Shown in pieces: positions 1 through 64,000 of a stretch of DNA of 64,000 nt. A program made the translations under genes and the position numbers. Source of the stretch: an uncultured Planctomycetaceae bacterium (GTDB taxonomy: Bacteria > Planctomycetota > Planctomycetia > Planctomycetales > Planctomycetaceae); assembly GCA_963813715.1 (NCBI GenBank), contig CAWFAK010000005.1, forward strand, positions 992,001 through 1,056,000, written 5' to 3'. Within the stretch, counting starts at the first letter, position 1, and the number at the start of each line of letters is the position of its first letter. The notes under the pieces were generated by a model that was given only the letters and a program-made list of their open reading frames with translations, made no database searches and was not told the origin of the DNA.

Positions 1-933
1 GAAGCGGAACGTGTACGAGCGTCCGCGGACGGCCTCAATGGGGGCGATCTGCGAATCGAAGTAGGCGGACGCGAAGCGGGGGTCGTCTTTGAGCAGGTAC
101 ATGCCGCCGGTCAGCCGCGGATTGCACTCAATCGCCGCGATCCGTCCGGACGCATCTTCAATGAAGTCGAAGCCCACCTGCCCCGTGTACTTGACGGCTT
201 CGATGAACGTGCGGACCCACTGCCACACCGCCGGCTGCTCGACGCGACGGTAAACCACGGTCGGGCCGAAGTCGTGGCAGAAATCGGTGGCGTAGGTGGC
301 ATGCGCGGTGATTCGACCCTGATGGGCGATCGTGAACGTCGCGTAAGGCCGTCCCGGTAGATACTCCTGCGCGATCCAGGGCCGTTTGGCGGTCGGCTCG
401 ACGCCGTCGAGCGCCTCGATCCCCTGCGGACGCACGACCGTCTGCGCGGCAAACCGCGAATAGATGGGCTTATAGACCGTGCGGCTGCCTTCGCGCTGGC
501 CGAACACGCGCAAGAGCTCGTCACGGCTGGCGATTCGCGTCGTCGCGGGAGCGGACAAGCCCAGCTCGCGCACCTTTTCGATGAAGAGCCACTTGTCATG
601 CAGCCCAATCAGCGTATCGAAGTTGGGTGCAAAGAGCGCGGGGCCGTCCGGGCGGGCGGCCTTCGCCTGGGCCAGATAAAACACTTCCTCGTAAATGGGC
701 ACGATCAGGTCGACCGAGTGCCGGTCGGAAATCTCCCACACCGCGTCGAGCCACTCCGAAGTCTGGCGGGCGGGCGACGGCACGTGAAAATAACGCGAAA
801 CAGCCGACGAATACCGGCACAATGTGTGTGGCCACGCGTCGGCGACAAGCACCCGATACCCTTCCGCCTGAAATCGCCGCGCCAAGGCCAGCGCATAAGT
901 TCCGCGACCTGCCGTCAACAACAACGTGCGCAT
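1..933 (-). CDS. ATP-grasp domain protein (3' end runs off the window)
   Basis: Manual translation from ATG 933: MRTLLLTAGRGTYALALARRFQAEGYRVLVAD...VDLIVPIYEEVFY...YTGQVGFDFIEDASGRIAAIECNPRLTGG. The E-x-N-P-R ATP-grasp motif is present. Absent from the ORF track because it has no stop in the window. Confidence 0.85.
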   Translation of the reverse strand, partial: MRTLLLTAGRGTYALALARRFQAEGYRVLVADAWPHTLCRYSSAVSRYFHVPSPARQTSEWLDAVWEISDRHSVDLIVPIYEEVFYLAQAKAARPDGPALFAPNFDTLIGLHDKWLFIEKVRELGLSAPATTRIASRDELLRVFGQREGSRTVYKPIYSRFAAQTVVRPQGIEALDGVEPTAKRPWIAQEYLPGRPYATFTIAHQGRITAHATYATDFCHDFGPTVVYRRVEQPAVWQWVRTFIEAVKYTGQVGFDFIEDASGRIAAIECNPRLTGGMYLLKDDPRFASAYFDSQIAPIEAVRGRSYTFRF

Positions 934-1220
934 AACGGGCCCCAGTGCGAGTGAATCGGGATGGGAATCGGAGAGCGATTCTCAAAGAGAGTCCGGCAGA
1001 CCAGAGTTTTCGGTCTGCGGAGGGGCGACGGATGAAGGGGACGGCCGCCCGTATAAGAACCGCGATCTTCCGAAACCAGCGTTCCCGCAGAAAGGGCACC
1101 GCGATCCGTAAGAGCCCGCAGGCAGGCAGCCTTGCCGCAGTTACAGCAGCGACTCACTGGAATCGGAGGAGACTGAAGCGTGAGCGAGATGGACCGCGCG
1201 AATTGTCTCGCGCGAAAGAG

Positions 1221-2513
1221 CTAAACAGCGCGGATAATCGCGGCAGCGCTTTGACCCATCGCCGTGCGATTGACGGTCAGGGCCGTCTTCTTTCGCAGAT
1301 CGAGCGGCTCGCGGTGGACGACCCGCAGCCGGAACCGCGGATCGGGAGTCTCGTAATTGAGCGTCATCGGCAGCGAGCCGTGCTCGAGCGCCAGCAGGCT
1401 GCCCGCCAGCTCGACCGCGCCCGAACCCGCGTCGAAGTGGCCGAAATAGCTCTTGAGTGCCGTCACCGGAATGGATTCGGCCTCGTCGTCGAAGGCCCGG
1501 CGGAAGGCGCAGGCCTCGACCAGATCGTCCCGCTGCGTGCTTTTTCCGTGGGCATTAATGTGCCCCAAATCCGAGGGCCGCAGGGACGCCTGCCGCAGGC
1601 TGGAGCGAATGGCGCGGACCAGGCCCGTGCCCCCGTTGCCGTTCGAGGAGCCTGTGCCGTCGCAGCCGGCCGCGACGCCCAGCACCTCGGCGTAGATTCG
1701 GGCTCCGCGACGTGCGGCATGGCTGTACCGCTCGACGACGAACGCCGCGCCCCCTTCGCCCACGATCGTGCCGTCACGGTCGAAGTCGAAGGGGCGGCAC
1801 GCACGGAGCGGATCGTCGACCCGCCGTGACAGTCCGTCAAACAGGCTGAGCTTGGCAATGTCGACCGGATGCACGTTGGAGCTGGAGGCGCCGACGATCA
1901 TGCAGTCGGCCGCGCCGCGGTCGATCACGTTGACCGCTTCGGCCAGCGCCAAGAGCGCCGACGACTCGCGGCACGTGATCGTGTTGTTGGGCCCCCGCGC
2001 ATCGAATTCGATCGAAACGTGGCAGGCGGGCATGTTGGGCAACTGCCGCAGAAACCAGAGCGGACAGATTTCGCCCATCGCTTGTTCGTTGAATCGCTCG
2101 TAGGCGAAGGCGCCCTTTTCGTCGCTCGAGGCGGTCACCGCGTCGGTGAGTTCCTGCGGCGTTGTGGAGATGCGGCCAGCCCCGAAGGAGACGCCCAATC
2201 GGTCCGGATCGACCGAGCCCCGCACCAGGGCGGCGTCGTCCATCGCCAAGGTCGAGGCGGCGACGCCCAGCTGGATGTCGCGGGACATGACCTTGATCAA
2301 CTTTTTATTGGCAATGTAGTCTTCGGGCGCGAAATCGTGGATTTGGGCGGCTAGGCGCGTGGGCAGATGGTCGCTGCGAAAAGCGCGCAGATAGCCGATT
2401 CCGGATCGGCCCTGCATCAAGCTTTTCCAGAACGCATCTTTGCCGATGCCGATCGGGGAAACGACCCCGACACCGGTGATGACAATCCTGGTTGGAATGT
2501 CCCCAGCCTTCAT
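1221..2513 (-). CDS. beta-ketoacyl-ACP synthase II (FabF-like) family protein with Cys->Glu at the catalytic position
   Basis: RIVITGVGVVSPIG, PNMPACHVSI, GPNNTITCRESSA (typical GPNxSxSTACAT), RACRPFDFDRDG, INAHGKST, KSYFGHFDAGSG. ATG 2513 is preferred over the upstream ORF start. Confidence 0.9.
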   Translation of the reverse strand: MKAGDIPTRIVITGVGVVSPIGIGKDAFWKSLMQGRSGIGYLRAFRSDHLPTRLAAQIHDFAPEDYIANKKLIKVMSRDIQLGVAASTLAMDDAALVRGSVDPDRLGVSFGAGRISTTPQELTDAVTASSDEKGAFAYERFNEQAMGEICPLWFLRQLPNMPACHVSIEFDARGPNNTITCRESSALLALAEAVNVIDRGAADCMIVGASSSNVHPVDIAKLSLFDGLSRRVDDPLRACRPFDFDRDGTIVGEGGAAFVVERYSHAARRGARIYAEVLGVAAGCDGTGSSNGNGGTGLVRAIRSSLRQASLRPSDLGHINAHGKSTQRDDLVEACAFRRAFDDEAESIPVTALKSYFGHFDAGSGAVELAGSLLALEHGSLPMTLNYETPDPRFRLRVVHREPLDLRKKTALTVNRTAMGQSAAAIIRAV

Positions 2514-3480
2514 GAGACGACCCAGCGGCCGAGGCACGGCTCCGGTCGCAGCACCGCGATATCGGCTTTTCAACGTCCCGCCGGTGTCCCGCCGTCGAGA
2601 GGTCTCAAAGCTCGATCAACTTTGCCGTAAACCACTTCGCCCGAATTCTGCGGCCCGCCCGTGCGTGCCGCTGCCGATTTCTCTGCCGACCCTATTTCTT
2701 TATCGGCAATCTCCCCAGGGAGGGGAGACGGGTGATCGAGCAAACGGGGGACTGTTTTCGTCAAACAGCCGAAGCAGCCAACCTGCGCAGTCAGTCGACG
2801 CTCATGCCACTCGCAGCGCTTGACCCGCGTGAGTTTTCCGCGTGAATTTACAAGGGCGATTTTTCTAGCCGTCGCCAACCGCAGGATAAGTCGTAACTAC
2901 TGATCCCCATATGTGTTTGCTAGCCTGACCCATGTCAAATTAGACCGCAGATCGCGGGGCGCGTCAAGAACAATCCGCTACGGGCGGCACAAGGGGGCAA
3001 GTCGCCGGGTTCGGTAGAATCGGCCATGTCGACGCGTGGTGCGGCATCTCCAACGTCGCAGGACGGGTGTCGCGGCCAGTTCCCCGACGCGGGCGACACC
3101 GAAGTGGGGCTGAGGCCGATTGTGCCGACGGAATCGATTCTTCTGCGGCACCCTACACGCGACTGGTCATTTCGCGTCGCAGGGAGGGGGAGCGATGGTT
3201 CGTCGAGAGGGCGTTCAGCAGAGAAGATTGCGGCCGCGGCTAAAGAAAAACAGCCGGGAGAATTCCGGCGGTGGGGCAGGAACCACAAGAATTCAGCGTC
3301 CGGCTGCCATTCCCATTTTACTGCGGAAGGGGCGGGCTTGCAAACTTCGGGCAAGGCTGGATTAGAATGCGCGGGCTGCATCTGGAACTCCTTAACCAAG
3401 ATGCGACGGCGGCTGCTCCGGATGGCAGTGCCGCCTCGACGAAGCGACGACGAGACAAATCCGACATCAGCCGTGCTCAC

Positions 3481-3562
3481 GCGAGAGTGGCGGAATTGGC
3501 AGACGCGCCAGACTTAGGATTTGGTGCCGCAAGGCGTGGGGGTTCGAGTCCCCCCTCTCGCA
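3481..3562 (+). tRNA. tRNA-Leu (anticodon TAG)
   Basis: Acceptor stem GCGAGAG/CTCTCGC-A, D-loop GGAATTGGCAGAC, anticodon arm CCAGA-CTTAGGA-TTTGG, long variable arm, T-loop GGTTCGAGTCC. CCA is not encoded. Confidence 0.97.
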
Positions 3563-3750
3563 TTCCCCCGCAGCTGCCCCCTGTGACGTAGAATTCGCGC
3601 GCCGTCACGCGTTCTCCAAGACCTGTTCAGACGTCTCTGTCTCGGCCGCGCACAACTCGCAGAGTCCGGGGACGCACTATCTTCACTCGAGACGCATGAT
3701 TTTTATCCGCTGTGGACGTGCTTCGCCACGCGGCTTCCAAACGTGCGTTT

Positions 3751-3773
3751 TGCAAGTCCCTCTTGCGTTTTTT
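3751..3773 (+). terminator. possible weak intrinsic terminator downstream of tRNA-Leu
   Basis: GCAAG-TCCCT-CTTGC hairpin followed by GTTTTTT. Confidence 0.35.
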
Positions 3774-3820
3774 GGACCGGTCAACTACAAGACCGAAGCC
3801 CCGAGGTAGTTCTTGGCACC

Positions 3821-4072
3821 GACATGGATGTCAGAGTCAAGACCCATCCGAAGCGCCGACCGGTGGCACGAATTCGGGCCGCCCCGGCAGGCGGAGTAAC
3901 CGCCCCTCACGCGCGAGGAGCCTCAAGGCAACGTGCCGGCATGGATGCCGATAACCGGCCGCTTTCTGCACCGGAGCGCTTTCGTGGCGAACCCGGCAAA
4001 GTGGCCCGGATCGCGTCGCACGACCCAGTGGCCGTCGCGATCTGACAAGGATGTAAAGTGCCGGAAAGGAGG
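3821..4072 (+). promoter_or_regulatory. leader (or small RNA) with multiple CsrA/RsmA-type binding hairpins
   Basis: GACA-TGGA-TGTC (3821-3832), CGGCA-TGGA-TGCCG (3937-3950), ACA-AGGA-TGT (4045-4054), plus GGA in the SD AAGGAGG (4066-4072). Matches the ANGGA-in-loop CsrA consensus and lies directly upstream of a CsrA-domain gene. Confidence 0.6.
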
Positions 4073-4080
4073 CCTCGATC

Positions 4081-4866
4081 GTGTTAGTTCTCACCCGCAG
4101 AGAAAACGAGAAAATCTTATTGCCCGACGTGGGCGTGACCGTCGAATTGATGTCGGTCACTGGTAACCGCGCCCGCTTGGGCATCAGCGCTCCCGATAAC
4201 ATTCGCATTCTTCGCGAAGAAGTCGCCGTCAACCAGGCTGTTCTCAAGCAGGCCACGGTTCGCGGTTCGATGTCGCGAGAATTCGTTCATGCCTTTCGCA
4301 ACCGGCTCAACGCGGCCATCCTGGCGGCCGAGACCGTGCGGATGCAAATCGAAGCCGAACGCCTCGACGATACGTCAAGCACGCTCGATCGCATCGTGAC
4401 CGAGCTCCGGGCGATGGCGTCGATGGTCGAAGGACCGCAGCCGGTCGCCGCGCCGCCGCTTGTCGCGTCAGGAGTGGGCGAGCACCGGCCTTGGAAGGCG
4501 TTGGTGGTCGAGGACGACGCCAACGAGAGCTTGCTGCTGGCCGGAATCCTGCGGATGACGGGGTACGAGGTCGACGTCGCCGGTGACGGTGCGGACGCTC
4601 TCGACTATCTCCATTCGCACGCGCGGCCCGACGTCGTGCTGCTCGACATGAAGCTGCCGAAGCTCGACGGGGCCACCACGCTCGGTCGCATCCGCCGGGA
4701 TCCCAATCTCGAGGGGATGAAGGTCTACGCCGTCAGCGCGACGCCGCCCAAGCGGTTTGGCGTGAAGACGGGACCGGGCGGCATCGACCGTTGGTTCTGC
4801 AAGCCTCTTGATCCGCGGGAGCTGGTGCGCCAACTCGATAGCGAGCTGAGCGCCCTCGATCGCTGA
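4081..4866 (+). CDS. CsrA (carbon storage regulator) domain fused to a response-regulator receiver domain
   Basis: N-term MLVLTRRENEKILL...RLGISAPDNIRILREEV (CsrA). Linker FVHAFRNRLN resembles a HisKA H-box. C-term REC: LVVEDD...VVLLDMKLPKLDG...VSA...CKP. Confidence 0.9.
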   Translation: MLVLTRRENEKILLPDVGVTVELMSVTGNRARLGISAPDNIRILREEVAVNQAVLKQATVRGSMSREFVHAFRNRLNAAILAAETVRMQIEAERLDDTSSTLDRIVTELRAMASMVEGPQPVAAPPLVASGVGEHRPWKALVVEDDANESLLLAGILRMTGYEVDVAGDGADALDYLHSHARPDVVLLDMKLPKLDGATTLGRIRRDPNLEGMKVYAVSATPPKRFGVKTGPGGIDRWFCKPLDPRELVRQLDSELSALDR

Positions 4867-4886
4867 CGCCCAGGCGTCAGCGGTTT
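4861..4886 (+). terminator. perfect 10-bp hairpin overlapping the csrA-REC stop (terminator-like)
   Basis: CGCTGACGCC-CA-GGCGTCAGCG followed by GTTT. Confidence 0.4.
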
Positions 4887-5222
4887 GCCGAATTCGGCCG
4901 TCGTCATCGATGGCTGCGTTGCAGTAAGCAGACGGCGCGGATGCAGGATCCGCGCCGCTTCTGAGATCGCACAACTTGCCGGTCCGGCGCCCCCACGCCC
5001 GTGCTGGGCTCGTTCAGCACGGATCGGCGGCCGCTTCAGCTGGGAAAGACACCCACCGTGCAGCCAAAACAATCGCCGCGCTCGCTGCCCCCTTCCGGTC
5101 GCGAGGCCGCCCCGTCACGCAATCTGGCTTTCGACTTCCAGCGGTCGGAGTTTGACACGGCCGCTCAGCCCTACGAAACATTTCAGACCACCACCGACGA
5201 GCCGCTCCCCCGACATTGGAAC

Positions 5223-6717
5223 ATGAACGGCATCAACATCGGCGAAAGTCTCCGTCGCGCCCTCGAGGTGTGCGAGGCGGCCTTCGACGACATCGTCGAT
5301 AAAAGCGCCGACGGTGTGGTCGTCGTGAACCCCGTCGGCACGATCTGTTTTGCCAACGCGGCCGCCGAATCGATGCTGGGCCGCTCGACGGGCGAACTTC
5401 TGGGCGAACCGTTCGGAATGCCGGTGGGGGCCGGCGAAACATTCGAGATGAAGCTGCCCTCGACCGATCAGGGCTGCCACTTCGCCGAAATCCGCGTCGT
5501 CGCCACCCATTGGCAGGGCTCGCCCGCCTTGCTGGCCACCCTGCGCGACGTCACGCAGCGCAATCGGGCCCTGCGCCGTCGCGACGAATTCCTGGCCATG
5601 CTGTCGCACGAACTGCGCAATCCGCTGGCGGCCATCTCCAGCGCGGCGAGCGTGCTGGCCCGCCCCGACCTCGACGGCGACGCCTTTGCCAGAGCCCGCG
5701 GCGTCATCGAACGGCAGTGCGCAAATGACCCGCCTGCTGGCCGATCTGCTCGACGTCTCCCGCGCGACCCGCGCGAAGATCGAGCTGCGCAAGAAATGCC
5801 TCGACCTGGTCGACGTGATCATCGAAGCCGTCGACGCGGTGCGCGGCGAAGCCGAGGCCGTCGGCCAGACCGTGTCGCTGGTTGCCAGTGTCGACATGAT
5901 TCCAGTCGACGGCGACGCGGTGCGCTTGCACCAGGTGTTTGTGAACCTACTTTCCAATGCGTCCAAGTTTTCCGGTGCCGGAAGCCCAATCCGGGTGATG
6001 GTGGGGATTGAGGAGGATCAGGCGGTCGTCAAAGTCCGCGACCAGGGAATCGGGATGACGCCCGAGGTGTTGGAGGCCGTGTTCCAGCCCTTCGTCCAGC
6101 TCGACTCGTCGCTGGATCGGCCCGGCGAGGGCCTGGGTCTCGGCCTGGCGATTGCCGATTGCTTGATCAAGCTGCACGGCGGCGCGGTGCGGGCGTCGAG
6201 CGAAGGCCTGGGAAAGGGGAGCGAGTTCTGCGTCCGCCTGCCCCTGTCTCGCTCGCGTCCCGAGTCGGCGCCCACGTTAGCCGACGCCGCGACGGAGACG
6301 GCGCTACGCGTGGTGATCGTCGAGGACAACGCCGACGTGGGCGAGATGCTCAAAACGTTGCTGGAGTGCGTGGGGCATCAGGTGGAGATTGCCGCCGACG
6401 GCCTGACCGGCGCGGAACTGATCGAACGCATGCATCCGGACGTGGCCCTAATCGACATCGGCCTGCCCGCGCTCAACGGTTACCAGCTCGCGCAGCGAAT
6501 TCGCTCCGACGACGCCCATCGGGACGTCTACTTGGCGGCGCTCACCGGCTACGGACAAGCGGCCGACCAGGAGAAGGCCCTGTCTTCGGGCTTCGATACT
6601 CACATCGCCAAGCCCGTCAGCGTCGAGCACCTGCGCAGACTGCTTGCTTCGCGACAACGAGTCCGCCTCAACGTGGCGGCAGCCGAAGAAGCGCAAGCCG
6701 AGCTACCCGCGCGTTGA
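5223..6717 (+). CDS. hybrid sensor histidine kinase (PAS-HisKA-HATPase_c-REC); frameshift near 5720
   Basis: PAS (DGVVVVNPVGTICFANAAAESMLG), H-box FLAMLSHELRNPL, N-box QVFVNLLSNASKF, G-boxes DQGIG and GLGLGL, REC VALIDIGLP...KP. Two overlapping ORFs (5001-6011, 5686-6717) are joined. Confidence 0.9.
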
Positions 6718-6939
6718 CTTGGCGGCTCACCTGTCTAGTTTCGGTCCGAATTGGAACCGGACCGGCGTCGCGCGCCACTAAGCGTGGGCCGCGCCCCCAC
6801 GTTTCCGCGGAACCCCCTGTCGAATTCGTCTTTCCCAATTTGACGGACTCTGCTATGTGTTCCCGGCCGAATCTCCCGTTTCTGGGCCAACCGCACGGGG
6901 TGGGGGAGCGGTATCGAGATCGGTCGGGAAAGGATTCCC

Positions 6940-9709
6940 ATGAAAGGCCTGGCTTGGAAGATTGCGCTCGCGACCGCCGTGCTGGCGGTCGGGTTCCTGG
7001 TCATCCTGCAAGCGCAGCGAGGCATGACCCAGGCCATGCTGCAGAAGACGGCCGACGCCCAAGCCGCCAATCAACCTGCCGCGGCACCGGCAGGCGATGC
7101 CGCCGTCGCCAGTACTGCCGTTGCCAGTGACGCTGCTTCCAAGTCGGATCCGTTCGGCGACGCTGCGTCGGCGAGCGATCCTTCGTCTGTGCATCATGGT
7201 GAGGTCGGCAGCGGAGACCCGAAGAACAACGCTCCGAAGGTTGTGTCACCGGTGACGGCTCCGGAAGTTGTCGACAAGGACTCGGGCAAGTCGCCGGCAA
7301 AACCAACCGCGTCGCCCGATGCGAAAGAGTCCACGGCCGCCAACGATCCCTTCGCCGACGGCGGCGACGTGAAGCACAGCGCTCCAGCGACAGAGACGAA
7401 GAGCGCCGCGCCCGCGGGGTCCGAGGTCAAACAGGCGAGTGCATCAACCGAAGCGCTCGGGAAGAACTCCGAGCCGACCGATAATTCATCCCCGCAGGCG
7501 ATGCCGGCCCCCGAACTCCCCGCGCCCAAGCTGCCGGGAGCCGACGGACCTGGGCTCGGCGATTCGAAGCCGGAGGCGAAAGCCAAAGACGCGAGTGCGC
7601 CGCCAAAACAATCGGAGCCCCCCGCCGGACCGCAGATCGATCTGCCCGCGGGAAAGAAGGATGGCGACCAAAAGGACGCCGCTCCAAAGGACGCGGACGA
7701 AAAAGCGGCCGATGGCAAAGCGAGCGGAGGCCCGCAGCTGCCAGCCGGTCCGTCACTCGATCTGCCGCCGACGACCAATGCTGCTCCGGAAAACCCGTCG
7801 CCGCCGACTCCAAAATCGGCGACGAGCAATCCGCCTTTCCCTGGACCGGCCGACGGCGCCGCAACGCCTCCGGCACAATCCGAGCCTACCGACAAATCGC
7901 CCGTGAAATCGGCGGCGGACGCCGCTCCTCCCTCGTCGTCGGGAGGTCCCAAGCCGTTCCCCGAGGAGGGGCCCAAAGAGTCGCCGCTGGCTGTTCCCAA
8001 GCCGCCGGAATCAGTGCCGCCTTCGACGAACTCGCCGGCCCCGGCGATTCCCTCTCCGGCGATTCCGTCTCCCGCGTGCCCCGACAGGCGGCGCGACGAA
8101 CGGCACGCCGGCGAGCCCGATGGTGCTCGACCTGACACCGGGCAACGCTCCTTCCCCAAATGCTCCTGCAACGGGCGCTCCGCCGACCTTGCCCGAAACG
8201 AAGTCGGCCGATACCAGTAACTCGTCGACTCCGGCCCCGACACAGCGGCCGGCGGCCGACTTGCGTTCGGAGGGGGCGGCGGACTTTCAAGGGGACGGCA
8301 CGGTGGGCGAATCGGCTGCACTGGGACCGCAGCGACCCCAGTTGAATATCGAGAAGATCGCGCCGCAGAACGCTCTGCTCGGCCAGCCGCTCATTTATGC
8401 GATCGTGGTCCGAAATGTGGGCCAAAGCGCGGCCCGCGACGTCGTCGTCGAAGATCGCATCCCCAAGGGAACGAAGCTCTCCGGGACGATCCCCCGCGCG
8501 GAACTCACGGGCAAAAAGTTGATCTGGCGGCTCGGCACTTTGGCTGCGGGCGAACAGCGCAAGATCTCCATCCGCGTGATTCCGCAGGAAGCGGGGGAGA
8601 TCGGCAGCGTGGCCACGGTGAATTTCGTGGCCGAGGCGGCCGCCGAAACCGTCGTTACCGCGCCGCGATTGGAATTCAAAATCACCGCGCCCTCGGCAGC
8701 CCGGCTGGGCGAGTCGGTGCCTTTCCGCTTCGAGGTGAGGAATGTCGGCACCGGCGAGGCGCGCGGCGTCGTCATTCGCGACCTGATTCCGCAGGGCCTC
8801 GCGCATACCGCGGGCAACGACCTCGAATACGAAGTGGGACGCCTGTTGCCCGGTCGCTCGAAGCAATTGACGCTCGACCTGAAGGCGGGCAAGGTCGGCA
8901 CGGCCGTCAACCGGGCCGTGGTGCTCGCCGAAGGTGGACTGACTGCCGAGGCGAAGGCCACCATCGAGATCAGCGGCTCCAAAATCGCACTGACACGAAC
9001 TGGTCCGCAGCGGCGCTACCTGGGACGCCAGGCCGTGTTTACCAACACGCTCGTCAACGAGTCGAGTTTTGCGGTCGACGGCGTGGTACTGGTGGAATCG
9101 GTGCCGGCCGGGATGGACTTTGCCGGCGCGTCGCACGGCGGGCAATACAACGACGGCAGCCGCACGATCGCCTGGCGGATCGACCCGCTGTCGCCGGGCG
9201 AAACGCGAGTCGTGAAATCGCGGCTCGTCGCACGAAACCTGGGGAGCCAAACGAGCACCGTTCGCCTCACCGTTCCCAATGGGGAGCCGGTGGAGGCAAC
9301 TTCGCAGACCGCGGTCGAAGGATTTGCTGCCGTGGGGCTCGACGTGACCGGCGTCGACGGCCCGGTCGACCTGGGAGAGAAAGTCACCCTGCACGTCAAC
9401 GCGCGGAACAAAGGGACGGTCCCCGTCACCAACCTCATGTTGACCGTCGAACTGCCCGAGCAGATGGAGGTCGTGTCGGCCCGCGGTCCGGGCAAGCTGC
9501 TGCAGGAACCGGGGCGGCTCAAGTTCGGCCCCATGCCGACGCTCGAGGGACGCACGGCAGCCGCCTGTGAAATCGTGCTGGCGGCGCGTAAACGGGGCGA
9601 TAGTCGGCTGAGGCTGAGCATTCAAGCCGACCAGATCGACAAGCCGCTGGCCCGCGAGGAATCGATCCTGATTCTCTCAGAATCGCCCGAGCCGACCGCC
9701 GCTCGCTGA
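6940..9709 (+). CDS. DUF11-repeat (OmcB-like) envelope protein with a long Pro/Ala-rich disordered N-terminal region; frameshift near 8080-8100
   Basis: N-terminal signal/TM segment, ~350 aa low-complexity linker, then four Ig-like DUF11 repeats (LIYAIVVRNVG...DVVVEDRIPKG; FRFEVRNVG...IRDLIPQGL; and so on). Confidence 0.8.
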
Positions 9710-9713
9710 ACGC

Positions 9714-12295
9714 TCAGCGCGAAGAAACCGGCACGCCGTCCTTCGTATCGGCGATGATCCGCGCGCCCTGTTCGACGGGCGCCACCGGCCGGTTCAGCAG
9801 CCGCTGCGATTCGTGCAGGACGAAACTGACGTCCATGAACGGCTCAAAGCTCACGTCGAACCAGCGGGCATAGCCGTCCTTGTCGATCAAGAACATCCCG
9901 TGCATGGGGATGTTCTCGAAGTTGTCGTAGGCGCGGAATGACTGGAACGCCGAGTATTTGTCGTCGGCCAGGACCAGGAACGGATAGGGGCCGTTCTTGT
10001 ACTTGTCCAAGAACTGCTTGACGTGGGCTTGGTTGTCCACGCTGACGGCGACGAGGGTCAGCCCCTCTTTCTTCAGTTCGTCGGCCTTCTTGGCAAAAGC
10101 CTCGAGCTGCTTCACGCAGTGCGGGCATTGGCCGCCCAGGAAGAACACCATCAAGACCGGTTTGCCGCGGAACTCGGCGAAGGTGTGCTCGTGTCCCTGG
10201 GCGTCTTGAAGTTTCCAATCGGGAGCCAGCCAAGGCCGCCAAACGAGCGGCCCCAGCGACTTGAGCGGGCGGCGTTGCTTGAGCGATTTGTTGAGGCTCT
10301 GCGGCAACCGCCAATCGGCCGGCAGGTCGAAGTCCTTCGCGATCGGCTGCAAGCGCGCCAGAGGGGGCGAATCGAGATCGGCCGTGCCGGCCAGCTCGCG
10401 GAGCTTGTCGAACTCTTTGCGGGCTTCGTCCTTCTGGCCGATGCGATAGAGGATTTCCACAAGATTGGCCTGCGGCTTCACCTGATACTCGCGGTTGTTG
10501 GCGAACTCGCGGGCGCACCACTCGGCCGCGTCGGGGTCGCCGGCCTCCAGCATCTGGCGGGACATGAAGGCGAAATCGACGTTCACCGAATCGTAGGGCA
10601 GCTCGAGCAGCGCCAAGTGCCGCTGAAACAGCCAGACTCCGCCGCCGATCGCTAAGGGCACGGTGAGCACGGCCACGACGATCGACCGGCGCTTGATCGT
10701 CAAGAATGCGGCCAGCTCGAGGACGAACAGCCCCCCCAAGCACATCACGAGCGCCCGGCGGCTCAGGAAAAAGCCGCTGACGATGCGTCGATACGATTCC
10801 AGTTCCTTGCGGGAGCGCCGCCAGTTCCGCCATGGGCCGAATATACTTCGACTGGACCGCCGCCATCGCCTTGTTGCGTTTCGACGTGTCGCCGATTTCG
10901 TCGACCGCTGTTTGCGCGGCCGCCTCCTCGGATTCGCTGAGTCGGCGGATTTCGGCAAGCTCTTTGTCACCGTCGGCGATCTTGCCGGTCGAGTAGTAGG
11001 CCACGCCCAGGTTGAGGTGCACCTTTCCCTGCTCGCCGAGCAACGACGTTTCCTCGATGTAACCCGACTTGCACGCGTCGATCAGATCCTCCCAGTACTC
11101 GAATTGACGCAGAGTTTGCAACAGACGCTCTCGGCCGTAGTAGGCGCTCGTGCCGTGCGTTTCGACGGTCTTCTTCTGCTCCTTCGGCGAGTCTTCGTCG
11201 TCGGCGCTATCGTCGTCGTCCGGGGGCTCGATGAGGTTGAACTGCGGATGCCGCGGCAGATCGATCATGTGCATCGCCGTCCGCCGCGCGTCCTGCGCCC
11301 GGCCCATGTATAGCAGCGTACGCACGAGCCATTCGTTGTTGTGGGCGTAGAAGACCGACTGGTCGGGAACCACATGGTCATGCATCATGCGGGCATGCTC
11401 GGTGCGGATACACGCCTCGAGCTGCCAGGCGGCCTGCGGGTACATGTGCAGAGTGAAGTAAATGTGCGTGGGCATGTGCCACATGTGGCCGATCGACGGG
11501 GCCGAATCGCCGCAGTGATCGGCCGAGTCGAGTGCGCGGCTCTCCATCGACGCGAGATTGCAGATGTGGATCACCGCGTGGTTGATCGGGTGATAGGGAT
11601 TCACCTTCAGGATGGCGTTGGCCAGTTCGACGGCATCGTGCACTTCGGTGTTGCTGGCCTGGCCCGTTTCGATGCGGAACCACATCCGCCAGACTTCGCG
11701 GGCCTTTGCCTCCTGGTCGTCCGGGTACTTGGCCATGATGGCCCGATAGCCGCCCTGGGAGGTCAACGCATCGATATACATCTGTTCGCGATCGCTCAGG
11801 CCGGCCTTGTTCTTGGCGGCCAATTCGGCGAACTCGCGGGCGCGGGACGGTCGGTAATGGTTGGCGATCGAGGCGCCCCACCACGCCATGCCGGCGATCG
11901 AGTGATCCAGGTGCCTCCGCCGCGCGGAAGGAGCGCTCGGCCTCGGCGTACCAGAAGCCATGCAGCTGGCCCACGCCCTGCTCGAAGAATTTTTGGGCCT
12001 TTTCGACCTTATGGGTGATGGGAAAGTGCACATTTCCCGTACCCCCCATCAGATAAGCACTTTGGCGCAGACCCGCGTCGAAAATCTCTCCGTGCCGGGA
12101 GTGGCCCGGCAGAATGCGCTCCTCCTGCTGCGGTGCGGTGGGCTCGCCGGGTATCTGCACCCGGGCGCTGGGTGTCTGAGTAAGGGCACTGCCGGGGGTC
12201 TGCGCAAAGGCACCGTCGGCCAGCAAGGCGACGAATCCGACGAGTAGCAGGCATCGGGCAACGGCCGGCATGCGAACGCAACCTTCCCCGAACAT
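9714..12295 (-). CDS. TPR-like helical protein with a C-terminal redoxin/AhpC-TSA domain; frameshifts near 11915 and 10812
   Basis: Signal peptide; AQKFFEQGVGQLHGFWYAEAERSF; GHMWHMPTHIY; YAHNNEWL; C-term APDWKLQD...FFLGGQCPHCVKQL...PMHGMFLIDKDG. Three ORF pieces are joined. Confidence 0.8.
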
Positions 12296-12450
12296 GTACG
12301 ACAGTCATCGCCAAAGCGCCAAAAGAATCTCGACCCCCGCCGAATCCCCCGGTCCCGAGGGCCCCCAACTGAGTCTGGCACTGACTCCAAGTTGGCGCCG
12401 TCCAAGCTGGCGGCGCCAAATCTCGCACTGACCGGGTCCTGGCAAAGCCG

Positions 12451-15400
12451 TCAGTCCCGCGTCAGCGGAGTCGGCTGATCGCGTCCCTCCACGACCAGCA
12501 ACTCCTTGTCGGCCGAGATCCCGGCCAGATGCTGGTCGCGCCCCGACATCCAGTGGATCACGACCGATTCGACCGCGGTGTTTGGTCCGAGTCCAAAGAC
12601 CAGCGCCCGCTCGTTGCTCGCCTGGAACCCGTCCCCCGCGGTGAGCTGCCGCACGATCTTCTTGCCGCCGGCGGTCACTTCGACCGTGGTGCCGATCGCG
12701 TCCCGGGCCGAGCCCGTCCCCACCAGCCGCAGCGTCAGATGGTGGCCCGGCTTCTGGGTCGTGTTCGTCAGGAGGGCGGCCGGGAGCGTGCGCGTGACAA
12801 ATCACGACGTCTTCCAAGCCGTCGCGATTCCAGTCGAGCCGTGCGACCGCTCGTCCCAGGTGTTTCTCTTGAAAATAGGGCCCGAGCGTAGCCCCGGGCA
12901 CCAGGGCGAAATGTCCCCGGCCGTCGTTCGTGAAATACGCCGGGAGCATTTCGTAGGGCAGATATTCGCTCTTGGGATTGTCTCCGTTGCCGCAGGCGGT
13001 GATCAGGTCGAGCTTGCCGTCGAGATCGGCGTCGATTGCCTGGGTTCCATAACTGGTCGACATCAGGGTGGGGGCATAAAGTCCGGCCGATGCCGTGCTC
13101 TGATCGCGGAACAGCCCGCCTTTTTGTTGCAGGTAGAGCGTGTTGGGTTCTTCGACCAGGCTCGTTCCGTGGAAGTCGAGCAGGCCGTCGCCGTTGAAGT
13201 CCCCGGCGGCGAGACCGAGAGTTTTGCGCCCCGTTCCGTCGATAGCCAAACGCCAGGCCCATGGCGAGCCCGTTCTCGGTGAACTTGGGCGGATCACCCG
13301 GCTTCGCGACGTCGTTTTTGAAGAAGTAGTTTTGCGTCCCGCTGTTGCCGACTAAGAGATCGAGCTTGTGCGAGCCGTCGACATTAGCGGCGATCACCGA
13401 GGTGCCCCGGTCTGAGTAGCGGTCGATCTGGGCGGTTGCCGTCGCGTCCTCGAAGCGGCCGTCGCCCTGGTTGAGCCAGAGCCGATGGTGGGCCGTGGGG
13501 AATCCGAAGGTCACGCATGGGTAGTGGTGGTTGTCCCGATCGCTACAGATTCGCGTGAGCGCGTCCCCCTCCAGATAACCGAGCGTGTAGATGTCCGGCA
13601 GCGAGTCGCCGTTGAAGTCGGCGATGACGCAGCTGCTCGTCCATTGCGACTCGGTGGCTCCCGAATCTTCCGAGGCGTCGCTGAACGTGCCGTCCCCGTT
13701 GTTGGAAAAGAGCCGATTGGAGCCGACGTTGCCCACGTAGATGTCGGGGAAGCCGTCGTTGTCGATGTCGCCGACGGAGACGCCCTGGCTGAAGCCGGTC
13801 TCGACGAGGTGCGTTTGGGCTGTCACGTCGGCGAAGTGCCCGTCGCCCAGATTGCGATAGAGCCGGTCGAGATGATCGGTTTGATCGCGGTCCTGCGGAT
13901 CCTTGCTGCCCTGCGCGAAATAGAGATCGGGCCAGCCGTCACGATCGAAATCGACCACACCCACGCCGCCCCCATTGACGCCGTGAAACTTGTTGAGCCC
14001 GTGGACTTCGGGGTCGCTGCCGTCAAAGTACGTGAAGGCGACGCCCGCGGCCTTGGCCTGATCCGCGAACGATACGCGGCTGGCCGGCACTTGAGGGGTC
14101 GGCACTGCGGAGGCTACGGTCCACTTCGGCAACGGCAGTTTTGAGAGGTCGACTTTGTTGGCCGGGTTGAAGTTGGGCAGCGTCCGCTTCTTCTCGAGGT
14201 TCTTCAGTTCGCCCTCGGCCTGCTTGAGGTCCTGTTCGAGGGCCTTGTTGGAGGGGTCGATCTGGTACGTCATTTGGGTCCAGCCGTAGGCCTCCCAAAA
14301 GTTGCCCAGCTCGCCGGCCGCCTTGATGGCGCGGTTGGCCAGCTCGAGATCCCCCTTGCCCAGCTCATAGGCGCGGAAGTGATTGAGCCGCGCCAGTTCC
14401 ATGTAGTCAGCCAGCTTCTGCGCCCGTTCGAGGAACGGGGCGGCGTCGTTCTTGCGGTTGAGCGAAGTGAGTAAGAGGCCGAGCTGGTAATTGGCGGTCT
14501 GGCGGTTCGGGTCGCGCTTGAGCTCCTCCCAATAACAACGGGCGGCGATTTCCGGCTCGTGAGCGCGCTCGGCCCGCGCGCCTCGCAGCGACCAGAAAAG
14601 CGGGTGATCCGCGAGCGACGGTTTGGCTTCCGCGTTCCACTTGAGATATTTCGCGTCGTTACCCGACTCGAAGAGCACCTGGCCGAGGCGGATCTGCGCT
14701 TCATCGATGGTCGGCGCCGTTTCGATAACCTTGCGCAGCACGGCTTCGGCTTCGTCGTACTTCGTCTGCGACCGCAGCATGTTCGCCCGGCCGAGCATGA
14801 TGATGGGATCGTCCGGACTTACCTTCATTCCCCGCACCACTGTCTCGAAGTCGGGCGCCACGCGCTCGTTGCGCGCCAGATCGTCCATCAGTTGCACGTG
14901 CAGGCGTTGCTTCTGCTCGATCTCCGACAGCTCGAGGGGGATCAACTCCCAGGTTCGCGTGCTCAATCGCATCAAACCGGCCAGCAGCCACGTCGCACTC
15001 GGTTCTTCCGGTTGCAGCTGCAGCGCGCGGCGATATTCCTCTTCGCCTTCCCGATACTTTTGGTACTGGTTGCACAGGATCTGGCCGGCTTGCAAGTGGC
15101 ACCAGGCGGCCGCGTCGCTTTCACTGTCTTGCGCCCGCTGAAAATACGGGAGCGCCTCCTTCTCCCGGCTCTGCCGCACGAGGCTCTGTCCGTAGAAGAG
15201 CAGCGCCTGCGTGGAGCGCGGCTCTCGCGCCAGCACGCGCTCGGCGTAATGTTCCGTCTCGATGTATTTGGCGAGCGCTTGCTTGGGATCGGTCGAGATC
15301 TGCTTCTCGCCGTCCGTGAACGACTCCTGCATCTTTTTGAGGAGCGACGGCACCGGCTCGGTGTCCACCTTCATGGTGGCGTAAACGCCGGCGGCCACGA

Positions 15401-15521
15401 ACCCGCCCAGGATCAGCAGGACGACGATCAATCGCAACTTGATGGCGCCGGCACGCGAACGAACCGGGCAGCCGCAGGGCCGGACGGACCGTCCCAACGG
15501 CGAAAATCGGGAAGGGTGCAT
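12451..15521 (-). CDS. TPR + FG-GAP repeat + ASPIC/UnbV (CRTAC1-family) protein; frameshifts near 13255 and 12785
   Basis: N-terminal TM and TPRs; FG-GAP motifs DFDRDGWPDLY, DIDNDGFPDIY, DFNGDSLPDIY, DFNGDGLLD, DWNRDGLED; C-term SARDAIG...GDGFQASNER..FGLG (ASPIC/UnbV). Start uncertain. Confidence 0.85.
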
Positions 15522-15654
15522 CGGAGAGAATGACTCGTAAACGAGGGACGAAGGGACGCGCGAGCGGCGCGTAAAAAAGACGGCTCAATCAACCATACAT
15601 TCCGGGACTGGCGAAGTGAAGGGCGGCAGAGCCACCGGCAGGGACTCCTGCGCC

Positions 15655-16083
15655 TCAGGAGGCGCGGCCCGAGCTCAGCCCGCGAAGATGGCCGGCGGAG
15701 GACTCGAAGAACCGCCGGCGACGCTCAGTTGCGGTCCCGCCCGTGCGGGTCGCACGCTCCAAATCGTCGAGGTTAGCTGCACAAATTCGACAGCCGACCG
15801 AGCGCAAGTGAAATTCGACGTACTCGGCCAGCGAGGGCTCGAGTGTCCCCAGCAGGAAGCCCCCCAACTGTTTCCGGCTCGGACAACTCAGCCGCCGGCG
15901 CCGCCAGATTTCTCCCACCGAGTGGATTCCGTCGTCGCGTCGCCGCGACAGCGAGGCCACGCGCAGCCTCAGGGCCTCGTTGCGGCGGAGATCGCTCTCG
16001 ATGGCCGTCATCCGTTCGGCCGGCAACATCTCGTCGAGATAGGCGAGCAAATCGGCGTCCGAATGTGCATCAGAAGCAGCCAT
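15655..16083 (-). CDS. conserved hypothetical protein with an anti-sigma-like zinc-finger motif
   Basis: DADLLAYLDEML...SCPSRKQLGGFLLG...EFHLRSVGCRIC (H-x5-C-x2-C, zf-HC2-like). Confidence 0.7.
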   Translation of the reverse strand: MAASDAHSDADLLAYLDEMLPAERMTAIESDLRRNEALRLRVASLSRRRDDGIHSVGEIWRRRRLSCPSRKQLGGFLLGTLEPSLAEYVEFHLRSVGCRICAANLDDLERATRTGGTATERRRRFFESSAGHLRGLSSGRAS

Positions 16084-16294
16084 TTGCGCGATTTTAGCCG
16101 GCTTTGGGACTGCTTGCCACCGCCCGACCCGCTCGGTAGCATAAAGCCGCTTTTGGCCGACGAGCGAGCGGGGGACGTGGCTCGGAAAGGCCGGGAAACC
16201 ATCGGGTTAGGGCCGGCGCGGCCCGGCGTTTGCAGCTCCGGTGTCCCAATCTCGGCGACGTCTCAGCCCCCCCCGCCAATTTTGCAGGTGAACC

Positions 16295-17143
16295 GTGCCC
16301 GTTCGAGCACCGCAGAAATCGGTTCCGGAGCTGTTGGCAATCGCCAAGACACTGCGGAAAGACATCATCCGCATGACGACCGCGGCCGGCAGCGGCCATC
16401 CCACCAGCAGCCTGTCGGCGGTCGAAGTGGTGGCGGCACTTTATTTCGGCGGTTTCATGCGGTACGACCCGGCCGCTCCCCATGATCCCCAGCGAGACCG
16501 GTTCATCCTCAGCAAAGGGCACGCGGTGCCCGTCCTTTACGCGGCAATGGCCGAGGCCGGCTATTTTCCAACCGAGGAACTGTTGACCCTGCGAAAGCTG
16601 GGCGGCCGGCTCGAAGGGCACCCGAACATGCGGCGACTGCCAGGGATCGAAGCGTCCACCGGGTCGCTCGGTCAGGGACTTTCGTTCGGCATCGGCGAAG
16701 CGCTCGCCTGCCGCCTCGACAAACTCGACTCACACGTTTACGTGATGTTGGGCGACGGCGAAATCGAGGAAGGGCAGGTCTGGGAGGCCTTCGCCGCCGG
16801 TCACAAATACAAGCTCGGCAACCTGACGGCCATCGTCGATCGCAACGGTTTTCAGCAGACCGGCGCGACCGCCCACGTTCTGGACATGACGTCGGTGGCT
16901 GACAAGATCGCTGCCTTCGGCTGGCACACGCAGTCGGTCGAGGGGAACGACATGCAGGCCGTCGTCGATGCGCTGACGAAGGCGCGGCAAGTCAAAGATC
17001 AACCCACGGCCATCGTCTCCCACACCCGCAAGGGCTTTGGGATTCTGCCCCTCTTGGAGAAAGAGGGAGACCTCAACTACCACGGCAAGCCGCTCTCCAA
17101 GGAGCTGGCGGAACAGGCGCTGCAACTGATCGACGCCAGTTGA
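16295..17143 (+). CDS. transketolase, N-terminal (TPP-binding) subunit
   Basis: GSGHPTSSLS, RDRFILSKGHA, STGSLGQG, GDGEIEEGQVWE, YHGK. Confidence 0.95.
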   Translation: MPVRAPQKSVPELLAIAKTLRKDIIRMTTAAGSGHPTSSLSAVEVVAALYFGGFMRYDPAAPHDPQRDRFILSKGHAVPVLYAAMAEAGYFPTEELLTLRKLGGRLEGHPNMRRLPGIEASTGSLGQGLSFGIGEALACRLDKLDSHVYVMLGDGEIEEGQVWEAFAAGHKYKLGNLTAIVDRNGFQQTGATAHVLDMTSVADKIAAFGWHTQSVEGNDMQAVVDALTKARQVKDQPTAIVSHTRKGFGILPLLEKEGDLNYHGKPLSKELAEQALQLIDAS

Positions 17144-17229
17144 CCGTCAGCGACAGTCAGCGGTTCAGCGACACACGGGCATTGGCGACACACGGGCACT
17201 CGCGAGACGCGGAAACGACGGACCGGAAG

Positions 17230-18189
17230 ATGAAGATCGGGGAAAAAAGCGGCCTCAAGCTCGGACAAGCGACGCGCGACGCGTTTGGCGACGCGCTCAA
17301 GGAGTTCGGTGGCACCCACGCGCAAGTCGTCACCGTCGACGGCGACGTCGGGAATTCGACCCGCACCGAGGTCTTCGCCCAAGCCTATCCCGACCGCGCG
17401 TTCAACGTCGGCATTGCCGAAAGCAACCTGGTCAGCGTGGCCGGTGGACTGGCGGCTTGTGGCAAGATTCCCGTCGTAGCCAGCTTCGCCTGTTTTCTGC
17501 TGAACAACGCCTACGACCAGATTCGCATGTCGGTGGCTTTTCCTTCGCTCAACGTGAAGCTAGTCGGCTCGCACGCCGGCATCTCGATCGGCGAAGACGG
17601 TCCCTCGCAGATGGGGATCGAGGACGTCGCCCTCGCGCGGTCGTTCCCCGGCATGACAGTCATCGTGCCTTGCGACGCCCCGTCCACCAAAAAAGCGACC
17701 GCGGCCATGCTCACACATGAAGGGCCGACGTACCTGCGGCTCGGCCGTCCGAAGGTCCCCGTCGTCTATCCGAATGGCTGCGACTTCGAGATCGGCAAAG
17801 CCATCACCGTGCGCGACGGCTCGGACGTGACCATCATCGCCAACGGGCTGATGGTGGGCGTCGCCCTCGACGCGGCCCATGATCTGGCGGCCGAAGGAGT
17901 TTCGGCCCGCGTCGTCGACATGCACACGGCAAAGCCGATCGACGAAGAAGCGATCATCAAGGCGGCCCGCGAAACGGGCGCGATTGTCGTTGCCGAAGAA
18001 CACCTGGCCGCCGGCGGGCTGGGGTCGGCCGTGGCGATGGTCGTTGGGCAAACACTTCCAGTTCCTCTGGCGTACGTCAATCTCGGCGATCGCTACGCCG
18101 AAAGCGGGGACGCGGAGGGTCTGCTCGAACATTACGGACTCACAGCGGCGGCGGTGTGCGATGCCGTGCGGCGCGTCAGCCGCCGCTAG
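17230..18189 (+). CDS. transketolase, C-terminal subunit
   Basis: ATRDAFG, NVGIAESN, GEDGPSQMGIED, GPTYLRLGR, VVAEEH...GGLGSAV. Confidence 0.95.
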   Translation: MKIGEKSGLKLGQATRDAFGDALKEFGGTHAQVVTVDGDVGNSTRTEVFAQAYPDRAFNVGIAESNLVSVAGGLAACGKIPVVASFACFLLNNAYDQIRMSVAFPSLNVKLVGSHAGISIGEDGPSQMGIEDVALARSFPGMTVIVPCDAPSTKKATAAMLTHEGPTYLRLGRPKVPVVYPNGCDFEIGKAITVRDGSDVTIIANGLMVGVALDAAHDLAAEGVSARVVDMHTAKPIDEEAIIKAARETGAIVVAEEHLAAGGLGSAVAMVVGQTLPVPLAYVNLGDRYAESGDAEGLLEHYGLTAAAVCDAVRRVSRR

Positions 18190-18286
18190 TCGTTCACCGA
18201 TCCATTTAGTACGAATTCCTTGCGGCCGAGAACGAGATCGCTGCGGAGCAGCCGGCGGGCCACGTTCCGCTTTGACCAGGTGTTGA

Positions 18287-19244
18287 GTGATCGAGTATCG
18301 GACGTTTGCCAATCGCGACCCGGCACGAATGGCCGCCCTCTGGAACGGTATGCCGCTGGGTCGAGGCGCCGCGACCGGCATCGGCGTCGATGCGTTCGAG
18401 ACGCTCAACTTCGCCCAGCCCTATTTCGATCGCAAGGGCGTCATCCTCGCCTTCGACGGCGCCGAACTGGTCGGCTTTGTGCACGCCGGCTTCGGTGCGA
18501 ACGCGGAGGAGACGACTCTCTCGTATGACGCCGGCGTAATCTGCGCCCTGATCGTGCATCCCAACTATCGACGGCAGGGAATCGGCCGCGAGCTCCTCCG
18601 GCGGGCCGAGACGTATTTGCGCGAGAAGGGGACCAAGAACGTTCCAGGCGGGCCCCAGCGCGCCGCGCGATCCCTTCTTCTTCGGGCTCTATGGCGGGAG
18701 CCGGCCGTCGGGCTTTATGGAGTCCGATCCCGATGCGGCCCCTTTCTTCACTGCGCTCGGTTATCAACCCGGCGAACGCTCCGCCGTCTTGCAGTGCGAC
18801 CTGACGACGCAGAAGAGCCCGATGAGTTTCCGCTTCGTCAACGTCCGCCGCAAAATGGAGCTGACGGTGTCGCCCGAGCCGTCCAAAATCACCTGGTGGT
18901 GGGAGACGCGCTACGGCCGGCTCGACACGGTGCAATTCAGCCTGCACTCCAAAGAAAATCCGGCCGAGGTAGCCGAGCTGACGGTAGTAGGCCTTGATCT
19001 GTATCTCACGGCCTGGCAGCAGCGCGCCGTCGGTCTGGCCGAGCTGCGGACCGTCACGACGGAAATGCGCAAAGGCTACGCGCAGGCGCTCCTGGTGGAA
19101 ACGTGCCGCCGCTTGAAGGACGAACTGGTCACCCTCGCCGAGGCACATGCGGTCGAGTCCAACCTGCCCGTGATCAAGCTGCTCGAGTCGTGCGGCTTCA
19201 CCCGCGTCGATACGGGAGTCGTGTACGTCAAGACGGAGTCTTGA
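18287..19244 (+). CDS. tandem GNAT acetyltransferase (MshD-like architecture); frameshift near 18640
   Basis: Two acetyl-CoA-binding motifs: VHPNYRRQGIG and MRKGYAQAL...NLPVIKLLESCGF. Confidence 0.8.
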
Positions 19245-19342
19245 TTCGAGTGCGACTCGTTGTCAGATCCTGAGCGTCTTAAATTGTGTGCCACTGCTGA
19301 GCTTGCTCAGCAGTGTCTTCGGCGCGTCGGTCTGGAAAGCGG

Positions 19343-21107
19343 ATGTCCTTGAAAGACTGGCCACGGCTGGCTCGCACCGTCGCGCATCTGCGCCTTTCGC
19401 AAATCTTCTGGCGCGGCAGGTACGCGCTGCGTCGCCGCTATTTGTTGTCCTCGCACACCGAATCGCCGCCGCTTCCGCCAGAGGCGTGTCAGGGTGACCC
19501 GCTCACCCAGCTGGGCGAGCAATTGCGTGAGCACGACTTTCCTTCGGCCGCTGATGCTCCCATGATTGGCGATCAAGCGGCCATCGTCGAGCGCCTGTCG
19601 CGGGGCGTCTTCCGGCATCTCAACGAAGAGGGGCCGCTCGGTCGACCGCCGGATTGGTTGCTTGGCCCGCGTGACCGCGGCCGACTTTGGACGGTCACGC
19701 TGCACTATCACCACTGGGCGTGGGAACTCGCCGCGATCGCGGCAGCGGATGGTTCCTGCGCGGCCCAAGCGGGCGACCTCTATCGCGAATATCTCGACGA
19801 TTGGATCAAGCGATGCGATCTCTCGCGGCCGGGCGCTTCACCTGGCGTGGAACTCCTACGCCATCGGCACGCGTCTGGAACAGTGGGGCCTCTCGGCCCT
19901 GCGGCTCGGCCCGGGCTGGTGGTCGGCCAATCCGGAATTTGCCGAGCGATTGCTCACGAGCTTGTGGCGGCAGGCCCATCATCTTGCGAACAATATCGAA
20001 TGGGATTTGCGGGGCAATCACCTCGTTCGCGACGCCGTGGGACTGGCCTGGGCGGGTCGCTTCTTCGACGGTCCCGACGCTCCGCCGTGGCTCGCGCAAG
20101 CGGCTCAACTCGCCTGCGACCAGGCCCGCGAGCAAGTCCTTCCCGACGGCGGCCACTTCGAACGCAGTCCGATGTATCACCGGCATGTGATGCACGATTT
20201 CGATACGCTCGCGCACTTGATCAAGGACCCGGCCGCGCGAACGCAATTGAGTTCGGTCGTCGCCCGCATGCAAGAATTCGCCTCCTGGACACGCCATCCC
20301 GACGGCGGCGTGGCGCTCTTGAATGACGCGGCGCTCGACGAGGAACCATCGAGCACTCAGGCCTCGCCCGCGCAAACAGCGACGGAACCGCGCGGCGGGC
20401 GCCACTTCGCCGACACGGGCCTCGCCGTCTGGCACGGCGCGAAGTGGACTCTGTTCTTCGATGTCGGCCCGCTCGGCCCCGATTATCAACCGGGCCACGG
20501 CCACGCGGACAATCTCACGCTCGAATGTTCGTATGGTGGACAGCGGCTGTTCGTCGATCCGGGGACGCATTCGTACGACCACGATGAGCGGCGAGCGTAC
20601 GATCGCTCGACAGCCGCGCACAATACCGTCTGCGTCGACGGCACCGATTCGAGCGAAGTCTGGCACATCTTCCGCGTCGGCCGCCGGGCACGACCGATCG
20701 ACGTCCAAGTCACCGCCGACCAAACCCACTTCGACGCCAAAGCCGCCCACGACGGTTACCGACACCTGGGCCGCGTCATCCATCTTCGTCGCGTGCAGCT
20801 TGCCGACGACGAAACGCTCACGATCACCGACCGCGTCGAAGGCACGGGCTCCCATCAGCTCGAAGGCGGCTGGCTGCTCGCTCCAGACTGGATCGCGGCC
20901 CCCACGGAAGGCGGCTGGATCCTTCAGCACACATACCATCGCCTTCGTGTGCAACTGCTGGGGCCGAGACACCTCGAACTCTCCCTCGAGAACAAGCCTT
21001 GGCACCCGCAGTTTGGCATCGAGATCCCCACAACGCGTCTCGTCTGGCGCTACGCGGGGGCATTGCCATTCGAACTCAAAACGAGCGTCGCGGCTAAAAC
21101 AGAGTAG
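19343..21107 (+). CDS. heparinase II/III family protein; frameshift near 19840
   Basis: LWTVTLHYH, IEWDLRGNHL, QVLPDGGHFERSPMYH, PGHGHAD, VDPGTHSY, RSTAAHNTV. Confidence 0.9.
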
Positions 21108-21189
21108 AATGGAGCGAGTTCATTTCGCCCCGTCTCTCGCCACGAGCAACCGACCGCTGGCTGGCTATCCGCCGCACCGGAGCAAGCCG

Positions 21190-21477
21190 ATGTGGATCAA
21201 ACGGTTTGAGTCATCAGAACTCACTGCCGACGTGATTGCCGCGATGAAGAGCGACGGCTTAACCGTTGCTGACGGACCAGGTGCTGATCGCGTGACGGTC
21301 ACCACGGACAAGGACTGGATGGCGAACAAGTGGGGAATGTCAAAGCGAATCATCCCCGACGGTGGGAAGGACACGTTTCTCGACCGCCTCGCCAAAATCG
21401 GCGCGTTGAACTTTATGGTGCTAATCATCGTGGCGGTCCTCGCCGTCGCCTGGTTCCTTTGGCGCGACCGAGGATGA
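21190..21477 (+). CDS. small hypothetical protein with a C-terminal transmembrane helix
   Basis: MWIKRFESSEL...IGALNFMVLIIVAVLAVAWFLWRDRG. It fills the gap after the heparinase gene. Confidence 0.55.
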   Translation: MWIKRFESSELTADVIAAMKSDGLTVADGPGADRVTVTTDKDWMANKWGMSKRIIPDGGKDTFLDRLAKIGALNFMVLIIVAVLAVAWFLWRDRG

Positions 21478-21489
21478 CTCGCCAGCTTG

Positions 21490-21610
21490 AAACCCGAATG
21501 ACCTAATCCGAATGACGAAAGAAGCACGAAGCCCGAAACGCAAGCGTCCTTCTTCGGGCTTAAGTCATTCGGTCATTCCTTCGTCATTCGTTCTTCGACA
21601 TTCTGGCTTC
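21490..21610. repeat. intergenic imperfect palindrome built from (G)AATGAC/GTCATTC units
   Basis: CCCGAATGACCTAATCCGAATGACGAAAGAAG... paired with ...GTCATTCGGTCATTCCTTCGTCATTCG, between convergent genes. Confidence 0.7.
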
Positions 21611-21615
21611 GACCC

Positions 21616-23750
21616 TCACGCCCCACCGCCCCACTTTTGGCGATCGAAATCCGCGAACGTCTGCCCCGCCTCGGCCAGCCGCTTAAGCAACGGCGAAGGC
21701 TTCCACCAGAAGCCCTGCTCCTTCTCGAACTGGCAGACGCGGTCGTAGACTTTCTTGAGGCCGATCGTGTCGGCGTAGAACATCGGGCCGCCGCGGAAGG
21801 CCGGAAAGCCGTAGCCGTAGATGTAGACGATGTCGATATCGACCGAACGCAGGGCGTGGCCTTCGTCGAGGATGAAGGCTCCTTCGTTGATCAGTCCGTA
21901 AATCGTCCGCTCGATGATCTCTTCCTTGCCGATCTTTCGCTGCGGGATGTTCGCCTCTTTCACGGCCGCGGCGATGATCTTTTCGGCCTCGGGGTCGGGC
22001 ATCGGCGTGCGGTTGCCTTTTTCGTACTTGTACCAGCCGCCGCCCGTCTTCTGGCCGTGCCGGCCCGCTTCGACGAGGCGATTGTCGGCCAGGTGCGGCC
22101 GCAGGCCGGCGGGGATTTTGTGCGCGGCCTCTTTGCGGACTTTGTAGCCGACGTCGAGACCGGCCAGGTCGCCGACAGCCAGCGGTCCCATGGCCATGCC
22201 GAATTCGTAGAGGGCCGCGTCGACCTCCTGCACCTTGGCCCCTTCTTCGACGAGGAAGGCCGCCTCGCGCATGTAAGGTCCGAACATGCGGTTGCCGACG
22301 AAGCCCCAGCAATTGCCGACGAGCACGCCGACCTTGCCGAGCTTCTTGGCCAGCGCCATCGAGGTCGCCAGCACTTCCTTCGACGACTGGTTGCCGCGGA
22401 CGATTTCCAACAACTTCATCACGTTGGCCGGGCTGAAGAAGTGATTGCCCACGACCATCTGCGGCCGCTTGGTCGACGCGGCGATCGCGTCGACGTCGAG
22501 CGTCGATGTGTTGGAAGCCAGCACGGCCCCCGGCTTGGCCACCTTGTCGATCTCGCCGAAAACTTTCTTCTTCAGCTCCATGTTCTCGAACACGGCTTCG
22601 ACGACGATGTCCGCCTCGCCGATGTCGGCGTAGTTGAGCGTCGGCTTGATCATCGCCAGCTTCTGATCGACCTGGGCCTGCGTCATCTTGCCCCGCTGCA
22701 CCGAAACGCCGTAATTGCGTTTGATCGTCTCCAGGCCGCGGTCGAGGGCCGGCTGATCGACCTCTTTGAGCGTCACCGGAATGCCGGCATTCACGTAGGT
22801 CATCGTGATGCCGCCCCCCATCGTGCCCGCGCCGATGACGGCCGCAGTCTTCACTTCGATCGGCTTGATGTCGTTGGGCAGGTCGGGAATCTTGGCGACC
22901 GTCCGCTCGCCGAAGAAGACGTGAATCAGCGATTTCGATTCGCTCGAGTAGAGGCATTCCTGAAAGAGCTCGGCCTCTTTCTTCACCCCTTCGGCAAACG
23001 GCAGCTTGCCGGCCGCTTCGACCGCTTCGATCGAGCGATAGGGCGACTGCATGCCCCGCCACGTTTTGGCGACCTGCTTCTTGAGTTCGGCGATGCCCGC
23101 CGCGACGGCCGCCGGCTCGCCAAAGCGGTCTTGGATCTCGCTCACCTTCCGCGGGCGGCTTTGCCCCCTTTCGACCGGGCGAATTTCACCGCGCCGGCCA
23201 GCAAGTCGCCGTCGACCAGCTCGTCGATGATGCCCCACTCGTGGGCCTGCTTGGCCGAAATCGGATTGCCGATCGCGCACAGCTCGGCCGCGTGCACAAT
23301 GCCGGCCAGCCGCGGCAAGCGCTGCGTGCCCGCACCGCCGGGAATCAGTCCGAGCTTCACCTCCGGCTGGCCCACCTGCGAATTCGGCACGGCGACGCGG
23401 TAGTGGCAGGCCTGTGCCAACTCCAAGCCGCCGCCAAAGGCCGTGCCATGAATCGCGCAGACGACCGGTTTCGGGCAGTTCTCCACGACCGTCAGCATCG
23501 GATGCAAACCCTGGTCGCGTTTCTTCTGTCCCGACGTGATCTTGCCGAACTCCTTGATGTCCGCCCCCGCGACGAAGGTGCGACCGCCGCCGATCAGCAC
23601 GATCGCCTTGACCGACGGGTCGGCGCCGGCCGCCTGCACGTGTTCGATCACCCCTTCGGGGACGCCCGGGCTCAGCGCGTTGACCGGCGGATTATTGATC
23701 GTCACGACCGCGACGTCACCGTCCTTGGAAAGCGTTACCAAGTCACTCAT
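21616..23750 (-). CDS. fatty-acid oxidation multifunctional enzyme (enoyl-CoA hydratase + 3-hydroxyacyl-CoA dehydrogenase, FadB/FadJ-like); frameshift near 23150
   Basis: NPPVNAL, AGADIKEF, GGGLELA, PEVKLGLIPGGAGTQRLPRL; VIGAGTMGGGI, VEAVFE, ASNTSTL, HFFSPANVMKLLE, GFVGNR. Confidence 0.93.
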
Positions 23751-23871
23751 GGTGCGGATCCCTTTTTGTCAATCAGGTTTTTTGTCAAGCGCGTTGAGAG
23801 TCTGTATAACTGGATCGATCGAGATGCGATCGATTTCGAGCCTAAATCGCCCTGCGATTTCCGATCGGATA

Positions 23872-24021
23872 CCCCTCACCCCCAACCCCTCTCCCGCAAG
23901 GGGCGAGGGGGGAAGAGTTGCAGCTTTGGCCCCTCGGCACCGCAAGCCGTTATCTGCATAAGAAGGTGATTGCAATTCTCCTCCCCTCTCCCCCCGCGGG
24001 AGAGGGGCCGGGGGTGAGGGG
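23872..24021. repeat. inverted pair of REP-like palindromes (CCCCTCACCCCxxCCCCTCTCCC...GGGAGAGGGG family)
   Basis: Copy at 23872-23912 and inverted copy at 23981-24021. Same family as 29532-29643. Confidence 0.85.
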
Positions 24022-24132
24022 CCCACGCGATCGGTGTCCCAGGATCGCGCATGTCCTTAGGGCGAATGCCCGTCGATTTTTTTGCTAGGCGGCCCACTCG
24101 CGAAGGTCCTCATTCTCCAGGAATCACACGTC

Positions 24133-24892
24133 ATGAGCAACCGTTTTGACCTCACCGGCAAGAACGCCATCGTCACCGGCGCACGCGCGGAATTGGCCTG
24201 GCAATCGTCCGCGGCTTCGCCGAAGCCGGTGCGAACGTCACGCTGTGCGGCCGCAAGCAAGAAACGGTCGACGCGGCCCTCGCCGAGCTGGGCCCGGTCA
24301 AGGATAAAGTGCTGGGCGTCGTCGCGCACGTCGGCAAGAGCGAAGACCTGGAAACGCTGCTCGCCGAGGCGGAAAAGAAGTTCGGCCCCGTCAACGTGCT
24401 GGTCAACAACGCGGGGACCAACCCGTACTTCGGCCCAATCCTGGGCTCGGAAGACCCGCGTGGGACAAAACGATGGACGTCAACTTGAAGGGGCCCTACA
24501 TCCTCTCGCGGATGGTCGCGCCAAAAGATGGTGCAAACCGGCGGCGGCTCGATCCTCAACATCGCCTCGGTCGCCGGGCTGCAGGCCGCCGTCTACCAGG
24601 GAATTTATTCCGTCTCGAAGGCCGGCCTGATCATGCTGACCAAGTGCATGGCCCGCGAACTGGGCCGCCAGAAAATCCGCGTCAACTGCATCTGCCCCGG
24701 CGTGATCCGCACCCACCTGGCCGAAGCCCTGTGGAAAGACGAAGGCCGCCTGAAAGAATTCGTCAAAAACAAATCCCTCGGCCGCATCGGCGAGACGGAA
24801 GAAATCGTCGGCGCGGCGATTTACTTCGCGTCCGACGCGAGTTCATTCACGACCGGGGCGGCATCGTGATTGATGGGGGGATGGTGATTTAA
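24133..24892 (+). CDS. short-chain dehydrogenase/reductase (DHRS4-like); several frameshifts
   Basis: MSNRFDLTGKNAIVTG.., LVNNAGTNPYFG, ILNIASVAG, YSVSKA (YxxxK), IRVNCICPG, IVIDGG; spread over three frames. Confidence 0.85.
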
Positions 24893-25442
24893 GGGCAGCT
24901 CAATGTTGACGAACTCCGGCGTGAGCTATTGGTCACACTCTCTTATTTAATCGCTCATTCATGAGCAGATTGTGGTGCCGAACCGAGCTCAATCCCGACA
25001 ATTACGGCGCGGCGGCCGGCGGATTCTTGCCGAGATCGATCAAATGCAGATCGAGGTTCGGATTCTCGCTCATCACCCGGCATAGGTCATCGCCCCTCAC
25101 TCAGGAAGTGGGCTCGTAGGCGTTGAGTTTCTTTTCGGATTTTTGTCTCAGGGCTCCGTGAAATCTTCGAGCGAGATGTAGTGCTTGATGAAGGATCCGA
25201 TCCGCGGTAGCCAGTCACTCGACGTCAACTCGGTGCAATCCTGAAACTCTGCGAGGAACAAGAAGCCAGCTCGCACTGCATCGACAGTGCCTTTTTAATA
25301 TCGAGGCAAGTTGAGCATTGAAATCCTTTGCTTCGACCACCGTTTTAGGCCGGAGATTGGCAGGTCGGAAACCTCGAATCATAGGCAGATTATACACACC
25401 GCAGACCAAGTCCTCGTCATTAGTGAGCGACCATTTGGCCGA

Positions 25443-26318
25443 TCACGTGGTACGCCAGTCACCGTGGCGACCTCGGGCACCCCCCGCGTCATTTTGAGAC
25501 GGGAGTCGTTGCCCAAGCAAATAGACGACGATCCATTGCCTTGCGATTTCGTAGAGCCGGTCAACGTCCGCACGCGAGATCGTCGGCGAGTGCCGGTGAG
25601 TTCAGCGTGTCGAAGGTCGTTATTGTTGAGAAGACGCCCAAAAAAGTCCCAGTCAGATTGCGAAGCCCTCAGGGACGTCCTCGCAGACTTCCCGTAGATT
25701 AAGGAGAAGGCGTCACGAACCTTGTAAAGAGACATGAACCACGAGGAATGCTCGCGATGCGCGTATTCGTAGTAGTCGCCCCAGGGGCGATGGTAGTACT
25801 GAAGCAGTTTCCTCAAGCCGGCATTTGAGATCGCGTTTTTCGCGATTTCAGCCGCGATCCTAAGCGGTGGCTCGCGGTAGGTCGCCATTGTTTCGACGCC
25901 GAATGCCCCGCCCACCGTCACTCGCTTGAGTCCACGACGCGTCAAAAGTTCGGTCTCAACCGCCTTAGCATTGCTCTCGAACCGCTGATGAATGACCTCC
26001 GTGCGAGCTTCCACCCAGGAACGCCCCACCAGAAAATGACCATGCGGTCGCAATGATCTGCAACGCCCGAATCAATTCGTCTTCGGCAACTGGGACCTCA
26101 GCCGCATCGCCTACGGGCTTTTCGAGCGCGACGACGAAATCAGGCTAACTATACATTCTCCGGGAACGACCCCATGCCGTCATTCCGTCCCAGAGCGAGC
26201 TGTTGCCGTTAACGCCCATGCCCTTCAGAGAAGGAATTAGAACTGGGCCATCCTTCAAGGAGATTCGGACGACAGACGGGTCGGTGTTGCAAACTGGGAG
26301 ATTACCAATTCCACTCAC
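25443..26318 (-). CDS. hypothetical all-helical protein, HEPN/Apea-like C-terminus; interrupted (frameshifts, one in-frame stop)
   Basis: ...SWFMSLYKVRD...DWDFFGRLLNNNDLRHAE, then in a shifted frame ISRADVDRLYEIARQWIVVYL. Boundaries approximate; may be a pseudogene. Confidence 0.4.
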
Positions 26319-26376
26319 TGCCTATTTCTCCCAGTTGCGCTCATAAGCCCGTTTGGCATTTCCCAGTTGCGGTGAC

Positions 26377-27182
26377 TCAGCCGCCGCGAATGTTCGCACA
26401 GTCGCGTCCAGAGCCAGAATTAGAACCGAGCACTATAAAAACGGTCATAAATTCGCTATACGCAAGCGTCTCCTTACCCATTCGCTCGATCGCCGAATCA
26501 TCCCCACTCATGCGGAACACCAAGTAGTTTATCGTGTCTTCGGCATCCATATGCGTCTGTGAGCTCAATCGTGCATACGCCGTGCGATAGGCGGTCCCTT
26601 CACCAATCGCGGCGAAGCGATCGCGGATTTGCTTGGGAAACTTCACCGTGAGGTCAAGTGGGGCGATGCCAGCAAACTCCCGCTCGGCGCCTTCAAGGAA
26701 TCGCAATCGAAATTGGTGCAACACCTTTCGCGTGTTGATTCGCGTGCTGTGATCGGCCCTCTCCGGCCCCGGAAGGGTTTCTACAAGTTGTTCCCACTCT
26801 CTAATCTGCTTCGCGTCCTGATCCACGTAATCGCGTAGCCATGCGATAAAGCGCGAATTTCGGTCGGATTCCATGATGAATCGAATGTTTGTCGAGGCTT
26901 CTATGGCAACCCGCGCCGCGACCTCAGCGGTCGCTGCATTCGCCGTAGCGATACAGGTGATCGCGGCGGCCACATGTTCATACGTCCGATCGCACATGTG
27001 CAAAATGACGCCATAGGTTGGCTCCGACGCGACGACGTTGTCGGCTGCCTGGGCTAGTTGTAAATCGGCGAATGCCCGCGCGCCGAGTACATGCTCGACC
27101 AGCGCAGGCCACGCGCCCACCAATCGGGTAATCGAACTTTGTGGTAAGCCTCAAACCGTGCTTGCCAAGCCGTCGTTTCCAT
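26377..27182 (-). CDS. DUF5677-like protein (frameshifts at both ends)
   Basis: AEVAARVAIEASTNIRFI...YRTAYARLSSQTH pattern. Probable start METTAWQARFE at 27182. The C-terminus may extend to about 26302 in another frame. Confidence 0.6.
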
Positions 27183-27753
27183 GATCCACATTCGAATGAA
27201 GTGACGACTCGATCGGGCTCGTGCGCGAGCTGGTCCGACGGGAGGCGGGGTGCCCGCTTTAGAGGAAGCCCCGAATCTTCGCCTTGTTGCGTTTTACATA
27301 ACTTCCGGCCCACGGAAACATGGGGGCTTCCTCAGCGGAGCGCCCGGATCACGCATCTCTCTGCACGCGCGGTGGACCAATTTCCTTCCCTTATTGAAAA
27401 ATTTGGTCCGCCGGGTCAACTTTGGTCCACCGTCCTCAGTGGTGTTTCTAGGTGCATAGAACATTGGGCTTCGCCGGGCGAGGGAGGTGCCGTACGATCG
27501 AAGGATGCGCTTCGCGGCAGTGCGTCGTTGTGCGTCCATTGGTCCCTTGCCGGGGAAAAGCTCCCCGCCGATGACAAAAGTTTCATCCCCGGCGTGACGG
27601 GACCATCACATTTGACATAAGGGAGGCGGACCCACCGATGAGAGTCCCACCGGTCAGTGTCGATCCGTTGAGTGGCGATCCGGCCCGGCAATCGCAACGT
27701 GCGAAAGAGCACTGGCGGGTCAAAGCTCCCGCCAGTGGCACCCGGCGCGGTCG

Positions 27754-28215
27754 CTATGCTTTGACCAACTGCATCCCGTGTTGTTTTGGATCAAAGTCGG
27801 CTGGAAACCTCGTGCGCAAATCGTAAACGGCCCCCTCAAGCTTTGCCCGAGCAAAGGTTGCGCCCGCCAAGTCGGCCCCAGTCAAGTTAGTGCTACCGTT
27901 GAGCGCATCGCGGCCTAAGTCGGCTTCGTCAAAGCAAGCCTGCTGGAGATTAGCCGCCTCGAAACAGACACCGCGCAATTGTGCGCCCCGAAAGTCGGCT
28001 TTGACGGCCGTCGCTTCAAAGAAGTTGGCCCAATAGAGATCGCATTTGACAAAGCTGGCATTGTGGAGCCTGGCTTGTGCGAAAAAAGCACCCTCCAACG
28101 TCAGGCCATCAAAGACCGCGCCGTTCAATTTCCTGCCGCTCAAATCGAGACTCCCTCGAGACTCGCGTTCACCCAGCCGCAAAATGACCTTGCCGTCGCG
28201 GTTGAGGATGTCCAT
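27754..28215 (-). CDS. pentapeptide repeat protein
   Basis: LDLSGRKLNGAVFDGLTLEGAFFAQARLHNASF...ADFRGAQLRG...ANLQQA...TNLTGADLAGATFARAKLEGAVYD..TRFPADFDP. Confidence 0.9.
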   Translation of the reverse strand: MDILNRDGKVILRLGERESRGSLDLSGRKLNGAVFDGLTLEGAFFAQARLHNASFVKCDLYWANFFEATAVKADFRGAQLRGVCFEAANLQQACFDEADLGRDALNGSTNLTGADLAGATFARAKLEGAVYDLRTRFPADFDPKQHGMQLVKA

Positions 28216-28271
28216 CGCAATCTTCGAGTGCCGCGTTGAGGTTCCCGGGTGGTGGTTCGTATTGAAAAACG

Positions 28272-28307
28272 AAGCACCCGCCAGCTGACGCTGGCGGCTC
28301 GCCGGGT
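28272..28307. repeat. 36-bp dispersed palindromic repeat, copy 1
   Basis: AAGCACCCGCCAGCTGACGCTGGCGGCTCGCCGGGT, identical to 63058-63093. Internal hairpin CCGCCAGC-TGAC-GCTGGCGG. Confidence 0.85.
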
Positions 28308-28337
28308 ACTTTGCCTGCTTCGCGATCGTCGTAAACC

Positions 28338-29474
28338 CTACATCGCCCGACGTTGTTTCCTGCCGCCGACGAAGCTCTCGAGCACCATGTTGCCCAGGTC
28401 GTCGGAGTTGCAGAAGGCGGCGACGCCGTGGGTGACTTGGGCTAACCGTTCCACGAAGTTCACCAGGCCGAGGTAGAAGTAATCCTCGATCAGGGCGAAG
28501 CTCGAGATCGTCAGCCCTTCGTCGGCGCAGCGCTTGGCTTCCGCCAGGGTGAGGCGGGCGGTTTGTTCGGCCGGCGGGTAGATCATCACGATCTCGCGGC
28601 CTTCGATGTGGGCCGTCGGTTCGCCGTCGGTGACGATGATGATCTGCTTGTTTTGCGCCGGGTGTCGGCGGAGGATGCGGCGGGCGAACTGCAGGCCGGC
28701 GTGGATGTTGGTGAAGTGCTCGGGCACGAACCGCGGCGGCTTGTCGAGATTGATCCGCAGGCGGATTCGCGGATCGTACATGCTCACCGGCTTGGGGGCC
28801 GACGCGAGGAGCTGCCGCTCGGTGAGGGGGCTGGCGTACGTGTAGAAGCCGACGACCTGCAAAAAGTCGCCCTGGTAGCGGCTGCGGACGAGCGACTGCA
28901 GGGCCATCGCCACTTTCTTGGCCTGGCCGTATTTGCCGAAGCGGGTCATGCTGCCCGACATGTCCAAGAGGACGACCGTCGCGCACGACGTCTGGTACTC
29001 GGTGTCGTAGACGACCAGGTCGTCCTCGCTGATATGCACGGGCGAGCCGCCGCCTTGGCGGAGGAGGGCGTTCTTCAGCGTCTCGTGCATGTTGAGGTTG
29101 CTCACCGGGTCGCCGAACTCGTACGGCTTCGACTCGTCGTGCATCGTCTGCCCGGCCCCGCGGAATTCGGTCTCGTGCTTGCCGAGCTTGTCCTTGCGGG
29201 CGATCTGAAAGAGTTCTTCGAGCGCCTTCGATTCGACGCGGCGAATGCCCTTGGGCGTGACGAAGTACTTTCCGTCGGCGTCCTTTTCGACGTAGCCGCG
29301 CTTGATCAGCATGTCGACGACGTCGGGGTGCTCTTCCTCCCACTGGTCGAGGTAGTCGAGCATTTCGTCGCCCCAGTCAAGCATGTGCTTGGACAATTCG
29401 TCGAAGACAGCATCGGCCGACTGCGGCGAGAACTGCTCGGAGCCGTCAAACTTGGAATACTCGAAGTGGGACAT
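28338..29474 (-). CDS. VWA domain protein (usually partnered with a Mg-chelatase-like AAA ATPase)
   Basis: MIDAS motif VVLLDMSGSM; FTNIHAGL; IIIVTDGEPTAH; KPYEFGD. Confidence 0.85.
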   Translation of the reverse strand: MSHFEYSKFDGSEQFSPQSADAVFDELSKHMLDWGDEMLDYLDQWEEEHPDVVDMLIKRGYVEKDADGKYFVTPKGIRRVESKALEELFQIARKDKLGKHETEFRGAGQTMHDESKPYEFGDPVSNLNMHETLKNALLRQGGGSPVHISEDDLVVYDTEYQTSCATVVLLDMSGSMTRFGKYGQAKKVAMALQSLVRSRYQGDFLQVVGFYTYASPLTERQLLASAPKPVSMYDPRIRLRINLDKPPRFVPEHFTNIHAGLQFARRILRRHPAQNKQIIIVTDGEPTAHIEGREIVMIYPPAEQTARLTLAEAKRCADEGLTISSFALIEDYFYLGLVNFVERLAQVTHGVAAFCNSDDLGNMVLESFVGGRKQRRAM

Positions 29475-29531
29475 TTTTGTTCCTGCCGCGTGCCTGCGTG
29501 ATCGGGCTGGATGGCGGAGGCGGTTTTACAA

Positions 29532-29643
29532 CTCCCTCTCCCGGTCCGCCGGGAGAGGGTCGGGGTGAGGGCTGCCTTTCGGTGCGGTGCCGAGCGCGAA
29601 GAAGAGCCCTCACCCTGCCCTCTCCCATCGGAATGGGAGAGGG
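29532..29643. repeat. inverted pair of REP-like palindromes
   Basis: CTCCCTCTCCC...GGGAGAGGGTCGGGGTGAGGGC (29532-29572) and GCCCTCACCCTGCCCTCTCCC...GGGAGAGGG (29606-29643). Confidence 0.85.
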
Positions 29644-29657
29644 TTTGGAAACTGCCC

Positions 29658-30671
29658 CTAGCCGGCCACCGATTCTCGTTCCTTTTCCGCCGCCAGCATC
29701 TCGAGGATGCGGGTGACCAATTGCGGCAACCCCTGCCCCGAGACGGCCGAGATTTTCAACACCTCCGGGCCAATCTCTTCGGTGAATTGTTCGTAGACGG
29801 GGGTCGCTTCGGCTAGCTCACATTTGGTAATGCAGACCAATTGCGGCCGCTCGATCAGTGTCGGATCGTACAGGCGCAACTCTTCGCGGATGGCCCGGTA
29901 ATTCTCCAGGGGGTTCGATTCGTCGGACGGCACCGGCTCGACCAGATGCACCAAAACCTTCGTCCGCTCGACGTGCTTCAAAAACTCGTGACCCAGGCCG
30001 CTGCCGGCGTGCGCCCCCTCGATCAGTCCGGGGATGTCGGCCATCACGAATTCCTGGTCGTAGCCCGTCCGCACGAGGCCCAGGTTCGGATACTTGGTCG
30101 TGAACGGATAGTCGGCGATTTCGGGATGGGCCCGCGACATGCGGCTGAGCAAGGTCGACTTGCCGGCATTTGGTTTGCCGATCAGGCCGACGTCGGCGAT
30201 CAGTTTGAGTTCAAGGGCGACATTTCGGATCTGGCCCGGTTTGCCCCGTTCGAATTGGCGCGGGGCGCGATTGGTGGAGGTGGCAAAGTGCTTATTGCCA
30301 TAGCCCCCGTCGCCGCCGCGAGCGACGACGACCGAGTCGCCGTCGCTGCTGAGATCTTTGAGGAGAAAGCCGCGCTCGGCATCGCGGACCAGGGTGCCGG
30401 GGGGGACGCGAATCACGGCGTCTTGGCCGCGTTTGCCGGTCATCAGCGAGCCCATGCCGTGCTCGCCGCGCTCGCCCCGCCAGTGCTTGTGGCCGACGAT
30501 GTTTCCCAGGCTGCTGACGTTTTCGTCAGCGATCACCACGACGTCGCCGCCGTCACCGCCATTGCCCCCATCGGGACCGCCGCGCGGAACGCGAGCCTCG
30601 CGGCGAAAGCTGAGACACCCGGAGCCGCCATCGCCGGCCTGGCAGTAAATCGTGAACCGATCGACAAACAT
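29658..30671 (-). CDS. obgE: GTPase ObgE/CgtA
   Basis: MFVD...GGPDGGNGGDGG, LELKLIADVGLIGKPNAGKSTL, YPFTT, DIPGLIEGAH, FLKHVER, TKCE. Confidence 0.97.
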   Translation of the reverse strand: MFVDRFTIYCQAGDGGSGCLSFRREARVPRGGPDGGNGGDGGDVVVIADENVSSLGNIVGHKHWRGERGEHGMGSLMTGKRGQDAVIRVPPGTLVRDAERGFLLKDLSSDGDSVVVARGGDGGYGNKHFATSTNRAPRQFERGKPGQIRNVALELKLIADVGLIGKPNAGKSTLLSRMSRAHPEIADYPFTTKYPNLGLVRTGYDQEFVMADIPGLIEGAHAGSGLGHEFLKHVERTKVLVHLVEPVPSDESNPLENYRAIREELRLYDPTLIERPQLVCITKCELAEATPVYEQFTEEIGPEVLKISAVSGQGLPQLVTRILEMLAAEKERESVAG

Positions 30672-30738
30672 GGGTTCAATTATGGCCGATGGGGGGCGTG
30701 CCGAATAGCGGCCCGCCGCGGACCGCCGCGAATCTCGC

Positions 30739-31844
30739 CTAAGGCGTGAGCTTGGTTCGCGTTACGTTCCAGGCTTCGGTCGCTTTTTCGTCCTTGAGCG
30801 TGCCCGACCCGCGAATCCACCAACGGGTCGTCTGCATGTTGCCCAGAGGTTTGACGCCAAATAACAAAGTGTCGACTTGCAGGTTGCCGTCGACGTGGAA
30901 GGCGATGAAGTCGCCCGGATCGTTGCCGAAGTATTTCAGGCCCTGCGGCGATTTGTCGTGGAGGATGGCAGTCGACACGTCGACGGGCACCCAGCCGACG
31001 CCCCGCGCGAAGAACTCGGCCTTCACGTGCGTCTGGTAATAAGGATGGTTGAACCAAATCTTGCCCAGCTCGGACGACTTGGCCCAGCGGCCCCAGAGCG
31101 TTCGCGCGGGAATCTCGCTGGCTCGCAGAATCGAGGCGAACAGGACCGACAGTCCGCCACAATCGGCCCGGCCGCTCTTGCAGACGGCCGTCGCATGGAA
31201 CTCTTTTTTCAGCGGAGCGTCGTATTGCATGCCGGCCTTGAGAGCCAAAAACACGCGGCGGGCGAAATGGATTTCGCCTTCGTGGGTGCCGCGCTCCAGA
31301 CCGTGCTGTTGGACCCACTGGTGGAAATCGGGCTGATCGAAGTCGAAGTAGCCGCCATTCGCCAAATACATCTGTCGTTCGGCCGGCGCGAGATCGGGGA
31401 CCGTGCGAGGCGCCCCTTTGCGGAGCTTGCGGGATCTCAACGTCGCCTCATACGTGAGCTGGATCTTCATCGAGCTGATCGGTCGCTCGCCGGCTCGCAC
31501 GCGGGCCATCACCAGGGGCCGCGCCAAATCGCCCTTTTCATGAACGAGCTCACCAGCGGGGTCGAGCGTCGTCTCGACTTTGATTTGCCCCGGCAGCTCG
31601 GGCGCTCGGGCGCGAAAACGGTCCACTCTTTCCCCTGGCAGTTGGGGTAGGACACGTCGCGGGTCAGCGTGGCGACCACCCGCGCGACCGACTGGACACT
31701 GAGCGAATAACCCTCGGAGGGAGCCCGATCCCAGTCGCCGGCGGTCGCGCTCGTCTTCGCATCCGGCGGCGCCACCGGCAGGCTGCCGACGAGCGCCAAC
31801 GAAACCCACAGACTCAAACCTAAGCGATACGACTGACTGGCCAT
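30739..31844 (-). CDS. secreted transglutaminase-like domain protein; frameshift near 31600
   Basis: Signal peptide MASQSYRLGLSLWVSLALVG. Catalytic triad motifs GRADCGGLS...IPAR, THVKAEFF, GWVPVD. Confidence 0.85.
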
Positions 31845-32093
31845 CGACCGATCCCCACAGGCGGCGCGCCGCAGCGCACACAGTCCTTAGAGGATAATCG
31901 CCATCAGTCACGAATCGAAACGAGCAGTATCTTGCCGGCAATCGCCGGGCGACGGGCTAACGGCAAGACCCTCGCCCACGCGCCGGGTGAGTGGATGCAA
32001 CTCACCAACCCGAGGCGTGAGCGAGGGCTCTTCGATCGCACTAATTCTTATGCCGGTGCGCTGATTCCCGGCCAGTTTCAACGGAAGCGTTGG

Positions 32094-32876
32094 CTAGCGC
32101 ACGCCGCCTCGGAATCCGCCGCCGCCGTAACCGCCACGAAAGCCACCTTCGCCGCCGCGGAATGCCGCAGCGCCGCGATCGCCTTCGAATCCGCCGGCCT
32201 CGCCCCCGCGGAAGGCCGCCCCGCCGAGGCCGACGCCGCCGACCGGATAACCGACGCCGCCAACCGGAACACCGGCGGCGCCCACATAGGGTTGCTCGGG
32301 CAGGATCTGCGTCGCACCTTCATCCGAAGGGAGAGCGTTGTTGTAACCCGCGACGGCTGCATTATTAACCGCAGTACCGTAAGCGGCCGCACCGTACGCT
32401 GCCCCTGCTCCGGGAACGACTCCCACCGCGCCGTAAGCGCCGTTGGGGTGGTAAGCGCCGGCCGCTCCATAAGCTCCGTTCGGGTGATATTCGCCCGCGG
32501 CTCCGTATGCTCCGTTGGGGTGATAGCCGTTCGCCTGGCCGTTGTAACTTCCCTCATGGCTGCCGCTGTAGTTGTTGCCGTTGTAGCTGCCCTGGCGGCT
32601 GCCGCTGTAACTGCCGCCGCTCGAACTGCCTTCGTGGCTGCCGTTGTAATGATTGCCGCTATAGCTGCCTTCGTGGCTGCCGCTGTAGCCGCCGGCCCCG
32701 TAGCTGCCCGAGTGGCTGCCGCTGTAGTGATTGCCGCTGTAGCTGCCCGAGTGGCTGCCGCTGTAGCCGCCGCCACCGCCGTGGTAGCCACCAAAACCTC
32801 GAGCACTGACATCCGTGGGGCTGACGACGGCAAAGGTCAATAAGGCCGCCGAGGCGACCAGCAGTTTTATGGACAT
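32094..32876 (-). CDS. secreted Gly/Ser/Tyr-rich tandem-repeat protein with an RGG-rich tail
   Basis: Signal peptide MSIKLLVASAALLTFAVVSPTDVSA; 6 x 13-aa YSGSH(S/E)GSY(S/N)G repeats; 3 x 12-aa YHPNGAYGA(A/V)G repeats; FRGG repeats at the C-terminus. Confidence 0.8.
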   Translation of the reverse strand: MSIKLLVASAALLTFAVVSPTDVSARGFGGYHGGGGGYSGSHSGSYSGNHYSGSHSGSYGAGGYSGSHEGSYSGNHYNGSHEGSSSGGSYSGSRQGSYNGNNYSGSHEGSYNGQANGYHPNGAYGAAGEYHPNGAYGAAGAYHPNGAYGAVGVVPGAGAAYGAAAYGTAVNNAAVAGYNNALPSDEGATQILPEQPYVGAAGVPVGGVGYPVGGVGLGGAAFRGGEAGGFEGDRGAAAFRGGEGGFRGGYGGGGFRGGVR

Positions 32877-32975
32877 CGGTCTATTCCTTCTTTCAAAGCG
32901 TGTGAGAACTTGATTCAAGATTTGTTCGCAACGTGTAATTGCGCGGGCAGAGCCGCGCGGCGATCTCGCGGACCG

Positions 32976-33959
32976 TTAGGCACCGACCTTCTTCACGCTG
33001 CGTTTGAAAATGACTTCTTTCAAATCCGGAAGGCGAACGCCCCCGGCCGTGCGGTCGGTCGATTTCAAGGAGAGCGTGTCGTCGTCCAACTTTTGAAAGA
33101 CCTTGACGGCCGTCGTCTTCGTCCCGTCGCCCAGGACGCCCGAAGACTGCGACCACCAGCCGTTCGCGATCGGCTTCCAAGTGTCTTTGGCGTAACCCGA
33201 GTCGGACGAGAAATTCCACGAGGTCAGCTGCTGCGTTTCGGGATCCCAGCCGATGATCTGCGTGCCCGACGACGCGGGAAGTCCGTCGTTGATCACCTGG
33301 TAGGTGCGTTCGACAAAGCTCTTGTTCTTCAGCCAGCGGCACGTGGTTTCGATCCGCGCATCGCCCTCTCCCGCGTGCCAGGTGCCGATCAGCCACTCGA
33401 AGTCGTCCAGCTTGTGATAGTTGGACGGGGTGGCAACCTTCATGTCGTGGACGGAGGACAACAGCCATTTGCCGTCTTGCAGCACGTAGATCGCCGTGTA
33501 ACGGCTGGAACCCGGCGCTCCCGCCGGAGGAGGTTGAATCATCGCCCGGCCGTCCTCGATGGCGGTCGAGTCATTGATCACGCGGACCGAGTCGGTCACG
33601 CTGCTGATCTTGGACTGCGGATTCGCGGCGAAAAACTCGGCATATTCTTTCTTGATCACGTCGCGGCCGACGTAACGCTGACCATCTTCGTCGATGTATT
33701 CGGCGTCGGCAGTCCACAGGCCGGCGATCTTGTCGGCGCTGCCGGCATTGAAGGCTTGATCGAAATCAGAAGCGGCCTTGCGGACCGCCACTTCGGCCGG
33801 AGAGGGAGCTTTGGCGGAAGCAGCTTCTTTAAAAGGTGCCGCGGCCGGAGATTCAACTTTGGTTGGCGGCGGTTCCTTGGCGGGCTCGCCAGCATTAACA
33901 AGGTTGGCTAACGCGAGAACAAATGCGCCCCGCGCGATCATCGAGAATGGACGTTTCAT
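32976..33959 (-). CDS. SgcJ/EcaC (DUF4440, NTF2-like) family secreted protein
   Basis: Signal peptide; FDQAFNAGSADKIAGLWTADAEYIDEDG...AIEDG...YTAIYVLQDGKWLL; second domain LDDFEWLIGTW...GTQIIGWDP. Confidence 0.85.
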   Translation of the reverse strand: MKRPFSMIARGAFVLALANLVNAGEPAKEPPPTKVESPAAAPFKEAASAKAPSPAEVAVRKAASDFDQAFNAGSADKIAGLWTADAEYIDEDGQRYVGRDVIKKEYAEFFAANPQSKISSVTDSVRVINDSTAIEDGRAMIQPPPAGAPGSSRYTAIYVLQDGKWLLSSVHDMKVATPSNYHKLDDFEWLIGTWHAGEGDARIETTCRWLKNKSFVERTYQVINDGLPASSGTQIIGWDPETQQLTSWNFSSDSGYAKDTWKPIANGWWSQSSGVLGDGTKTTAVKVFQKLDDDTLSLKSTDRTAGGVRLPDLKEVIFKRSVKKVGA

Positions 33960-34107
33960 GATTTGGATTCCAAAAACGCGGTTCAATTGACGGACATTGC
34001 GAATTTCATCAGGCACTTGGAAATCCATTTCCATCCGAGGGGCAACTTGCCCCGCTTCCTCGCTCCCGCTCACAGACTTGTTGATCTTCACGTGTTGCAA
34101 GGCCGAC

Positions 34108-35523
34108 TCACTTCGCCTGAGCGATCCCAGGCGGCTGCCACGACCCTTCGCCCGGCGGAAGGATCGACGGCGGCGTTTCCTTCGGCCAGTAGAGGCGCAT
34201 GACGAGATAAATCGGGCCGTTCGGCGCGGGCAGCCAGTTGGAGTCCTTGTCGGCACCCGGCGAATCCTTCTGGATGTAAAGGGTCAGCGAGCCGTCGCCG
34301 TTTTTCTTCATGCCGGGCAGCATGGGCGAGTTGATCAGATAACGGTTGATCGGATTTTCGATCAGCAATTGCGTCTGGCCGTCATACATCGTGACCGACC
34401 AGAAGGCGTTGACGGGCGGGAACTGGTCCGCCGCAAAGGTGAGCGTGTAGTTGGACTTGCTGCCGTCAAGCACGGCGCCATCAGCCAGCGTCTTGGTCAG
34501 GGGGTACATGGCTTCGACAGCATCGTTGCCGTAGATGCCTCCCTTGGCGGCGGCGGCTCGCTTCAACCAATTGCCGTTGAAGAAATCGCGGTCACCGAAG
34601 AACGAACCAATTTTCCAGCCGTTGACGTTCTTCACTCCGTTGGCGATGTACTGCTCGATCTTTGCTTCGCCGTCCTTCATGCCCAATGCAAATTGTTCTT
34701 GTTGTTCGGGAGAGAGGTCCTTGAAGGCGAAGTGTTTTCCCGCACCGATGCCGAGGCGGGCGAGCTTGGCGCGGATTTCCTTTTCCTCGGGGCCGGCCGG
34801 GGCGAACTGCAAGGCGAAGTCGAGGTACTCAAAGAAGCCGGTCTTGACCAGTTCCTTGTCGATCTTCGGGAAATTGATCTCGGGTGCCGCCGGCGGGGCC
34901 TGCTGTTTGAGATAGGTCGAAAGCGGCTGGCCTTTGTAGCCGGCCTGAATCTTGACCACGTTGGGCATGTCGTCCGTATTGTCTGATGAGCTGCGTGCGG
35001 TAAGCGACTAACGAGAACTGCGTGGTGGACCGAAACACTTTCTTGATGCCCGCCGGGGTTTCGCCCTTCCAATCGGGTCCGACCACCAGGTAATCGCCGG
35101 CTTCACTGCCGGTCGCTCGGCTGCCGATGTAGCCGTAGTTGAAGGTGTTCCCATCGCAGAGCATCACCGAGTAGTATCGCGGTTTTTCGACAGCAGGCAC
35201 GGAGAGCACGAACGGCTCGGCGCAGATCCAACCACAACAGGGAATAGGGCGTATCGCTGTTCGGCGTGATGATGGCCGTGTCTTTGTAGGTGAAGACACG
35301 GGCTTCGTTGTTGATCTGATTGAACGGCGCCTTGTACTGGCCCGAGTTTTTGTCCACGCAATACTCGTACATCACCGCGTAGTTCATCACGATCGGCAGG
35401 CCGTAGATGAAGCCCTCCTCGGCAATGGCTTTGGTTTCGGCGGGTGTGATGTCCGCAGCCCGGGCAGCTGTCGAGCGCCAGCGTTGCGGCGAGCGAGGCG
35501 ACGAGCGCAGTTTTTGTTTTCAT
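34108..35523 (-). CDS. DUF1254/DUF1214 domain protein; several frameshifts
   Basis: YGLPIVMNY, TPNSDTPYSLLWLDL, GYIGSRATG, GIYGNDAVEAMYP, PPVNAFWSVTMYD, NWLPAPNG, MRLYWP. Confidence 0.9.
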
Positions 35524-35560
35524 GCCGGTTTTCCGTTCGGTTTTGTCGCGGTGCTACGTT

Positions 35561-35965
35561 TCACGATTTGGAATTCAAAAGAGAAAGGTTCGTAGAACTG
35601 TGCCGCAGGCAGGCGACACACCAGACACTCATCAGCGAGTGAAGAACCACGGCCGGCCAGAGCGCGACGCCGGAGAGTCCGTTGCGAAGGGCGGCGAAAG
35701 CGAGGAGGGCAGCAACGAGGACGTCGTAAACCAACATTGCGGCAACCAATCCGGTCGCCGCGCGACTCTGCGCGTCGGCTCGCGCCAGCCAGCAGGCAAT
35801 ACCCAAAGCCAGCAGCGCCGCCCCGCAGACACGAGCCACAGTCAGCGCGGCGGGTTCCTCCAGTCGTGCGCCGACGAGGAGCGCCACCGCTACCGAAGGG
35901 TAGCTCAGGAGCGCCAGCCCGGCTCCCAGTTCGATCAGCGCACTGGCGATTTGCAGGATTTTCAT
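35561..35965 (-). CDS. four-TM membrane hypothetical protein
   Basis: MKILQIASALIELGAGLALL...LWPAVVLH; four hydrophobic segments. Confidence 0.7.
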   Translation of the reverse strand: MKILQIASALIELGAGLALLSYPSVAVALLVGARLEEPAALTVARVCGAALLALGIACWLARADAQSRAATGLVAAMLVYDVLVAALLAFAALRNGLSGVALWPAVVLHSLMSVWCVACLRHSSTNLSLLNSKS

Positions 35966-36100
35966 CGAGGAACAACTGCTCAAGCACAAACACTCAGCGG
36001 AACAAACCTTGTCACTGGCCCCGAAGACTAAGGTTGGTCGACCTTTCCGGATCTGTCCGGCACGAGGAGCCTTGGTCGGCCCTTTTTCAGCCATCGCGCT

Positions 36101-36143
36101 GAAAAAGAAGGGGCGAGCGGCGCGAAAGGGGACCGCCCGCCCC
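36101..36143 (-). terminator. intrinsic terminator-like hairpin after the sulfatase
   Basis: GGGGCGAGCGG...CCGCCCGCCCC stem with a U-rich tail (TTCTTTTTC) on the minus strand. Confidence 0.55.
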
Positions 36144-36157
36144 GAGATTCGTTCCAG

Positions 36158-38023
<1,866 letters not shown>

Positions 38024-38130
38024 GCTGCCTCTCCGGTAGGAAAAGTTGAAAACCTGCGGGCGGGAAGCGGTCCGCCTCGATCTCGACTCCATTCCGCGAT
38101 GTTTTTCTCTTTGGTTCGATTGCACTCTCG

Positions 38131-38892
38131 TTACTGGCCAAGCTGTGCCAGCGCGTTGCGAAGCGGCGTGCTCGAAATCTGGATCAGACCGTCAAAGGCT
38201 TGGTCCAAATCCACGATCAGGAACATGGCGCCGGCAACCGACAGCGCACAGACCAAGAGCGTGATGATGACAGTGGGATTCCACGGTGAGAACAGGCCGA
38301 AGCTCGTAAACAGCACCGTGAGCCAGAACACGACGACGATGAGGAACGGCCGCGGTATCGCGCTCTCGTCTTCCTGTGTCAGCAGCAAGCGCGTTCGGGC
38401 GAGATCGGTACAAATCTGCAGGCATTGGGACTGCAGCGAGCGCTGGGCGTCAGTTTTCGGTGACAAGTCGCGGACGCGCTCATAGACCGTTGCGCCACTC
38501 GCCGTAATGGCGTGCGCGCCCAATCCTACAGACTGGGAAGCATCCGCGGGCCAAAGCCGCTCGAGCGACGATTCGACCAGACTGTGGAGCGCGGCCCGGG
38601 CTTCTTTCGTTTCGGGTCCGTAGCGGGCCAGCATTCGGTCGAGCAGGATCAGATTGGCCGACAACTGCTGAAAGCCGGTCCGCTGCGCATCGAATGAGCT
38701 CTTGGCGGAAGCGATCAAGAGGCCCAGAACCAGCGCGGACAGCGTGGCGATCAGGCCTGTGCCCAGCTTGACGACCTCTTTGGTCTCGGCGGTGAGATGA
38801 CGCTCGGGCAGCAGGGCGCGCAGCGTCATCCCGACCAGCGCACCACCAAAGGTGCACGCGAAAACAATCGCTCCGACTTCCATCGACCCCAC
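38131..38892 (-). CDS. DUF4239 (bestrophin-like) membrane protein
   Basis: GLIATLSALVLGLLIASAKSSFD...LDRMLARYGPE...LIVDLDQAFDGLIQIS. Confidence 0.8.
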   Translation of the reverse strand: MGSMEVGAIVFACTFGGALVGMTLRALLPERHLTAETKEVVKLGTGLIATLSALVLGLLIASAKSSFDAQRTGFQQLSANLILLDRMLARYGPETKEARAALHSLVESSLERLWPADASQSVGLGAHAITASGATVYERVRDLSPKTDAQRSLQSQCLQICTDLARTRLLLTQEDESAIPRPFLIVVVFWLTVLFTSFGLFSPWNPTVIITLLVCALSVAGAMFLIVDLDQAFDGLIQISSTPLRNALAQLGQ

Positions 38893-39899
38893 AAAGAACC
38901 CTTTGATGCGTGGCCCGGCAGACCTTGATGTGTTGCCCGCGCCGCGCGACGCCTCGCGTCATCCCGCGAGTGCTGGGGCACGCTAACACACCCCAACTCG
39001 GAGAGATCACTGGTAGAACTGGCAGTCAGCAGCGGGAAAAGTATCAGCACCGATCGGATTCGGTGCGGAAAAGACGATTCCTCTAGCGACCGTTCGCGCA
39101 GATTTTCCGCAGACTGATGGAGGGCGGCCGCTCGAATCCGGCCAGTTCAAACTGACCCGCACCGCGCAGCAGGCGGCGGTGGCTCGGCTGCACCAAACTT
39201 TCAAGTGGCGTGAACTCGCTGCGATACTCCGTCGTCAACGAATCCACCCGATGATCGCGGAGTCGTTCCGCGATTCGATCACAACAAGCCGCTGCCTCGG
39301 AAAGTCGACAAGGGCTACGAAGTCAGCAAGACTTAACTCATCCACGCGCCAAGACATCGGGCGTGCAGCGAGAAAATGAGAAGCGACTGAAGAGAGAGGC
39401 TGTCACTGCCAGAAACGCTCGCCGTTCATCAGCGAGCGACCACAGTCTGACCGCGCACTGTGCCAAAGTCAACCGGGCGATCCGGGAGCTTGGTGTCCTC
39501 TGCGCCGATTGATGGCGCGGACGCCTTCCCGCGATGCGCTGAATTTCTTGAACGAGCCTATTGTCAGCTCGCGCTGAGCTTTCTCAATCCGGTGCCGCCG
39601 CGGAGGACAATCTGCGGGCAACGGCTGGCAGATAGGGAAGGGAAATCTCCGGAGCATTGGCCAGCAACATCGCGTGCTGGGCGGCGCGCAAGACTTGGCG
39701 ACTCACATCGTCTGAACCGCAGGGCGGCGAGGTCAAGGTTTTTAACTTTTGGCGGCGATCGCATCTCGCAGTCTGGCCGGGTGACTGTCGCCGAGCGAAG
39801 CTCGCTGGCAGTCGCCGTGCCGTTGCGCTATGCTCAGGCTGCTTCCTTCCTCGCCACGACCTGCCTCCTGCCCCTTGGCCCACCCGCAGGATCTGCTGA

Positions 39900-41286
39900 A
39901 TGTTGCAGATCGGCTCTGACCGCCTCTCGCGGCGCAACTTTTTGAACGTCGGCAGCCTGGCATTGGGCGGCCTGACTTTGCCGCAGCTCTTGAACGCGCG
40001 GGTCGAAGCGGCCAGTCAGAGACTGCCAATCACCGACAAGTCGGTCGTGTTCGTCTTCATGCAGGGGGGGCCGAGCCAGATCGAGACGTTCGATCCCAAA
40101 ATGACGGCTCCGGCCGGCATTCGTAGCGCCAACGGCGAGATCGCCACGTCGCTGCCAGGGATCACCTTCGGGTCGGCATTTCCCCAACTGGCCGCGAGGG
40201 CGCACGAAATCGCGATCGTGCGGTCGTTCACGACCGGCGATGCCAATCACGACATCAAGCCGATTGTTTGCAAGGCCACCGGCGGGGCAAATCTGGGCTC
40301 GCTCTATTCGCGCGTGGCCGGCACGAATCGCCCCGTAACCGGGATGCCGACGAACGTCGCCGTCTATCCGCAGGCCGTCGATTCTTCCACGCGGCCGCCG
40401 TTCAAGACGTTCGGCGACTTTGAATCAACGGGCAGCCTGGGGAGCGCCTTCTCCCCCTTCGCTCCGAGCGGCGGCGGAGATTCTCAAGGCCGATCTACGG
40501 CTCGGACTGCCCCTGTCGCGGCTCGACGATCGACGGCACCTGCTGGCCGGGCTCGATCGCATTCGCCGCTCGATCGATTCGGCCGGACTGATGGCGGGCG
40601 TCGACAGTCTCCGCCAGCAGGCGTTCGACACGGTCATCGGCGGCGTAGCCGACGCCTTCAACCTGGCGAAAGAGTCGCCCGCGACACTTGCCCGTTACGA
40701 CACGGCCCCGCTCATGCGGCCGCATCACATCGATCCCAAGTGGCACAACCACCTGCTCTATGAAGACAACGCCAAGTCCCTCGGCAAGCTGATGTTGCTA
40801 GCTCGACGGCTGTGCGAGCGCGGCTGCGGCTTCGTGACGGTGACCACGAATTTCGTCTGGGACATGCACGCCGACATCAATAACGCGGGCATGGAAGAAG
40901 GCATGCGCTACCTCGGCTTGCCGTTCGATCACGCGATCTCGACCTTCCTGGACGACGTGGCCGAACGCGGGCTGGGCGATAAAATCCTGCTCGTCTGCTG
41001 CGGGGAGATGGGGCGGACCCCGCGGATCAACTTCAATGGCGGCCGCGATCATTGGGGTAATCTGGCGCCGCTCCTCTTGGCCGGCGGCGGCTTGAATCGC
41101 GGCCACGTGATCGGCCAGTCGACGCGAGACGCGGGCCAACCGCTCAGCGAGCCGGTCACCATTCCGCACCTGGTGTCGACGGTCCTGCATTCGGTGCTCG
41201 ACGTCGGCGAACTCCGCGTGGCGCGCGGCATTCCCCGCGACGTGTTGAAGGCGGCGACCGGCGATCCGATTCCCGGGCTGGTCTAA
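39900..41286 (+). CDS. DUF1501 domain protein with a Tat-like signal; frameshift near 40480
   Basis: LSRRNFL, FMQGGPSQIETFDPK, LLARRLCERG, WDMH, GEMGRTP, GRDHW. Confidence 0.93.
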
Positions 41287-41295
41287 GCCGACGGG

Positions 41296-42561
41296 CTACT
41301 TCAGGTTCTCGTAAAACCGCACGTAATCGGATTCGAGCGTCCTCAAGTTGCCGAAGGCCCGGCGGAAATCGGCGAGGCGCTCTTTTTCCGAATAGACCAA
41401 GAGCGGATTGCGGCCGGCGAGCGACTTCAGGTAACGGCCGTAAGAGCCGTGCCGCGTTTCGGCCAGGAAGAACGTCAGGGCCCAGCCCTCGGCGTAGGCG
41501 TCAAGCGTGGCAGAGGCGTACGGGTCGTCGCTCGCGATGAAGTCCGGCAGCGAGTGCGGCCGGCGGCGCGACTTGAGGTAGTTCTCGAACCACAGATAGC
41601 GATTGCGGTTGATCCGCGTCATTGCGGAGGCGCTCTTCGAGTCGTGGATGCCTGGTGCCTCGAACATGGTCGCCATCCCTTCGACCACCCATTTGGGCGT
41701 TTGCGCGATCCGTGAGTGCAGCCCCGTGTTGAACGCGACCTGGTGCGTCGTCTCGTGCACGATCGTGCTGTGCAAGTCGCCCTCGATCGTGCCGTCGAAT
41801 CGCACGCGGGTCGGACCGTGATCGGGCTCCGCCTGGCTGCCGCCGGGTAAGAGTGTCTGCGATTCGTCGCCCCGATCGAAGGCGGTGCCCAACGATTCGA
41901 CGCGCTGCGGCCGGGCGGCGGCCATCCCCGGATCGTCCTGATCGAACAAGGCGATGCGGTTGGTCAGCCGCATGTAGTACCCCAGCATGCCGGCGGGCGG
42001 TTCGAGCTTGTCGTGGCGGCAGTACCGCACGAACGCCTCTCGATCGGGAAAGACGATCACCACCAGCGGAAACTCCGGCTCGCTGATCTTGAAGCCGCGG
42101 ACCGAGAAGTAGCGGCGGAAGATGCGATAGGTGTCCTCGCAGATTTCACCGATATGCCGGTTGTTGTGTTCCGCGCAAATCAGGAAGTGTCCGGTTCCCT
42201 CGATGCGGAACGACTTGGGCATTTCGCGGCGAAGGTGATCTCGCAACTCGGCGGATCGAGAACTCGTGGAAATGGTCCTCGACGGTGCGGACGGCTTCGA
42301 GCTGTCGGATCTCGAACGCTCGCAGCTGGCCGTCGCGCCCATCAGCCAGCAGGCATCGTGCCCTTTCGCCTCGAGTCGGCCTTCATAGTGCTTGCCGTTT
42401 TGCGTCAATTCCAACAGGCTGGGCGTGGCCGCGACGACCGGCCGCACGCCGAGACCGATCGCCACCGCGCAGAGCAGGCCGCGAAGCGTTCCGCTCCCGC
42501 CGCGGAAGAAACGCGGAAGATCAGCGGAACGCGGGAGAGAACCGAGCCCGACCGCAAACAT
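41296..42561 (-). CDS. DUF1570 domain putative zinc metallopeptidase
   Basis: TIVHETTHQVAFNTG (HExxH), PKWVVEGMA, AYAEGWALTFFL. Start uncertain; compensating frameshifts near 42250-42340. Confidence 0.85.
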   Translation of the reverse strand: MFAVGLGSLPRSADLPRFFRGGSGTLRGLLCAVAIGLGVRPVVAATPSLLELTQNGKHYEGRLEAKGHDACWLMGATASCERSRSDSSKPSAPSRTISTSSRSAELRDHLRREMPKSFRIEGTGHFLICAEHNNRHIGEICEDTYRIFRRYFSVRGFKISEPEFPLVVIVFPDREAFVRYCRHDKLEPPAGMLGYYMRLTNRIALFDQDDPGMAAARPQRVESLGTAFDRGDESQTLLPGGSQAEPDHGPTRVRFDGTIEGDLHSTIVHETTHQVAFNTGLHSRIAQTPKWVVEGMATMFEAPGIHDSKSASAMTRINRNRYLWFENYLKSRRRPHSLPDFIASDDPYASATLDAYAEGWALTFFLAETRHGSYGRYLKSLAGRNPLLVYSEKERLADFRRAFGNLRTLESDYVRFYENLK

Positions 42562-42739
42562 GTCAAACGCGGCGCATGGCTGCCCCTCGAACACAAAGCA
42601 CATCGGCCACTGCAAATATAGGTCTCTGCAAAGGGGCCGTCGGACGCGGGGCGTGTCTGTTGCGTTTCGGCAACGTAAACTGAAAGGTGGCGACGGGCCT
42701 CGCTCTCGCGGTCAGCTTTCGTCGCCGCGGAGTCTGCCG

Positions 42740-44140
42740 ATGGGGTCCGTTCGGGGCGATTATTCCGGATTGCGGTGGCGGTCCTGCCACCTGCTGGCGC
42801 TTGGGCTGCTCGTGGCCCTCTTCGGTCGGGCAAACGCCGACGATCGCCCGGCCGTGGCTAATCCGCAGACGGCGCGCGAAGTCGCCCGCCTGATCGGTCA
42901 GCTCGACGCGGACTCGCGGGCCGAACGTGGCAAGGCTCGGGATGCGCTCGTGGCTCTGGGGCCGGCTATTCTGCCGCTCTTGCCCGACGATCGACAGGTG
43001 CCCAGCGCCGCCGCGCGACAGCGCTGGCCGAAATTCGCGCGCGTCTACAACACGAATCGGCCGTCGACTCCCTGCGTCCCTCGCGAGTGACGCTTAAAGG
43101 CACCTTCGCGCTGCGGGACGTGCTTGCCACAATCGCGACTCAAACCGGCAACGGCTTCGACACGAGCGGACTGGATGCCGAGTTGCTGTCGCGTCCGGTT
43201 GCCGTTGATTTCCAGTCGCGCACCTTTTGGAGCGCCTGCGATCAGCTCGGGACGACGGCCCGCTTCAGCTTTGGGGCCGTTCGCAAAGGCCGTTTGCAGT
43301 TGGTCCGCGTGCCGCGGAACTCGGTGGCTCTGCCGTTGGCCGTCGCCGATGACGGCGCGTTTCGCGTTGCCGTTTTGTCCGCGAAGATTCGGCCGTCCGC
43401 CATCAGCCAGACGCTCTTCGCGCTGCGAATCGGTTGGAGCCTGCAGGCCGAGCCTCGCCTGCGGCCGCTGTTTGCCAGCATTGCGGGGCGCGATCTCTCG
43501 GTCGAGGCAGGTCGAGCCGGGCGATGCTTCCGGTGCTGCGCGGCCGTCGCTCAGCCTGCGGCCGATCAGCCCGGCCGCGAAGCTGGAACTCTCGATGGAG
43601 GAGGGACAGGAGCCACTCGAGCTCAACTCGGATTTCGAGTGGCCGGCCACGCCGAAGCGGCTCAGCCTCACGCTAAGCGGTTCGTTCGCGGTCGAAATGG
43701 CGGCTGCCCCAGAACGTTTCGTCTTCGACGATTTGGTTGCCGTGAATCCACCAGCCAAACGGATCGGCGGCGTCTCCGTCCGCTTGAGGCACGTCGAGCC
43801 GCCGGCCGGCGGAAATGAGACCGCAGCGCGCGTCGATCTGAGCGTGGTGTACGACCAGCAGGGGCCTGCCTTTGAATCGTATCGGACGTGGATGTATCAC
43901 AACGACATCTGGCTCGAAACCAAAAGCGGCCGCCGCATCATGCCCGAGCGACTCGTGGCGACGCAGACGGAAGCTGACGGGGCGCGCACGGTCGAGTACA
44001 ATTTTGCCGGCGTGACGGGAACTCTCGCCGACTATCGGCTGGTGTACATCGCACCGACGCTGATCACGCAGGCTCCCGTCCGGTTTCAGCTCAAAAACAT
44101 TCCGACCACTCGTGCCGGTCAACAAGGAACTTCGCCATGA
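42740..44140 (+). CDS. secreted hypothetical protein (HEAT-like N-terminus); frameshifts near 43015-43080 and 43520
   Basis: Signal peptide, VARLIGQLDADSRAER...LVALGP; later WSLQAEPRLRPL, AFESYRTW. Three ORF pieces are joined; ATGA overlap with the DinB gene. Confidence 0.65.
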
Positions 44141-44628
44141 ACGCTCGCGACGCCGTGAAGTCGACGTACGCTTTGCCCGATCAGCTTTGCCGCGGGTATC
44201 TCGACGGCCTGACCGATGCCGACTTGCTCGTGCGTCCCGTGCCCAAGGCCAACCACATCGCCTGGCAACTCGGACACTTGATCACGTCGGAGCATGAATT
44301 TGTCGAAGGGCTCTGTCCCGGCCTGGCCCCACCCCTGCCCGCCGGCTTTGCCGCCAAACACAAGAAAGAAACGGCCGAGAGCGACAATCCGAAGGACTTC
44401 TGCACGAAGGACGAGTACCTCAAGCTCTACGATCAAATGCGGGCGGCGAGCCTGAAGATGGTCGACACGGTGAGCGAGAGCGACTACGACAAGCCCGCTC
44501 CGGAGAAATTCCGCAGTTACTGTCCGACCGTGGCTGCGGTGTTGCTCTTGGTGCCCTCCCACTGGCTGATGCACGCGGGCCAATGGGCGATCGTCCGCCG
44601 CAAGCTCGGCAAGCCGCCGTTGTTCTAA
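44137..44628 (+). CDS. DinB family protein
   Basis: NHIAWQLGHL ... HWLMHAGQ metal-binding His triad. Confidence 0.9.
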   Translation: MNARDAVKSTYALPDQLCRGYLDGLTDADLLVRPVPKANHIAWQLGHLITSEHEFVEGLCPGLAPPLPAGFAAKHKKETAESDNPKDFCTKDEYLKLYDQMRAASLKMVDTVSESDYDKPAPEKFRSYCPTVAAVLLLVPSHWLMHAGQWAIVRRKLGKPPLF

Positions 44629-44691
44629 GGCGGAATGGCGATCGTCGTCCTGCGGCCAAATCGCCTTTGTCATTCTCCAGGTGATCGTCTT

Positions 44692-45057
44692 ATGCCGACG
44701 TTGATCGACAAACCCGTGTCCATCCAGGCGGCCGGCGATCCGCCGAAACAGATCACGGAATTCGTGGGCCGGGTGGCGACGCAAGAGACGGGCGTCAGCG
44801 TGGCGCGGATGGTGTCGCCCGCCGGCTGGAAGGAGCCGGGCCAGCGGCCGGAGTTCCGAGAGGTCACCGTCGTGTTGCGCGGTTGCGTCCGCGTCGAGCA
44901 CGAAGCGGGTGTACTGGAGGTGCGGGCCGGCCAGGCCCTCGTCACGCACCCGGGTGAATGGATCCGCTACAGCACCCCGGAGCCGGGCGGAGCCGAATAT
45001 GTCGCCGTCTGCCTGCCCGCCTTCTCGCCGCAGACCGTCCACCGCGACCCGTCGTAA
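44692..45057 (+). CDS. cupin domain protein
   Basis: PKQITEFVGRV...SPAGWKEPGQRPEFREVTVVLRG...GEWIRYSTP...CLPAFSP. Confidence 0.85.
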   Translation: MPTLIDKPVSIQAAGDPPKQITEFVGRVATQETGVSVARMVSPAGWKEPGQRPEFREVTVVLRGCVRVEHEAGVLEVRAGQALVTHPGEWIRYSTPEPGGAEYVAVCLPAFSPQTVHRDPS

Positions 45058-45103
45058 CAGCGGCTTCGCAGCTCGGTACGCGCAAGCAAGGCCGCCCGCC
45101 GCG

Positions 45104-46340
45104 CTACACGACGTCCGTTTCCGCCGCCGTCCAAGTCCCCGAGCCTGAGATAGTTACGCCGGGGCCGGCGTTGGGGGCGAAGATGGTCCAGGTGCCGCTG
45201 AGGACGTTTCCGTTGGCCGTTGGTACGCCTGTGCCGGAGAAGGCGAACGTCACCGGCGTCTGGTTTTCGAGGAAGGTGGCCAAGCCGTTGATGTTGCCGT
45301 CGCCACCGGCGGTCCCGTTGCCGAATCCCGAAACGTCGTTGAGGAACACGATGACGGACCCGCCGAAGATCTGAATGTTGATCGAGCTGCCGGCGATCGG
45401 ACTGTCGGTGATGGTGCCGTTGTCATCGACGGTCGCATTACCGGTGACCGTTCCCGCGTAGACGCCGTCGAGGTCCAGCACGCTTTCCAAGGTCCAGGTG
45501 CCTCGGCCCGTGACGAAGATGCCGCCCGGCAGATTGGCCCGGAAAGTCCAGACGCCGCTGCCGTTGACACCGTCGACACCGCGCGACGCCGGGCCGTTGG
45601 CGGTGACGGTAATCGTCACGCCATCCTCGACGAAGGTGACTGTGCTATTGATGCGTCCGTTGACGTCGATCGTTCCGCCCGGCGACGTCACGCCGGACGA
45701 ACTGGAGAAACTGCTCGAAACGACGCCGTTGGTGATCGCCGCCGAGAAGGTCCCGGGAGTGATCGGCGTGGTTGTCGTCGATCCGTTTTGCGTAACGGTC
45801 ACCGCTCCCTGGTACGTGCCGCTGTACGGTCCGTCGAAGTTGCTCAACGTCTGCGGGGCGCTTGCCGACCAACTTCCGCTGCCGCTTGCGGTCACGCCGC
45901 CGCCCAAGTTCACGGAGAAGGTCCAGCTGCCGGAAGCCGCCGTCTGAATCGCGTTGACGTTGGTGATTTTTCCCGCCACCGAGATCGGCACCGTCTGGCT
46001 CTGGTATTGGGCGTTCACCGTGCCGACGATGTTTCGGTTGACGTCGACGGTGCCCGTGCCGTTGCCGACGGGCGAGGTGAAATTGATGACGCCGTTATTC
46101 GTGGTCATCGTGAACGCCGTCGCAGTGACGGGCGTTTTGGTGATCGAGCCGTTGTTATTGACGGTCACGGTGCCGCTGTACGTGCCGGTGAAGTTGCCGT
46201 TGAGAATGGCCAGTGTGGCCGACGAGAGCAGCGTTCGCTCTTCGAGATTCTCGATGGCCGGCCACGTCAACGAGTTGAGCGCGCGGGCGCGAACGAGCAC
46301 GGGGATGGGAGCGGAATAGCGCGAGCAACTGCGGAACCAT
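45104..46340 (-). CDS. planctomycete extracellular protein (LEPR-XLL-type signal) with three beta-rich ~120-aa repeats; frameshift near 46280
   Basis: MVPQLLALFRSHPRARSRPR.. then IENLEERTLLS; three repeats (L/F)(N/D)G.(F/Y).GT..G...GxWT...GxGxW(S/T). Confidence 0.8.
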
Positions 46341-46778
46341 CGTGTCACCTCCGAAGTTAGCATCCTTGAGACGGAGCAGTGCGTGGCCCGCAGAGCCGGC
46401 GGCCGATCGCTACGAAACGCTGAAAGCCGCAGCGCGAGCGCCAGACAGGTGGGATGATAGTTCGGACGAGTCGCGGTTGATAGCGGGATCACGCGGCACG
46501 CGTGCGACTGCGAAACGCGAATCCCCTGTCGTCGATGGCAAAGCACTGTCGCCGCCGCAAAAAAGCAAAATTGCGGCGGTGCGGCCTGGGCCGCGTGCGG
46601 ATCGAAGTCGCGCACTTGGCTGATCGTATTCGGGTTCCTTATCCCTGAATTATTCAGAAATCAGTCAGCAAAGATGCCGCATTCGGATGAAAGGAGTCGT
46701 GTCCTAAACTGTCGGATCTTAGTCATGGCGGCTATAAGCCCTGCATCGTTAGTTTTGAGAGGCACGTTGGAGTCAGGC

Positions 46779-47771
46779 ATGAAATCGCGGCGAATCGGAT
46801 TGCTCGGATTCGATGGAGTGATGGCGCTGGATTTGGTGGGGCCGATCGATGCCTTCAGCTCGGCTGTCTTCGAAGGTGCAGGGGCGGCGCTCAGTCCTTG
46901 CTACGAAATATCGGTGATCGGTCTGAGTCAAAGGCCATTCGTGTCCGAGTCGGGCATCGTCTTTCAGCCGCACACGACGCTCAAGAATGTTCCCGCGCTC
47001 GACACCCTCTTGATTCCGGGAGGTTGTGGACTACGCGTTCCACAGACTCAAGCGACGGTTGCTGAGTGGGTCAAAGCTCGGGCCGCGAAGCTCCGTCGCA
47101 TTGCGACTGTTTGCACCGGCATTTATGGCCTGGCACCGACCGGACTCTTGGATGGCCGCACGGTGACGACTCATTGGCGGTTTGCCCGGGATCTCGGCAA
47201 GCGATATCCCAAGCTCAATGTCGATGCCAATGCCATTTTCTGCAAAGACGGCCCGTTTTACACCGGAGCGGGAATCACGTCCGGGATCGACCTATCGCTG
47301 GCCCTGATCGAGGAGGATTACGGGCCGACCGTGGCGTTGGCGGTGGCCCGGGAACTGGTGGTCTACGTCAAACGATCTGGGGGGCAGGAACAATATTCCG
47401 AGCCGCTGAAATTCCAGACCCGTTCCAAGGATGGCTTCGGCGATCTGGCGGCCTGGATTCACGGGCATCTGGAGCAAGACCTTTCAGTCGAAACGCTCGC
47501 TCACCGGGCAAGGCTTTGTCCGCGGCATTTCTGTCGACGGTTCAAAGACGTGTTCGGCACGTCACCGGCACGGTTTGTGGAAGACCTGCGATTGGGTGAA
47601 GCGCGTCAGCGGCTGTCTCTGGCCGATCAATCGATCGAGACGGTTGCCCGATCGGTCGGGTTCGCGAGCCCCGACGCCTTCCGCCGCGCGTTTGAGCGGC
47701 GGTTCGGTATCAATCCCAGCTCCTTCCGCAATCGATTCGATGTCCGACTTCGACGCCGTCGCCATCCTTGA
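46779..47771 (+). CDS. GlxA-family transcriptional regulator (DJ-1/PfpI + AraC HTH)
   Basis: LDLVGP, ATVCTG, TTHW, GITSGIDLSL, KRSGGQEQYS, C-terminal AraC HTH. Confidence 0.93.
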   Translation: MKSRRIGLLGFDGVMALDLVGPIDAFSSAVFEGAGAALSPCYEISVIGLSQRPFVSESGIVFQPHTTLKNVPALDTLLIPGGCGLRVPQTQATVAEWVKARAAKLRRIATVCTGIYGLAPTGLLDGRTVTTHWRFARDLGKRYPKLNVDANAIFCKDGPFYTGAGITSGIDLSLALIEEDYGPTVALAVARELVVYVKRSGGQEQYSEPLKFQTRSKDGFGDLAAWIHGHLEQDLSVETLAHRARLCPRHFCRRFKDVFGTSPARFVEDLRLGEARQRLSLADQSIETVARSVGFASPDAFRRAFERRFGINPSSFRNRFDVRLRRRRHP

Positions 47772-47791
47772 GACTTCTTGGAGAAAGTCAG

Positions 47792-48613
47792 ATGAGAACG
47801 AGGTTTTTGCCCTTCTTCATTTTGCTGTCACTCGTGGCGATATCGTGGGGGGCTGCCCTGCGCGAAGCAAGCGCCGGTCCAATCACCGTGGACAAGGACG
47901 CGGCGAAACGCGGCAAGAAGATTTACGTGTGTCCTCCTTGTGGACTCGACTGCGACAAAGAAACGCACGACAAGCCGGGGGTCTGCCCGCGCTGCGGAAT
48001 GACCCTCGTGGAAAAAACGATTGAGTCGCACGCGTCGGGCGAAAAACCGCTAACGGTCGCCATTTTGCTTTTCAACGGCGTCGAAATCATCGACTACTCC
48101 GGCCCCTGGGAAGTGTTTGGTGCCGCTGGCTTTGACGTGCATACGGTCGCCTCAGCCCTGGGCCCCATTAAGACCGTCTTCGGCCAGAAAGTTATTCCGG
48201 ACTACACGCTAGAGAACAGCCCCAAGGCCGATATCGTGCTCATTCCTGGGGGAAACATCGCTTCGGCGCTGAACGATGCGAGAGTGATCCAGTGGATCCG
48301 GGCTCGCTCGAAAGATGCGAAGCAGGTGATGTCGGTTTGTAACGGTGCTTTTCTGCTGGCAAAGGCCGGTCTCTTGGATGGATTGTCGGCAACAACAGTT
48401 CGCGGAGGGATCGAGAGACTCGCCAAAGTCGCACCCCGAACTAAAGTCGTGCACAACCAGCGCGATGTCGACAATGGCAAGTTCATCACCACTGCGGGCC
48501 TTTCCGCCGGGATCGACGGGGCAATGCATCTGGTCGCGAAGACTCTGGGACACGATGCCGCCCAGGCAGTCGCCTACGGACTCGAATACCGATGGGACGA
48601 CGAGCCGAAGTGA
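47792..48613 (+). CDS. secreted DJ-1/PfpI protein with an N-terminal Cys-rich heavy-metal-binding module
   Basis: Signal peptide; YVCPPCGLDCD...KPGVCPRCGMTLV; VEIIDYSGPWEVF; MSVCNGAFLLA; TTAGLSAGIDGA. Confidence 0.88.
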   Translation: MRTRFLPFFILLSLVAISWGAALREASAGPITVDKDAAKRGKKIYVCPPCGLDCDKETHDKPGVCPRCGMTLVEKTIESHASGEKPLTVAILLFNGVEIIDYSGPWEVFGAAGFDVHTVASALGPIKTVFGQKVIPDYTLENSPKADIVLIPGGNIASALNDARVIQWIRARSKDAKQVMSVCNGAFLLAKAGLLDGLSATTVRGGIERLAKVAPRTKVVHNQRDVDNGKFITTAGLSAGIDGAMHLVAKTLGHDAAQAVAYGLEYRWDDEPK

Positions 48614-48694
48614 GTCGGCTACGATCGCGACCATACGACGTGCCGTGCAAACGTACGGAGTCAATAAACTCGTCGTAGCGGCCGGATCCAACGA

Positions 48695-49417
48695 TCAGCC
48701 GACCAGCTCGACCTTGCCGGTGCCCAGGTGGTAGACGCCGCCGGCAACTTTCAATTCGCCCGAACGTGACGAGCTTCGCCAAAATCGGCTCCAGGCTTTG
48801 GAGTCGCCGGACGCCCTCGACGACATTTGCCTTGATCACGTTGGCGAGCTTGTTGCCGGGCTGCCCCGCCACCATTTTGACAACCGGTCGAATCGGGTTG
48901 ATGAGGGCGTCGATCGATCCGGGGAGTGCGTCGTTGGCCTCGATGTGCTCGATCGCCGCCTTGCACGCGCCGCATTCGCTGTGGCCCAGTACCAGGACCA
49001 GTCGGGTCTTCAGCTCAGCGACGGCGTATTCGATGCTCCCCTTCACCGTGGGCCCGCGCCGCTGACGACGTTGCCGGCGATGCGGATGACAAACAAGTCG
49101 CCGATGGCCTGGTCGAAAATTACTTCGGGAGCCACGCGCGAGTCCGCGCACCCGACGATGACGGCATGCGGAGCCTGTCCGTGCTCCAGTGGCAGAAAGT
49201 CCTGCGGAGTGCGTCCCGGGTGCCGGAGTCTGCCTTCGACGAACCTCTGGTTGCCGGCGAGTAACTGATGGAGTACCGCGTCGGGTTTCGGCTGCTCGGC
49301 CGCGTCGGCGGCGCCTCGCGGCGAGAGGCCAGTCAGACCGGACATCCCCATCACCCCCACGGTCGCCGCGGCACTCCCCATGAACTTACGTCGGGACAAT
49401 TGATCCAAGTTATCCAT
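48695..49417 (-). CDS. beta-carbonic anhydrase with a Tat signal; frameshifts near 49050 and 48770
   Basis: SRRKFM Tat motif, LLAGNQRF, GCADSRV, IRIAGN, GSIEYAV, LGHSECGA. Confidence 0.92.
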
Positions 49418-49460
49418 AACTCAGCTCCTTATAGGTCCGCGTACGCGAGTCGGCGGCAAT

Positions 49461-49495
49461 AAAAACAGCCACCTTGTGTGGCCACAAGTGGCTGT
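49461..49495 (-). terminator. terminator-like hairpin following the duplicated tRNA 3' end
   Basis: ACAGCCAC-C-TTGTG/CACAA-GTGGCTGT stem with TTTTT on the minus strand. Sequence-similar to 53327-53357. Confidence 0.6.
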
Positions 49496-49520
49496 GCGTG
49501 TTTCGGGGCAATCCAAAAAG

Positions 49521-49542
49521 GTGGTCGTGGCAGGATTTCGAA
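49521..49542 (-). repeat. att-like duplicate of the tRNA-Val(CAC) 3' end
   Basis: GTGGTCGTGGCAGGATT(T)CGAA versus GTGGTCGTGGCAGGATTCGAA at 53384-53404: 17 nt exact, one extra T, then CGAA. Confidence 0.85.
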
Positions 49543-49822
49543 GAATCGCCGAATTCCCTCGGAAATACAAGCGCCGCTACACGAAGCTGTGCTAAATCCG
49601 GTGCAGTTGGAGGCGATTTTCCCACTTTGACACCCGGGGACTGGACTCGGCTCGTGGCGGGGTTCGGGCATTTCCCCGCGTTGCTACAGAGTGCGCGTAA
49701 TCGATGCGGCTTGGGGCGTGCTCTCGGACCAGACACGACCGGACGTCGGCCGCCTCATCACCGGGCCCTACCGATCGATGAACGCGCGGGCCAGCCGAGA
49801 TCTCGGACTGACTGCGATCCGA

Positions 49823-50254
49823 TCACTCAAGGGGAGGCAGGATATCCGGCTCGATCTGATAACCGTCCGCGATCGAATTTGTCGTGTTGAACAAGCCGAC
49901 GATCGCCAGGACTTCTCCCAGGGCTTCGGTATCGAGGCCAAGCTTTCTTAACGCGGCCGTGTGCGAATTGACGCAATAGGAACAGCCGTTGGTCGCCGAT
50001 ACTGCAAGGGCAATGATCTCGCGTGTCGTCGCATCGAGCTTGGGTTGACGTCCTACTGCTTCAGGATGCATCAGCGCCTTGAGACTCGACCAAACCAAGT
50101 CGAGGTGGTCAGGGTTGGTTGCGAGCACTCGCCACAGGTTGGGCACAAAGGGAATGTTCTTCGTCCTCTTGATGTCAGCATACACGTCGGCCACTCTCCC
50201 GTTCGCATCTTCCTCAGCGACTGGAACGACCGTTGCAATTCTCTGAGCAGACAT
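49823..50254 (-). CDS. carboxymuconolactone decarboxylase / AhpD-like protein
   Basis: VADVYADIKRT..VPNLWR...REIIALAVSATNGCSYCVNSH (CxxC...H). Confidence 0.9.
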   Translation of the reverse strand: MSAQRIATVVPVAEEDANGRVADVYADIKRTKNIPFVPNLWRVLATNPDHLDLVWSSLKALMHPEAVGRQPKLDATTREIIALAVSATNGCSYCVNSHTAALRKLGLDTEALGEVLAIVGLFNTTNSIADGYQIEPDILPPLE

Positions 50255-50389
50255 GGAGGAACCCTTTCGTGAAATGTTACGGTGGCCTCCGGCCGGCTTC
50301 TCGGCATGGCTCTGGTTCTACGACAAATGAAGGGTCCAGCCCACTCGTCTCCGGACTCTGTCTCCCCTTTCACTCCGAGATCCAGCTTT

Positions 50390-50623
50390 TCATTGTCCGT
50401 CTCCGATCGCACGGCCCTCGCGACGACCATCTTGCTCAACTCGCCGCGATTCGCAGAGGCTCCGGACGGCTTGCTTTTGCTCATCGGTCAGTTGCGACCA
50501 TGTGGCAATTTCATCAATCGTTCGCCGACACGCGACGCAGTAGAGCCTCGTGGCATCAAGCGTGCAATCGCCCCGACACGGAGAAGACGCCGCGTCAACG
50601 TCCGCCGGAGGAAAACGCTGCAT
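50390..50623 (-). CDS. DUF1289 family small Cys-rich protein
   Basis: SPCRGDCTLD....CVACRRTIDEIATW. Confidence 0.85.
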   Translation of the reverse strand: MQRFPPADVDAASSPCRGDCTLDATRLYCVACRRTIDEIATWSQLTDEQKQAVRSLCESRRVEQDGRREGRAIGDGQ

Positions 50624-50637
50624 GGTAACTTACTCGG

Positions 50638-51231
50638 TTATTTCCGGACGGGCGTGCGGCGCGAGCCGGAGCCGATGAACGCCTTCGGCCCGGGTGCCGC
50701 AGGCGGAGTTTCGCCGGCGACCGATAGATTGAACGTGTAGTCCGTTTTACCGGGCGCTTGATGATCGATGAGGAACTCCGGTTTTTTCGAGCTGACCTCG
50801 GGGTCGTTGTAGAGATTCTTGAGCGAGTCCGGTCCCAGGAAGCCCATCCTCGGATTGTAGCCCAGCTGGGCAAAGAGCATTATATATTTGCCAGGCGGCA
50901 GCAGTGGGAATTCGAACGACCCATCCGGCTTGACGATGGCAGTTGCACTGCTGTTGGCCTTGGCTTCGGGCTTCGCGGCGGCGTAGGCGATCGCCACGAG
51001 GCGCGCGGTCTCGGATTTCGCAGCGGGAAGCTCATCGTCAACGGTGATCTTTCCGCCCAACGGATAAGCCGTCACCGGATTCATTCCGGCGCTTTCATAG
51101 GCTTTCTCGAGACGTTGAGCCGTGGACTCGCGTCCGCCACACCCGACGGGCACGAGGAAGATAAACGTCGCTGCGATCCCCCACGCGATTTTGCGCCGGT
51201 GCGCGCGGCGACTCAGAAGGGCGGGTGCCAT
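50638..51231 (-). CDS. putative lipoprotein with a carboxypeptidase-regulatory-like beta-sandwich (typical DUF1559 partner)
   Basis: Lipobox-like PVGCGG; GKITVDDE...DGSFEF..LPPGKY...DSLKNLYNDP. Confidence 0.75.
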   Translation of the reverse strand: MAPALLSRRAHRRKIAWGIAATFIFLVPVGCGGRESTAQRLEKAYESAGMNPVTAYPLGGKITVDDELPAAKSETARLVAIAYAAAKPEAKANSSATAIVKPDGSFEFPLLPPGKYIMLFAQLGYNPRMGFLGPDSLKNLYNDPEVSSKKPEFLIDHQAPGKTDYTFNLSVAGETPPAAPGPKAFIGSGSRRTPVRK

Positions 51232-51340
51232 TCCATCGACTCCACTCTCTCAAAGACGCGGAGAGATTCCGTCTAGAAGAAAGTCGGCCGCCCTGGACAC
51301 GTCCAGAGCGGTCGACCGGAGTTCGCAGGCGACGGTCATG

Positions 51341-52591
51341 TTAGAACTGGTCAGGCACGGCTTCGTGTCCGCGCGGCGTCATCAGCGCGACGAATGTGAC
51401 GATCGAAATATTCTCGCTCACCATGCGAGCGGATCCGTCGCACATGGCCACCCCACCCGAGCCCGGGTGGAAGCTGAAAATGGCGTTGTAGCCGATCTCG
51501 TTCGTGCAGTTGATGAAACAGACCGGCATTGGGCAGTTTGTGCTCGAAAAGCAACTCGGCTTACTGAGGCCGGTGAAGTCGGACCCGAGCACATAGGCGA
51601 CCGCGTTCGTCGAGGCCCAAGCGCCGCCTGAGTTAAAAGCGTGAGCGGCGAGGGGCGTGGGCAAAGTCGTCTTGCCGGCTCTTGTCCAGCAATCCGGCCG
51701 GCCCGCCATCTCAGTGCAGAAAAGCGTCGTGGACGTCCCGTCGGTGATCTGATCAATCGATAAGCCGCAGGAATTCGAGAGAAAGCTGTGAAACAGGCCG
51801 GTGGGCCCAATGAACCCGCTGCCTCCGGCGCCGGGAATGCCGAGTGCGTGTGTGTAAAACGCGTGGGCAGACGAATCCAGATCGCACAGGCCTTCGTAAT
51901 CCAAAGCACCGTGAAGGCGTTTGAAGGCAAAGCAGGTGCGACAGAATGTGAGACAGAATTCGTAGATCGCGTTTCCCTCGACAAATGGATTTTGCGTTCG
52001 CGGCGACGAGGGGCAGACGTAGGACGGTATGACGGCGGCCGCTGGGCGGGTGTAGGCACAGGGATCGAGGCACGGACAGCCAGAATTTGCAAAGGTGTAC
52101 TTAGTCGGGCACGGAACGCCCGACAGGCAGACCGGGGAGAAGATCGGCGCGTTCATGCAAATTCGGCTGTAAACCGTGTTGGCTTCCACGAACGGCAACA
52201 GCCGTTCCGGCCATGTGTGCAAATTATAGTCGTTGCGGCCAACGCTCCCGGGCACGCCAACTGTGAACAACGTCCCGCAGAAGCAATCCTGCAAGTAACC
52301 GGTCGCCACGCCGCACGTGCACACGAAGGGGGGTGGGCCGCAGAATGTGTCGGCGTTGTAGATCACTGTTGTCGCCGGCGGGAATTGGTTGTTGACGTCG
52401 TGATAATTGTGGGCTGCCAGCGCGATCTGCTTGAGGTTGTTGCGACATTGAGTGCGTCGCGCTGCCTCGCGCGCCGCTTGCACGGCCGGCAGCAAAAGCG
52501 CGATGAGCACGGCGATGATGGCGATCACCACCAACAGCTCGATCAGCGTGAACCCGGGCGGCGCCTGATCCAATCGTTTTCTTTTCAACAT
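51341..52591 (-). CDS. DUF1559 prepilin-type protein, unusually Cys-rich
   Basis: [54 protein letters not shown]-terminal H-x9-DG ([13 protein letters not shown]). 25 Cys counted in 416 aa. Confidence 0.95.
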
Positions 52592-52858
52592 GACAAGTCC
52601 TCGTTGTCTGGGGCCCGTCCGGATGGTTGATCCGGCAGCCCGCGCGGCAAACGGGGCCTCGCGTCGCGAAGAGGCGCATGCTCTCCCAATCCAGGCCGCG
52701 GGCGTTCGGCGATTCGCATGTTGCGCGGCGCACGCGCGAACGCCAACCGACGGACGGTGGATGAGAATCGCCGCGATGTCGCGCCATCAACGAGGTGCGC
52801 GGCAGCGCAAGAACGCGTGTCTTCGTTCCCCGAAAGACCCGAATGCAAAACGACGAAT

Positions 52859-53055
52859 GGGCAGGTCTTCTGGCTTCCGGATCGGCCTACTCACCGCACC
52901 TTCCCGCCCGGCTCGCTCGCGATGTGGTCGCGACCTTCGCAGGACAGTGGTATTTGCGGCTTTCGTCCCCGGTTACAGCGGCGGGACCGCGACGGATTCG
53001 CACCGTCTTCCCTATTCTTCGTCCGGGCCACAAGCCCGAGACGACACCCACGTCG
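52859..53055 (-). ncRNA. cobalamin (B12) riboswitch
   Basis: Minus strand reads ...GGTG...AATAGGGAAGACGGTGCGAATCCGTCGCGGTCCCGCCGCTGTAACCGGGGA...ACCACTG...GGGAAGGTG...GAAGCCAGAAGACCTGCC (B12 box). Ends approximate. Confidence 0.93.
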
Positions 53056-53061
53056 CGGGTC

Positions 53062-53089
53062 ATCCTAACGCGCGCGGAACGCTTGTCAA
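53062..53089 (-). promoter_or_regulatory. sigma70-type promoter for the riboswitch leader
   Basis: TTGACA (53089-53084), 16-nt spacer, TAGGAT (53067-53062), immediately 5' of the riboswitch. Confidence 0.7.
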
Positions 53090-53326
53090 CTCACGCATTC
53101 GCAGGTCTGATCGAACTCTGTCCGCGATCAGTGGTGTCGAATGTATCACGGGATACCGTCGCATTCGGACGAGTCTCCTTCCGGATGCCTCGAGCCCCGC
53201 AAGCCGGATGATCCGGTGGTCTGTCCGCAAATTGACTTCGGTGGAGCGATAGCGGGTGATCACGAATGCGGCGCGGTCCGCGGACCCAGGGCAACGTGCA
53301 GCGACGCGAGCAGTCGTTACCAAATG

Positions 53327-53357
53327 AAAAGGCCACATTGTTCGGAAACAAGTGGCC
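53327..53357 (-). terminator. intrinsic terminator downstream of tRNA-Val
   Basis: Minus strand GGCCAC-TTG-TTTCCGAA-CAA-T-GTGGCC-TTTT. Confidence 0.65.
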
Positions 53358-53384
53358 GAGGTGCCTGAGTGCAGGCCAATCAAG

Positions 53385-53458
53385 TGGTCGTGGCAGGATT
53401 CGAACCTGCGACCCCATCGATGTGAGCGATGTGCGCTAACCAACTGCGCTACACGACC
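53385..53458 (-). tRNA. tRNA-Val (anticodon CAC)
   Basis: GGTCGTG-TAGCGCAGTTGGTTAGCGC-A-CATCG-CTCACAT-CGATG-GGGTC-GCAGGTTCGAATCCTGC-CACGACC-A. Confidence 0.97.
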
Positions 53459-53503
53459 AGTCTGGCCGAATTTTACAGCAGACGGTCGGCGTTCGGAAGT
53501 GCT

Positions 53504-54514
53504 TTAGGGGGCTCGGCCTTCGCCCAGCCGTTTTAGCTCAGGCTCCAGGCGGCGCATGCCTTCCTCGACGGTCACGAGGGGCTTGTAGCCGAAGTCCCGC
53601 TGGGCACGGCCGATCTGGTAAGAGTGCGAGCCGCTGAGCTGTTGGGCCAGGAACCGCGTCATCGGCGGCTCGGCAGAAATGCGCAGAGCTTTGTAGATCG
53701 CTTCCAAGGTTGCCCCGACGGCGTAGGCGGCTCGGCTCGAAATCGATTTGTGGACTGGCGGCAGTCCGGCGAGGGCCAGGAGCTCGTCGATCCAGCGCCA
53801 GAGGTTCACCGGCTGCGCCTCGTTGATGAAGTAGGCATTGCCGGCGGGGGGCGCGCCGGGGTGGAGGGCGTCGGCGGCCTGCAGGTGGGCGGCGGCCACG
53901 TTTTCGACGTAGGACATTGCGATCACGTTGTTGCCGCCGCCGACGCGTCGCAACCGTCCTGAGCGCGCGCGGGCGATCAGGCGCGGCACGAGGTGATTGT
54001 CCCGCGGGCCCCAGATCAAGTGCGGTCGCAGCGCCACCGTCGCCAGCCCGTCGCTTCCGTTGGCGGCGAGCACCTCGCGCTCGGCCAGCGCTTTGGTGTG
54101 CGGGTAGTAACACAGGTAATGCGACGGGTAGGGATGGCTCTCGTCGACGTTGATGTGATCGGCCCCGTCGTAAATCACGCTGGGCGAGCTGGTGTAGATT
54201 AGGCGGGCGACGCGGTCCTGGCCACACGCGTCGAGAACGTGCCGCGTGCCGAGCGTGTTGGTCTCGTAGTAGTGCTTCCAGGAACCCCAAATTCCCGGGA
54301 CGGCCGCGACGTGGAACACGGTGTCCATGTTGCGGCAGGCGCGGTCGACGTCGTGGGGATTGCGGATGTCCCCCTCTTGGAATTCGACGCCCAATTCGGC
54401 CAGCCGCCGATGGGAGCGTCGCGCCAGCACTCGAACGCGATCGCCGCGGGCCGCAAGCTGCTCAGTGAGATAGAGGCCGAGGAAGCCTGCGCCGCCGGTG
54501 ACCAGGGCATTCAT
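53504..54514 (-). CDS. oleD: 3-beta-HSD/extended SDR, OleD-like 2-alkyl-3-oxoalkanoate reductase
   Basis: [51 protein letters not shown] overlap with the oleC stop. Confidence 0.82.
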
Positions 54515-56291
54515 GGCTGGCCGTGCAGCGCGTTGGCCGCCCAGAGGCAGAGCCGCTCGCGATTGATCTTGGAGTTGTGGCGGAAGTCGACCGGCAGCGA
54601 CCGGTGAAAGAGAACGGTGTGGATGTCGAGCGTGAGTGGATTGGCGGCTGCCAGGTCGCGCAGCTCGGCCGCGAACTTTTGCCGATCGGCATTCCGCAAT
54701 GGGAACTGTTTCGGCCGGGGCTCGACGATGATCACGGGCGTTTGATCGCCGACCTGGCCCGGTTTGCGGATCACGCCGACGAGCGCACTGCGGGCGACGC
54801 GCGGATGCTCGTTGAAGATGGCCTCGCACGGCTCGGTGAAGAGGAGCCCCTTTGCCGTCGTCACGATGTGCGACTTGCGGCCGCAGTACCAGAGGCGTCC
54901 CTGATGGTCCAGATAGCCGACGTCGCCCATGCGATGCCAAAACGGAACTGGCGCCGTCGCATCGTGGTCTTCGTGCGGGTCGGCGATTTTGGCTTCGGCC
55001 TCGGCTAGCGGTTTGCGGAGGTAGCTGCGGGTGACGCTGGGGCCCTGGACGATAATTTCGCCGATCTGGCCGGCCGGCAGCTCGCGGGCCATCGACAGGG
55101 TAGCAATCGGCCCGTGCGTGATTTGGATGATCTTGATCGTCACTCCGGGAAACGCGCGGCCGACGCAGGTGCCGGCTCCGGTGCGCGTCCGCTCGGCCGT
55201 GTCATCGAGCACTTCGCGGCTCGAGATCGACGCAACGGGCAGGGCCTCGGTCGCGCCGTACGGCGTATATACCTCCGCGCAGGAGCAGTTGCGCGTCGTT
55301 TCTGGCAAACGGACCACGGCCGGCAGTTGGCGCGGCGCCTCATCAGATTTCGGTTCGGCATCGAGCAGATCGGTGAGCCGCTCGAGCAGGCTGACGGGCA
55401 CGGCGGCGCCGGCCGAGAACGCCCGCCGCAGCGAGCAGAGGCGGAGCTGATGCTCTTCGCAGTAGGTCACCACCCGTTGCCAAAGTGCGGGGGAGCCGAA
55501 CGACTGCGTGACGGTGTGGTCTTCGATCGCCTCGATGATGCGGGCTGGGTTCGCCTTGGCCGGTTTGGAGGGATTCATTTGCGGCACGACGGTCGTGGTG
55601 CCCATCGCGGCGTTAAACAGGCCAAAGAGCGGAAAGCCCGACAGGTCGACGCCGCCGGGCTGGATGCCGAAGCGGTCGCGAATCAGGTCGACCTGCGCGT
55701 TGAACATCCCGTGCTCGTAGATCACTCCCTTGGCTGGTCCGGTGCTGCCGCTGGTGAAGATCACCGCGGCCGGATCGGTGGCTTTGGCGGCGACGGTTTC
55801 AAACGGTTCCCAACGAGCCCGCGCAACTCTCGATAAGTCGGGCCTCCCCAAAACCAGCGACGGCCAACCGTGAGATTCAGCCGCGCCCGGCGAAATCGTC
55901 GCCGGTTGGCAATCCGCACCACGTGCACGAGCGGCAGGGCGAGGAAACCCTCGGGCTCGACGTCCTCCAGGCAATCGAGCAGCGAGGGCAAGCCCATGCC
56001 TGGATCGATCAGCACGATCACGGCCCCGGCCTTGAACGCCGCAAAGACCAGCGCGACGAACTCGATGCCGAAGCGGACCATCAGCACGAGCCGCGTCCCC
56101 GGACCAACGCCACGCTCGCGGAGGCCGCGGGCTAACAAATCGCTCTCCCGATCGAGCTGTCGGAAGGTGACGTGCGAATAGGCGGCGCGGCCGAGCGAAT
56201 CGCGTCCCGCGGCGGCGACGACAGCCACGGCATCGGGCGACTGCTCGGCCGTGGCCGTGAGTCGCAGTGCAATGTTCATCGACGGGGACAC
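54511..56291 (-). CDS. oleC: OleC-like olefin beta-lactone synthetase (AMP-forming ligase); frameshift near 55820
   Basis: [87 protein letters not shown]. Confidence 0.88.
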
Positions 56292-56306
56292 GCGATGGCA
56301 CCGCTC

Positions 56307-57128
56307 TCAATTCGAGGCACGGATCAGGATTTCGCCCTTGCCCAGCTCCAGAAAGTCTCCGCAGTATCTCCGATAGCGGGCCGCGAAGCACTCGTCGGGC
56401 ACAAAAAAGCCCATTTCCCGCAAGCGCAGCAGAGAATAGCGCAGAAACACGGGCGCGAAATCTCCGCTGGCCGGAAGGTCGACAGCAGGGCCGGCGGGCT
56501 GTGCGTGCCCAAGAGGCCGATCGTCCCGCGCTTCATGCCGGCCCCGGGTCGAATGCCCACCTCGCCGAAAAGCAGGATTGAACCGGCGATCAGGTTGAAG
56601 CCGGGAGCGAGTCCCGCGCGGCCGCCGACGGCGATCAGCCCGCGACGCATCGTGTGGCCGATCTCGTCGCCCGCATTGCCGTCGATCAGGATTTCGCCCC
56701 CCGTCATTCCCCGGCGACCGCCGCGATAGACGGCTCCGACCAGGTTGCCGGCCGAGCCGCGAATGTGAATGCGACCGCCGTGCATTTCGGCCCCGACCCA
56801 GTCAGCCGCGTTGCCGCTGACGGTGATGCTGCCGCCGCGCATCTCGGCGCCCAGATGCATGCCCGCGTTTCCCTCGACGCGGATTTGCCCGTCCGTCATT
56901 CGCGCGCCGATCAGTTTGACCTGCGCAGTCTCCCTCCCAGACGAGTTCGCTATCGGCCGCGCTGCCGGAGACGCGGAAGAAATCGCCGAGGGAAACGCGG
57001 GCATTGCCGTGCTGAATGACGGTCCGCCGCACGTCTTCGACCGATTGTTCGCGAACGGTCTCCAGGCGCACCGCATCGACCTCGAGCGGAATCGAGCTCG
57101 GCTGTTCTAAGCGGAGCACCAGGGGCAT
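56307..57128 (-). CDS. fhcC: formylmethanofuran dehydrogenase subunit C / formyltransferase-hydrolase complex subunit C; frameshifts near 56930 and 56440
   Basis: IPLEVD...LGDFFRVSG; GxGxxM.GG repeats ([49 protein letters not shown]); C-terminal GKGEILI. Confidence 0.88.
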
Positions 57129-57198
57129 CGTGCCACTTCTACGCATTGCCCCGGCGCGACGCAAGCAGAGCGAGCGGTTGCCGTCCAGCGGCCGGCGA

Positions 57199-58072
57199 CT
57201 ACGGACTGGACGTCCCCGTGCTCACCACCGGCTGGGCGTTCTGCTCGCTGCAGAGGACGACCAGCAGATTGCTGACCATCGCCGCGCGGCGTTCGTCGTT
57301 GAGCGTGAGGACGTTGCGCTGTGCCAGGTCTGAGAGGGCCATTTCGACGATGCTCACGGCGCCGTGCACGATCTTCTGGCGGGCGGCGATGATGGCGTCG
57401 GCCTGTTGCGCGCTCGAGCATGGCTCCGGCGATTTCCGGAGCGTAGGCCAGGTGCGTGAGCCGCGCCTCTTCGACCGCGACTCCCGCCTCGGCCAGCCGC
57501 GTCTGCAGTTCGGCCTTGAGGAAGGTCGAGACCTCATCGACGCCGCTACGAAGCGTGATCTCGTGCTCTTCGCCGTGGTCGTAGGCGTACGAGTTGGCGA
57601 GGTGCCGCACGGCCGATTCGCTTTGCACGCGGACGTAGGTCGTATAGTCGGCGACGTTGAAGCTGGCGCGGGCCGTGTCCTGCACCCGCCAGACAACGAC
57701 GGCCGCGATCTCGATCGGGTTGCCCTGCTTGTCGTTCACCTTGAGCAGGCCTCCCTCGAGGTTCCGCAGCCGCAGCGAAATCGGCTTGCGAATGACGAAC
57801 GGATTGGCCCAGAAGAAGCCCGTGTCCCGCACGGTGCCCCGATATTCGCCGAAGAGCAGCATCACCCGCGCCATGTTCGGCTGCTGGGCGAAGAGTCCAA
57901 CCGACGAAATGACGACGCCGACTGCCAACAAGAGGGCGATCACGATGATGACCGGCGATTGCTGCACGGCGCCCGTGATGAACAGGGCCAGTGCCAGCAG
58001 AGCGCCAGCGATGCAGACGAACAGCATCGTCCAACCGGAGGAGCTGGGATAGTTTTTCTCGGTCGCCATCAT
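57199..58072 (-). CDS. SPFH/band-7 domain membrane protein; frameshift near 57410
   Basis: Two N-terminal TMs; [61 protein letters not shown]. Confidence 0.92.
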
Positions 58073-58340
58073 TGGACTCCAAAGAGGTCTTCGCGAGAGA
58101 TTCTCGGTCAGCGACTTTTGCTTTTGACTTCGTTTGTGTGTTCGCCCCTGGAAACGTCGGCGAGGGGCGTTTGGATCACAGCGGGTTCTGACGCGCGGAC
58201 CGAAGGACGGTTGGCCAAAGGCTTTAACGGCAGCCCACGGCGCGGCCGGTTGTGACTACGTTAACCCAGTCCCGGGGGTCTTTGCACGAAGATTCCCTGC
58301 TGCGATCGGTGACCGCTCGTTTCGTGCGGGCGAGGGTTCG

Positions 58341-58377
58341 AAAAAGAAAAACCCAGGCTGTTGGGCCTGGGCTTTTC
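58341..58377 (-). terminator. intrinsic terminator after clpC
   Basis: CCCAGGC-TGTTGG-GCCTGGG stem with a long U tail on the minus strand and a short one on the plus strand. Confidence 0.75.
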
Positions 58378-58398
58378 AGGTAATCCAATCGGACAAGT

Positions 58399-60925
58399 TT
58401 ACGAAGCGCTCGGCGGCGCCGACTCCTTGTCGCCTGAGCCGGCTCCCACGAGTTCGCCTTCGCCCGTGCCGGTGCCGACGAAGTCGAGCTGCTTCTGGTC
58501 GCCCACTTCCTTGACCGTGACCAGAATGCGGGTCTTGCCTTCGAAGGCGCCTCGCAAGAGTTCTTCGGAGAGCGGGTCTTCGATGTAGGTCGACACGCTA
58601 CGACGCAGCGGCCGGGCGCCGTAATCGGTGTCCCCACCCCTGTCGATGATGAACTCGCGAGCTTCGTCGGTCAGCTCCAGCTTCAGGCCGCGCTCGGCCA
58701 GCCGGTTGTAGACCTTCCCCAGCTCGATGTCGACGATCTTCTTCAGGTTGTCGCGCGTCAGCTTGCGGAAGACGACGATCTCGTCGATACGGCCGATGAA
58801 CTCCGGCTTGAACTCGCGTTCGATCACGTGCTTCAGCCGTTCCCGCATCTTGTCGTAGTTGCTGTCCTCGTCCCGCTTGCCGAAGCCGAAGACGTCGCCC
58901 TGATTGATGACGTCGGCTCCTGCGTTGGTCGTCATGATCAGCACCACGTTGCGGAAGTCGACCTTGCGGCCGAAGCTGTCCGTGAGGTGGCCTTCTTCCA
59001 TGATCTGCAGCAGCATGTTGAAGACGTCGGGGTGGGCCTTCTCGATTTCGTCCAAGAGGACGACCGAGTAGGGCCGACGGCGAATCTTCTCGGTGAGCTG
59101 ACCACCCTCTTCGTAGCCGACATAGCCCGGCGGTGCGCCGATCAGCCGGCTGACGTTGTGCTTCTCCATGTACTCGCTCATGTCGATCTGCACGAGGGCC
59201 TCTTCGTCGCCGAACATGAATTCGGCGAGCGTCTTGGCCAGCAGCGTCTTACCGACGCCCGTGGGACCGGAGAGCAAGAACACGCCCGTGGGCCGCTTTG
59301 GATCTTTCAGTCCGCTGCGGCTGCGGCGGACCGCCTTGGCGATCTGCTTGATCGCTTCGTCCTGGCTGACGATCCGCTTGTGCAGCTCGTCTTCCATCGC
59401 GAGCAACCGAACCGCGTCCTCGCTCGACAGCCGCGTCAGCGGCACACCCGTCATGCGGGCGACCACGTCGGCGATCACGTCGGCATCGACGACGCCGTCG
59501 GTCTCGCGGGCCTTGTCGCGCCACTCGCGGGTGAGCGATTCCTTCTTCTTCTTGAGCTTGTCGGCCTGATCGCGGAGGCCAGCCGCCTTCTCGAAGTCCT
59601 GGTTGGCGACCGCTTCTTCCTTGGCGACGTTGAGCCGCTCGATCTCTTCTTCCAGTTCTTTCAAGTCCGGCGGACGGACCATCGACTTCAGCCGGATCCG
59701 GGCACCCGCCTCGTCGATGACGTCGATCGCCTTGTCCGGCAGGCAGCGGCCCGTGATGTAACGGGACGACAGCTCGACGGCCTTGGCCAATGCGTCGTCG
59801 GTGTACTGCACGCGATGGTGCGACTCGTACCGGTCGCGGAGCCCCTTCAGGATCAGAACGGTCTGCTCCTGGCTGGGCGGCTCGACCATCACGGTCTGGA
59901 AGCGGCGTTCGAGCGCCCCGTCCTTCTCGATGTACTTGCGGTACTCGTCGAGAGTCGTGGCGCCGATGCACTGCAGCTCGCCCCGGCTCAGGGCCGGCTT
60001 GAGCACGTTCGACGCGTCGATGGCCCCTTCGGCCCCGCCCGCGCCGACCAGCGTGTGCAACTCGTCGATAAACAGGATCGTGTTCTTCGCGCGGCGAACT
60101 TCGTTCATCACCGCCTTGATCCGCTCCTCGAACTGGCCGCGATACTTGGTGCCGGCGACCATCATCGCCAGGTCGAGCACGACCACGCGCTTGTCGCGGA
60201 GCAGCTCGGGAACGTTTGCGTCGACCACCATCTGGGCAAAGCCCTCGACGATGGCCGTCTTGCCGACGCCCGCCTCGCCCAACAGGACGGGGTTGTTCTT
60301 CTGGCGGCGGCAGAGGATCTGAATCGACGCGCTCGATCTCGCGCTCGCGGCCGATCACCGGGTCCAGCTTGCCCTGGCGGGCCAGATCGGTCAGGTCGCG
60401 ACCGAAACTGTCGAGGGCCGGGGTCTTGCTCTTGCCGGCCTTCTGCTGGGCGGCCGTGCCGCGCTCGCCGGTTTCGGAGGCTTCCAGCCCGTGGCCGAGC
60501 AGGTTGAGGACTTCCTCGCGAACGTCTTCGAGCTTCATTCCCAAGTTCATGAGAACCTGGGCGGCCACTCCTTCTTGTTCGCGGAGCAGGCCAAGCAATA
60601 AGTGTTCGGTGCCAACGTAGTTATGGTTGAGGTTGCGGGCCTCTTCCATCGCGTATTCGATGACTTTTTTGGCTCGCGGTGTCTGGGGCAGCTTGCCCAT
60701 CGTCACCATGTCGGGACCCGACTGGACGATCTTTTCGACTTCCAGACGGATTTTCCGCAGGTCGACGTCGAGGTTCTTGAGCACATTCGCCGCGACGCCG
60801 GAGCCTTCCTTCACCAGTCCGAGCAGGATGTGCTCGGTGCCGATGTATTCGTGGTTGAAGCGCTGCGCCTCTTGGTTGGCGAGCTGCATCACTTTTCGGG
60901 CTCGATCGGTAAATCGTTCGTACAT
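58399..60925 (-). CDS. clpC: ATP-dependent Clp protease ATP-binding subunit ClpC; frameshift near 60325
   Basis: [12 protein letters not shown] with two Clp-N repeats, [18 protein letters not shown]-like [48 protein letters not shown]. Confidence 0.96.
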
Positions 60926-61515
60926 CCGGTTTTCTCCCGTCCCGTCCAAGCTATTTGGACCGCAGGGTTTTTTCCCCGCTGCACACTCCACACGTCGCAA
61001 AGCCGTGCCACCCTGGGACGGTATGACACGGCTCGTATTAGTCGCCGTCGGGCGTTTTCGCCCGAAACGGGCGACCGCATTGACGGGCGGCCGATCAACA
61101 ATACGTCGTTATCGCAGCGGCCGCGGGCTGATTGTAAAAGTGTAAAGCGCTCGGCAAGCCCCCGTCGCAGCGATGTCGGTTCTCAGCAAGTTGCTTTTGG
61201 TAGAGCCGCAGCAACCGACAAAATCCACAAGCCGATCCATCAGCGCCGACCGATACAATCACTACGGTCGGACGCGTTGAACTAGCTCCAACGCGCTCCG
61301 AATTCTAGTGCTGGCCTAGGGGAAGGACAAGGTACGCCATGCACCGGTTCAGTCCAACCGTACCCAGTTTGAGCCGAAGATGACGGCAGTTCGAGGGACG
61401 AACAAATCGGCGAACCAACCGGCGCGGAAGTGAGAAGCTTTTGTACGCTTGGCGGGGTCGGACGGCATCGGGATGTGCCATTACCGTCGGATTGCGGAGG
61501 ATATGGGGAGCGCGG

Positions 61516-61776
61516 ATGAAGCACGCAGGTGACGAGGCACTCGACGGCCTGGAGGAACTGCTGGTGCGAATCCGCGAACTCGCCGGCTTGAAGGAGCGCA
61601 AGCGAGGCGTTTTCTACCGCGGATCCTCCGCGTTTCTGCACTTCCACGAAGATCCCGCTGGAATGTTTGCCGACGTGCGGACTGACTCGGACTGGCAGCG
61701 AGTACCGGTGAACAGTCGGGCGGAGCAGCGGGAGCTGGTGGCAAAGATACGAGCCGCCCTCAGCGGACCCGGTTAG
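61516..61776 (+). CDS. small conserved hypothetical protein
   Basis: SD GGGGAG; MKHAGDEALDGLEELL...GVFYRGSSAFLHFHEDPAG.FADVR. Confidence 0.75.
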   Translation: MKHAGDEALDGLEELLVRIRELAGLKERKRGVFYRGSSAFLHFHEDPAGMFADVRTDSDWQRVPVNSRAEQRELVAKIRAALSGPG

Positions 61777-61832
61777 TTCTTGTAGGGTGTGACAAGTCCG
61801 CCGCAGGCGGACGCAGGCACACGAACCGAGCC

Positions 61833-63020
61833 TTACGCCGCCACCCGCCGATTTTCGCGGGCGACCGTCACGCGTTCGAGGGCCGCGCGGTCGATCGTGA
61901 CGCCCAGGCCGGGGTCGCGGAGGGCGGGGGCCCAGCCGCCGAAGCCGAAGGTTAGATCTTCGGTCGTCAGACGTTCGGCGACGAGCAGGCGGTCAAAACT
62001 GCCTTCGCGGTAGCGTATGCCGGCGACCGAGGTTGCGAAGTGGCGGCCGGCCGCGGACAGAATTCCCGTCTCGCCGACCTGGCAGCCCAGTTGATAGCCG
62101 AGGCCGGCGCGGGCCGCCGCCGCGGCAATGCGTAAGGACGGAACAAAACCGCCGCACTTCGAGAGGCGGATGTTGAACAGGTCGCAGGTGCCGTGCTCGA
62201 TCGCCCGCTGGGCGTCGGACTGACTGCAGAGGGATTCGTCGAGCATCACCGGCACGCCCAAGCGCGAGCGGACTGCGGCCAGACCCTCGACTTCGCCATG
62301 CGGCACCGGCTGCTCGAGCGACGTGATGCCCAGCGGCACCAGCGGGGCGACGTGCGATTCCAGCTCGCGGCAGGTCCAGGCTTCGTTGGCGTCGACCCGC
62401 AGGTCGCAGCCGCCGCCGAACGCCCGCCGCACGCGGAGCACGGCTGCCCGGTCGTCGGTGCCGGCCACGCCCACCTTCATCTTGCACTGATTGAAACCGA
62501 ACAGGCGGAAGGCCACGCTGCGGAGTACGGCTTTGACGGGCGAAAGCGCGGTCAGCACGGCACTGTAACGGACCCGCTTTTCATTCTGACGCAGGCCTTC
62601 CGTCTCGGCGACCAGCGTGGTGACGTCGGAGAGCGGGCGGCCGCAGGCCCGGGCGACCGCGTCCAGCACGGCCAGTTCGACAGCACACCGCAGCGAATTG
62701 CCAAAGCAGTCGCGCTGGCCGGGCGGACTGACCGCGTCGAGGCGAATCCGGTCGCAGAGGGCGACCGCCTGGCTCAAGTCATGGATCGGCTCGCCCAGCA
62801 TGCGGGGCCAGTCGGCTGAGCGGAATTGTTCCCAGGCAGTTTCGATCGTCTCGCCGGTGACGTACGCGCGAGGCAGTCCCTCGCCCCAGCCTTCGGTGCC
62901 GTCGTCCAGGCGGCAGCAGACGACGATCGAGTGGGTGTCGGTCCGCGCGTGCGAGGCGTGTTTCACCTGGCTCCGCAGCGGGATCAGTACGTGATAGGCG
63001 TCGAGGCTCTGGATGCGCAT
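61833..63020 (-). CDS. enolase superfamily (muconate cycloisomerase / dipeptide epimerase-like) protein
   Basis: GWGEG, CKMKVG (KxK), RVDANEAW, LEQP, MLDES, FNIRLSKCGG, PGLGV. Confidence 0.9.
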   Translation of the reverse strand: MRIQSLDAYHVLIPLRSQVKHASHARTDTHSIVVCCRLDDGTEGWGEGLPRAYVTGETIETAWEQFRSADWPRMLGEPIHDLSQAVALCDRIRLDAVSPPGQRDCFGNSLRCAVELAVLDAVARACGRPLSDVTTLVAETEGLRQNEKRVRYSAVLTALSPVKAVLRSVAFRLFGFNQCKMKVGVAGTDDRAAVLRVRRAFGGGCDLRVDANEAWTCRELESHVAPLVPLGITSLEQPVPHGEVEGLAAVRSRLGVPVMLDESLCSQSDAQRAIEHGTCDLFNIRLSKCGGFVPSLRIAAAAARAGLGYQLGCQVGETGILSAAGRHFATSVAGIRYREGSFDRLLVAERLTTEDLTFGFGGWAPALRDPGLGVTIDRAALERVTVARENRRVAA

Positions 63021-63057
63021 GGGCGCGCCGAAGGTCGAGTACAGACAAGGGAGAATT

Positions 63058-63093
63058 AAGCACCCGCCAGCTGACGCTGGCGGCTCGCCGGGT
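63058..63093. repeat. 36-bp dispersed palindromic repeat, copy 2
   Basis: Identical to 28272-28307. Confidence 0.85.
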
Positions 63094-63139
63094 CAAGCGG
63101 CAATCGGGCTTCTAATTCAAACTGCGGCGGCTGGCTAGC

Positions 63140-64000
63140 TTAGTTCGTCCCCAAGCCGGCTTTGGACTCGGCGGCGCGGGAGGTGGTGGCGGTCGCGGGC
63201 GTCGCCTCGATGCGGTAGAGGTGCGAGTCGGTCCGCAGCAGGAGGGCCCGGCCGCAGACGGTCGGCGTGGCGAGAATGCGACCGTCGAGCTCGTTGGCGG
63301 CGACCTGCTCAAAACTCTTGCCGGGACGGATCACCGTCGTCTTCCCCTGCTCGTTGACGCAGTAGACGTAGCGCCCCAAAGAGAGCAACGATGCCGAGAA
63401 GGTCCCGCCCACGCGATGCTGCCAAATCGGCCGCCCGGTTTCCGGAGAAATGCAGGAGAGCACCCCCTGATCGGTGACGTCGTAGACACGCCCCTCGGCC
63501 AGCACCGGCGATGCGCTGGCTCCAACCTGCCGGGGCATTTTCCACAGCACGTTGGAATGGGTCACGTCCCCGCGGCCTCCGAGTCGAATCGCCCAAAGTT
63601 GGGGGGCGGAAAAGTCGGTCACGACATAGACGCGGTCATGGTCGAGGAGTGGCACCGGCACTTCCGACCAACCGGAGTATCGGACGCACCAGAGTTCGGC
63701 TCCGGTCCGCGGGTCGAACGCGTTGACTTCTTCGGCCGCCGGGCTGATCAGCTGAGGCCGGCCCGCGACGTCTACCAGCGCCGGCGTCGAAAACGCTTTC
63801 CGCATATCGGGGCGCTTCTCATCGACCGAGATCGAGCGTTTTGACTTCCACGCGATCTGGCCGGTTTGTTTCGAGAGGGCGACGACGAACTGCCGGTCGG
63901 TCCCGTCGCAATTGACGATCAGCAGATCTTCAAACAGGACCGGCGAGCTTCCAGCACCTTCGCCGTGGTCGATCACCAAATCCTGGTTTCGCCAAAGAAT
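63140..64000 (-). CDS. PQQ-like beta-propeller (BamB-like) protein; 5' end off the window
   Basis: GAGSSPVL...VALSKQTGQIAW, AFSTP, AFDPRTGAELW, ASPV, FSAS, ATPTV..LLLRT..HLY. Confidence 0.9.
   Translation of the reverse strand: MLWRNQDLVIDHGEGAGSSPVLFEDLLIVNCDGTDRQFVVALSKQTGQIAWKSKRSISVDEKRPDMRKAFSTPALVDVAGRPQLISPAAEEVNAFDPRTGAELWCVRYSGWSEVPVPLLDHDRVYVVTDFSAPQLWAIRLGGRGDVTHSNVLWKMPRQVGASASPVLAEGRVYDVTDQGVLSCISPETGRPIWQHRVGGTFSASLLSLGRYVYCVNEQGKTTVIRPGKSFEQVAANELDGRILATPTVCGRALLLRTDSHLYRIEATPATATTSRAAESKAGLGTN

Follow-up and report, generated by a model that had tools for sequence, protein, structure and literature searches.

A long untranslated leader with three GGA-presenting hairpins precedes a gene that joins a CsrA domain to a receiver domain in an uncultured Planctomycetaceae bacterium. 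The hairpins are real, conserved parts of this leader, and most likely the leader lets a CsrA-type protein shut off translation of this gene. We consider the complete model, i.e., a ~275–285-nt leader of the csrA-receiver mRNA with CsrA-type sites through which a CsrA-family dimer represses translation, to be probable if well short of certain; within it, we infer that a protein binds, which protein this is, that translation is repressed, and that phosphorylation plays a part. Overall, we class the leader with the known regulatory leaders of the CsrA type; what is unusual is the planctomycete gene that it precedes, a csrA-receiver fusion.

The csrA-receiver locus

The gene lies in the window, i.e., the whole 64,000-nt stretch of DNA that was analyzed, which belongs to contig C5 of the genome (positions 992001–1056000). 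The sequence-only reading had set the hairpins between a tRNA-Leu and a CsrA fusion gene, and both neighbors were found, with 518 nt between them. The features of the locus are as follows.

3481–3562, + strand: tRNA-Leu.
3751–3775, + strand: conserved hairpin GCAAG-N5-CTTGC followed by a T-run, returned by a terminator-like scan and overlapping a −35-like hexamer.
3763–3791, + strand: promoter-like block with TTGCGT (3763–3768), 17 nt, and TACAAG (3786–3791), conserved in long- and short-leader relatives.
3811–3842, + strand: hairpin 1, a 13-pair extended stem with apical GACA-UGGA-UGUC at 3821–3832 (GGA at 3826–3828).
3908–3924, + strand: candidate anti-SD segment CACGCGCGAGGAGCCUC; its complement, GAGGCCUCGAUCGUG, extends from the SD to the start codon.
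3937–3950, + strand: hairpin 2, CGGCA-UGGA-UGCCG (GGA at 3943–3945).
4008–4043, + strand: covarying stem, 4008–4015 with 4036–4043, which encloses the GGA-free loop block UCGCACGACCCA at 4016–4027.
4045–4054, + strand: site 3, ACA-AGGA-UGU, SELEX-like and of the high-affinity type (GGA at 4049–4051).
4060–4073, + strand: ribosome-binding site, GCC-GGAAAGGA-GGC, with two GGAs (4063–4065 and 4068–4070) and the SD AAGGAGG at 4066–4072.
4081–4866, + strand: csrA-receiver gene (GTG start, 261 aa), in which a helical linker joins a CsrA domain to a receiver domain.
4934–4994, + strand: probable transcript 3′ end, with a GC-rich hairpin GGCGCGGAU-GCAG-GAUCCGCGCC at 4934–4957 and RNA contigs stopping at 4988–4994.

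Pfam places the CsrA domain of the fusion protein at residues 1–49 (E = 6e-15) and Response_reg at residues 141–252 (E = 9.8e-18). Its N-terminus aligns to E. coli CsrA (1y00) over residues 1–49 and retains both the CsrA β1 motif, as MLVLTRR (MLxLTRR), and the REE arginine that aligns with E. coli R44. The genome has about eleven CsrA-domain loci, i.e., about ten besides the fusion gene. Only three full-length Pfam matches score below the CsrA domain of the fusion (52–55 bits), and six paralogues reach 66–90 bits. The downstream gene (5001–6717) encodes PAS and HisKA domains in one frame and HATPase_c and receiver domains in another, and a receiver-encoding gene comes after the fusion gene in several relatives. 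From this domain content and gene order, a phosphorylation link of the fusion protein is plausible.

Hairpins and ribosome-binding site

According to a review (PMC7652899), the ligands that CsrA binds with high affinity hold GGA in a short hairpin's loop and follow the consensus RUACARGGAUGU. Three canonical hairpins of this kind had been proposed from the sequence alone, at ~110-nt spacing, with the third matching 10 of 12 consensus positions ~11 nt ahead of the SD AAGGAGG. All three occur in the sequence and in the minimum free energy (MFE) fold of 3775–4085 (z = −2.39; 1 of 100 shuffles equally stable), and their measured GGA-to-GGA distances are 117 nt between hairpins 1 and 2 and 106 nt between hairpin 2 and site 3. 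Both statements about the third hairpin proved exact: site 3, UGACAAGGAUGU, agrees with the consensus at 10/12 positions and contains its ACA, GGA, and UGU, and its end is followed by 11 nt, AAGGAGG, and then the GTG start codon at 4081. By our own reading, the agreement is 9/12 for hairpin 1 and 6/12 for hairpin 2. A repeat search returned hairpins 1 and 2 and site 3 as a single 12-nt direct-repeat family. The AAGGAUG within site 3 is SD-like too, and the 20 nt around hairpin 2 (3930–3949) are 80% identical to the SD region at 4055–4074.

In the predicted ensemble for this genome, the mean unpaired probability of the GGA is 0.66 in hairpin 1, 0.93 in hairpin 2, and 0.71 in site 3. Across relatives, the GGA of hairpin 1 has an unpaired probability of 0.66–1.00 in all six long leaders of the genus. 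The exposure of hairpin 2 is inconsistent, being high in three of the six and mostly paired in the other three, and the GGA of site 3 reaches just 0.00–0.37 across five short leaders.

The ribosome-binding site itself offers further GGAs, since GGAAAGGAGG at 4063–4072 holds two of them, 11–18 nt 5′ of the GTG at 4081, and a GGA site overlaps the SD. One CsrA dimer can bridge sites 10–63 nt apart, with an optimum of ~18 nt, according to PMC7652899. The GGA of site 3 is 14 and 19 nt from the two GGAs of the SD region, within this range and close to its optimum, and because this spacing matches the bridging geometry we read the core module as a putative translational operator for a CsrA-family dimer. 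The 117-nt and 106-nt gaps between the hairpins exceed the same range, which was given for E. coli CsrA. Bridging of an upstream hairpin and an SD site, cited as known CsrA behavior in the sequence-only reading, thus fits the geometry of site 3 and the SD (14–19 nt), but does not extend to hairpins 1 and 2 (106–117 nt apart). We take the latter to be accessory, because they are too distant for simple bridging and are missing in half of the genus.

Conservation in the genus and in long-leader relatives

The genus set comprises 12 genomes, including that of the window (G000), and orthologues of the fusion gene were found in 11/11 of the others. Site 3 lies upstream of the gene in 12/12: ACAAGGAUGU and the GGAAAGGAGG ribosome-binding site are invariant, with fixed spacing and diverging flanks. 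An alignment of −60 to +15 from the 12 genomes likewise shows ACAAGGATGT to be invariant, while the ~10-nt spacer and the upstream sequence vary. The SD block reads G(C/U)CGGAA(A/G)GGAGGCC in all 12 genomes, with no variation save at those two positions, and the C-to-U change retains pairing in the SD hairpin as G-U. This invariance of ACAAGGATGT and the SD block spans relatives down to 62–67% protein identity, and site 3 has its GGA 32–34 nt ahead of the start codon in 11/11 leaders.

Upstream of this core, the genus divides into two groups. Six genomes (G000, G002, G010, G007, G009, and G003) have a long leader of ~230–290 nt. Five (G001, G004, G005, G008, and G011) have a short leader of ~75 nt that begins 5′ with GA(A/G)GGAAGGA and lacks hairpins 1 and 2. 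Given this absence in the short-leader half of the genus, hairpins 1 and 2 are not essential to the core module.

Scanning metagenome contigs with the site-3-plus-SD pattern yielded six loci, which, being chosen by site 3, are informative solely for other features. Together, the genus and metagenome sequences provide nine long leaders, and hairpins 1 and 2 are kept in 9/9, as is the hairpin 2 sequence GGCAnGGAnGC; the expectation that the motif would recur upstream of orthologues was therefore borne out for all three hairpins. The islands of the nine-sequence alignment are hairpin 1, hairpin 2, the GGA-free GCACGA.CC, site 3, and the SD. In the divergent metagenome long leader L084, GACATGGATGTC, GGCATGGATGCT, and GACAAGGATGTG occur at positions 13, 133, and 294, i.e., at similar spacing, and the rest is poorly alignable.

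Pairing is well preserved in these nine leaders. For the four helices, 94.9% of cells are paired, vs 27–43% with the partners slid. The value is 93% of cells for hairpin 1, in which the loop GGA is invariant and G-U wobbles occur, and 93% of stem cells for hairpin 2. Two pairs of hairpin 1 are changed on both sides, a number that 35/500 shuffles reach as well. When covariation was looked for in sites 2 and 3 and the SD helix across the nine long leaders, these showed invariance or one-sided change and were uninformative, so that covariation support for the hairpins is thin. The stems use G-U pairs, which points to a constraint on the + strand RNA; DNA-level operator repeats are unlikely, as these G-U pairs correspond to C-A mismatches on the other strand. 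At the nucleotide level, the leader is 0.78–0.82 identical to those of four relatives, vs 0.51–0.59 at four-fold degenerate sites of the adjoining gene. The identity of the 230 nt that precede the promoter was considered as a neutral control and dropped, the alignment having >100 gap columns.

Rarity in the genome and a second hairpin leader

We defined a site a priori, following the hairpin of the sequence-only reading, as A.GGAU closed by A-U and at least two further pairs. By this definition, the 7.49-Mb genome contains 1474 sites on both strands. Same-strand triples within 300 nt occur at two places vs 0.63 expected genome-wide, which bears out enrichment of these hairpins over background, and both places are long 5′ leaders. 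On its own, the triple cluster is mildly unexpected against the genome background. With the core CAWGGATG, picked after the sites were seen, there are 277 sites genome-wide, and the leader is the sole same-strand triple within 400 nt. Among the other CsrA-domain loci, 0/10 have such a hairpin at −300 to −1, vs three hairpins here. Raw GGA is not enriched, with nine per 300 nt here vs 1–8 upstream of other CsrA genes, and CAWGGATG is not enriched over the whole 64-kb window (6 vs 3.4 expected). The leader thus stands out because of clustering, hairpin context, and position, not because of raw GGA count. Matches to CAAGGATG at 46–48 kb of the window were on mixed strands, mostly within ORFs, and formed no comparable cluster.

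The second triple cluster is likewise a long leader, ahead of a Peptidase_C26 gene on contig C9 (about 747616–747990, minus strand). Its first hairpin is GAAUCGA-UGGA-UCGAUUC. A match was obtained in 10 of 12 genus genomes, and across these the UGGA loop never varies; compensatory change affects one stem pair (U-A vs C-G in 4/9 distinct rows). The 3′ part of this leader is AACAGGAUGUU, followed by a GGA-rich SD. A genome scan made blind thus gave leaders of like anatomy as its two top clusters, which speaks for a real element class. Homology of the two leaders was rejected, their best local alignment scoring 23 vs 18 on average and 33 at most for shuffles. An attempt to derive a regulon from the motif, in which the 277 CAWGGATG sites were checked for an SD, start, and ORF 3′ of them and 14 ACAWGGATGT sites were reviewed, gave no usable set; most of these sites lie inside long ORFs or amount to a plain SD and ATG, including a repeated transposase-like start.

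Distant relatives of the fusion gene

Of 301 genomes sampled from the class, 40 have fusion genes with a CsrA domain and linker. An ANGGAU hairpin lies ≤300 nt upstream in 12 of 48 distinct distant loci, and three quarters are without the strict motif. These 12 sites fall in 14,284 nt, vs 1.98 expected from the remaining locus sequence (36 in 259,582 nt), although the loci are kin and the statistics overstate the contrast. Among these sites, loci L094 and L095 carry ACAAGGATGT itself at −147, and L093 has ACACGGATGT at −150. Across 33 loci, ANGGA is ~2-fold more frequent than in dinucleotide shuffles (26 vs 11.7 at −120 to −21, and 24 vs 13.0 at −220 to −121). The ribosome-binding site of many distant fusion genes is GGAAAGGA(A/G)(A/G)CC.

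Transcript extent and other leader elements

Metatranscriptome assemblies from 17 studies contain the stretch, and we compared four runs (X1–X4). Contigs from three studies, near-identical to the window and running into the gene, start at 3809 (X2), 3830 (X3), and 3812 (X4), with the limits that they are assembled and unstranded and that their ends are not true ends. A single X2 contig spans 3809–4989, and another RNA contig spans 3830–4591. Contigs end at 4989 (X2), 4994 (X3), and 4988 (X4), shortly past the 4934–4957 hairpin. The segment 3605–3787 is without cover in X2–X4, a gap in contig cover that is not evidence by itself, and in the fourth run, X1, a contig of 3356–4144 crosses the supposed promoter, with eight other letters and one gap, all nine before 3673. 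These contigs hint that all three hairpins are inside the transcript and that leader and gene form one RNA. Their starts agree with the position of the conserved promoter-like block, and the conservation of the block together with these starts suggests that transcription begins at ~3793–3809. A sigma-70 consensus scan of 3400–5100 called no promoter, including at the promoter-like block.

The hairpin at 3751–3775 accompanies the csrA-REC gene irrespective of the upstream sequence. All 11 genus loci that extend to this point share its conserved block, CCCT(A/C)TTGCGTTTTT, as do metagenome loci L081, L083, L085, and L086. Its candidate roles include an operator, a terminator of the upstream unit, or a promoter element. 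Within the leader, RNAalifold pairs 3908–3924 with 4068–4084 in 6/6 long leaders, where every column is invariant and so shows no covariation, and short leaders lack the segment; SD/anti-SD pairing is accordingly a possible, predicted feature of the long leaders. The stem at 4008–4043 shows compensatory pairs in the same type of analysis (AU:4/GC:2, CG:4/UA:1, and CG:3/AU:2), and GCACGA.CC in its loop block is invariant in 9/9 long leaders.

The terminator scan found no terminator-like site in 3800–4080. Likewise, Rfam cmscan of 3300–4400 at E up to 10 returned the tRNA and four noise matches of 14.7–17.9 bits only. Codon periodicity was looked for and not found in the leader, where a third-position excess is absent (e.g., 22/16/19 vs G010). 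Hidden coding was likewise rejected for the ORFs at 3743–4045 (+) and 3712–3954 (+) and the antisense ORF at 3837–4256, for which Pfam returned nothing at E up to 0.1. A start-stop mini-ORF at the AUG inside site 3 (AUG UAA here) was also discarded: its frame and length differ among the 12 genomes, and it has no SD at a usable distance.

Proposed mechanism

In the model that we favor, 3793/3809–4080 would be the ~275–285-nt 5′ leader of a monocistronic csrA-receiver mRNA. The core module would consist of the ACA-AGGA-UGU hairpin and a ribosome-binding site that shows GGAAAGGA in its loop 14–19 nt downstream. A CsrA-family dimer would dock on the site 3 hairpin and bridge to the ribosome-binding site, and the bridged dimer would keep the 30S subunit off and so repress translation in the manner known from the leaders of glgC and E. 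coli csrA. Most likely, the product of the fusion gene would itself bind and create negative feedback, with its CsrA activity presumably set by phosphorylation of the receiver domain; alternatively, one of the about ten stand-alone CsrA paralogues may bind. Hairpins 1 and 2, present in the long-leader clade only, may serve as accessory docking sites that raise local occupancy. We favor self-regulation because 0/10 paralogue loci have the hairpin, whereas the motif stays with the fusion gene from one family to another; strict autoregulation is accordingly a likely reading.

The sequence-only reading had offered two interpretations of the region, a CsrA-binding regulatory leader and a cis-encoded CsrB-like sRNA. 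The former gains support at the sequence level from conservation among orthologues, enrichment relative to the genome, and contigs that start upstream of the hairpins. In particular, none of the observations that would speak against it, i.e., a start past the hairpins, a lack of enrichment, or a lack of conservation, was made, with the limit on the first that the contigs are unstranded and their ends are not true ends.

Alternative explanations

Regulation could come exclusively from elsewhere, with one or several stand-alone CsrA paralogues controlling the leader and the fusion protein not binding its own mRNA. The genome has eleven CsrA-domain loci among which such a regulator could be found, the canonical CsrA of Legionella directly represses a paralogue (PMC4471563), similar hairpins on the unrelated Peptidase_C26 leader indicate that the sites are not private to the fusion gene, and the CsrA domain of the fusion scores low (52–55 bits vs 66–90 for six paralogues). 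Yet the motif goes with the fusion gene in every member of the genus and in several distant families while being found in 0/10 paralogue upstream regions, and the RNA-binding residues that align to E. coli CsrA are retained in the fusion; we therefore see such purely external control as unlikely, if still worth serious attention. The resemblance to CsrA sites might also be coincidental, in a structured leader that serves mRNA stability or folding, acts as a standby site or SD mimic, or is bound by another protein or RNA. The SD-like character of AAGGAUG in site 3 and of the 20 nt around hairpin 2 would fit this explanation, as would the possible anti-SD pairing, the AUG in site 3 that is followed by a stop in several genomes, and the GGA-free UCGCACGACCCA in its covarying stem, which would be a further functional part of the leader. 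However, the loop GGA is invariant despite changing stems and loop sizes, all ten SELEX-like core bases are frozen, beyond the SD-like AAGGA, and the mini-ORF after the AUG of site 3 differs in frame and length between genomes; moreover, the gene encodes a CsrA-family protein. A function unrelated to CsrA is, on balance, improbable.

The hairpin region could instead be made or processed as a separate small RNA similar to CsrB or RsmZ, or the leader could act mainly as a sponge in cis or trans. Several GGA hairpins within one non-coding stretch, the constraint on long leaders that extends well past the SD-proximal module, and the distance of hairpins 1 and 2 from the SD, too large for simple bridging, are all compatible with a sponge. 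But no terminator-like site was found in 3800–4080, the contigs 3809–4989 and 3830–4591 run unbroken (a processed fragment being still compatible with them), and no Csr/Rsm family of Rfam matched at E up to 10. Nor is the leader a dense array, with three hairpins per ~285 nt, and the ~75-nt leaders of five genus genomes have neither hairpin 1 nor hairpin 2. CsrB and RsmZ have site counts far above those of this leader. The suggestion of a cis-encoded CsrB-like sRNA thus found no backing in terminator, contig, Rfam, or hairpin-number evidence, and we consider a sponge very unlikely. This leaves chance clustering of GGA palindromes in GC-rich intergenic DNA, in line with which GGA itself is not enriched in the leader and two triples were seen where 0.63 were expected genome-wide. 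Conservation in 12 genus genomes and nine long leaders, at fixed spacing and with an identity far above that of synonymous sites, makes chance an explanation to which we give next to no credence.

Relation to known systems

The closest parallel to the proposed leader is that of E. coli csrA, which is subject to translational autorepression (Yakhnin et al. 2011, as summarized in PMC7652899). Both are leaders of csrA-family genes with several GGA sites, one of them over the SD, and negative feedback can be expected here. Unlike in E. coli, the product here is a 261-aa protein of CsrA, linker, and receiver, and the leader sequence is unrelated; the sites here are predicted NGGA tetraloops or hexaloops closed by stems, two of them >100 nt upstream, and the host is a planctomycete rather than a gammaproteobacterium. 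The leader of glgC is repressed via a hairpin just 5′ of the SD site (Baker 2002, Mercante 2009, both as cited in PMC7652899). The two leaders share a GGA hairpin of the high-affinity type just 5′ of an SD GGA of lower affinity, putatively so in our case, at a distance of 14–19 nt here that would be bridgeable. The gene and sequence differ, however, and the SD itself is drawn here as a small predicted hairpin loop with two GGAs.

Legionella pneumophila provides a case of control between family members, with CsrA repressing its paralogue csrR, as reported in PMC4471563. In both systems the genome encodes many CsrA paralogues, and a csrA-family gene has CsrA sites, putative in our case, on its mRNA; the binder there is the canonical CsrA, whereas the regulated paralogue here is the receiver-fused one, with its own product or a paralogue as candidate binder. 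In the psl leader of P. aeruginosa, RsmA stabilizes an SD/anti-SD hairpin, as PMC7652899 reports. With 3908–3924 complementary to the SD and start codon, protein binding could similarly act together with SD sequestration, although the pairing here is predicted, without covariation, and absent from short-leader relatives. The repeated GGA hairpins in non-coding RNA also recall CsrB, CsrC, and RsmX/Y/Z, but the leader does not appear to be a separate transcript and has no Rfam match.

CsrA is common and multi-copy in Planctomycetota, as stated in a recent paper (NAR 2026, PMC13443453). A full-text literature search, judged by titles and abstract openings, returned no planctomycete CsrA target, no Csr RNA of the phylum, and no paper on a CsrA-receiver fusion.

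Implications

If only the ordinary reading applies, this is one more autoregulated csrA-family leader. A broader proposal, which we rate as rather doubtful, is that the receiver-fused CsrA would be a phosphorylation-gated repressor that sets its own level via the leader, that A-NGGA-U leaders (at least two in the genome) would mark a planctomycete Csr regulon placed directly under two-component signaling without a CsrB-type sponge, and that, in the long-leader clade, the extra hairpins would let the leader buffer the protein in cis. Taken together, the leader is a conserved and probably transcribed candidate CsrA target that agrees almost fully with the SELEX site of E. coli. Of the CsrA genes, it precedes the only one that is fused to a receiver domain and adjoins a sensor kinase gene. 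It thereby makes two questions testable, i.e., whether CsrA-family proteins of this phylum recognize GGA hairpins, and whether CsrA may be controlled by phosphorylation as opposed to sponge RNAs.

A second leader with GGA hairpins

Beyond the leader of the csrA-REC fusion gene, GGA-containing elements were found upstream of two other reading frames of the studied genome (G000):

G000, contig C9, 747616-747990, minus strand (loci L069/L070), outside the window: another long 5′ leader bearing GGA hairpins, 5′ of a Peptidase_C26 gene
Window 46339-46375, minus strand: CUCAAGGAUGC, 7 nt, GGAGG, 7 nt, AUG, 5′ of an ORF

The Peptidase_C26 leader carries a promoter-like TTGACA-N17-TAAGTT and the hairpin GAAUCGA-UGGA-UCGAUUC, whose UGGA loop was unchanged in all 10 genomes giving a match (10/10), with one compensatory pair in the stem among them. 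Further elements are AACGA-AGGGAU-UCGUU and AACAGGAUGUU, and the Shine-Dalgarno (SD) sequence is CCAAGGAGGGAU. Across the genus, this leader divides into long and short forms, following the same split as the fusion gene leader. Within the window, the spacing of CUCAAGGAUGC, GGAGG, and AUG resembles that of site 3 (ACA-AGGA-UGU) and the SD in the fusion gene leader; the ORF that follows matched no Pfam family.

CsrA domains were encoded at ~11 loci of G000 (11 places), i.e., 10 stand-alone ORFs and one receiver fusion, including the following examples:

Contig C7, 807279-807434: CsrA-domain locus
Contig C9, 409150-409305: CsrA-domain locus
Contig C5, 1103197-1103352: CsrA-domain locus

The stand-alone ORFs reach a stop codon 54-129 codons past the domain start, and one of the 10 appears frameshifted. 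No ANGGAU hairpin, i.e., GGA in a loop closed by A-U and at least two further pairs, was found in the 300 nt 5′ of any of these ORFs (0/10).

Other elements of the fusion gene leader and its promoter-like block

Two more structures were located around the fusion gene leader:

Window 3751-3775, plus strand: hairpin GCAAG-N5-CTTGC with a T-run, overlapping the -35-like hexamer
Window 4008-4043, plus strand: GGA-free loop block UCGCACGACCCA (4016-4027) in a covarying stem, directly 5′ of site 3

The hairpin with its T-run is kept with csrA-REC even where the upstream gene is not the same, and may represent either an operator or a terminator-promoter overlap. In the GGA-free block, GCACGA.CC showed no change in 9/9 long leaders, and neither a partner nor a function was found for UCGCACGACCCA. 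The leader also contains internal likenesses on the plus strand: the hairpin 2 region (3930-3949) and the SD region (4055-4074) share 80% identity across 20 nt, and the 5′ end CGAGGTAGTTCT (3802-3813) is similar to the stretch where the coding region begins, CGTGTTAGTTCT (4080-4091). These could be an SD mimic or the relic of an internal duplication.

A contig of a related strain from metatranscriptome run X1, covering window 3356-4144, displayed nine differences, all before 3673, and none within 3673-4144, which spans the promoter block, leader, and CsrA domain. Constraint could explain this difference-free stretch, as could a chimeric contig.

The fusion protein and the downstream kinase gene

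Full-length fusion gene matches were all labelled planctomycete apart from one (locus L104, 43% identity) in a MAG labelled Cyclobacteriaceae, which may be a mis-binned contig. Downstream of the fusion gene lies a sensor kinase gene:

Window 5001-6717, plus strand: sensor kinase gene in two overlapping frames, 3′ of the fusion gene

Because the kinase domains are divided between these frames (PAS and HisKA in 5001-6011; HATPase_c and receiver in 5686-6717), the split suggests a frameshift or assembly error near 5690-5720.

In the fusion protein itself, no Pfam match to HisKA was obtained at E up to 0.01. The linker between its CsrA and receiver domains (residues ~68-80; window 4282-4320, plus strand) carries the motif (E/D)F(A/V)HxxRN(R/K)LN(A/S)A, with a histidine invariant among orthologues, and, judged by eye, resembles a histidine kinase H-box.

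Follow-up and report, generated by a model that had tools for sequence, protein, structure and literature searches.

A planctomycete CsrA, DHp-like hairpin and receiver fusion beside a hybrid histidine kinase: a candidate phosphorelay with an RNA-binding output

The fusion gene and the kinase beside it

The window, a 64-kb stretch of planctomycete DNA, carries at 4081..4866 on the plus strand a GTG-started gene for a 261-aa protein, in which CsrA takes up residues 1-49, a helical hairpin residues 64-117 and a full receiver residues 139-260. The original prediction of one ORF joining CsrA, a linker and a receiver was confirmed, and all of the residues it had named were found, namely R45, the linker FVHAFRNRLN with H70, the pair E144/D145, D189 within LLDM, S219 and K241. 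The gene was free of indels in contigs of four public runs and was also found in metatranscriptome contigs X10 and X14, which come from a type of library that can contain DNA. Both CsrA and Response_reg domains occurred in 118 of the 120 best homologous clusters. A sigma-70 promoter scan of 3400-7000 returned 0 sites, terminator-like sites in the same interval numbered 5 compared to 2.9 +/- 2.0 in shuffled sequences, with none at the end of the fusion gene, and the sole Rfam match in 3300-7000 was a tRNA.

The CsrA RNA-binding domain (4081..4227, plus strand) scored 55.4 bits with the Pfam profile PF02599, compared to a cut-off of 27 (E 6e-15), covering profile positions 1-48 of 53. It aligned over its full length with E. 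coli CsrA (1y00; E 8.6e-8) and with RsmE (2jpp), and its R45 paired with R44 of the E. coli protein. Among 104 relatives of the fusion, reaching down to 44% identity, L2, L4, R6, R45 and E47 were invariant and R7 was conserved in at least 90%; L2, L4, R6, R7 and R44 of E. coli CsrA are the beta1/beta5 residues that, by mutagenesis and structure, contact RNA. The N-terminal 49 residues thus retain the L2, L4, R6, R7 and R45 of the CsrA/RsmA/RsmE family (PF02599; 1y00, 2bti, 2jpp), and the domain looks intact, with its putative RNA-contacting Arg, as had been predicted. Unlike the small stand-alone CsrA proteins of about 60-75 aa, the fusion is 261 aa long and carries two further domains, the DHp-like hairpin and the receiver. 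The source genome encodes 10 other CsrA loci of 54-85 aa, one of them split by a frame break. Known controls of CsrA are sRNA sponges and FliW, and to our knowledge all of them act by sequestration. FliW was not found in the source genome, which is 82.6% complete, an absence that does not discriminate between readings of the fusion protein.

The receiver (Pfam residues 141-252; 4501..4836, plus strand) scored 64.8 bits with Response_reg (PF00072), compared to a cut-off of 30.2 (E 9.8e-18), and includes the phospho-Asp D189, with its codon at 4645-4647 on the plus strand. D145, D189, K241 and W238 were invariant in the 104 relatives, and E144 and S219 were conserved in at least 90%, in agreement with the acidic pocket, phospho-Asp, Ser and Lys that had been read from the sequence. 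AlphaFold2 (AF2) pLDDT exceeded 90 over the receiver. The best Foldseek matches of the whole model were RpaA, RR468, CheY and Spo0F (E about 1e-9 to 5e-10), with PhoB also among the matched folds, and matches to the whole model covered the receiver part only. In the usual response regulator the receiver is N-terminal and the output domain comes after it; here the layout is reversed, with CsrA N-terminal and the receiver C-terminal.

The neighbouring gene, at 5001..6717 on the plus strand, encodes a PAS-HisKA-HATPase_c-receiver hybrid histidine kinase, whose own phospho-sites are encoded at 5607-5609 (H-box His) and 6454-6456 (receiver Asp), both on the plus strand. A PAS hybrid kinase had been expected next on the same strand, ending at 6717; it is present and 6717 is its stop, but in this assembly it is divided between two overlapping ORFs, 5001-6011 and 5686-6717, which lie in different frames and both match Pfam domains. 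A 2-base gap near 5718-5722, relative to the related loci L001, L002 and L011, splits the frame. The two bases "GC" were present behind 5718 in the contigs of all three public runs covering the site (X1, X2 and X10), so an error of assembly probably accounts for the split. In L001 the orthologue is intact, 572 aa long, and comprises PAS (95-148), HisKA (194-257), HATPase_c (305-417) and REC (438-548). Four phospho-sites are encoded together at this locus, in the order of a His-Asp-His-Asp relay: the His and Asp of the kinase, and H70 and D189 of the fusion.

The intergenic region at 4860..4990 (plus strand) is predicted to fold as a strongly structured RNA with three hairpins rich in GC, of which one carries GCAGG in its loop, with A as the next base (MFE -70.1 kcal/mol, z = -4.55), and 0 of 200 shuffles folded as well. 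It had no Rfam match. Its hairpins were conserved only in the near-identical L001, and not in L002 or L011; for that reason it was not counted as part of any mechanism.

The hairpin between CsrA and receiver

By profile comparison, the hairpin (residues 64-117; 4270..4431, plus strand) resembles the DHp domain of histidine kinases, with His70 matching their phospho-His. The family hairpin profile aligned with the DHp profile of the neighbour kinases at an hhalign probability of 94.3% (E 1e-7), placing H70 in register on the kinase phospho-His, compared to probabilities of 3.8% or less for two reversed and ten column-shuffled controls. This bears out the suggestion that the linker resembles an H-box. 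AF2 predicts helices at 66-91 and 95-116, and the hairpin modelled alone had a pLDDT of 86. The motif reads H70-x-x-R73-N74-x-L76, with the His70 codon at 4288-4290 on the plus strand; H70, N74 and L76 were invariant and R73 was conserved in at least 90% of the 104 relatives.

Of the domain checks that had been proposed, CsrA and Response_reg came out above threshold, but HisKA did not, reaching 13.8 bits on residues 67-117 (E 0.06) and 17.3 bits on the hairpin alone, compared to a cut-off of 26.9. HisKA was nonetheless the commonest weak Pfam match (17 of 67 members at E <=1, best 2.5e-4), and SPOB_a matched weakly in 6 of the 67 at E <=1 (best 8.8e-4), all below threshold. Searched against sequences of solved structures, the hairpin profile returned TPR and designed helical proteins only (best E 0.14) and no kinase. 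Foldseek with the hairpin alone gave no match at E <=0.001, and DHp chains (HK853, an EnvZ chimera, SrrB, KinB and DesK) appeared only at E 1.3-4. Pfam found no HATPase_c in the fusion protein, and Hpt (PF01627) was not among the five families matching it at E <=1. Ten classical Hpt matches lie elsewhere in the source genome and none at the fusion locus; any of these could supply the second His in place of the hairpin, but their presence does not discriminate between readings of the fusion.

Conservation of the linker His, which had been put forward as a check, was found to be high: it is present in 104 of 104 relatives and in 62 of 67 copies recovered from genomes. The His is missing in 5 of the 67, and one clade (L023, L057 and L060) has a decayed H-box, although L057 is still accompanied by the kinase. 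The hairpin has another residue in place of the kinase H-box Pro, and the residue following the His varies (A in 24, D in 15 and E in 12 of the 67 copies).

These features bear on whether phosphoryl groups would pass through His70 at all. In a two-step scheme, which we consider rather unlikely, the kinase H-box His would phosphorylate D189 of the fusion directly, with CsrA still the output; the hairpin would be a dimerization or docking scaffold, or a phosphatase for its own receiver, and the kinase's receiver would be a sink or an internal regulator. The invariant Asn at His+4, the position that holds the phosphatase residue in HisKA kinases, would fit such a role, as would the lack of a conserved acidic residue after the His and the presence of a kinase in L057 beside a fusion that lacks the His. 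A pure scaffold, however, would not need a His that is kept in all 104 proteins and nearly all genome copies.

Modelled as a homodimer, the fusion scored 0.62, compared to 0.00 for the best of three controls. In a benchmark, 20 of 30 proteins solved as pairs of one chain attained the mark, as did 1 of 23 solved as single chains, counts that hold only roughly because our own alignment was used; the pass may also reflect memorized structures, since the CsrA dimer and the DHp bundle both belong to families with solved members. Runs shared at least 92% of contacts, with a partner pLDDT of at least 76. The modelled interface comprises residues 1-49 and residues 64-116 with heptad spacing, leaving H70 and N74 outside it, and includes strand-swapped CsrA contacts across chains (for example 34:3 and 32:5), a predicted arrangement that the fusion would share with CsrA/RsmA/RsmE. 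The model places the receiver confidently against nothing, and so gives no hint as to how phosphorylation would reach CsrA.

Family extent and kinase linkage

The fusion belongs to a sizeable family, of at least 150 clusters at 50% identity. Among 1.84 billion representative proteins, the best 150 all spanned the whole CsrA plus hairpin profile (E <=1.1e-27); 96 of these were at least 240 aa long and none exceeded 339 aa. The suggestion that such fusions may exist in other planctomycetes held, as orthologous loci were found in 72 species-level Planctomycetota genomes. In a separate phylum sampling of 300 other genomes, 7 had full-length CsrA plus hairpin: 6 of the 15 from the window's family, the single genome from a second family and none of the remaining 284. 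This is an undercount, since only 8-15 first-look candidates were scored per genome. This sampling disagrees with the wider spread seen in another search.

Relatives carry database names such as "carbon storage regulator CsrA" and "response regulator", and a receiver-plus-CsrA combination has already been catalogued among response regulators, as cited in a passage of PMC2222644. In one passage of PMC12471899, E. coli CsrA itself is listed as an "orphan RR", which mismatches its domain content. Passages of PMC12471899, PMC7602753, PMC2222644 and PMC4679880 contained no study of the fusion, and our literature search returned no study characterising a CsrA-DHp-receiver fusion and no paper describing control of CsrA by phosphorylation.

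Kinase co-occurrence, anticipated by the original prediction, proved common. An orthologue-level hybrid kinase lay within 6 kb of the fusion in 40 of the 72 loci; among the 43 loci whose flanks were complete, the figure was 26. The SHELRNPL motif was kept in frame in all 40 linked kinases, whose orientation varies: 19 are convergent with the fusion gene; on its own strand, 9 lie downstream and 9 upstream; and 3 lie upstream on the opposite strand. The two genes adjoin in Bythopirellula polymerisocia Pla144 (L030) and Lacipirellula limnantheis I41 (L072), both of them cultured and non-pathogenic. With the same filter, the source genome (7.49 Mb) yielded only 5 such kinase matches (a further three kinases, each broken into two parts, account for six tblastn rows), so that linkage in about 1-2% of loci would be expected by chance.

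No orthologous kinase was found within 6 kb in the other 32 loci (17 of the 43 with full flanks). Nine of these 32 have other two-component genes beside the fusion, while in 23 there was no two-component gene among the two nearest ORFs per side and the tblastn rows. One of the nine is L003, where a lone receiver 48% identical to that of the kinase adjoins the fusion. In L028 and L036 the fusion is paired with non-hybrid kinases and an OmpR-type regulator, and in L040 and L044 other hybrid kinases lie beside it. In a quick tree of 67 copies and the query, which omits L001, L011, L055, L064 and L067 on account of split or cut matches, kinase-linked and unlinked copies were interspersed (26 label changes, compared to a shuffled mean of 32.7).

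The pairings in L028 and L036 would suit direct phosphorylation of D189. Against that scheme, the usual partner is a hybrid kinase with a receiver of its own (40 of 72 loci, plus L040 and L044), an architecture that normally needs a second His, and the stand-alone receiver in L003, similar to that of the kinase, also adjoins a fusion. The 32 loci without a linked kinase, together with the broken kinase frame in this assembly, could be taken to mean that the phospho-modules are evolutionary leftovers and that the protein is a constitutive, long-tailed CsrA paralogue with H70 and D189 unused. That we judge highly improbable, as the residues of phospho-chemistry are invariant or nearly so down to 44% identity, linkage to the kinase is far above chance, and the frame break is absent from the contigs of every run covering it.

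Leader motifs and a candidate relay to CsrA

Two candidate CsrA-type sites were found in the 5' leader of the fusion gene. The first, ACAAGGAUGU (4045..4054, plus strand; a motif match), lies 27 nt before the start codon and resembles the high-affinity consensus of CsrA. It is the sole match to ACARGGATGT in the 64-kb window, where 0.06 would be expected and at least one match occurred in 5 of 100 shuffles, and the leaders of L001, L002 and L011 hold the same decamer. The second, GGAAAGGAGG (4063..4072, plus strand), is a tandem GGA lying over the Shine-Dalgarno sequence, 8 nt before the GTG. An exact GGAAAGGA lay no more than 30 nt upstream of the start codon in 32 of the 72 orthologous loci, compared to a mean of 0.25 and a maximum of 3 in 500 sets of shuffled leaders, and 0 on the opposite strand. 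Across 786 kb of loci there were 38 cases of the motif followed by an ORF, 31 of them at the fusion start. GGA was also in excess further upstream, with 157 occurrences where shuffles gave 121 +/- 8 and the opposite strand 96. The predicted fold of 4021-4100 was no more stable than shuffles (z +0.48). The conserved tandem-GGA leader suggests CsrA-type autoregulation of the fusion gene; GGA motifs over the protein's own ribosome site are a further likeness to CsrA/RsmA/RsmE.

The leader also bears on the direction in which information would flow through the protein. CsrA could be the input, with an RNA or protein partner on the CsrA dimer twisting the helical bundle and so gating phosphotransfer or phosphatase activity towards receivers; what the cell sensed would be how far GGA-containing RNA is occupied, and the domain order would be that of a hybrid kinase without its ATPase. 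CsrA does occupy the sensor position of kinases, immediately N-terminal to the DHp helix; the receiver stands at the C-terminus, which most response regulators do not share; and the roughly 10 plain CsrA paralogues could do the ordinary repression. We find this reading improbable, however, since a conserved GGA leader is in keeping with an output that binds RNA and targets the message of its own gene, and no partner that could be a downstream output is conserved beside the fusion gene. Longer CsrA plus hairpin forms, such as full kinases, were also missing from 1790 candidates, which is weak evidence, and the best 150 representatives all end at or below 339 aa.

In our preferred reading, which keeps to the original prediction and to which we give about an even chance, the fusion would supply the final His and Asp of a His-Asp-His-Asp relay, through which RNA binding by CsrA is gated. 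The 261-aa protein would be a constitutive dimer, joined through strand-swapped CsrA domains as well as through a four-helix bundle of two DHp hairpins, with each chain ending in a phosphorylatable receiver on a flexible tether. The first two stations of the relay, the H-box His and the receiver Asp, would reside in the adjacent cytoplasmic PAS hybrid kinase, and the third and fourth would be His70 and then Asp189 of the fusion. The phosphorylation state of the receiver may then set the affinity of CsrA for GGA-containing mRNA leaders and hence their translation, with the tandem-GGA leader of the fusion gene as a likely target. The more specific proposal, that two genes and four sites pass a cytoplasmic signal to mRNA leaders by switching CsrA directly, with no transcription factor, sRNA sponge or FliW, and that the protein represses its own leader, seems to us a serious possibility that stops just short of probable.

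CsrA is among the best-studied global translational regulators, and the targets of response regulators are nearly always DNA, enzymes or motors. The relay components closest to the hairpin are Spo0B and ChpT, which are separate proteins with a C-terminal pseudo-ATPase domain. The fusion would share with them a dimeric helical hairpin, an exposed His, no ATP-binding activity and a predicted receiver-to-receiver transfer, but its hairpin is joined to CsrA and to the presumed target receiver and it has no alpha/beta ATPase-like domain. The ANTAR regulators AmiR, EutV, NasT and PdtaR, as described in passages of PMC12471899 and PMC7602753, combine a receiver with an RNA-binding output and act after transcription initiation. 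The fusion likewise couples a two-component receiver to an RNA-binding domain; it differs in having no ANTAR domain, in its C-terminal receiver and in the His-bearing, DHp-like domain inserted between the two. The modes of action differ also, as ANTAR proteins antiterminate at paired hexaloop hairpins and CsrA works mainly through the access of ribosomes. In the BarA-UvrY (GacS-GacA) system, according to the abstracts of PMC4682653 and PMC3171408, a hybrid or unorthodox kinase ultimately sets CsrA activity. The route there is indirect, through a regulator that activates transcription of the CsrB or RsmY/Z sponge sRNAs. The link from kinase to CsrA proposed here would, in contrast, be phosphotransfer alone, between the products of two adjacent genes.

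The fusion family is compact and soluble, with its own candidate kinase and a candidate RNA target in its own leader, so that three purified parts would suffice for a direct test. If the proposal is true, control of CsrA through a receiver would bring a new control logic to the CsrA family and a second kind of RNA-binding output for two-component systems, beside ANTAR, and the fusion could serve as a portable switch from signal to translation.

Fusion protein and family

The fusion gene (window 4081-4866, + strand) is an unbroken ORF with a GTG start that encodes 261 aa. Pfam matches to CsrA (residues 1-49; 55.4 bits, cut-off 27) and Response_reg (residues 141-252; 64.8 bits, cut-off 30.2) both exceeded their cut-offs, and the N-terminus aligned end to end with E. 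coli CsrA (1y00; E 8.6e-8) and RsmE (2jpp), placing R45 on R44 of E. coli CsrA. The receiver carries the acidic pair E144/D145, D189, S219 and K241. Because of the CsrA alignment, R45 included, and these receiver residues, the original prediction can be said to have described the protein correctly, down to every fusion residue it named. Residues 219-241 of the receiver (window 4735-4803) hold, in place of the alpha4 region, a conserved Gly/Pro-rich loop (TGPGGIDRWF) in which G231, G234 and W238 are invariant; this family-specific surface lies on what is usually the output face of a receiver.

A word-indexed search with the fusion returned 929 proteins at E <=0.001, and both Pfam domains were present in 118 of the 120 best clusters, the other two being 189 and 231 aa long. 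Conservation was read from the query and 103 of these 120 clusters, omitting the window's own cluster and 16 of odd lengths, picked by eye. Invariant residues were L2, L4, R6, R45 and E47 in the CsrA domain, N74 and L76 in the linker (R73 at 90% or above), and D145, D189, W238 and K241 in the receiver; H70, the linker histidine singled out for a conservation check, was likewise invariant. That the phospho-modules are inert remnants seems to us very improbable.

An exhaustive profile search with CsrA plus hairpin, covering 1.84 billion representatives, found 63 proteins at E <=1e-30. Each of the 150 best representatives covered the whole profile; 96 are at least 240 aa, none exceeds 339 aa, and those below 240 aa are fragments ending inside the hairpin or receiver. 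Full-length relatives occupy 72 loci (one genome per species), all in Planctomycetota (Planctomycetaceae, Pirellulaceae, Lacipirellulaceae, Thermoguttaceae, Gemmataceae and Isosphaera) with three cultured strains among the carriers; the other 8 loci of the species-level search were receiver-only matches from other phyla. The genome of the window encodes one fusion. CsrA also matches at 11 other places in it, corresponding to about 10 stand-alone paralogues 54-85 aa long; a frame break on contig C16 splits one of them. No FliW match was found in this genome, which is 82.6% complete.

A DHp-like hairpin

In the AF2 model the CsrA domain is followed by a hairpin of two helices (66-91 and 95-116; pLDDT ~85, and 86 when modelled alone), which a disordered tether (119-134) joins to a confident receiver. 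The proposed resemblance of this linker to the H-box of the neighbouring kinase held up in a profile-profile comparison of hairpins from 67 genomes with the phospho-acceptor (DHp) region of 38 neighbouring kinases: hhalign gave a probability of 94.3% (E 1e-7), with hairpin "H-a-l-R-N-R-L-N" in register on kinase "H-E-L-R-N-P-L-a", and two reversed and ten column-shuffled controls reached at most 3.8%. Counting against DHp likeness, the HisKA match (residues 67-117; 13.8 bits, cut-off 26.9) never reaches the Pfam threshold, a hairpin profile search of solved-structure sequences recovered no kinase, and Foldseek with the hairpin gave no significant match.

Relative to the kinase H-box, the hairpins have a variable residue after the His and have lost the Pro, a sequence pattern that fits a domain that would lack autophosphorylation yet still meet a receiver active site. 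The His is absent from 5 of the 67 genome copies. Direct His-to-Asp transfer, with the hairpin serving as scaffold or phosphatase, is conceivable, and we consider it rather unlikely. The fusion H-box has decayed in a well-supported clade (L023, L057 and L060; SH-aLRT 99), with Asn lost in L023 and His lost in L057 and L060; in L057 the kinase still lies upstream of the fusion.

Two co-folded copies of the fusion scored 0.62, and the highest of 3 controls 0.00. Among proteins of solved structure, 20 of 30 that are pairs of one chain reach the score mark, as does 1 of 23 single-chain ones; these counts apply roughly only, given the custom alignment used for the fusion. Runs agreed in at least 92% of contacts with partner pLDDT of at least 76. 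The modelled interface comprises swapped CsrA strands and both hairpin helices at heptad spacing, leaving H70 and N74 outside it and the receiver uninvolved. Since CsrA dimers and DHp bundles have already been solved, the predicted dimer shows likeness to them, not proof.

The linked hybrid kinase

The predicted PAS hybrid kinase is indeed present 3' of the fusion on the same strand (5001-6717), but in this assembly as two ORFs in different frames. Alignment with three related loci (L001, L002 and L011) places a 2-base gap near 5718-5722. All 40 kinase orthologues stay in frame throughout, contigs from all three public sequencing runs covering the site (X1, X2 and X10) carry "GC" inserted behind 5718 (that of X14 ends at 5717), and frame breaks occur in other genes of this genome, so the break is probably an assembly error and less probably a strain variant. 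Likewise, the 1-base insertion in the fusion gene of L001 (L001:6001-6784), the locus near-identical to the window, and the split, frame-changing matches at L011, L055 and L064 are likely assembly indels and not pseudogenes. An intact 572-aa kinase orthologue has PAS, HisKA, HATPase_c and receiver domains in order, and no Hpt.

Co-occurrence of such a kinase extends to other genomes: an orthologue (tblastn match of at least 250 aa, E <=1e-50) lies within 6 kb of the fusion in 40 of the 72 loci, and in 26 of the 43 with full flanks. The same filter gave 5 matches in the 7.49 Mb of the window's genome, so that about 1-2% would be expected per locus by chance; 6 further tblastn rows there belong to three additional kinases, each in two pieces. 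Nineteen of the 40 kinases are convergent, 9 downstream and 9 upstream on the same strand, and 3 upstream on the opposite strand. A quick tree shows linked copies on all branches, with frequent changes of orientation. Other two-component genes adjoin the fusion in 9 of the 32 remaining loci: a lone receiver 48% identical to that of the kinase (L003), a kinase plus regulator (L028, L036), receiver proteins (L035), other hybrid kinases (L040, L044), and a kinase or receiver broken or cut at a contig end (L048, L061, L063). The other 23 showed none among tblastn rows and the two nearest ORFs per side.

With four phospho-sites in two linked genes (kinase His, kinase Asp, fusion H70 and fusion D189), the simplest reading is a His-Asp-His-Asp relay in which the fusion would form the His-Asp end and CsrA the output, a scheme we rate at roughly even chances. 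CsrA precedes the DHp-like hairpin, the position of a kinase's sensor, and on that ground could instead be the input, a reading that we regard as improbable.

The leader of the fusion gene

Upstream on the same strand are tRNA-Leu (anticodon TAG; 3481-3562) and a terminator-like hairpin with a T-run (3751-3767). The fusion gene is probably served by a separate promoter within 3775-4040, where a sigma-70 scan found none. Three very stable hairpins (z -4.55), one with loop GCAGG followed by A, lie between the fusion and kinase genes (4860-4990); they are conserved in L001 only and match no Rfam family.

All 72 fusion copies have GGA within the 30 nt preceding the start, and 32 have exact GGAAAGGA at -19 to -14 (shuffled leaders: mean 0.25, maximum 3 in 500; opposite strand: 0). 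Two GGAs are spaced 1-3 nt apart in 41 of 72. Farther upstream (-120 to -31) GGA occurs 157 times, whereas shuffles gave 121 +/- 8 with a maximum of 142 and the opposite strand has 96; GGATG is present in 16 sequences against 8.1 +/- 2.6 expected. Across the loci, 786 kb in all, the motif precedes a start and an ORF of 80 aa or more in 38 cases, 31 of which are the fusion gene itself; the window's genome contains GGAAAGGA 134 times, 37 before a possible start. The leader word ACAAGGATGT (4045-4054), the sole match in the 64 kb, is common to L001, L002 and L011.

The gene after the kinase (6927-9709) also has GGAAAGGA, 5 nt before its ATG (6940), and is a possible second target of the CsrA protein. 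Its Pro/Ala-rich product has an N-terminal hydrophobic stretch and DUF11 repeats, encoded here by two overlapping ORFs (6940-8220 and 8120-9709) and in L001 by one of 906 aa; synteny is not kept beyond L001. At L029 (7244-9420), ORFs of 88 and 525 aa, each after GGAAAGGA, separate fusion and kinase, and the start of the longer resembles, by eye, a KaiC/RecA-type ATPase.

The receiver-CsrA architecture is already catalogued, since a passage of PMC2222644 mentions response regulators whose output domain is CsrA, with Galperin 2006 as its source. Literature searches found no study of this fusion family. This analysis adds a controlled profile-profile test of the hairpin against kinase DHp, counts of kinase linkage set beside a background estimate, a resolution of the broken kinase frame at read level, and evidence that the GGA leader is conserved. 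CsrA represses through GGA sites over the ribosome site, and csrA genes are often autoregulated, according to a passage of PMC4679880; by analogy, the fusion may repress, and so autoregulate, its own gene through this leader.

Follow-up and report, generated by a model that had tools for sequence, protein, structure and literature searches.

In systems of the Escherichia coli type, a cobalamin riboswitch controls the TonB-dependent outer-membrane receptor BtuB. Import of a ligand through a secretin, driven by pilus retraction, is known for DNA uptake. No paralogous family in planctomycete genomes is larger than that of the DUF1559 proteins, which bear the hallmarks of prepilins and, to our knowledge, have no known function. 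Planctopirus limnophila is reported to carry 68 DUF1559 copies, two of which are essential (PMC10632474), and Rhodopirellula baltica 74 (PMC2754498). In Bacteroides, BtuG, BtuH and BtuJ/DUF4465 are surface lipoproteins that capture B12 (PMC6143338, PMC10404256, bioRxiv 10.1101/2025.07.01.662609); they are reported to lie in B12 uptake loci and to work with BtuB, and one of them to be stably bound to the transport protein it partners. Our literature search returned no published link between a riboswitch and DUF1559, and no paper joining DUF1559 with cobalamin, or a B12 riboswitch with a prepilin-type protein; papers that mention a cobalamin riboswitch along with a pilin or pseudopilin are unrelated, judged by title or the start of the abstract, as is the one on H-X9-DG. 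None of the DUF1559 papers found was about B12, and nothing was found on DUF6580, a family that recurs below.

The window analysed here is a stretch of 64,000 nucleotides from an uncultured Planctomycetaceae bacterium, in which a cobalamin riboswitch precedes two genes on the minus strand. The likeness to btuB-type leaders is that a B12 riboswitch stands before the gene for what would be the outermost step of corrinoid uptake. The difference is that the first gene encodes a pilin-like protein, followed by a lipoprotein partner, and that neither protein has a match to the Plug or beta-barrel domains (PF07715, PF00593) that would class it as BtuB or another TonB-dependent transporter. Nor does either match PF01497 (Peripla_BP_2, the class III periplasmic binding domain) or PF14717 (DUF4465). 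The lipoprotein resembles BtuG, BtuH and BtuJ in being a lipoprotein at a putative B12 uptake locus, but it lacks the DUF4465 match and its fold matches are to generic beta-sandwiches; BtuG, BtuH and BtuJ are absent among the fold matches listed for the two proteins.

The initial annotation proposed a promoter, a full cobalamin riboswitch, a DUF1559 gene and a lipoprotein gene, and this composition is borne out. A covariance-model search places RF00174 at 52843–53064 with 114.4 bits (E 6.1e-28) against a gathering score of 31.5; the match spans model positions 1–189 of 189 and is not cut off, and orthologous aptamers in sister species score 109–117 bits. A sigma-70-like promoter occupies 53062–53089 (TTGACA at 53084–53089, a 16-nt spacer, TAGGAT at 53062–53067) and matches the consensus at 10 of 12 positions. 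It is the only such site between 50300 and 53500; however, shuffled sequences average 0.8 sites over the same interval and the motif is therefore not significant alone. The −10 region is conserved across seven orthologous leaders, and the −35 box is present in a second copy at the locus that holds a truncated riboswitch copy (RS2). The annotation had also found no btuB, btuF, cob/cbi, metE or nrd gene, which holds for the annotated open reading frames between 47000 and 57000, but a BtuF-class gene lies on another contig.

B12 would repress expression of the DUF1559–lipoprotein pair, probably at translation. The expression platform runs for 251 nt from the end of the aptamer to the ATG (52592–52842), rather than the 265 nt or so first estimated. 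A Shine-Dalgarno sequence, GAGGA (52598–52602), is embedded in the block GACAA-CGAGGAC-TTGTC immediately 5′ of the ATG, and this block is invariant in the seven leaders save for one loop base, which is C or A. A hairpin at about 52612–52641 shows compensatory changes at two pairs. The leader has no terminator-like site; the sole match of a terminator scan falls within the DUF1559 coding region. The minimum-free-energy fold of the leader is no better than that of shuffled sequences (z 0.02), and the platform alignment yielded no switching helix with covariation. Two candidate pairings were considered. RNAalifold joined the 3′ strand of P1 to the Shine-Dalgarno sequence through five pairs, none with a compensatory change (four are invariant and one goes from C-G to U-G on one side), and since no covariation stands behind this pairing it is not relied on. 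Judged by eye, aptamer loop L5 could kiss the Shine-Dalgarno loop through only three to four pairs, with one base variable, and this idea was dropped. Metatranscriptome contigs from four RNA runs (four studies) cover both genes, but they cover the flanks as well and at low depth, and so do not prove transcription of the unit. In three of the runs 52614–52750 is without cover, an observation that is not interpretable.

The first gene (51341–52591) encodes a protein of 416 amino acids with 25 cysteines. It has the prepilin N-terminus (GFTLIE) and the C-terminal H-X9-DG motif originally ascribed to its family, and every relevant profile scores above its cut-off: PF07596 (DUF1559) with 126.1 bits against 23.3 over residues 38–395, N_methyl (PF07963) with 26.1 against 21.2, TIGR02532 with 27.2 against 16.3, and TIGR04294 (H-X9-DG) with 23.1 against 19. 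Orthology to a named pilin (GspG, ComGC, PilA) is not indicated; all equivalog scores are far under their cut-offs (GspG 35.8 against 88.85, ComGC 33.1 against 75) and the matches span the N-terminal 60–70 residues alone. The predicted model (pLDDT 79.1) gave 12 VIA matches with Z of at least 2, and all 12 are type IV pilins or pseudopilins, although Z is only 2.2–3.7, the best match reaching 3.7 (rmsd 3.5, 119 aligned), and Foldseek E-values exceed 0.3. With type IV pilins and type II secretion pseudopilins such as PilA4 (6xxd), EpsG (4lw9), PulG (5wda) and ComP (5hz7) the protein shares the prepilin cleavage and methylation motif and, on these modest fold matches, may share a long N-terminal helix and the pilin core; it differs from them in a Cys-rich insertion of roughly 250 residues, a dedicated lipoprotein partner and B12 control.

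The partner (50638–51231) is a lipoprotein of 197 amino acids with its lipobox cysteine at position 31 and a putative transthyretin-like beta-sandwich. The lipobox residues G30 and C31 are invariant in 47 aligned homologs. CarboxypepD_reg (PF13620) reaches 18.7 bits against a cut-off of 32.3, and assignment to that family is not warranted. VIA comparison gave Z 7.3 to 1nkg and 4yok and, for two domains of carboxypeptidase D (5aq0 and 1qmu), Z 6.2, values below 8 that may reflect just a common arrangement. The fold matches are generic beta-sandwiches such as EMC7, DUF3823, CBM20, a rhamnogalacturonan lyase domain and a SusC N-terminal extension. The closest clusters in the protein atlas, at 0.93–0.94, are of planctomycete proteins without a name, CarboxypepD_reg appearing at 0.89 only. 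No known B12-binding fold is among the Foldseek and VIA matches listed for the models of either protein. Structure prediction for the globular domain of the DUF1559 protein together with the lipoprotein gave an ipSAE of 0.80, against 0.01 for the best of three controls; 116 of 157 solved complexes attain this mark, as do 2 of 215 mismatched pairs, a calibration that holds only roughly here, our own alignments having been used. Agreement between runs extends to at least 66% of contacts, and the partner has a pLDDT of 82 or more. The two proteins are thus predicted, most likely, to form a heterodimer.

Other genomes show the linkage too. RF00174 occurs in 91 of the 101 genomes sampled from the family, and a DUF1559-type gene follows within 1.4 kb on the same strand at 83 of the 100 riboswitch loci fetched. 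The arrangement of the btuB type is also found, a TonB-dependent receptor (Plug plus beta-barrel) standing first at nine loci. Of the rest, three have DUF6580 first, one has a ribonucleotide reductase (L070) and one a DUF4465/PEP-CTERM protein; three were too short for judging. DUF4465/PEP-CTERM proteins behind riboswitches were seen in the family at L050 and L081. A TonB-dependent receptor is lacking in 69 of the 101 genomes.

The canonical riboswitch-linked operon (67 loci) consists of a pilin-like protein, a small CxxC lipoprotein, DUF6580 and Peripla_BP_2; where at least 4 kb could be fetched, DUF6580 is present at 36 of 60 loci and Peripla_BP_2 at 22 of 60. Neither occurs within 5 kb at any of eight loci led by a TonB-dependent receptor, and the pilin module is therefore no simple one-for-one substitute within the same operon. 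The window unit shares with the canonical operon the riboswitch family, the position in the operon, the downstream partners as seen in sister species, and the prepilin N-terminus. It differs in the protein itself, the canonical pilins having a median of 309 amino acids and 4 cysteines, and in the lipoprotein: a profile built from 34 small CxxC lipoproteins scores 2.4 bits on that of the window, in a match confined to the signal peptide, and the two are not homologous.

Within the genus, an ortholog of the window lipoprotein at 68% identity or more is found in 11 of 12 genomes, and in 8 of the 12 a riboswitch lies 1.6–1.9 kb upstream of it on the same contig and strand. A pair of the window type directly followed by DUF6580 and Peripla_BP_2 occurs at eight loci (L029, L104–L109, L137). 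The Peripla_BP_2 partner, of the BtuF class, scores below every NCBIfam equivalog cut-off, that of BtuF included. Genes for DUF1289 and AhpD-like proteins further downstream were not counted in the unit because they are absent from L103.

The ligand clue first proposed fails on comparison with paralogs, and the window paralog proves not to be the family's usual riboswitch-linked pilin. In a tree that took in non-riboswitch paralogs alongside riboswitch-linked pilins, the canonical riboswitch-linked pilins form a clade of 67 rows (SH-aLRT support 99, 100 with FastTree) and the window protein lies outside it; together with the protein of L029 it groups with 10 paralogs from its own genome that have no riboswitch (support 100). 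The lipoprotein family adjoins a DUF1559 gene at 15 of 17 loci in this genome and at 26 of 27 loci from other genomes. About 16 Cys-rich cassette paralogs in this genome are without a riboswitch, and upstream of the other 16 cassettes no Rfam element was found at an E-value of 0.1 or better. Since all cassette-type DUF1559 paralogs here have 15–38 cysteines and no riboswitch, Cys-richness yields no ligand clue, and the window pair is a single representative of a generic cassette of DUF1559 protein and lipoprotein. Similar copies that lack a riboswitch are close at hand in sequence, both in the same genome (a DUF1559 gene at C7:783131–784330, 491 bits) and elsewhere (L110, with 71% lipoprotein identity). 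Accordingly, the function of the pair could be generic rather than ligand-specific.

These comparisons indicate that the window pair is a recent replacement, having displaced the canonical riboswitch-linked pilin within the genus. A further change is seen in this genome. At the window locus, homology to the sister-species operon is confined to the segment 50638–53101 on the minus strand, which comprises promoter, riboswitch, DUF1559 gene and lipoprotein gene (blastn to L107: 88% identity to 1504–3282 and 84% to 3535–4079); the flanks are unmatched. The old locus, on another contig, retains a truncated riboswitch, the BtuF-class gene and DUF6580. A copy of the unit was set down beside a tRNA gene, and the original was deleted from its old place. 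No direct or inverted repeats were found at the ends of the segment. One more genome, G101, keeps the split arrangement, its riboswitches scoring 116.6 and 45.6 bits, and the remaining members of the genus conserve the unsplit operon.

The metabolic setting is that of a bacterium with MetH (1291 bits) in which MetE, CobQ, CbiC and a TonB-dependent barrel were not found; the genome is 82.6% complete, and genes not found are therefore not proven absent. A TonB-dependent barrel was found in neither this genome nor a 98%-complete congener. With CobQ and CbiC not found, there is no sign of corrin synthesis. Prepilin peptidase genes are present at three loci and secretin genes at five or more.

What, then, does the pair do? 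Because DUF6580 and Peripla_BP_2 genes come after the pair in sister species, its role is best read as corrinoid acquisition, and to this extent the capture role first proposed stands by context. We consider it somewhat better than an even chance that the pair performs, on the envelope side, the capture step by which a B12-dependent bacterium without BtuB acquires corrinoid. The pair would be made when B12 is scarce, would capture corrinoid at the envelope, and would hand it to its operon partners in sister species, the membrane protein DUF6580 and the protein of the BtuF class; the capture may take place in a pseudopilus acting via a secretin, rather than by a membrane-anchored periplasmic binder. 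Regulation and gene neighbourhood alone point to B12 as the specific ligand, neither protein matching a known B12 binder. The pair might instead bind no corrinoid and belong, under B12 control, to a machine like that of type II secretion or a type IV pilus, one that displays or secretes another factor or remodels the envelope during B12 starvation. Type II secretion pseudopilins push proteins outward, the fold matches of the DUF1559 member are to pilins and pseudopilins, and the generic cassette origin, with its 16 or so riboswitch-free copies, some of them close, is in keeping with such a role. Yet the pair directly precedes DUF6580 and Peripla_BP_2 genes at the eight loci named above, no candidate secreted B12 binder is found in these operons, and a TonB-dependent importer holds the first position at the nine receptor-led loci of the family; we regard this alternative as unlikely, if worth serious attention.

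B12 riboswitches also repress B12-independent substitutes such as metE and nrd, and the pair could be needed when B12-dependent enzymes fail, capturing methionine or another product in place of B12. The ribonucleotide reductase behind a riboswitch at L070, and the presence of MetH with MetE not found, would fit. This is nevertheless improbable, given that in sister species the operon of the pair also encodes a class III binding protein and DUF6580, that DUF6580 also precedes cobT (L084), and that the either/or pattern with TonB-dependent receptors across the family suggests cofactor import. A riboswitch link that is a purposeless by-product of rearrangement would be consistent with a relocated unit whose old locus holds only a truncated riboswitch copy, but the relocated copy retains a whole aptamer, the promoter and the invariant Shine-Dalgarno block, the split is kept in G101 and the unsplit form in the other members of the genus; the chance of this we put as very small. 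Slighter still is the chance that the cysteines bind Co2+ for cobalamin synthesis, the cobalt half of the initial proposal. In B12 producers, B12 riboswitches are reported to control cobalt transporters (PMC2667541), and 25 cysteines in 416 residues invite the idea. Against it, neither CobQ nor CbiC was found, and the equally Cys-rich riboswitch-free cassette paralogs fit disulfide bonds in an exported domain.

A B12 riboswitch before DUF1559 genes in most genomes of the bacterial family points to a testable ligand, as does the large number of genomes without a TonB-dependent receptor. New here are three observations: the riboswitch-linked pilin is replaceable by a different, multi-copy type of DUF1559 cassette; the two proteins of that cassette are predicted to bind one another; and a complete riboswitch stayed with the pair on its move away from the transporter genes. 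Together, the replacement, the predicted binding and the retention of the riboswitch make DUF1559 function directly testable, with B12 as the probe. There are hints that DUF1559–lipoprotein pairs are interchangeable nutrient-capture devices. A bolder version, speculative and in our judgement more doubtful than probable, is that a TonB-independent import route, by pilus or pseudopilus, crosses the planctomycete outer membrane and uses the cassettes as its interchangeable capture heads, each specific for a ligand. Were this so, the dozens of copies per genome would constitute a nutrient-receptor repertoire comparable to the TonB-dependent or SusCD expansions of other phyla, the swap of pilins before the same transporter genes within one genus would show the heads to be modular, and the first ligand to be named would come from the copy under the B12 switch.

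The initial annotation described a cobalamin riboswitch heading a DUF1559 gene and a lipoprotein gene, and proposed a search with the Rfam model RF00174 as a check. That search returned a complete match on the minus strand at 52843-53064 (model positions 1-189), its 114.4 bits lying far above the gathering score of 31.5. A leader of 251 nt separates the riboswitch from the DUF1559 open reading frame (ORF; 51341-52591, minus strand, 416 aa), which matches PF07596 with 126.1 bits and carries both a prepilin N-methylation motif and a match to the H-X9-DG C-terminal model; after a gap of 109 nt comes the lipoprotein ORF (50638-51231, minus strand, 197 aa), in whose lipobox G30 and C31 are invariant across 47 aligned homologs. 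On the basis of the Rfam match, the models matched by the DUF1559 ORF and the lipoprotein ORF, the unit is confirmed. The sole Pfam match of the lipoprotein, to CarboxypepD_reg, is sub-threshold (18.7 versus 32.3 bits). The promoter-like TTGACA-16-TAGGAT at 53089..53062 (minus strand) is the only such site within 50300-53500; shuffles of this region contain 0.8 on average, and a single site is not significant by itself. Elsewhere on the minus strand, a beta-carbonic anhydrase gene (48486-49417) is apparently split over two overlapping ORFs, which may reflect a frameshift: the ORF at 49043-49417 combines a Tat-like leader with positions 1-34 of the Pro_CA profile, and that at 48486-49151 reads, by eye, as the rest of the enzyme.

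A survey of the linkage between riboswitch and DUF1559 gene, also proposed at the outset, showed that it is not confined to this genome. RF00174 is present in 91 of 101 sampled genomes of the same family, with 103 matches in total, two of them in the window's genome (7.49 Mb, 18 contigs, 82.6% complete). Omitting these two and another that lies at the edge of a contig, we fetched 100 loci, each with 5 kb downstream; in 83 a DUF1559-type gene lies within 1.4 kb on the riboswitch strand (phmmer, with the window DUF1559 protein as query). Among the remaining 17, the first gene is a TonB-dependent receptor (Plug and barrel) in nine (L086, L089, L093, L096, L097, L098, L099 and L102 by Pfam, L085 by coordinates), DUF6580 in three, a ribonucleotide reductase in one and a DUF4465/PEP-CTERM gene in one, and three are too short for a call. 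A single genome, G065, combines a receptor-led with a pilin-led riboswitch, and no TonB-dependent barrel was found in 69 of the 101 genomes, among them the window's genome and its 98%-complete congener. At one fetched locus (L084) the riboswitch is followed by DUF6580 and then cobT (DBI_PRT); at another (L070) it heads a ribonucleotide reductase with an ATP-cone. Literature searches brought up no published account of the link between riboswitch and DUF1559.

For a tree we took 80 linked proteins out of 83 (three fragments shorter than 250 aa were left out) and 27 of 52 own-genome DUF1559 ORF hits, namely the window protein and 26 paralogs; own-genome hits of insufficient length or without the prepilin pattern were left out, which excluded the closest paralog. 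Sixty-seven linked proteins form one clade, here termed canonical, with an SH-aLRT support of 99 and zero own-genome paralogs inside. Clustering of the genes downstream of DUF1559, with Pfam run on representatives, revealed the usual order: pilin-like protein, small lipoprotein (some 120 aa long, marked by a CxxC...CP motif and outside any Pfam family), the multi-pass membrane protein DUF6580 and Peripla_BP_2. For 60 canonical loci the fetched sequence spans 4 kb or more; 41 of these carry the small lipoprotein, 36 DUF6580, 22 Peripla_BP_2 and 18 a Diphthami_syn_2 (PF01902) gene, for example at L021:1800-2501. The Peripla_BP_2 partner is a distant class III binding protein that falls under every NCBIfam equivalog cut-off, that of BtuF included. 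In three such proteins (L002:2523-3188, from the window's own genome, L030:2478-3410 and L107:4860-5837) the sequence begins at the domain's first strand, profile position 1 corresponding to residue 6, which is too close to the N-terminus for a signal peptide to precede it. Beside these three genes we observed no btuCD-like genes, and it is possible that the Peripla_BP_2 proteins of these operons are cytoplasmic in role. Outside the canonical clade, nine riboswitch-linked DUF1559 proteins (L003, L019, L050, L068, L079, L082, L083, L088 and L092) form a separate clade (support 97). At L050 the next gene encodes a DUF4465 and PEP-CTERM protein, and at L081 such a protein lies directly 3' of the riboswitch; together, this clade and DUF4465/PEP-CTERM would represent a third kind of pilin module under B12 control in this family.

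The window protein and that of its congener group with 10 own-genome paralogs (support 100), and FastTree gave the same grouping as the SH-aLRT-supported tree. Both measure 416 aa and contain 25 Cys, against medians of 309 aa and 4 Cys for riboswitch-linked proteins. The window lipoprotein is unrelated to the canonical small CxxC lipoprotein, their comparison yielding 2.4 bits over the signal peptide only. Its family occupies 17 own-genome loci, 15 of which directly adjoin a same-strand DUF1559 gene, and at 26 of 27 loci from other genomes a DUF1559 gene precedes it; we refer to this pair as a cassette. On contig C17 of the window's genome cassettes stand in tandem, three in a row at 713163-720811 and two in a row at 762112-766756, and two of the tandem copies are nearly identical. 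All cassette-type DUF1559 paralogs contain 15-38 Cys, and no Rfam element at E <=0.1 was found upstream of the 16 other own-genome cassettes. Because Cys-rich paralogs occur without a riboswitch, Cys-richness is a trait of the subfamily and does not point to cobalt or corrin; the cysteines are most simply explained as disulfide bonds in an exported domain.

The window pair is all the same linked to the B12 operon. Within the genus (12 genomes) the lipoprotein is found at 68% identity or more in 11 genomes and RF00174 in 10; in eight, lipoprotein and riboswitch share a contig and strand, at a distance of 1.6-1.9 kb. The contig of genome G106 breaks off 283 nt before the DUF1559 start. The same genome holds the genus's top riboswitch score (L135, C115:176-375, 134.6 bits) on a 1.7-kb contig, with no downstream gene matching the profiles used here; this riboswitch could be of contaminant origin. 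Of 27 loci from the species collection, eight show at least 69% identity, six of them with a riboswitch (109-117 bits); the other two are a locus cut by a contig end and a second copy without riboswitch. All 19 loci of more distant paralogs in the collection lack a riboswitch. Loci L029, L104-L109 and L137, from sister species, run DUF1559, lipoprotein, DUF6580, Peripla_BP_2, equivalent to the canonical operon in which the front end has been swapped. G107, a genome of the same genus, has a riboswitch, a 295-aa pilin (4 Cys), DUF6580 and Peripla_BP_2, without the lipoprotein. All 25 of the 25 best matches of this pilin fall in the canonical clade (top 402.6 bits, 64% identity), as opposed to 89 bits to the window protein, and judged by sequence it is canonical. 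Since G107 keeps the canonical pilin, the exchange took place within or near the genus; given the wide spread of the canonical form, parsimony suggests the direction canonical to cassette.

In the window's genome the operon is split. The second riboswitch (contig C7:647391-647579, plus strand, 40.7 bits) precedes DUF6580 and Peripla_BP_2 at a locus (L002) collinear on both flanks with a sister species' unsplit operon (L107). L002 matches L107 at 1-1340/166-1458, 1455-1639/1504-1685 and 1762-3181/4096-5530, and lacks the stretch from mid-aptamer to the end of the lipoprotein gene; the window's -35 box and the initial ~145 nt of its aptamer recur near-exactly in the C7 copy, followed by a diverged, shortened 3' part. 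The match between window and L107 is confined to 50638-53101 (promoter, riboswitch, DUF1559, lipoprotein). The window's flanks are unrelated to L107; on the upstream side, 283 nt separate the relocated segment from a tRNA-Val gene (anticodon CAC, 53384-53458, minus strand). The collinearity of L002 around a gap, together with the unrelated flanks of the window segment, implies that a copy of the unit arose at a new site, after which the original suffered a deletion; L002 is the operon's ancestral locus, its riboswitch truncated. The split recurs in genome G101, whose riboswitches score 116.6 and 45.6 bits (the latter, L134, like the C7 copy), and three genomes with an unsplit operon have one riboswitch each. 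No repeats were found at the ends of the relocated segment. At fetched locus L103 the unit is flanked by the same tRNA-Val and 3-beta-HSD/epimerase gene as in the window; the DUF1289 and AhpD-like genes downstream of the window unit are not common to it.

The block GACAA-CGAGGA(C/A)-TTGTC-ATG is invariant in seven orthologous leaders and could form a small hairpin with the Shine-Dalgarno in its loop; just upstream of this block, a hairpin at ~52612-52641 shows compensatory changes at two pairs. The leader yielded no terminator-like site, and no switching helix was identifiable by fold or platform alignment. We infer that control is at the level of translation; by analogy with uptake genes elsewhere, B12 would repress the unit. 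In contigs from four soil/rhizosphere metatranscriptome runs both genes and their flanks occur at low depth, RNA and carried-over DNA being inseparable.

The DUF1559 model (pLDDT 79.1, pTM 0.79) comprises a helix (residues 16-67), then a Cys-rich body of largely irregular structure, and strands at the C-terminus. Foldseek gave no match better than E 0.39; all 12 chains with a VIA Z of at least 2 are type IV pilins or pseudopilins (top 6xxd_A, Z 3.7, rmsd 3.5, 119 aligned), and with Z values this weak we tentatively take the protein for a pilin core that bears a large insertion. The model of the lipoprotein (pLDDT 77.6) is a beta-sandwich with many VIA matches of middling Z (1nkg and 4yok 7.3; carboxypeptidase D transthyretin-like domain 6.2). 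Prediction of the complex between the two gave an ipSAE of 0.80, compared with 0.01 for the best of three controls; this mark was attained by 116 of 157 solved complexes versus 2 of 215 mismatched pairs (own alignments were used, and the counts are only approximate). Contacts agree by at least 66% between runs, with partner pLDDT of 82 or more. The predicted interface involves lipoprotein residues 33-55 and the sandwich edges, and pilin residues 239-249, 333-358 and 393-397, adjoining the H-X9-DG region. These predictions support binding between the DUF1559 protein and the lipoprotein.

MetH is found in the window's genome with 1291 bits; MetE, CobQ, CbiC and a TonB-dependent barrel were not found there (82.6% complete). 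The metH match (C5:544679-548217) runs over three adjacent frames (1291, 245 and 152 bits), which could be frameshifts or assembly indels. Prepilin peptidase genes occur at three loci and secretin genes at at least five. The picture fits a B12 auxotroph that must import corrinoids across the outer membrane without BtuB and is able to process and assemble pilin-like proteins. Neither the idea that cobalt is involved nor that of cysteines as ligands is supported. The main rival, an accessory or export role with no direct binding by the pair, we consider rather improbable. This analysis newly describes the exchange of paralogs inside one genus, the generic cassette family that underlies it, the predicted heterodimer and the succession of copying and deletion by which a truncated riboswitch stayed behind at the old locus. 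The unit is real and conserved, and we lean towards regarding it as a B12-regulated envelope module for corrinoid acquisition.
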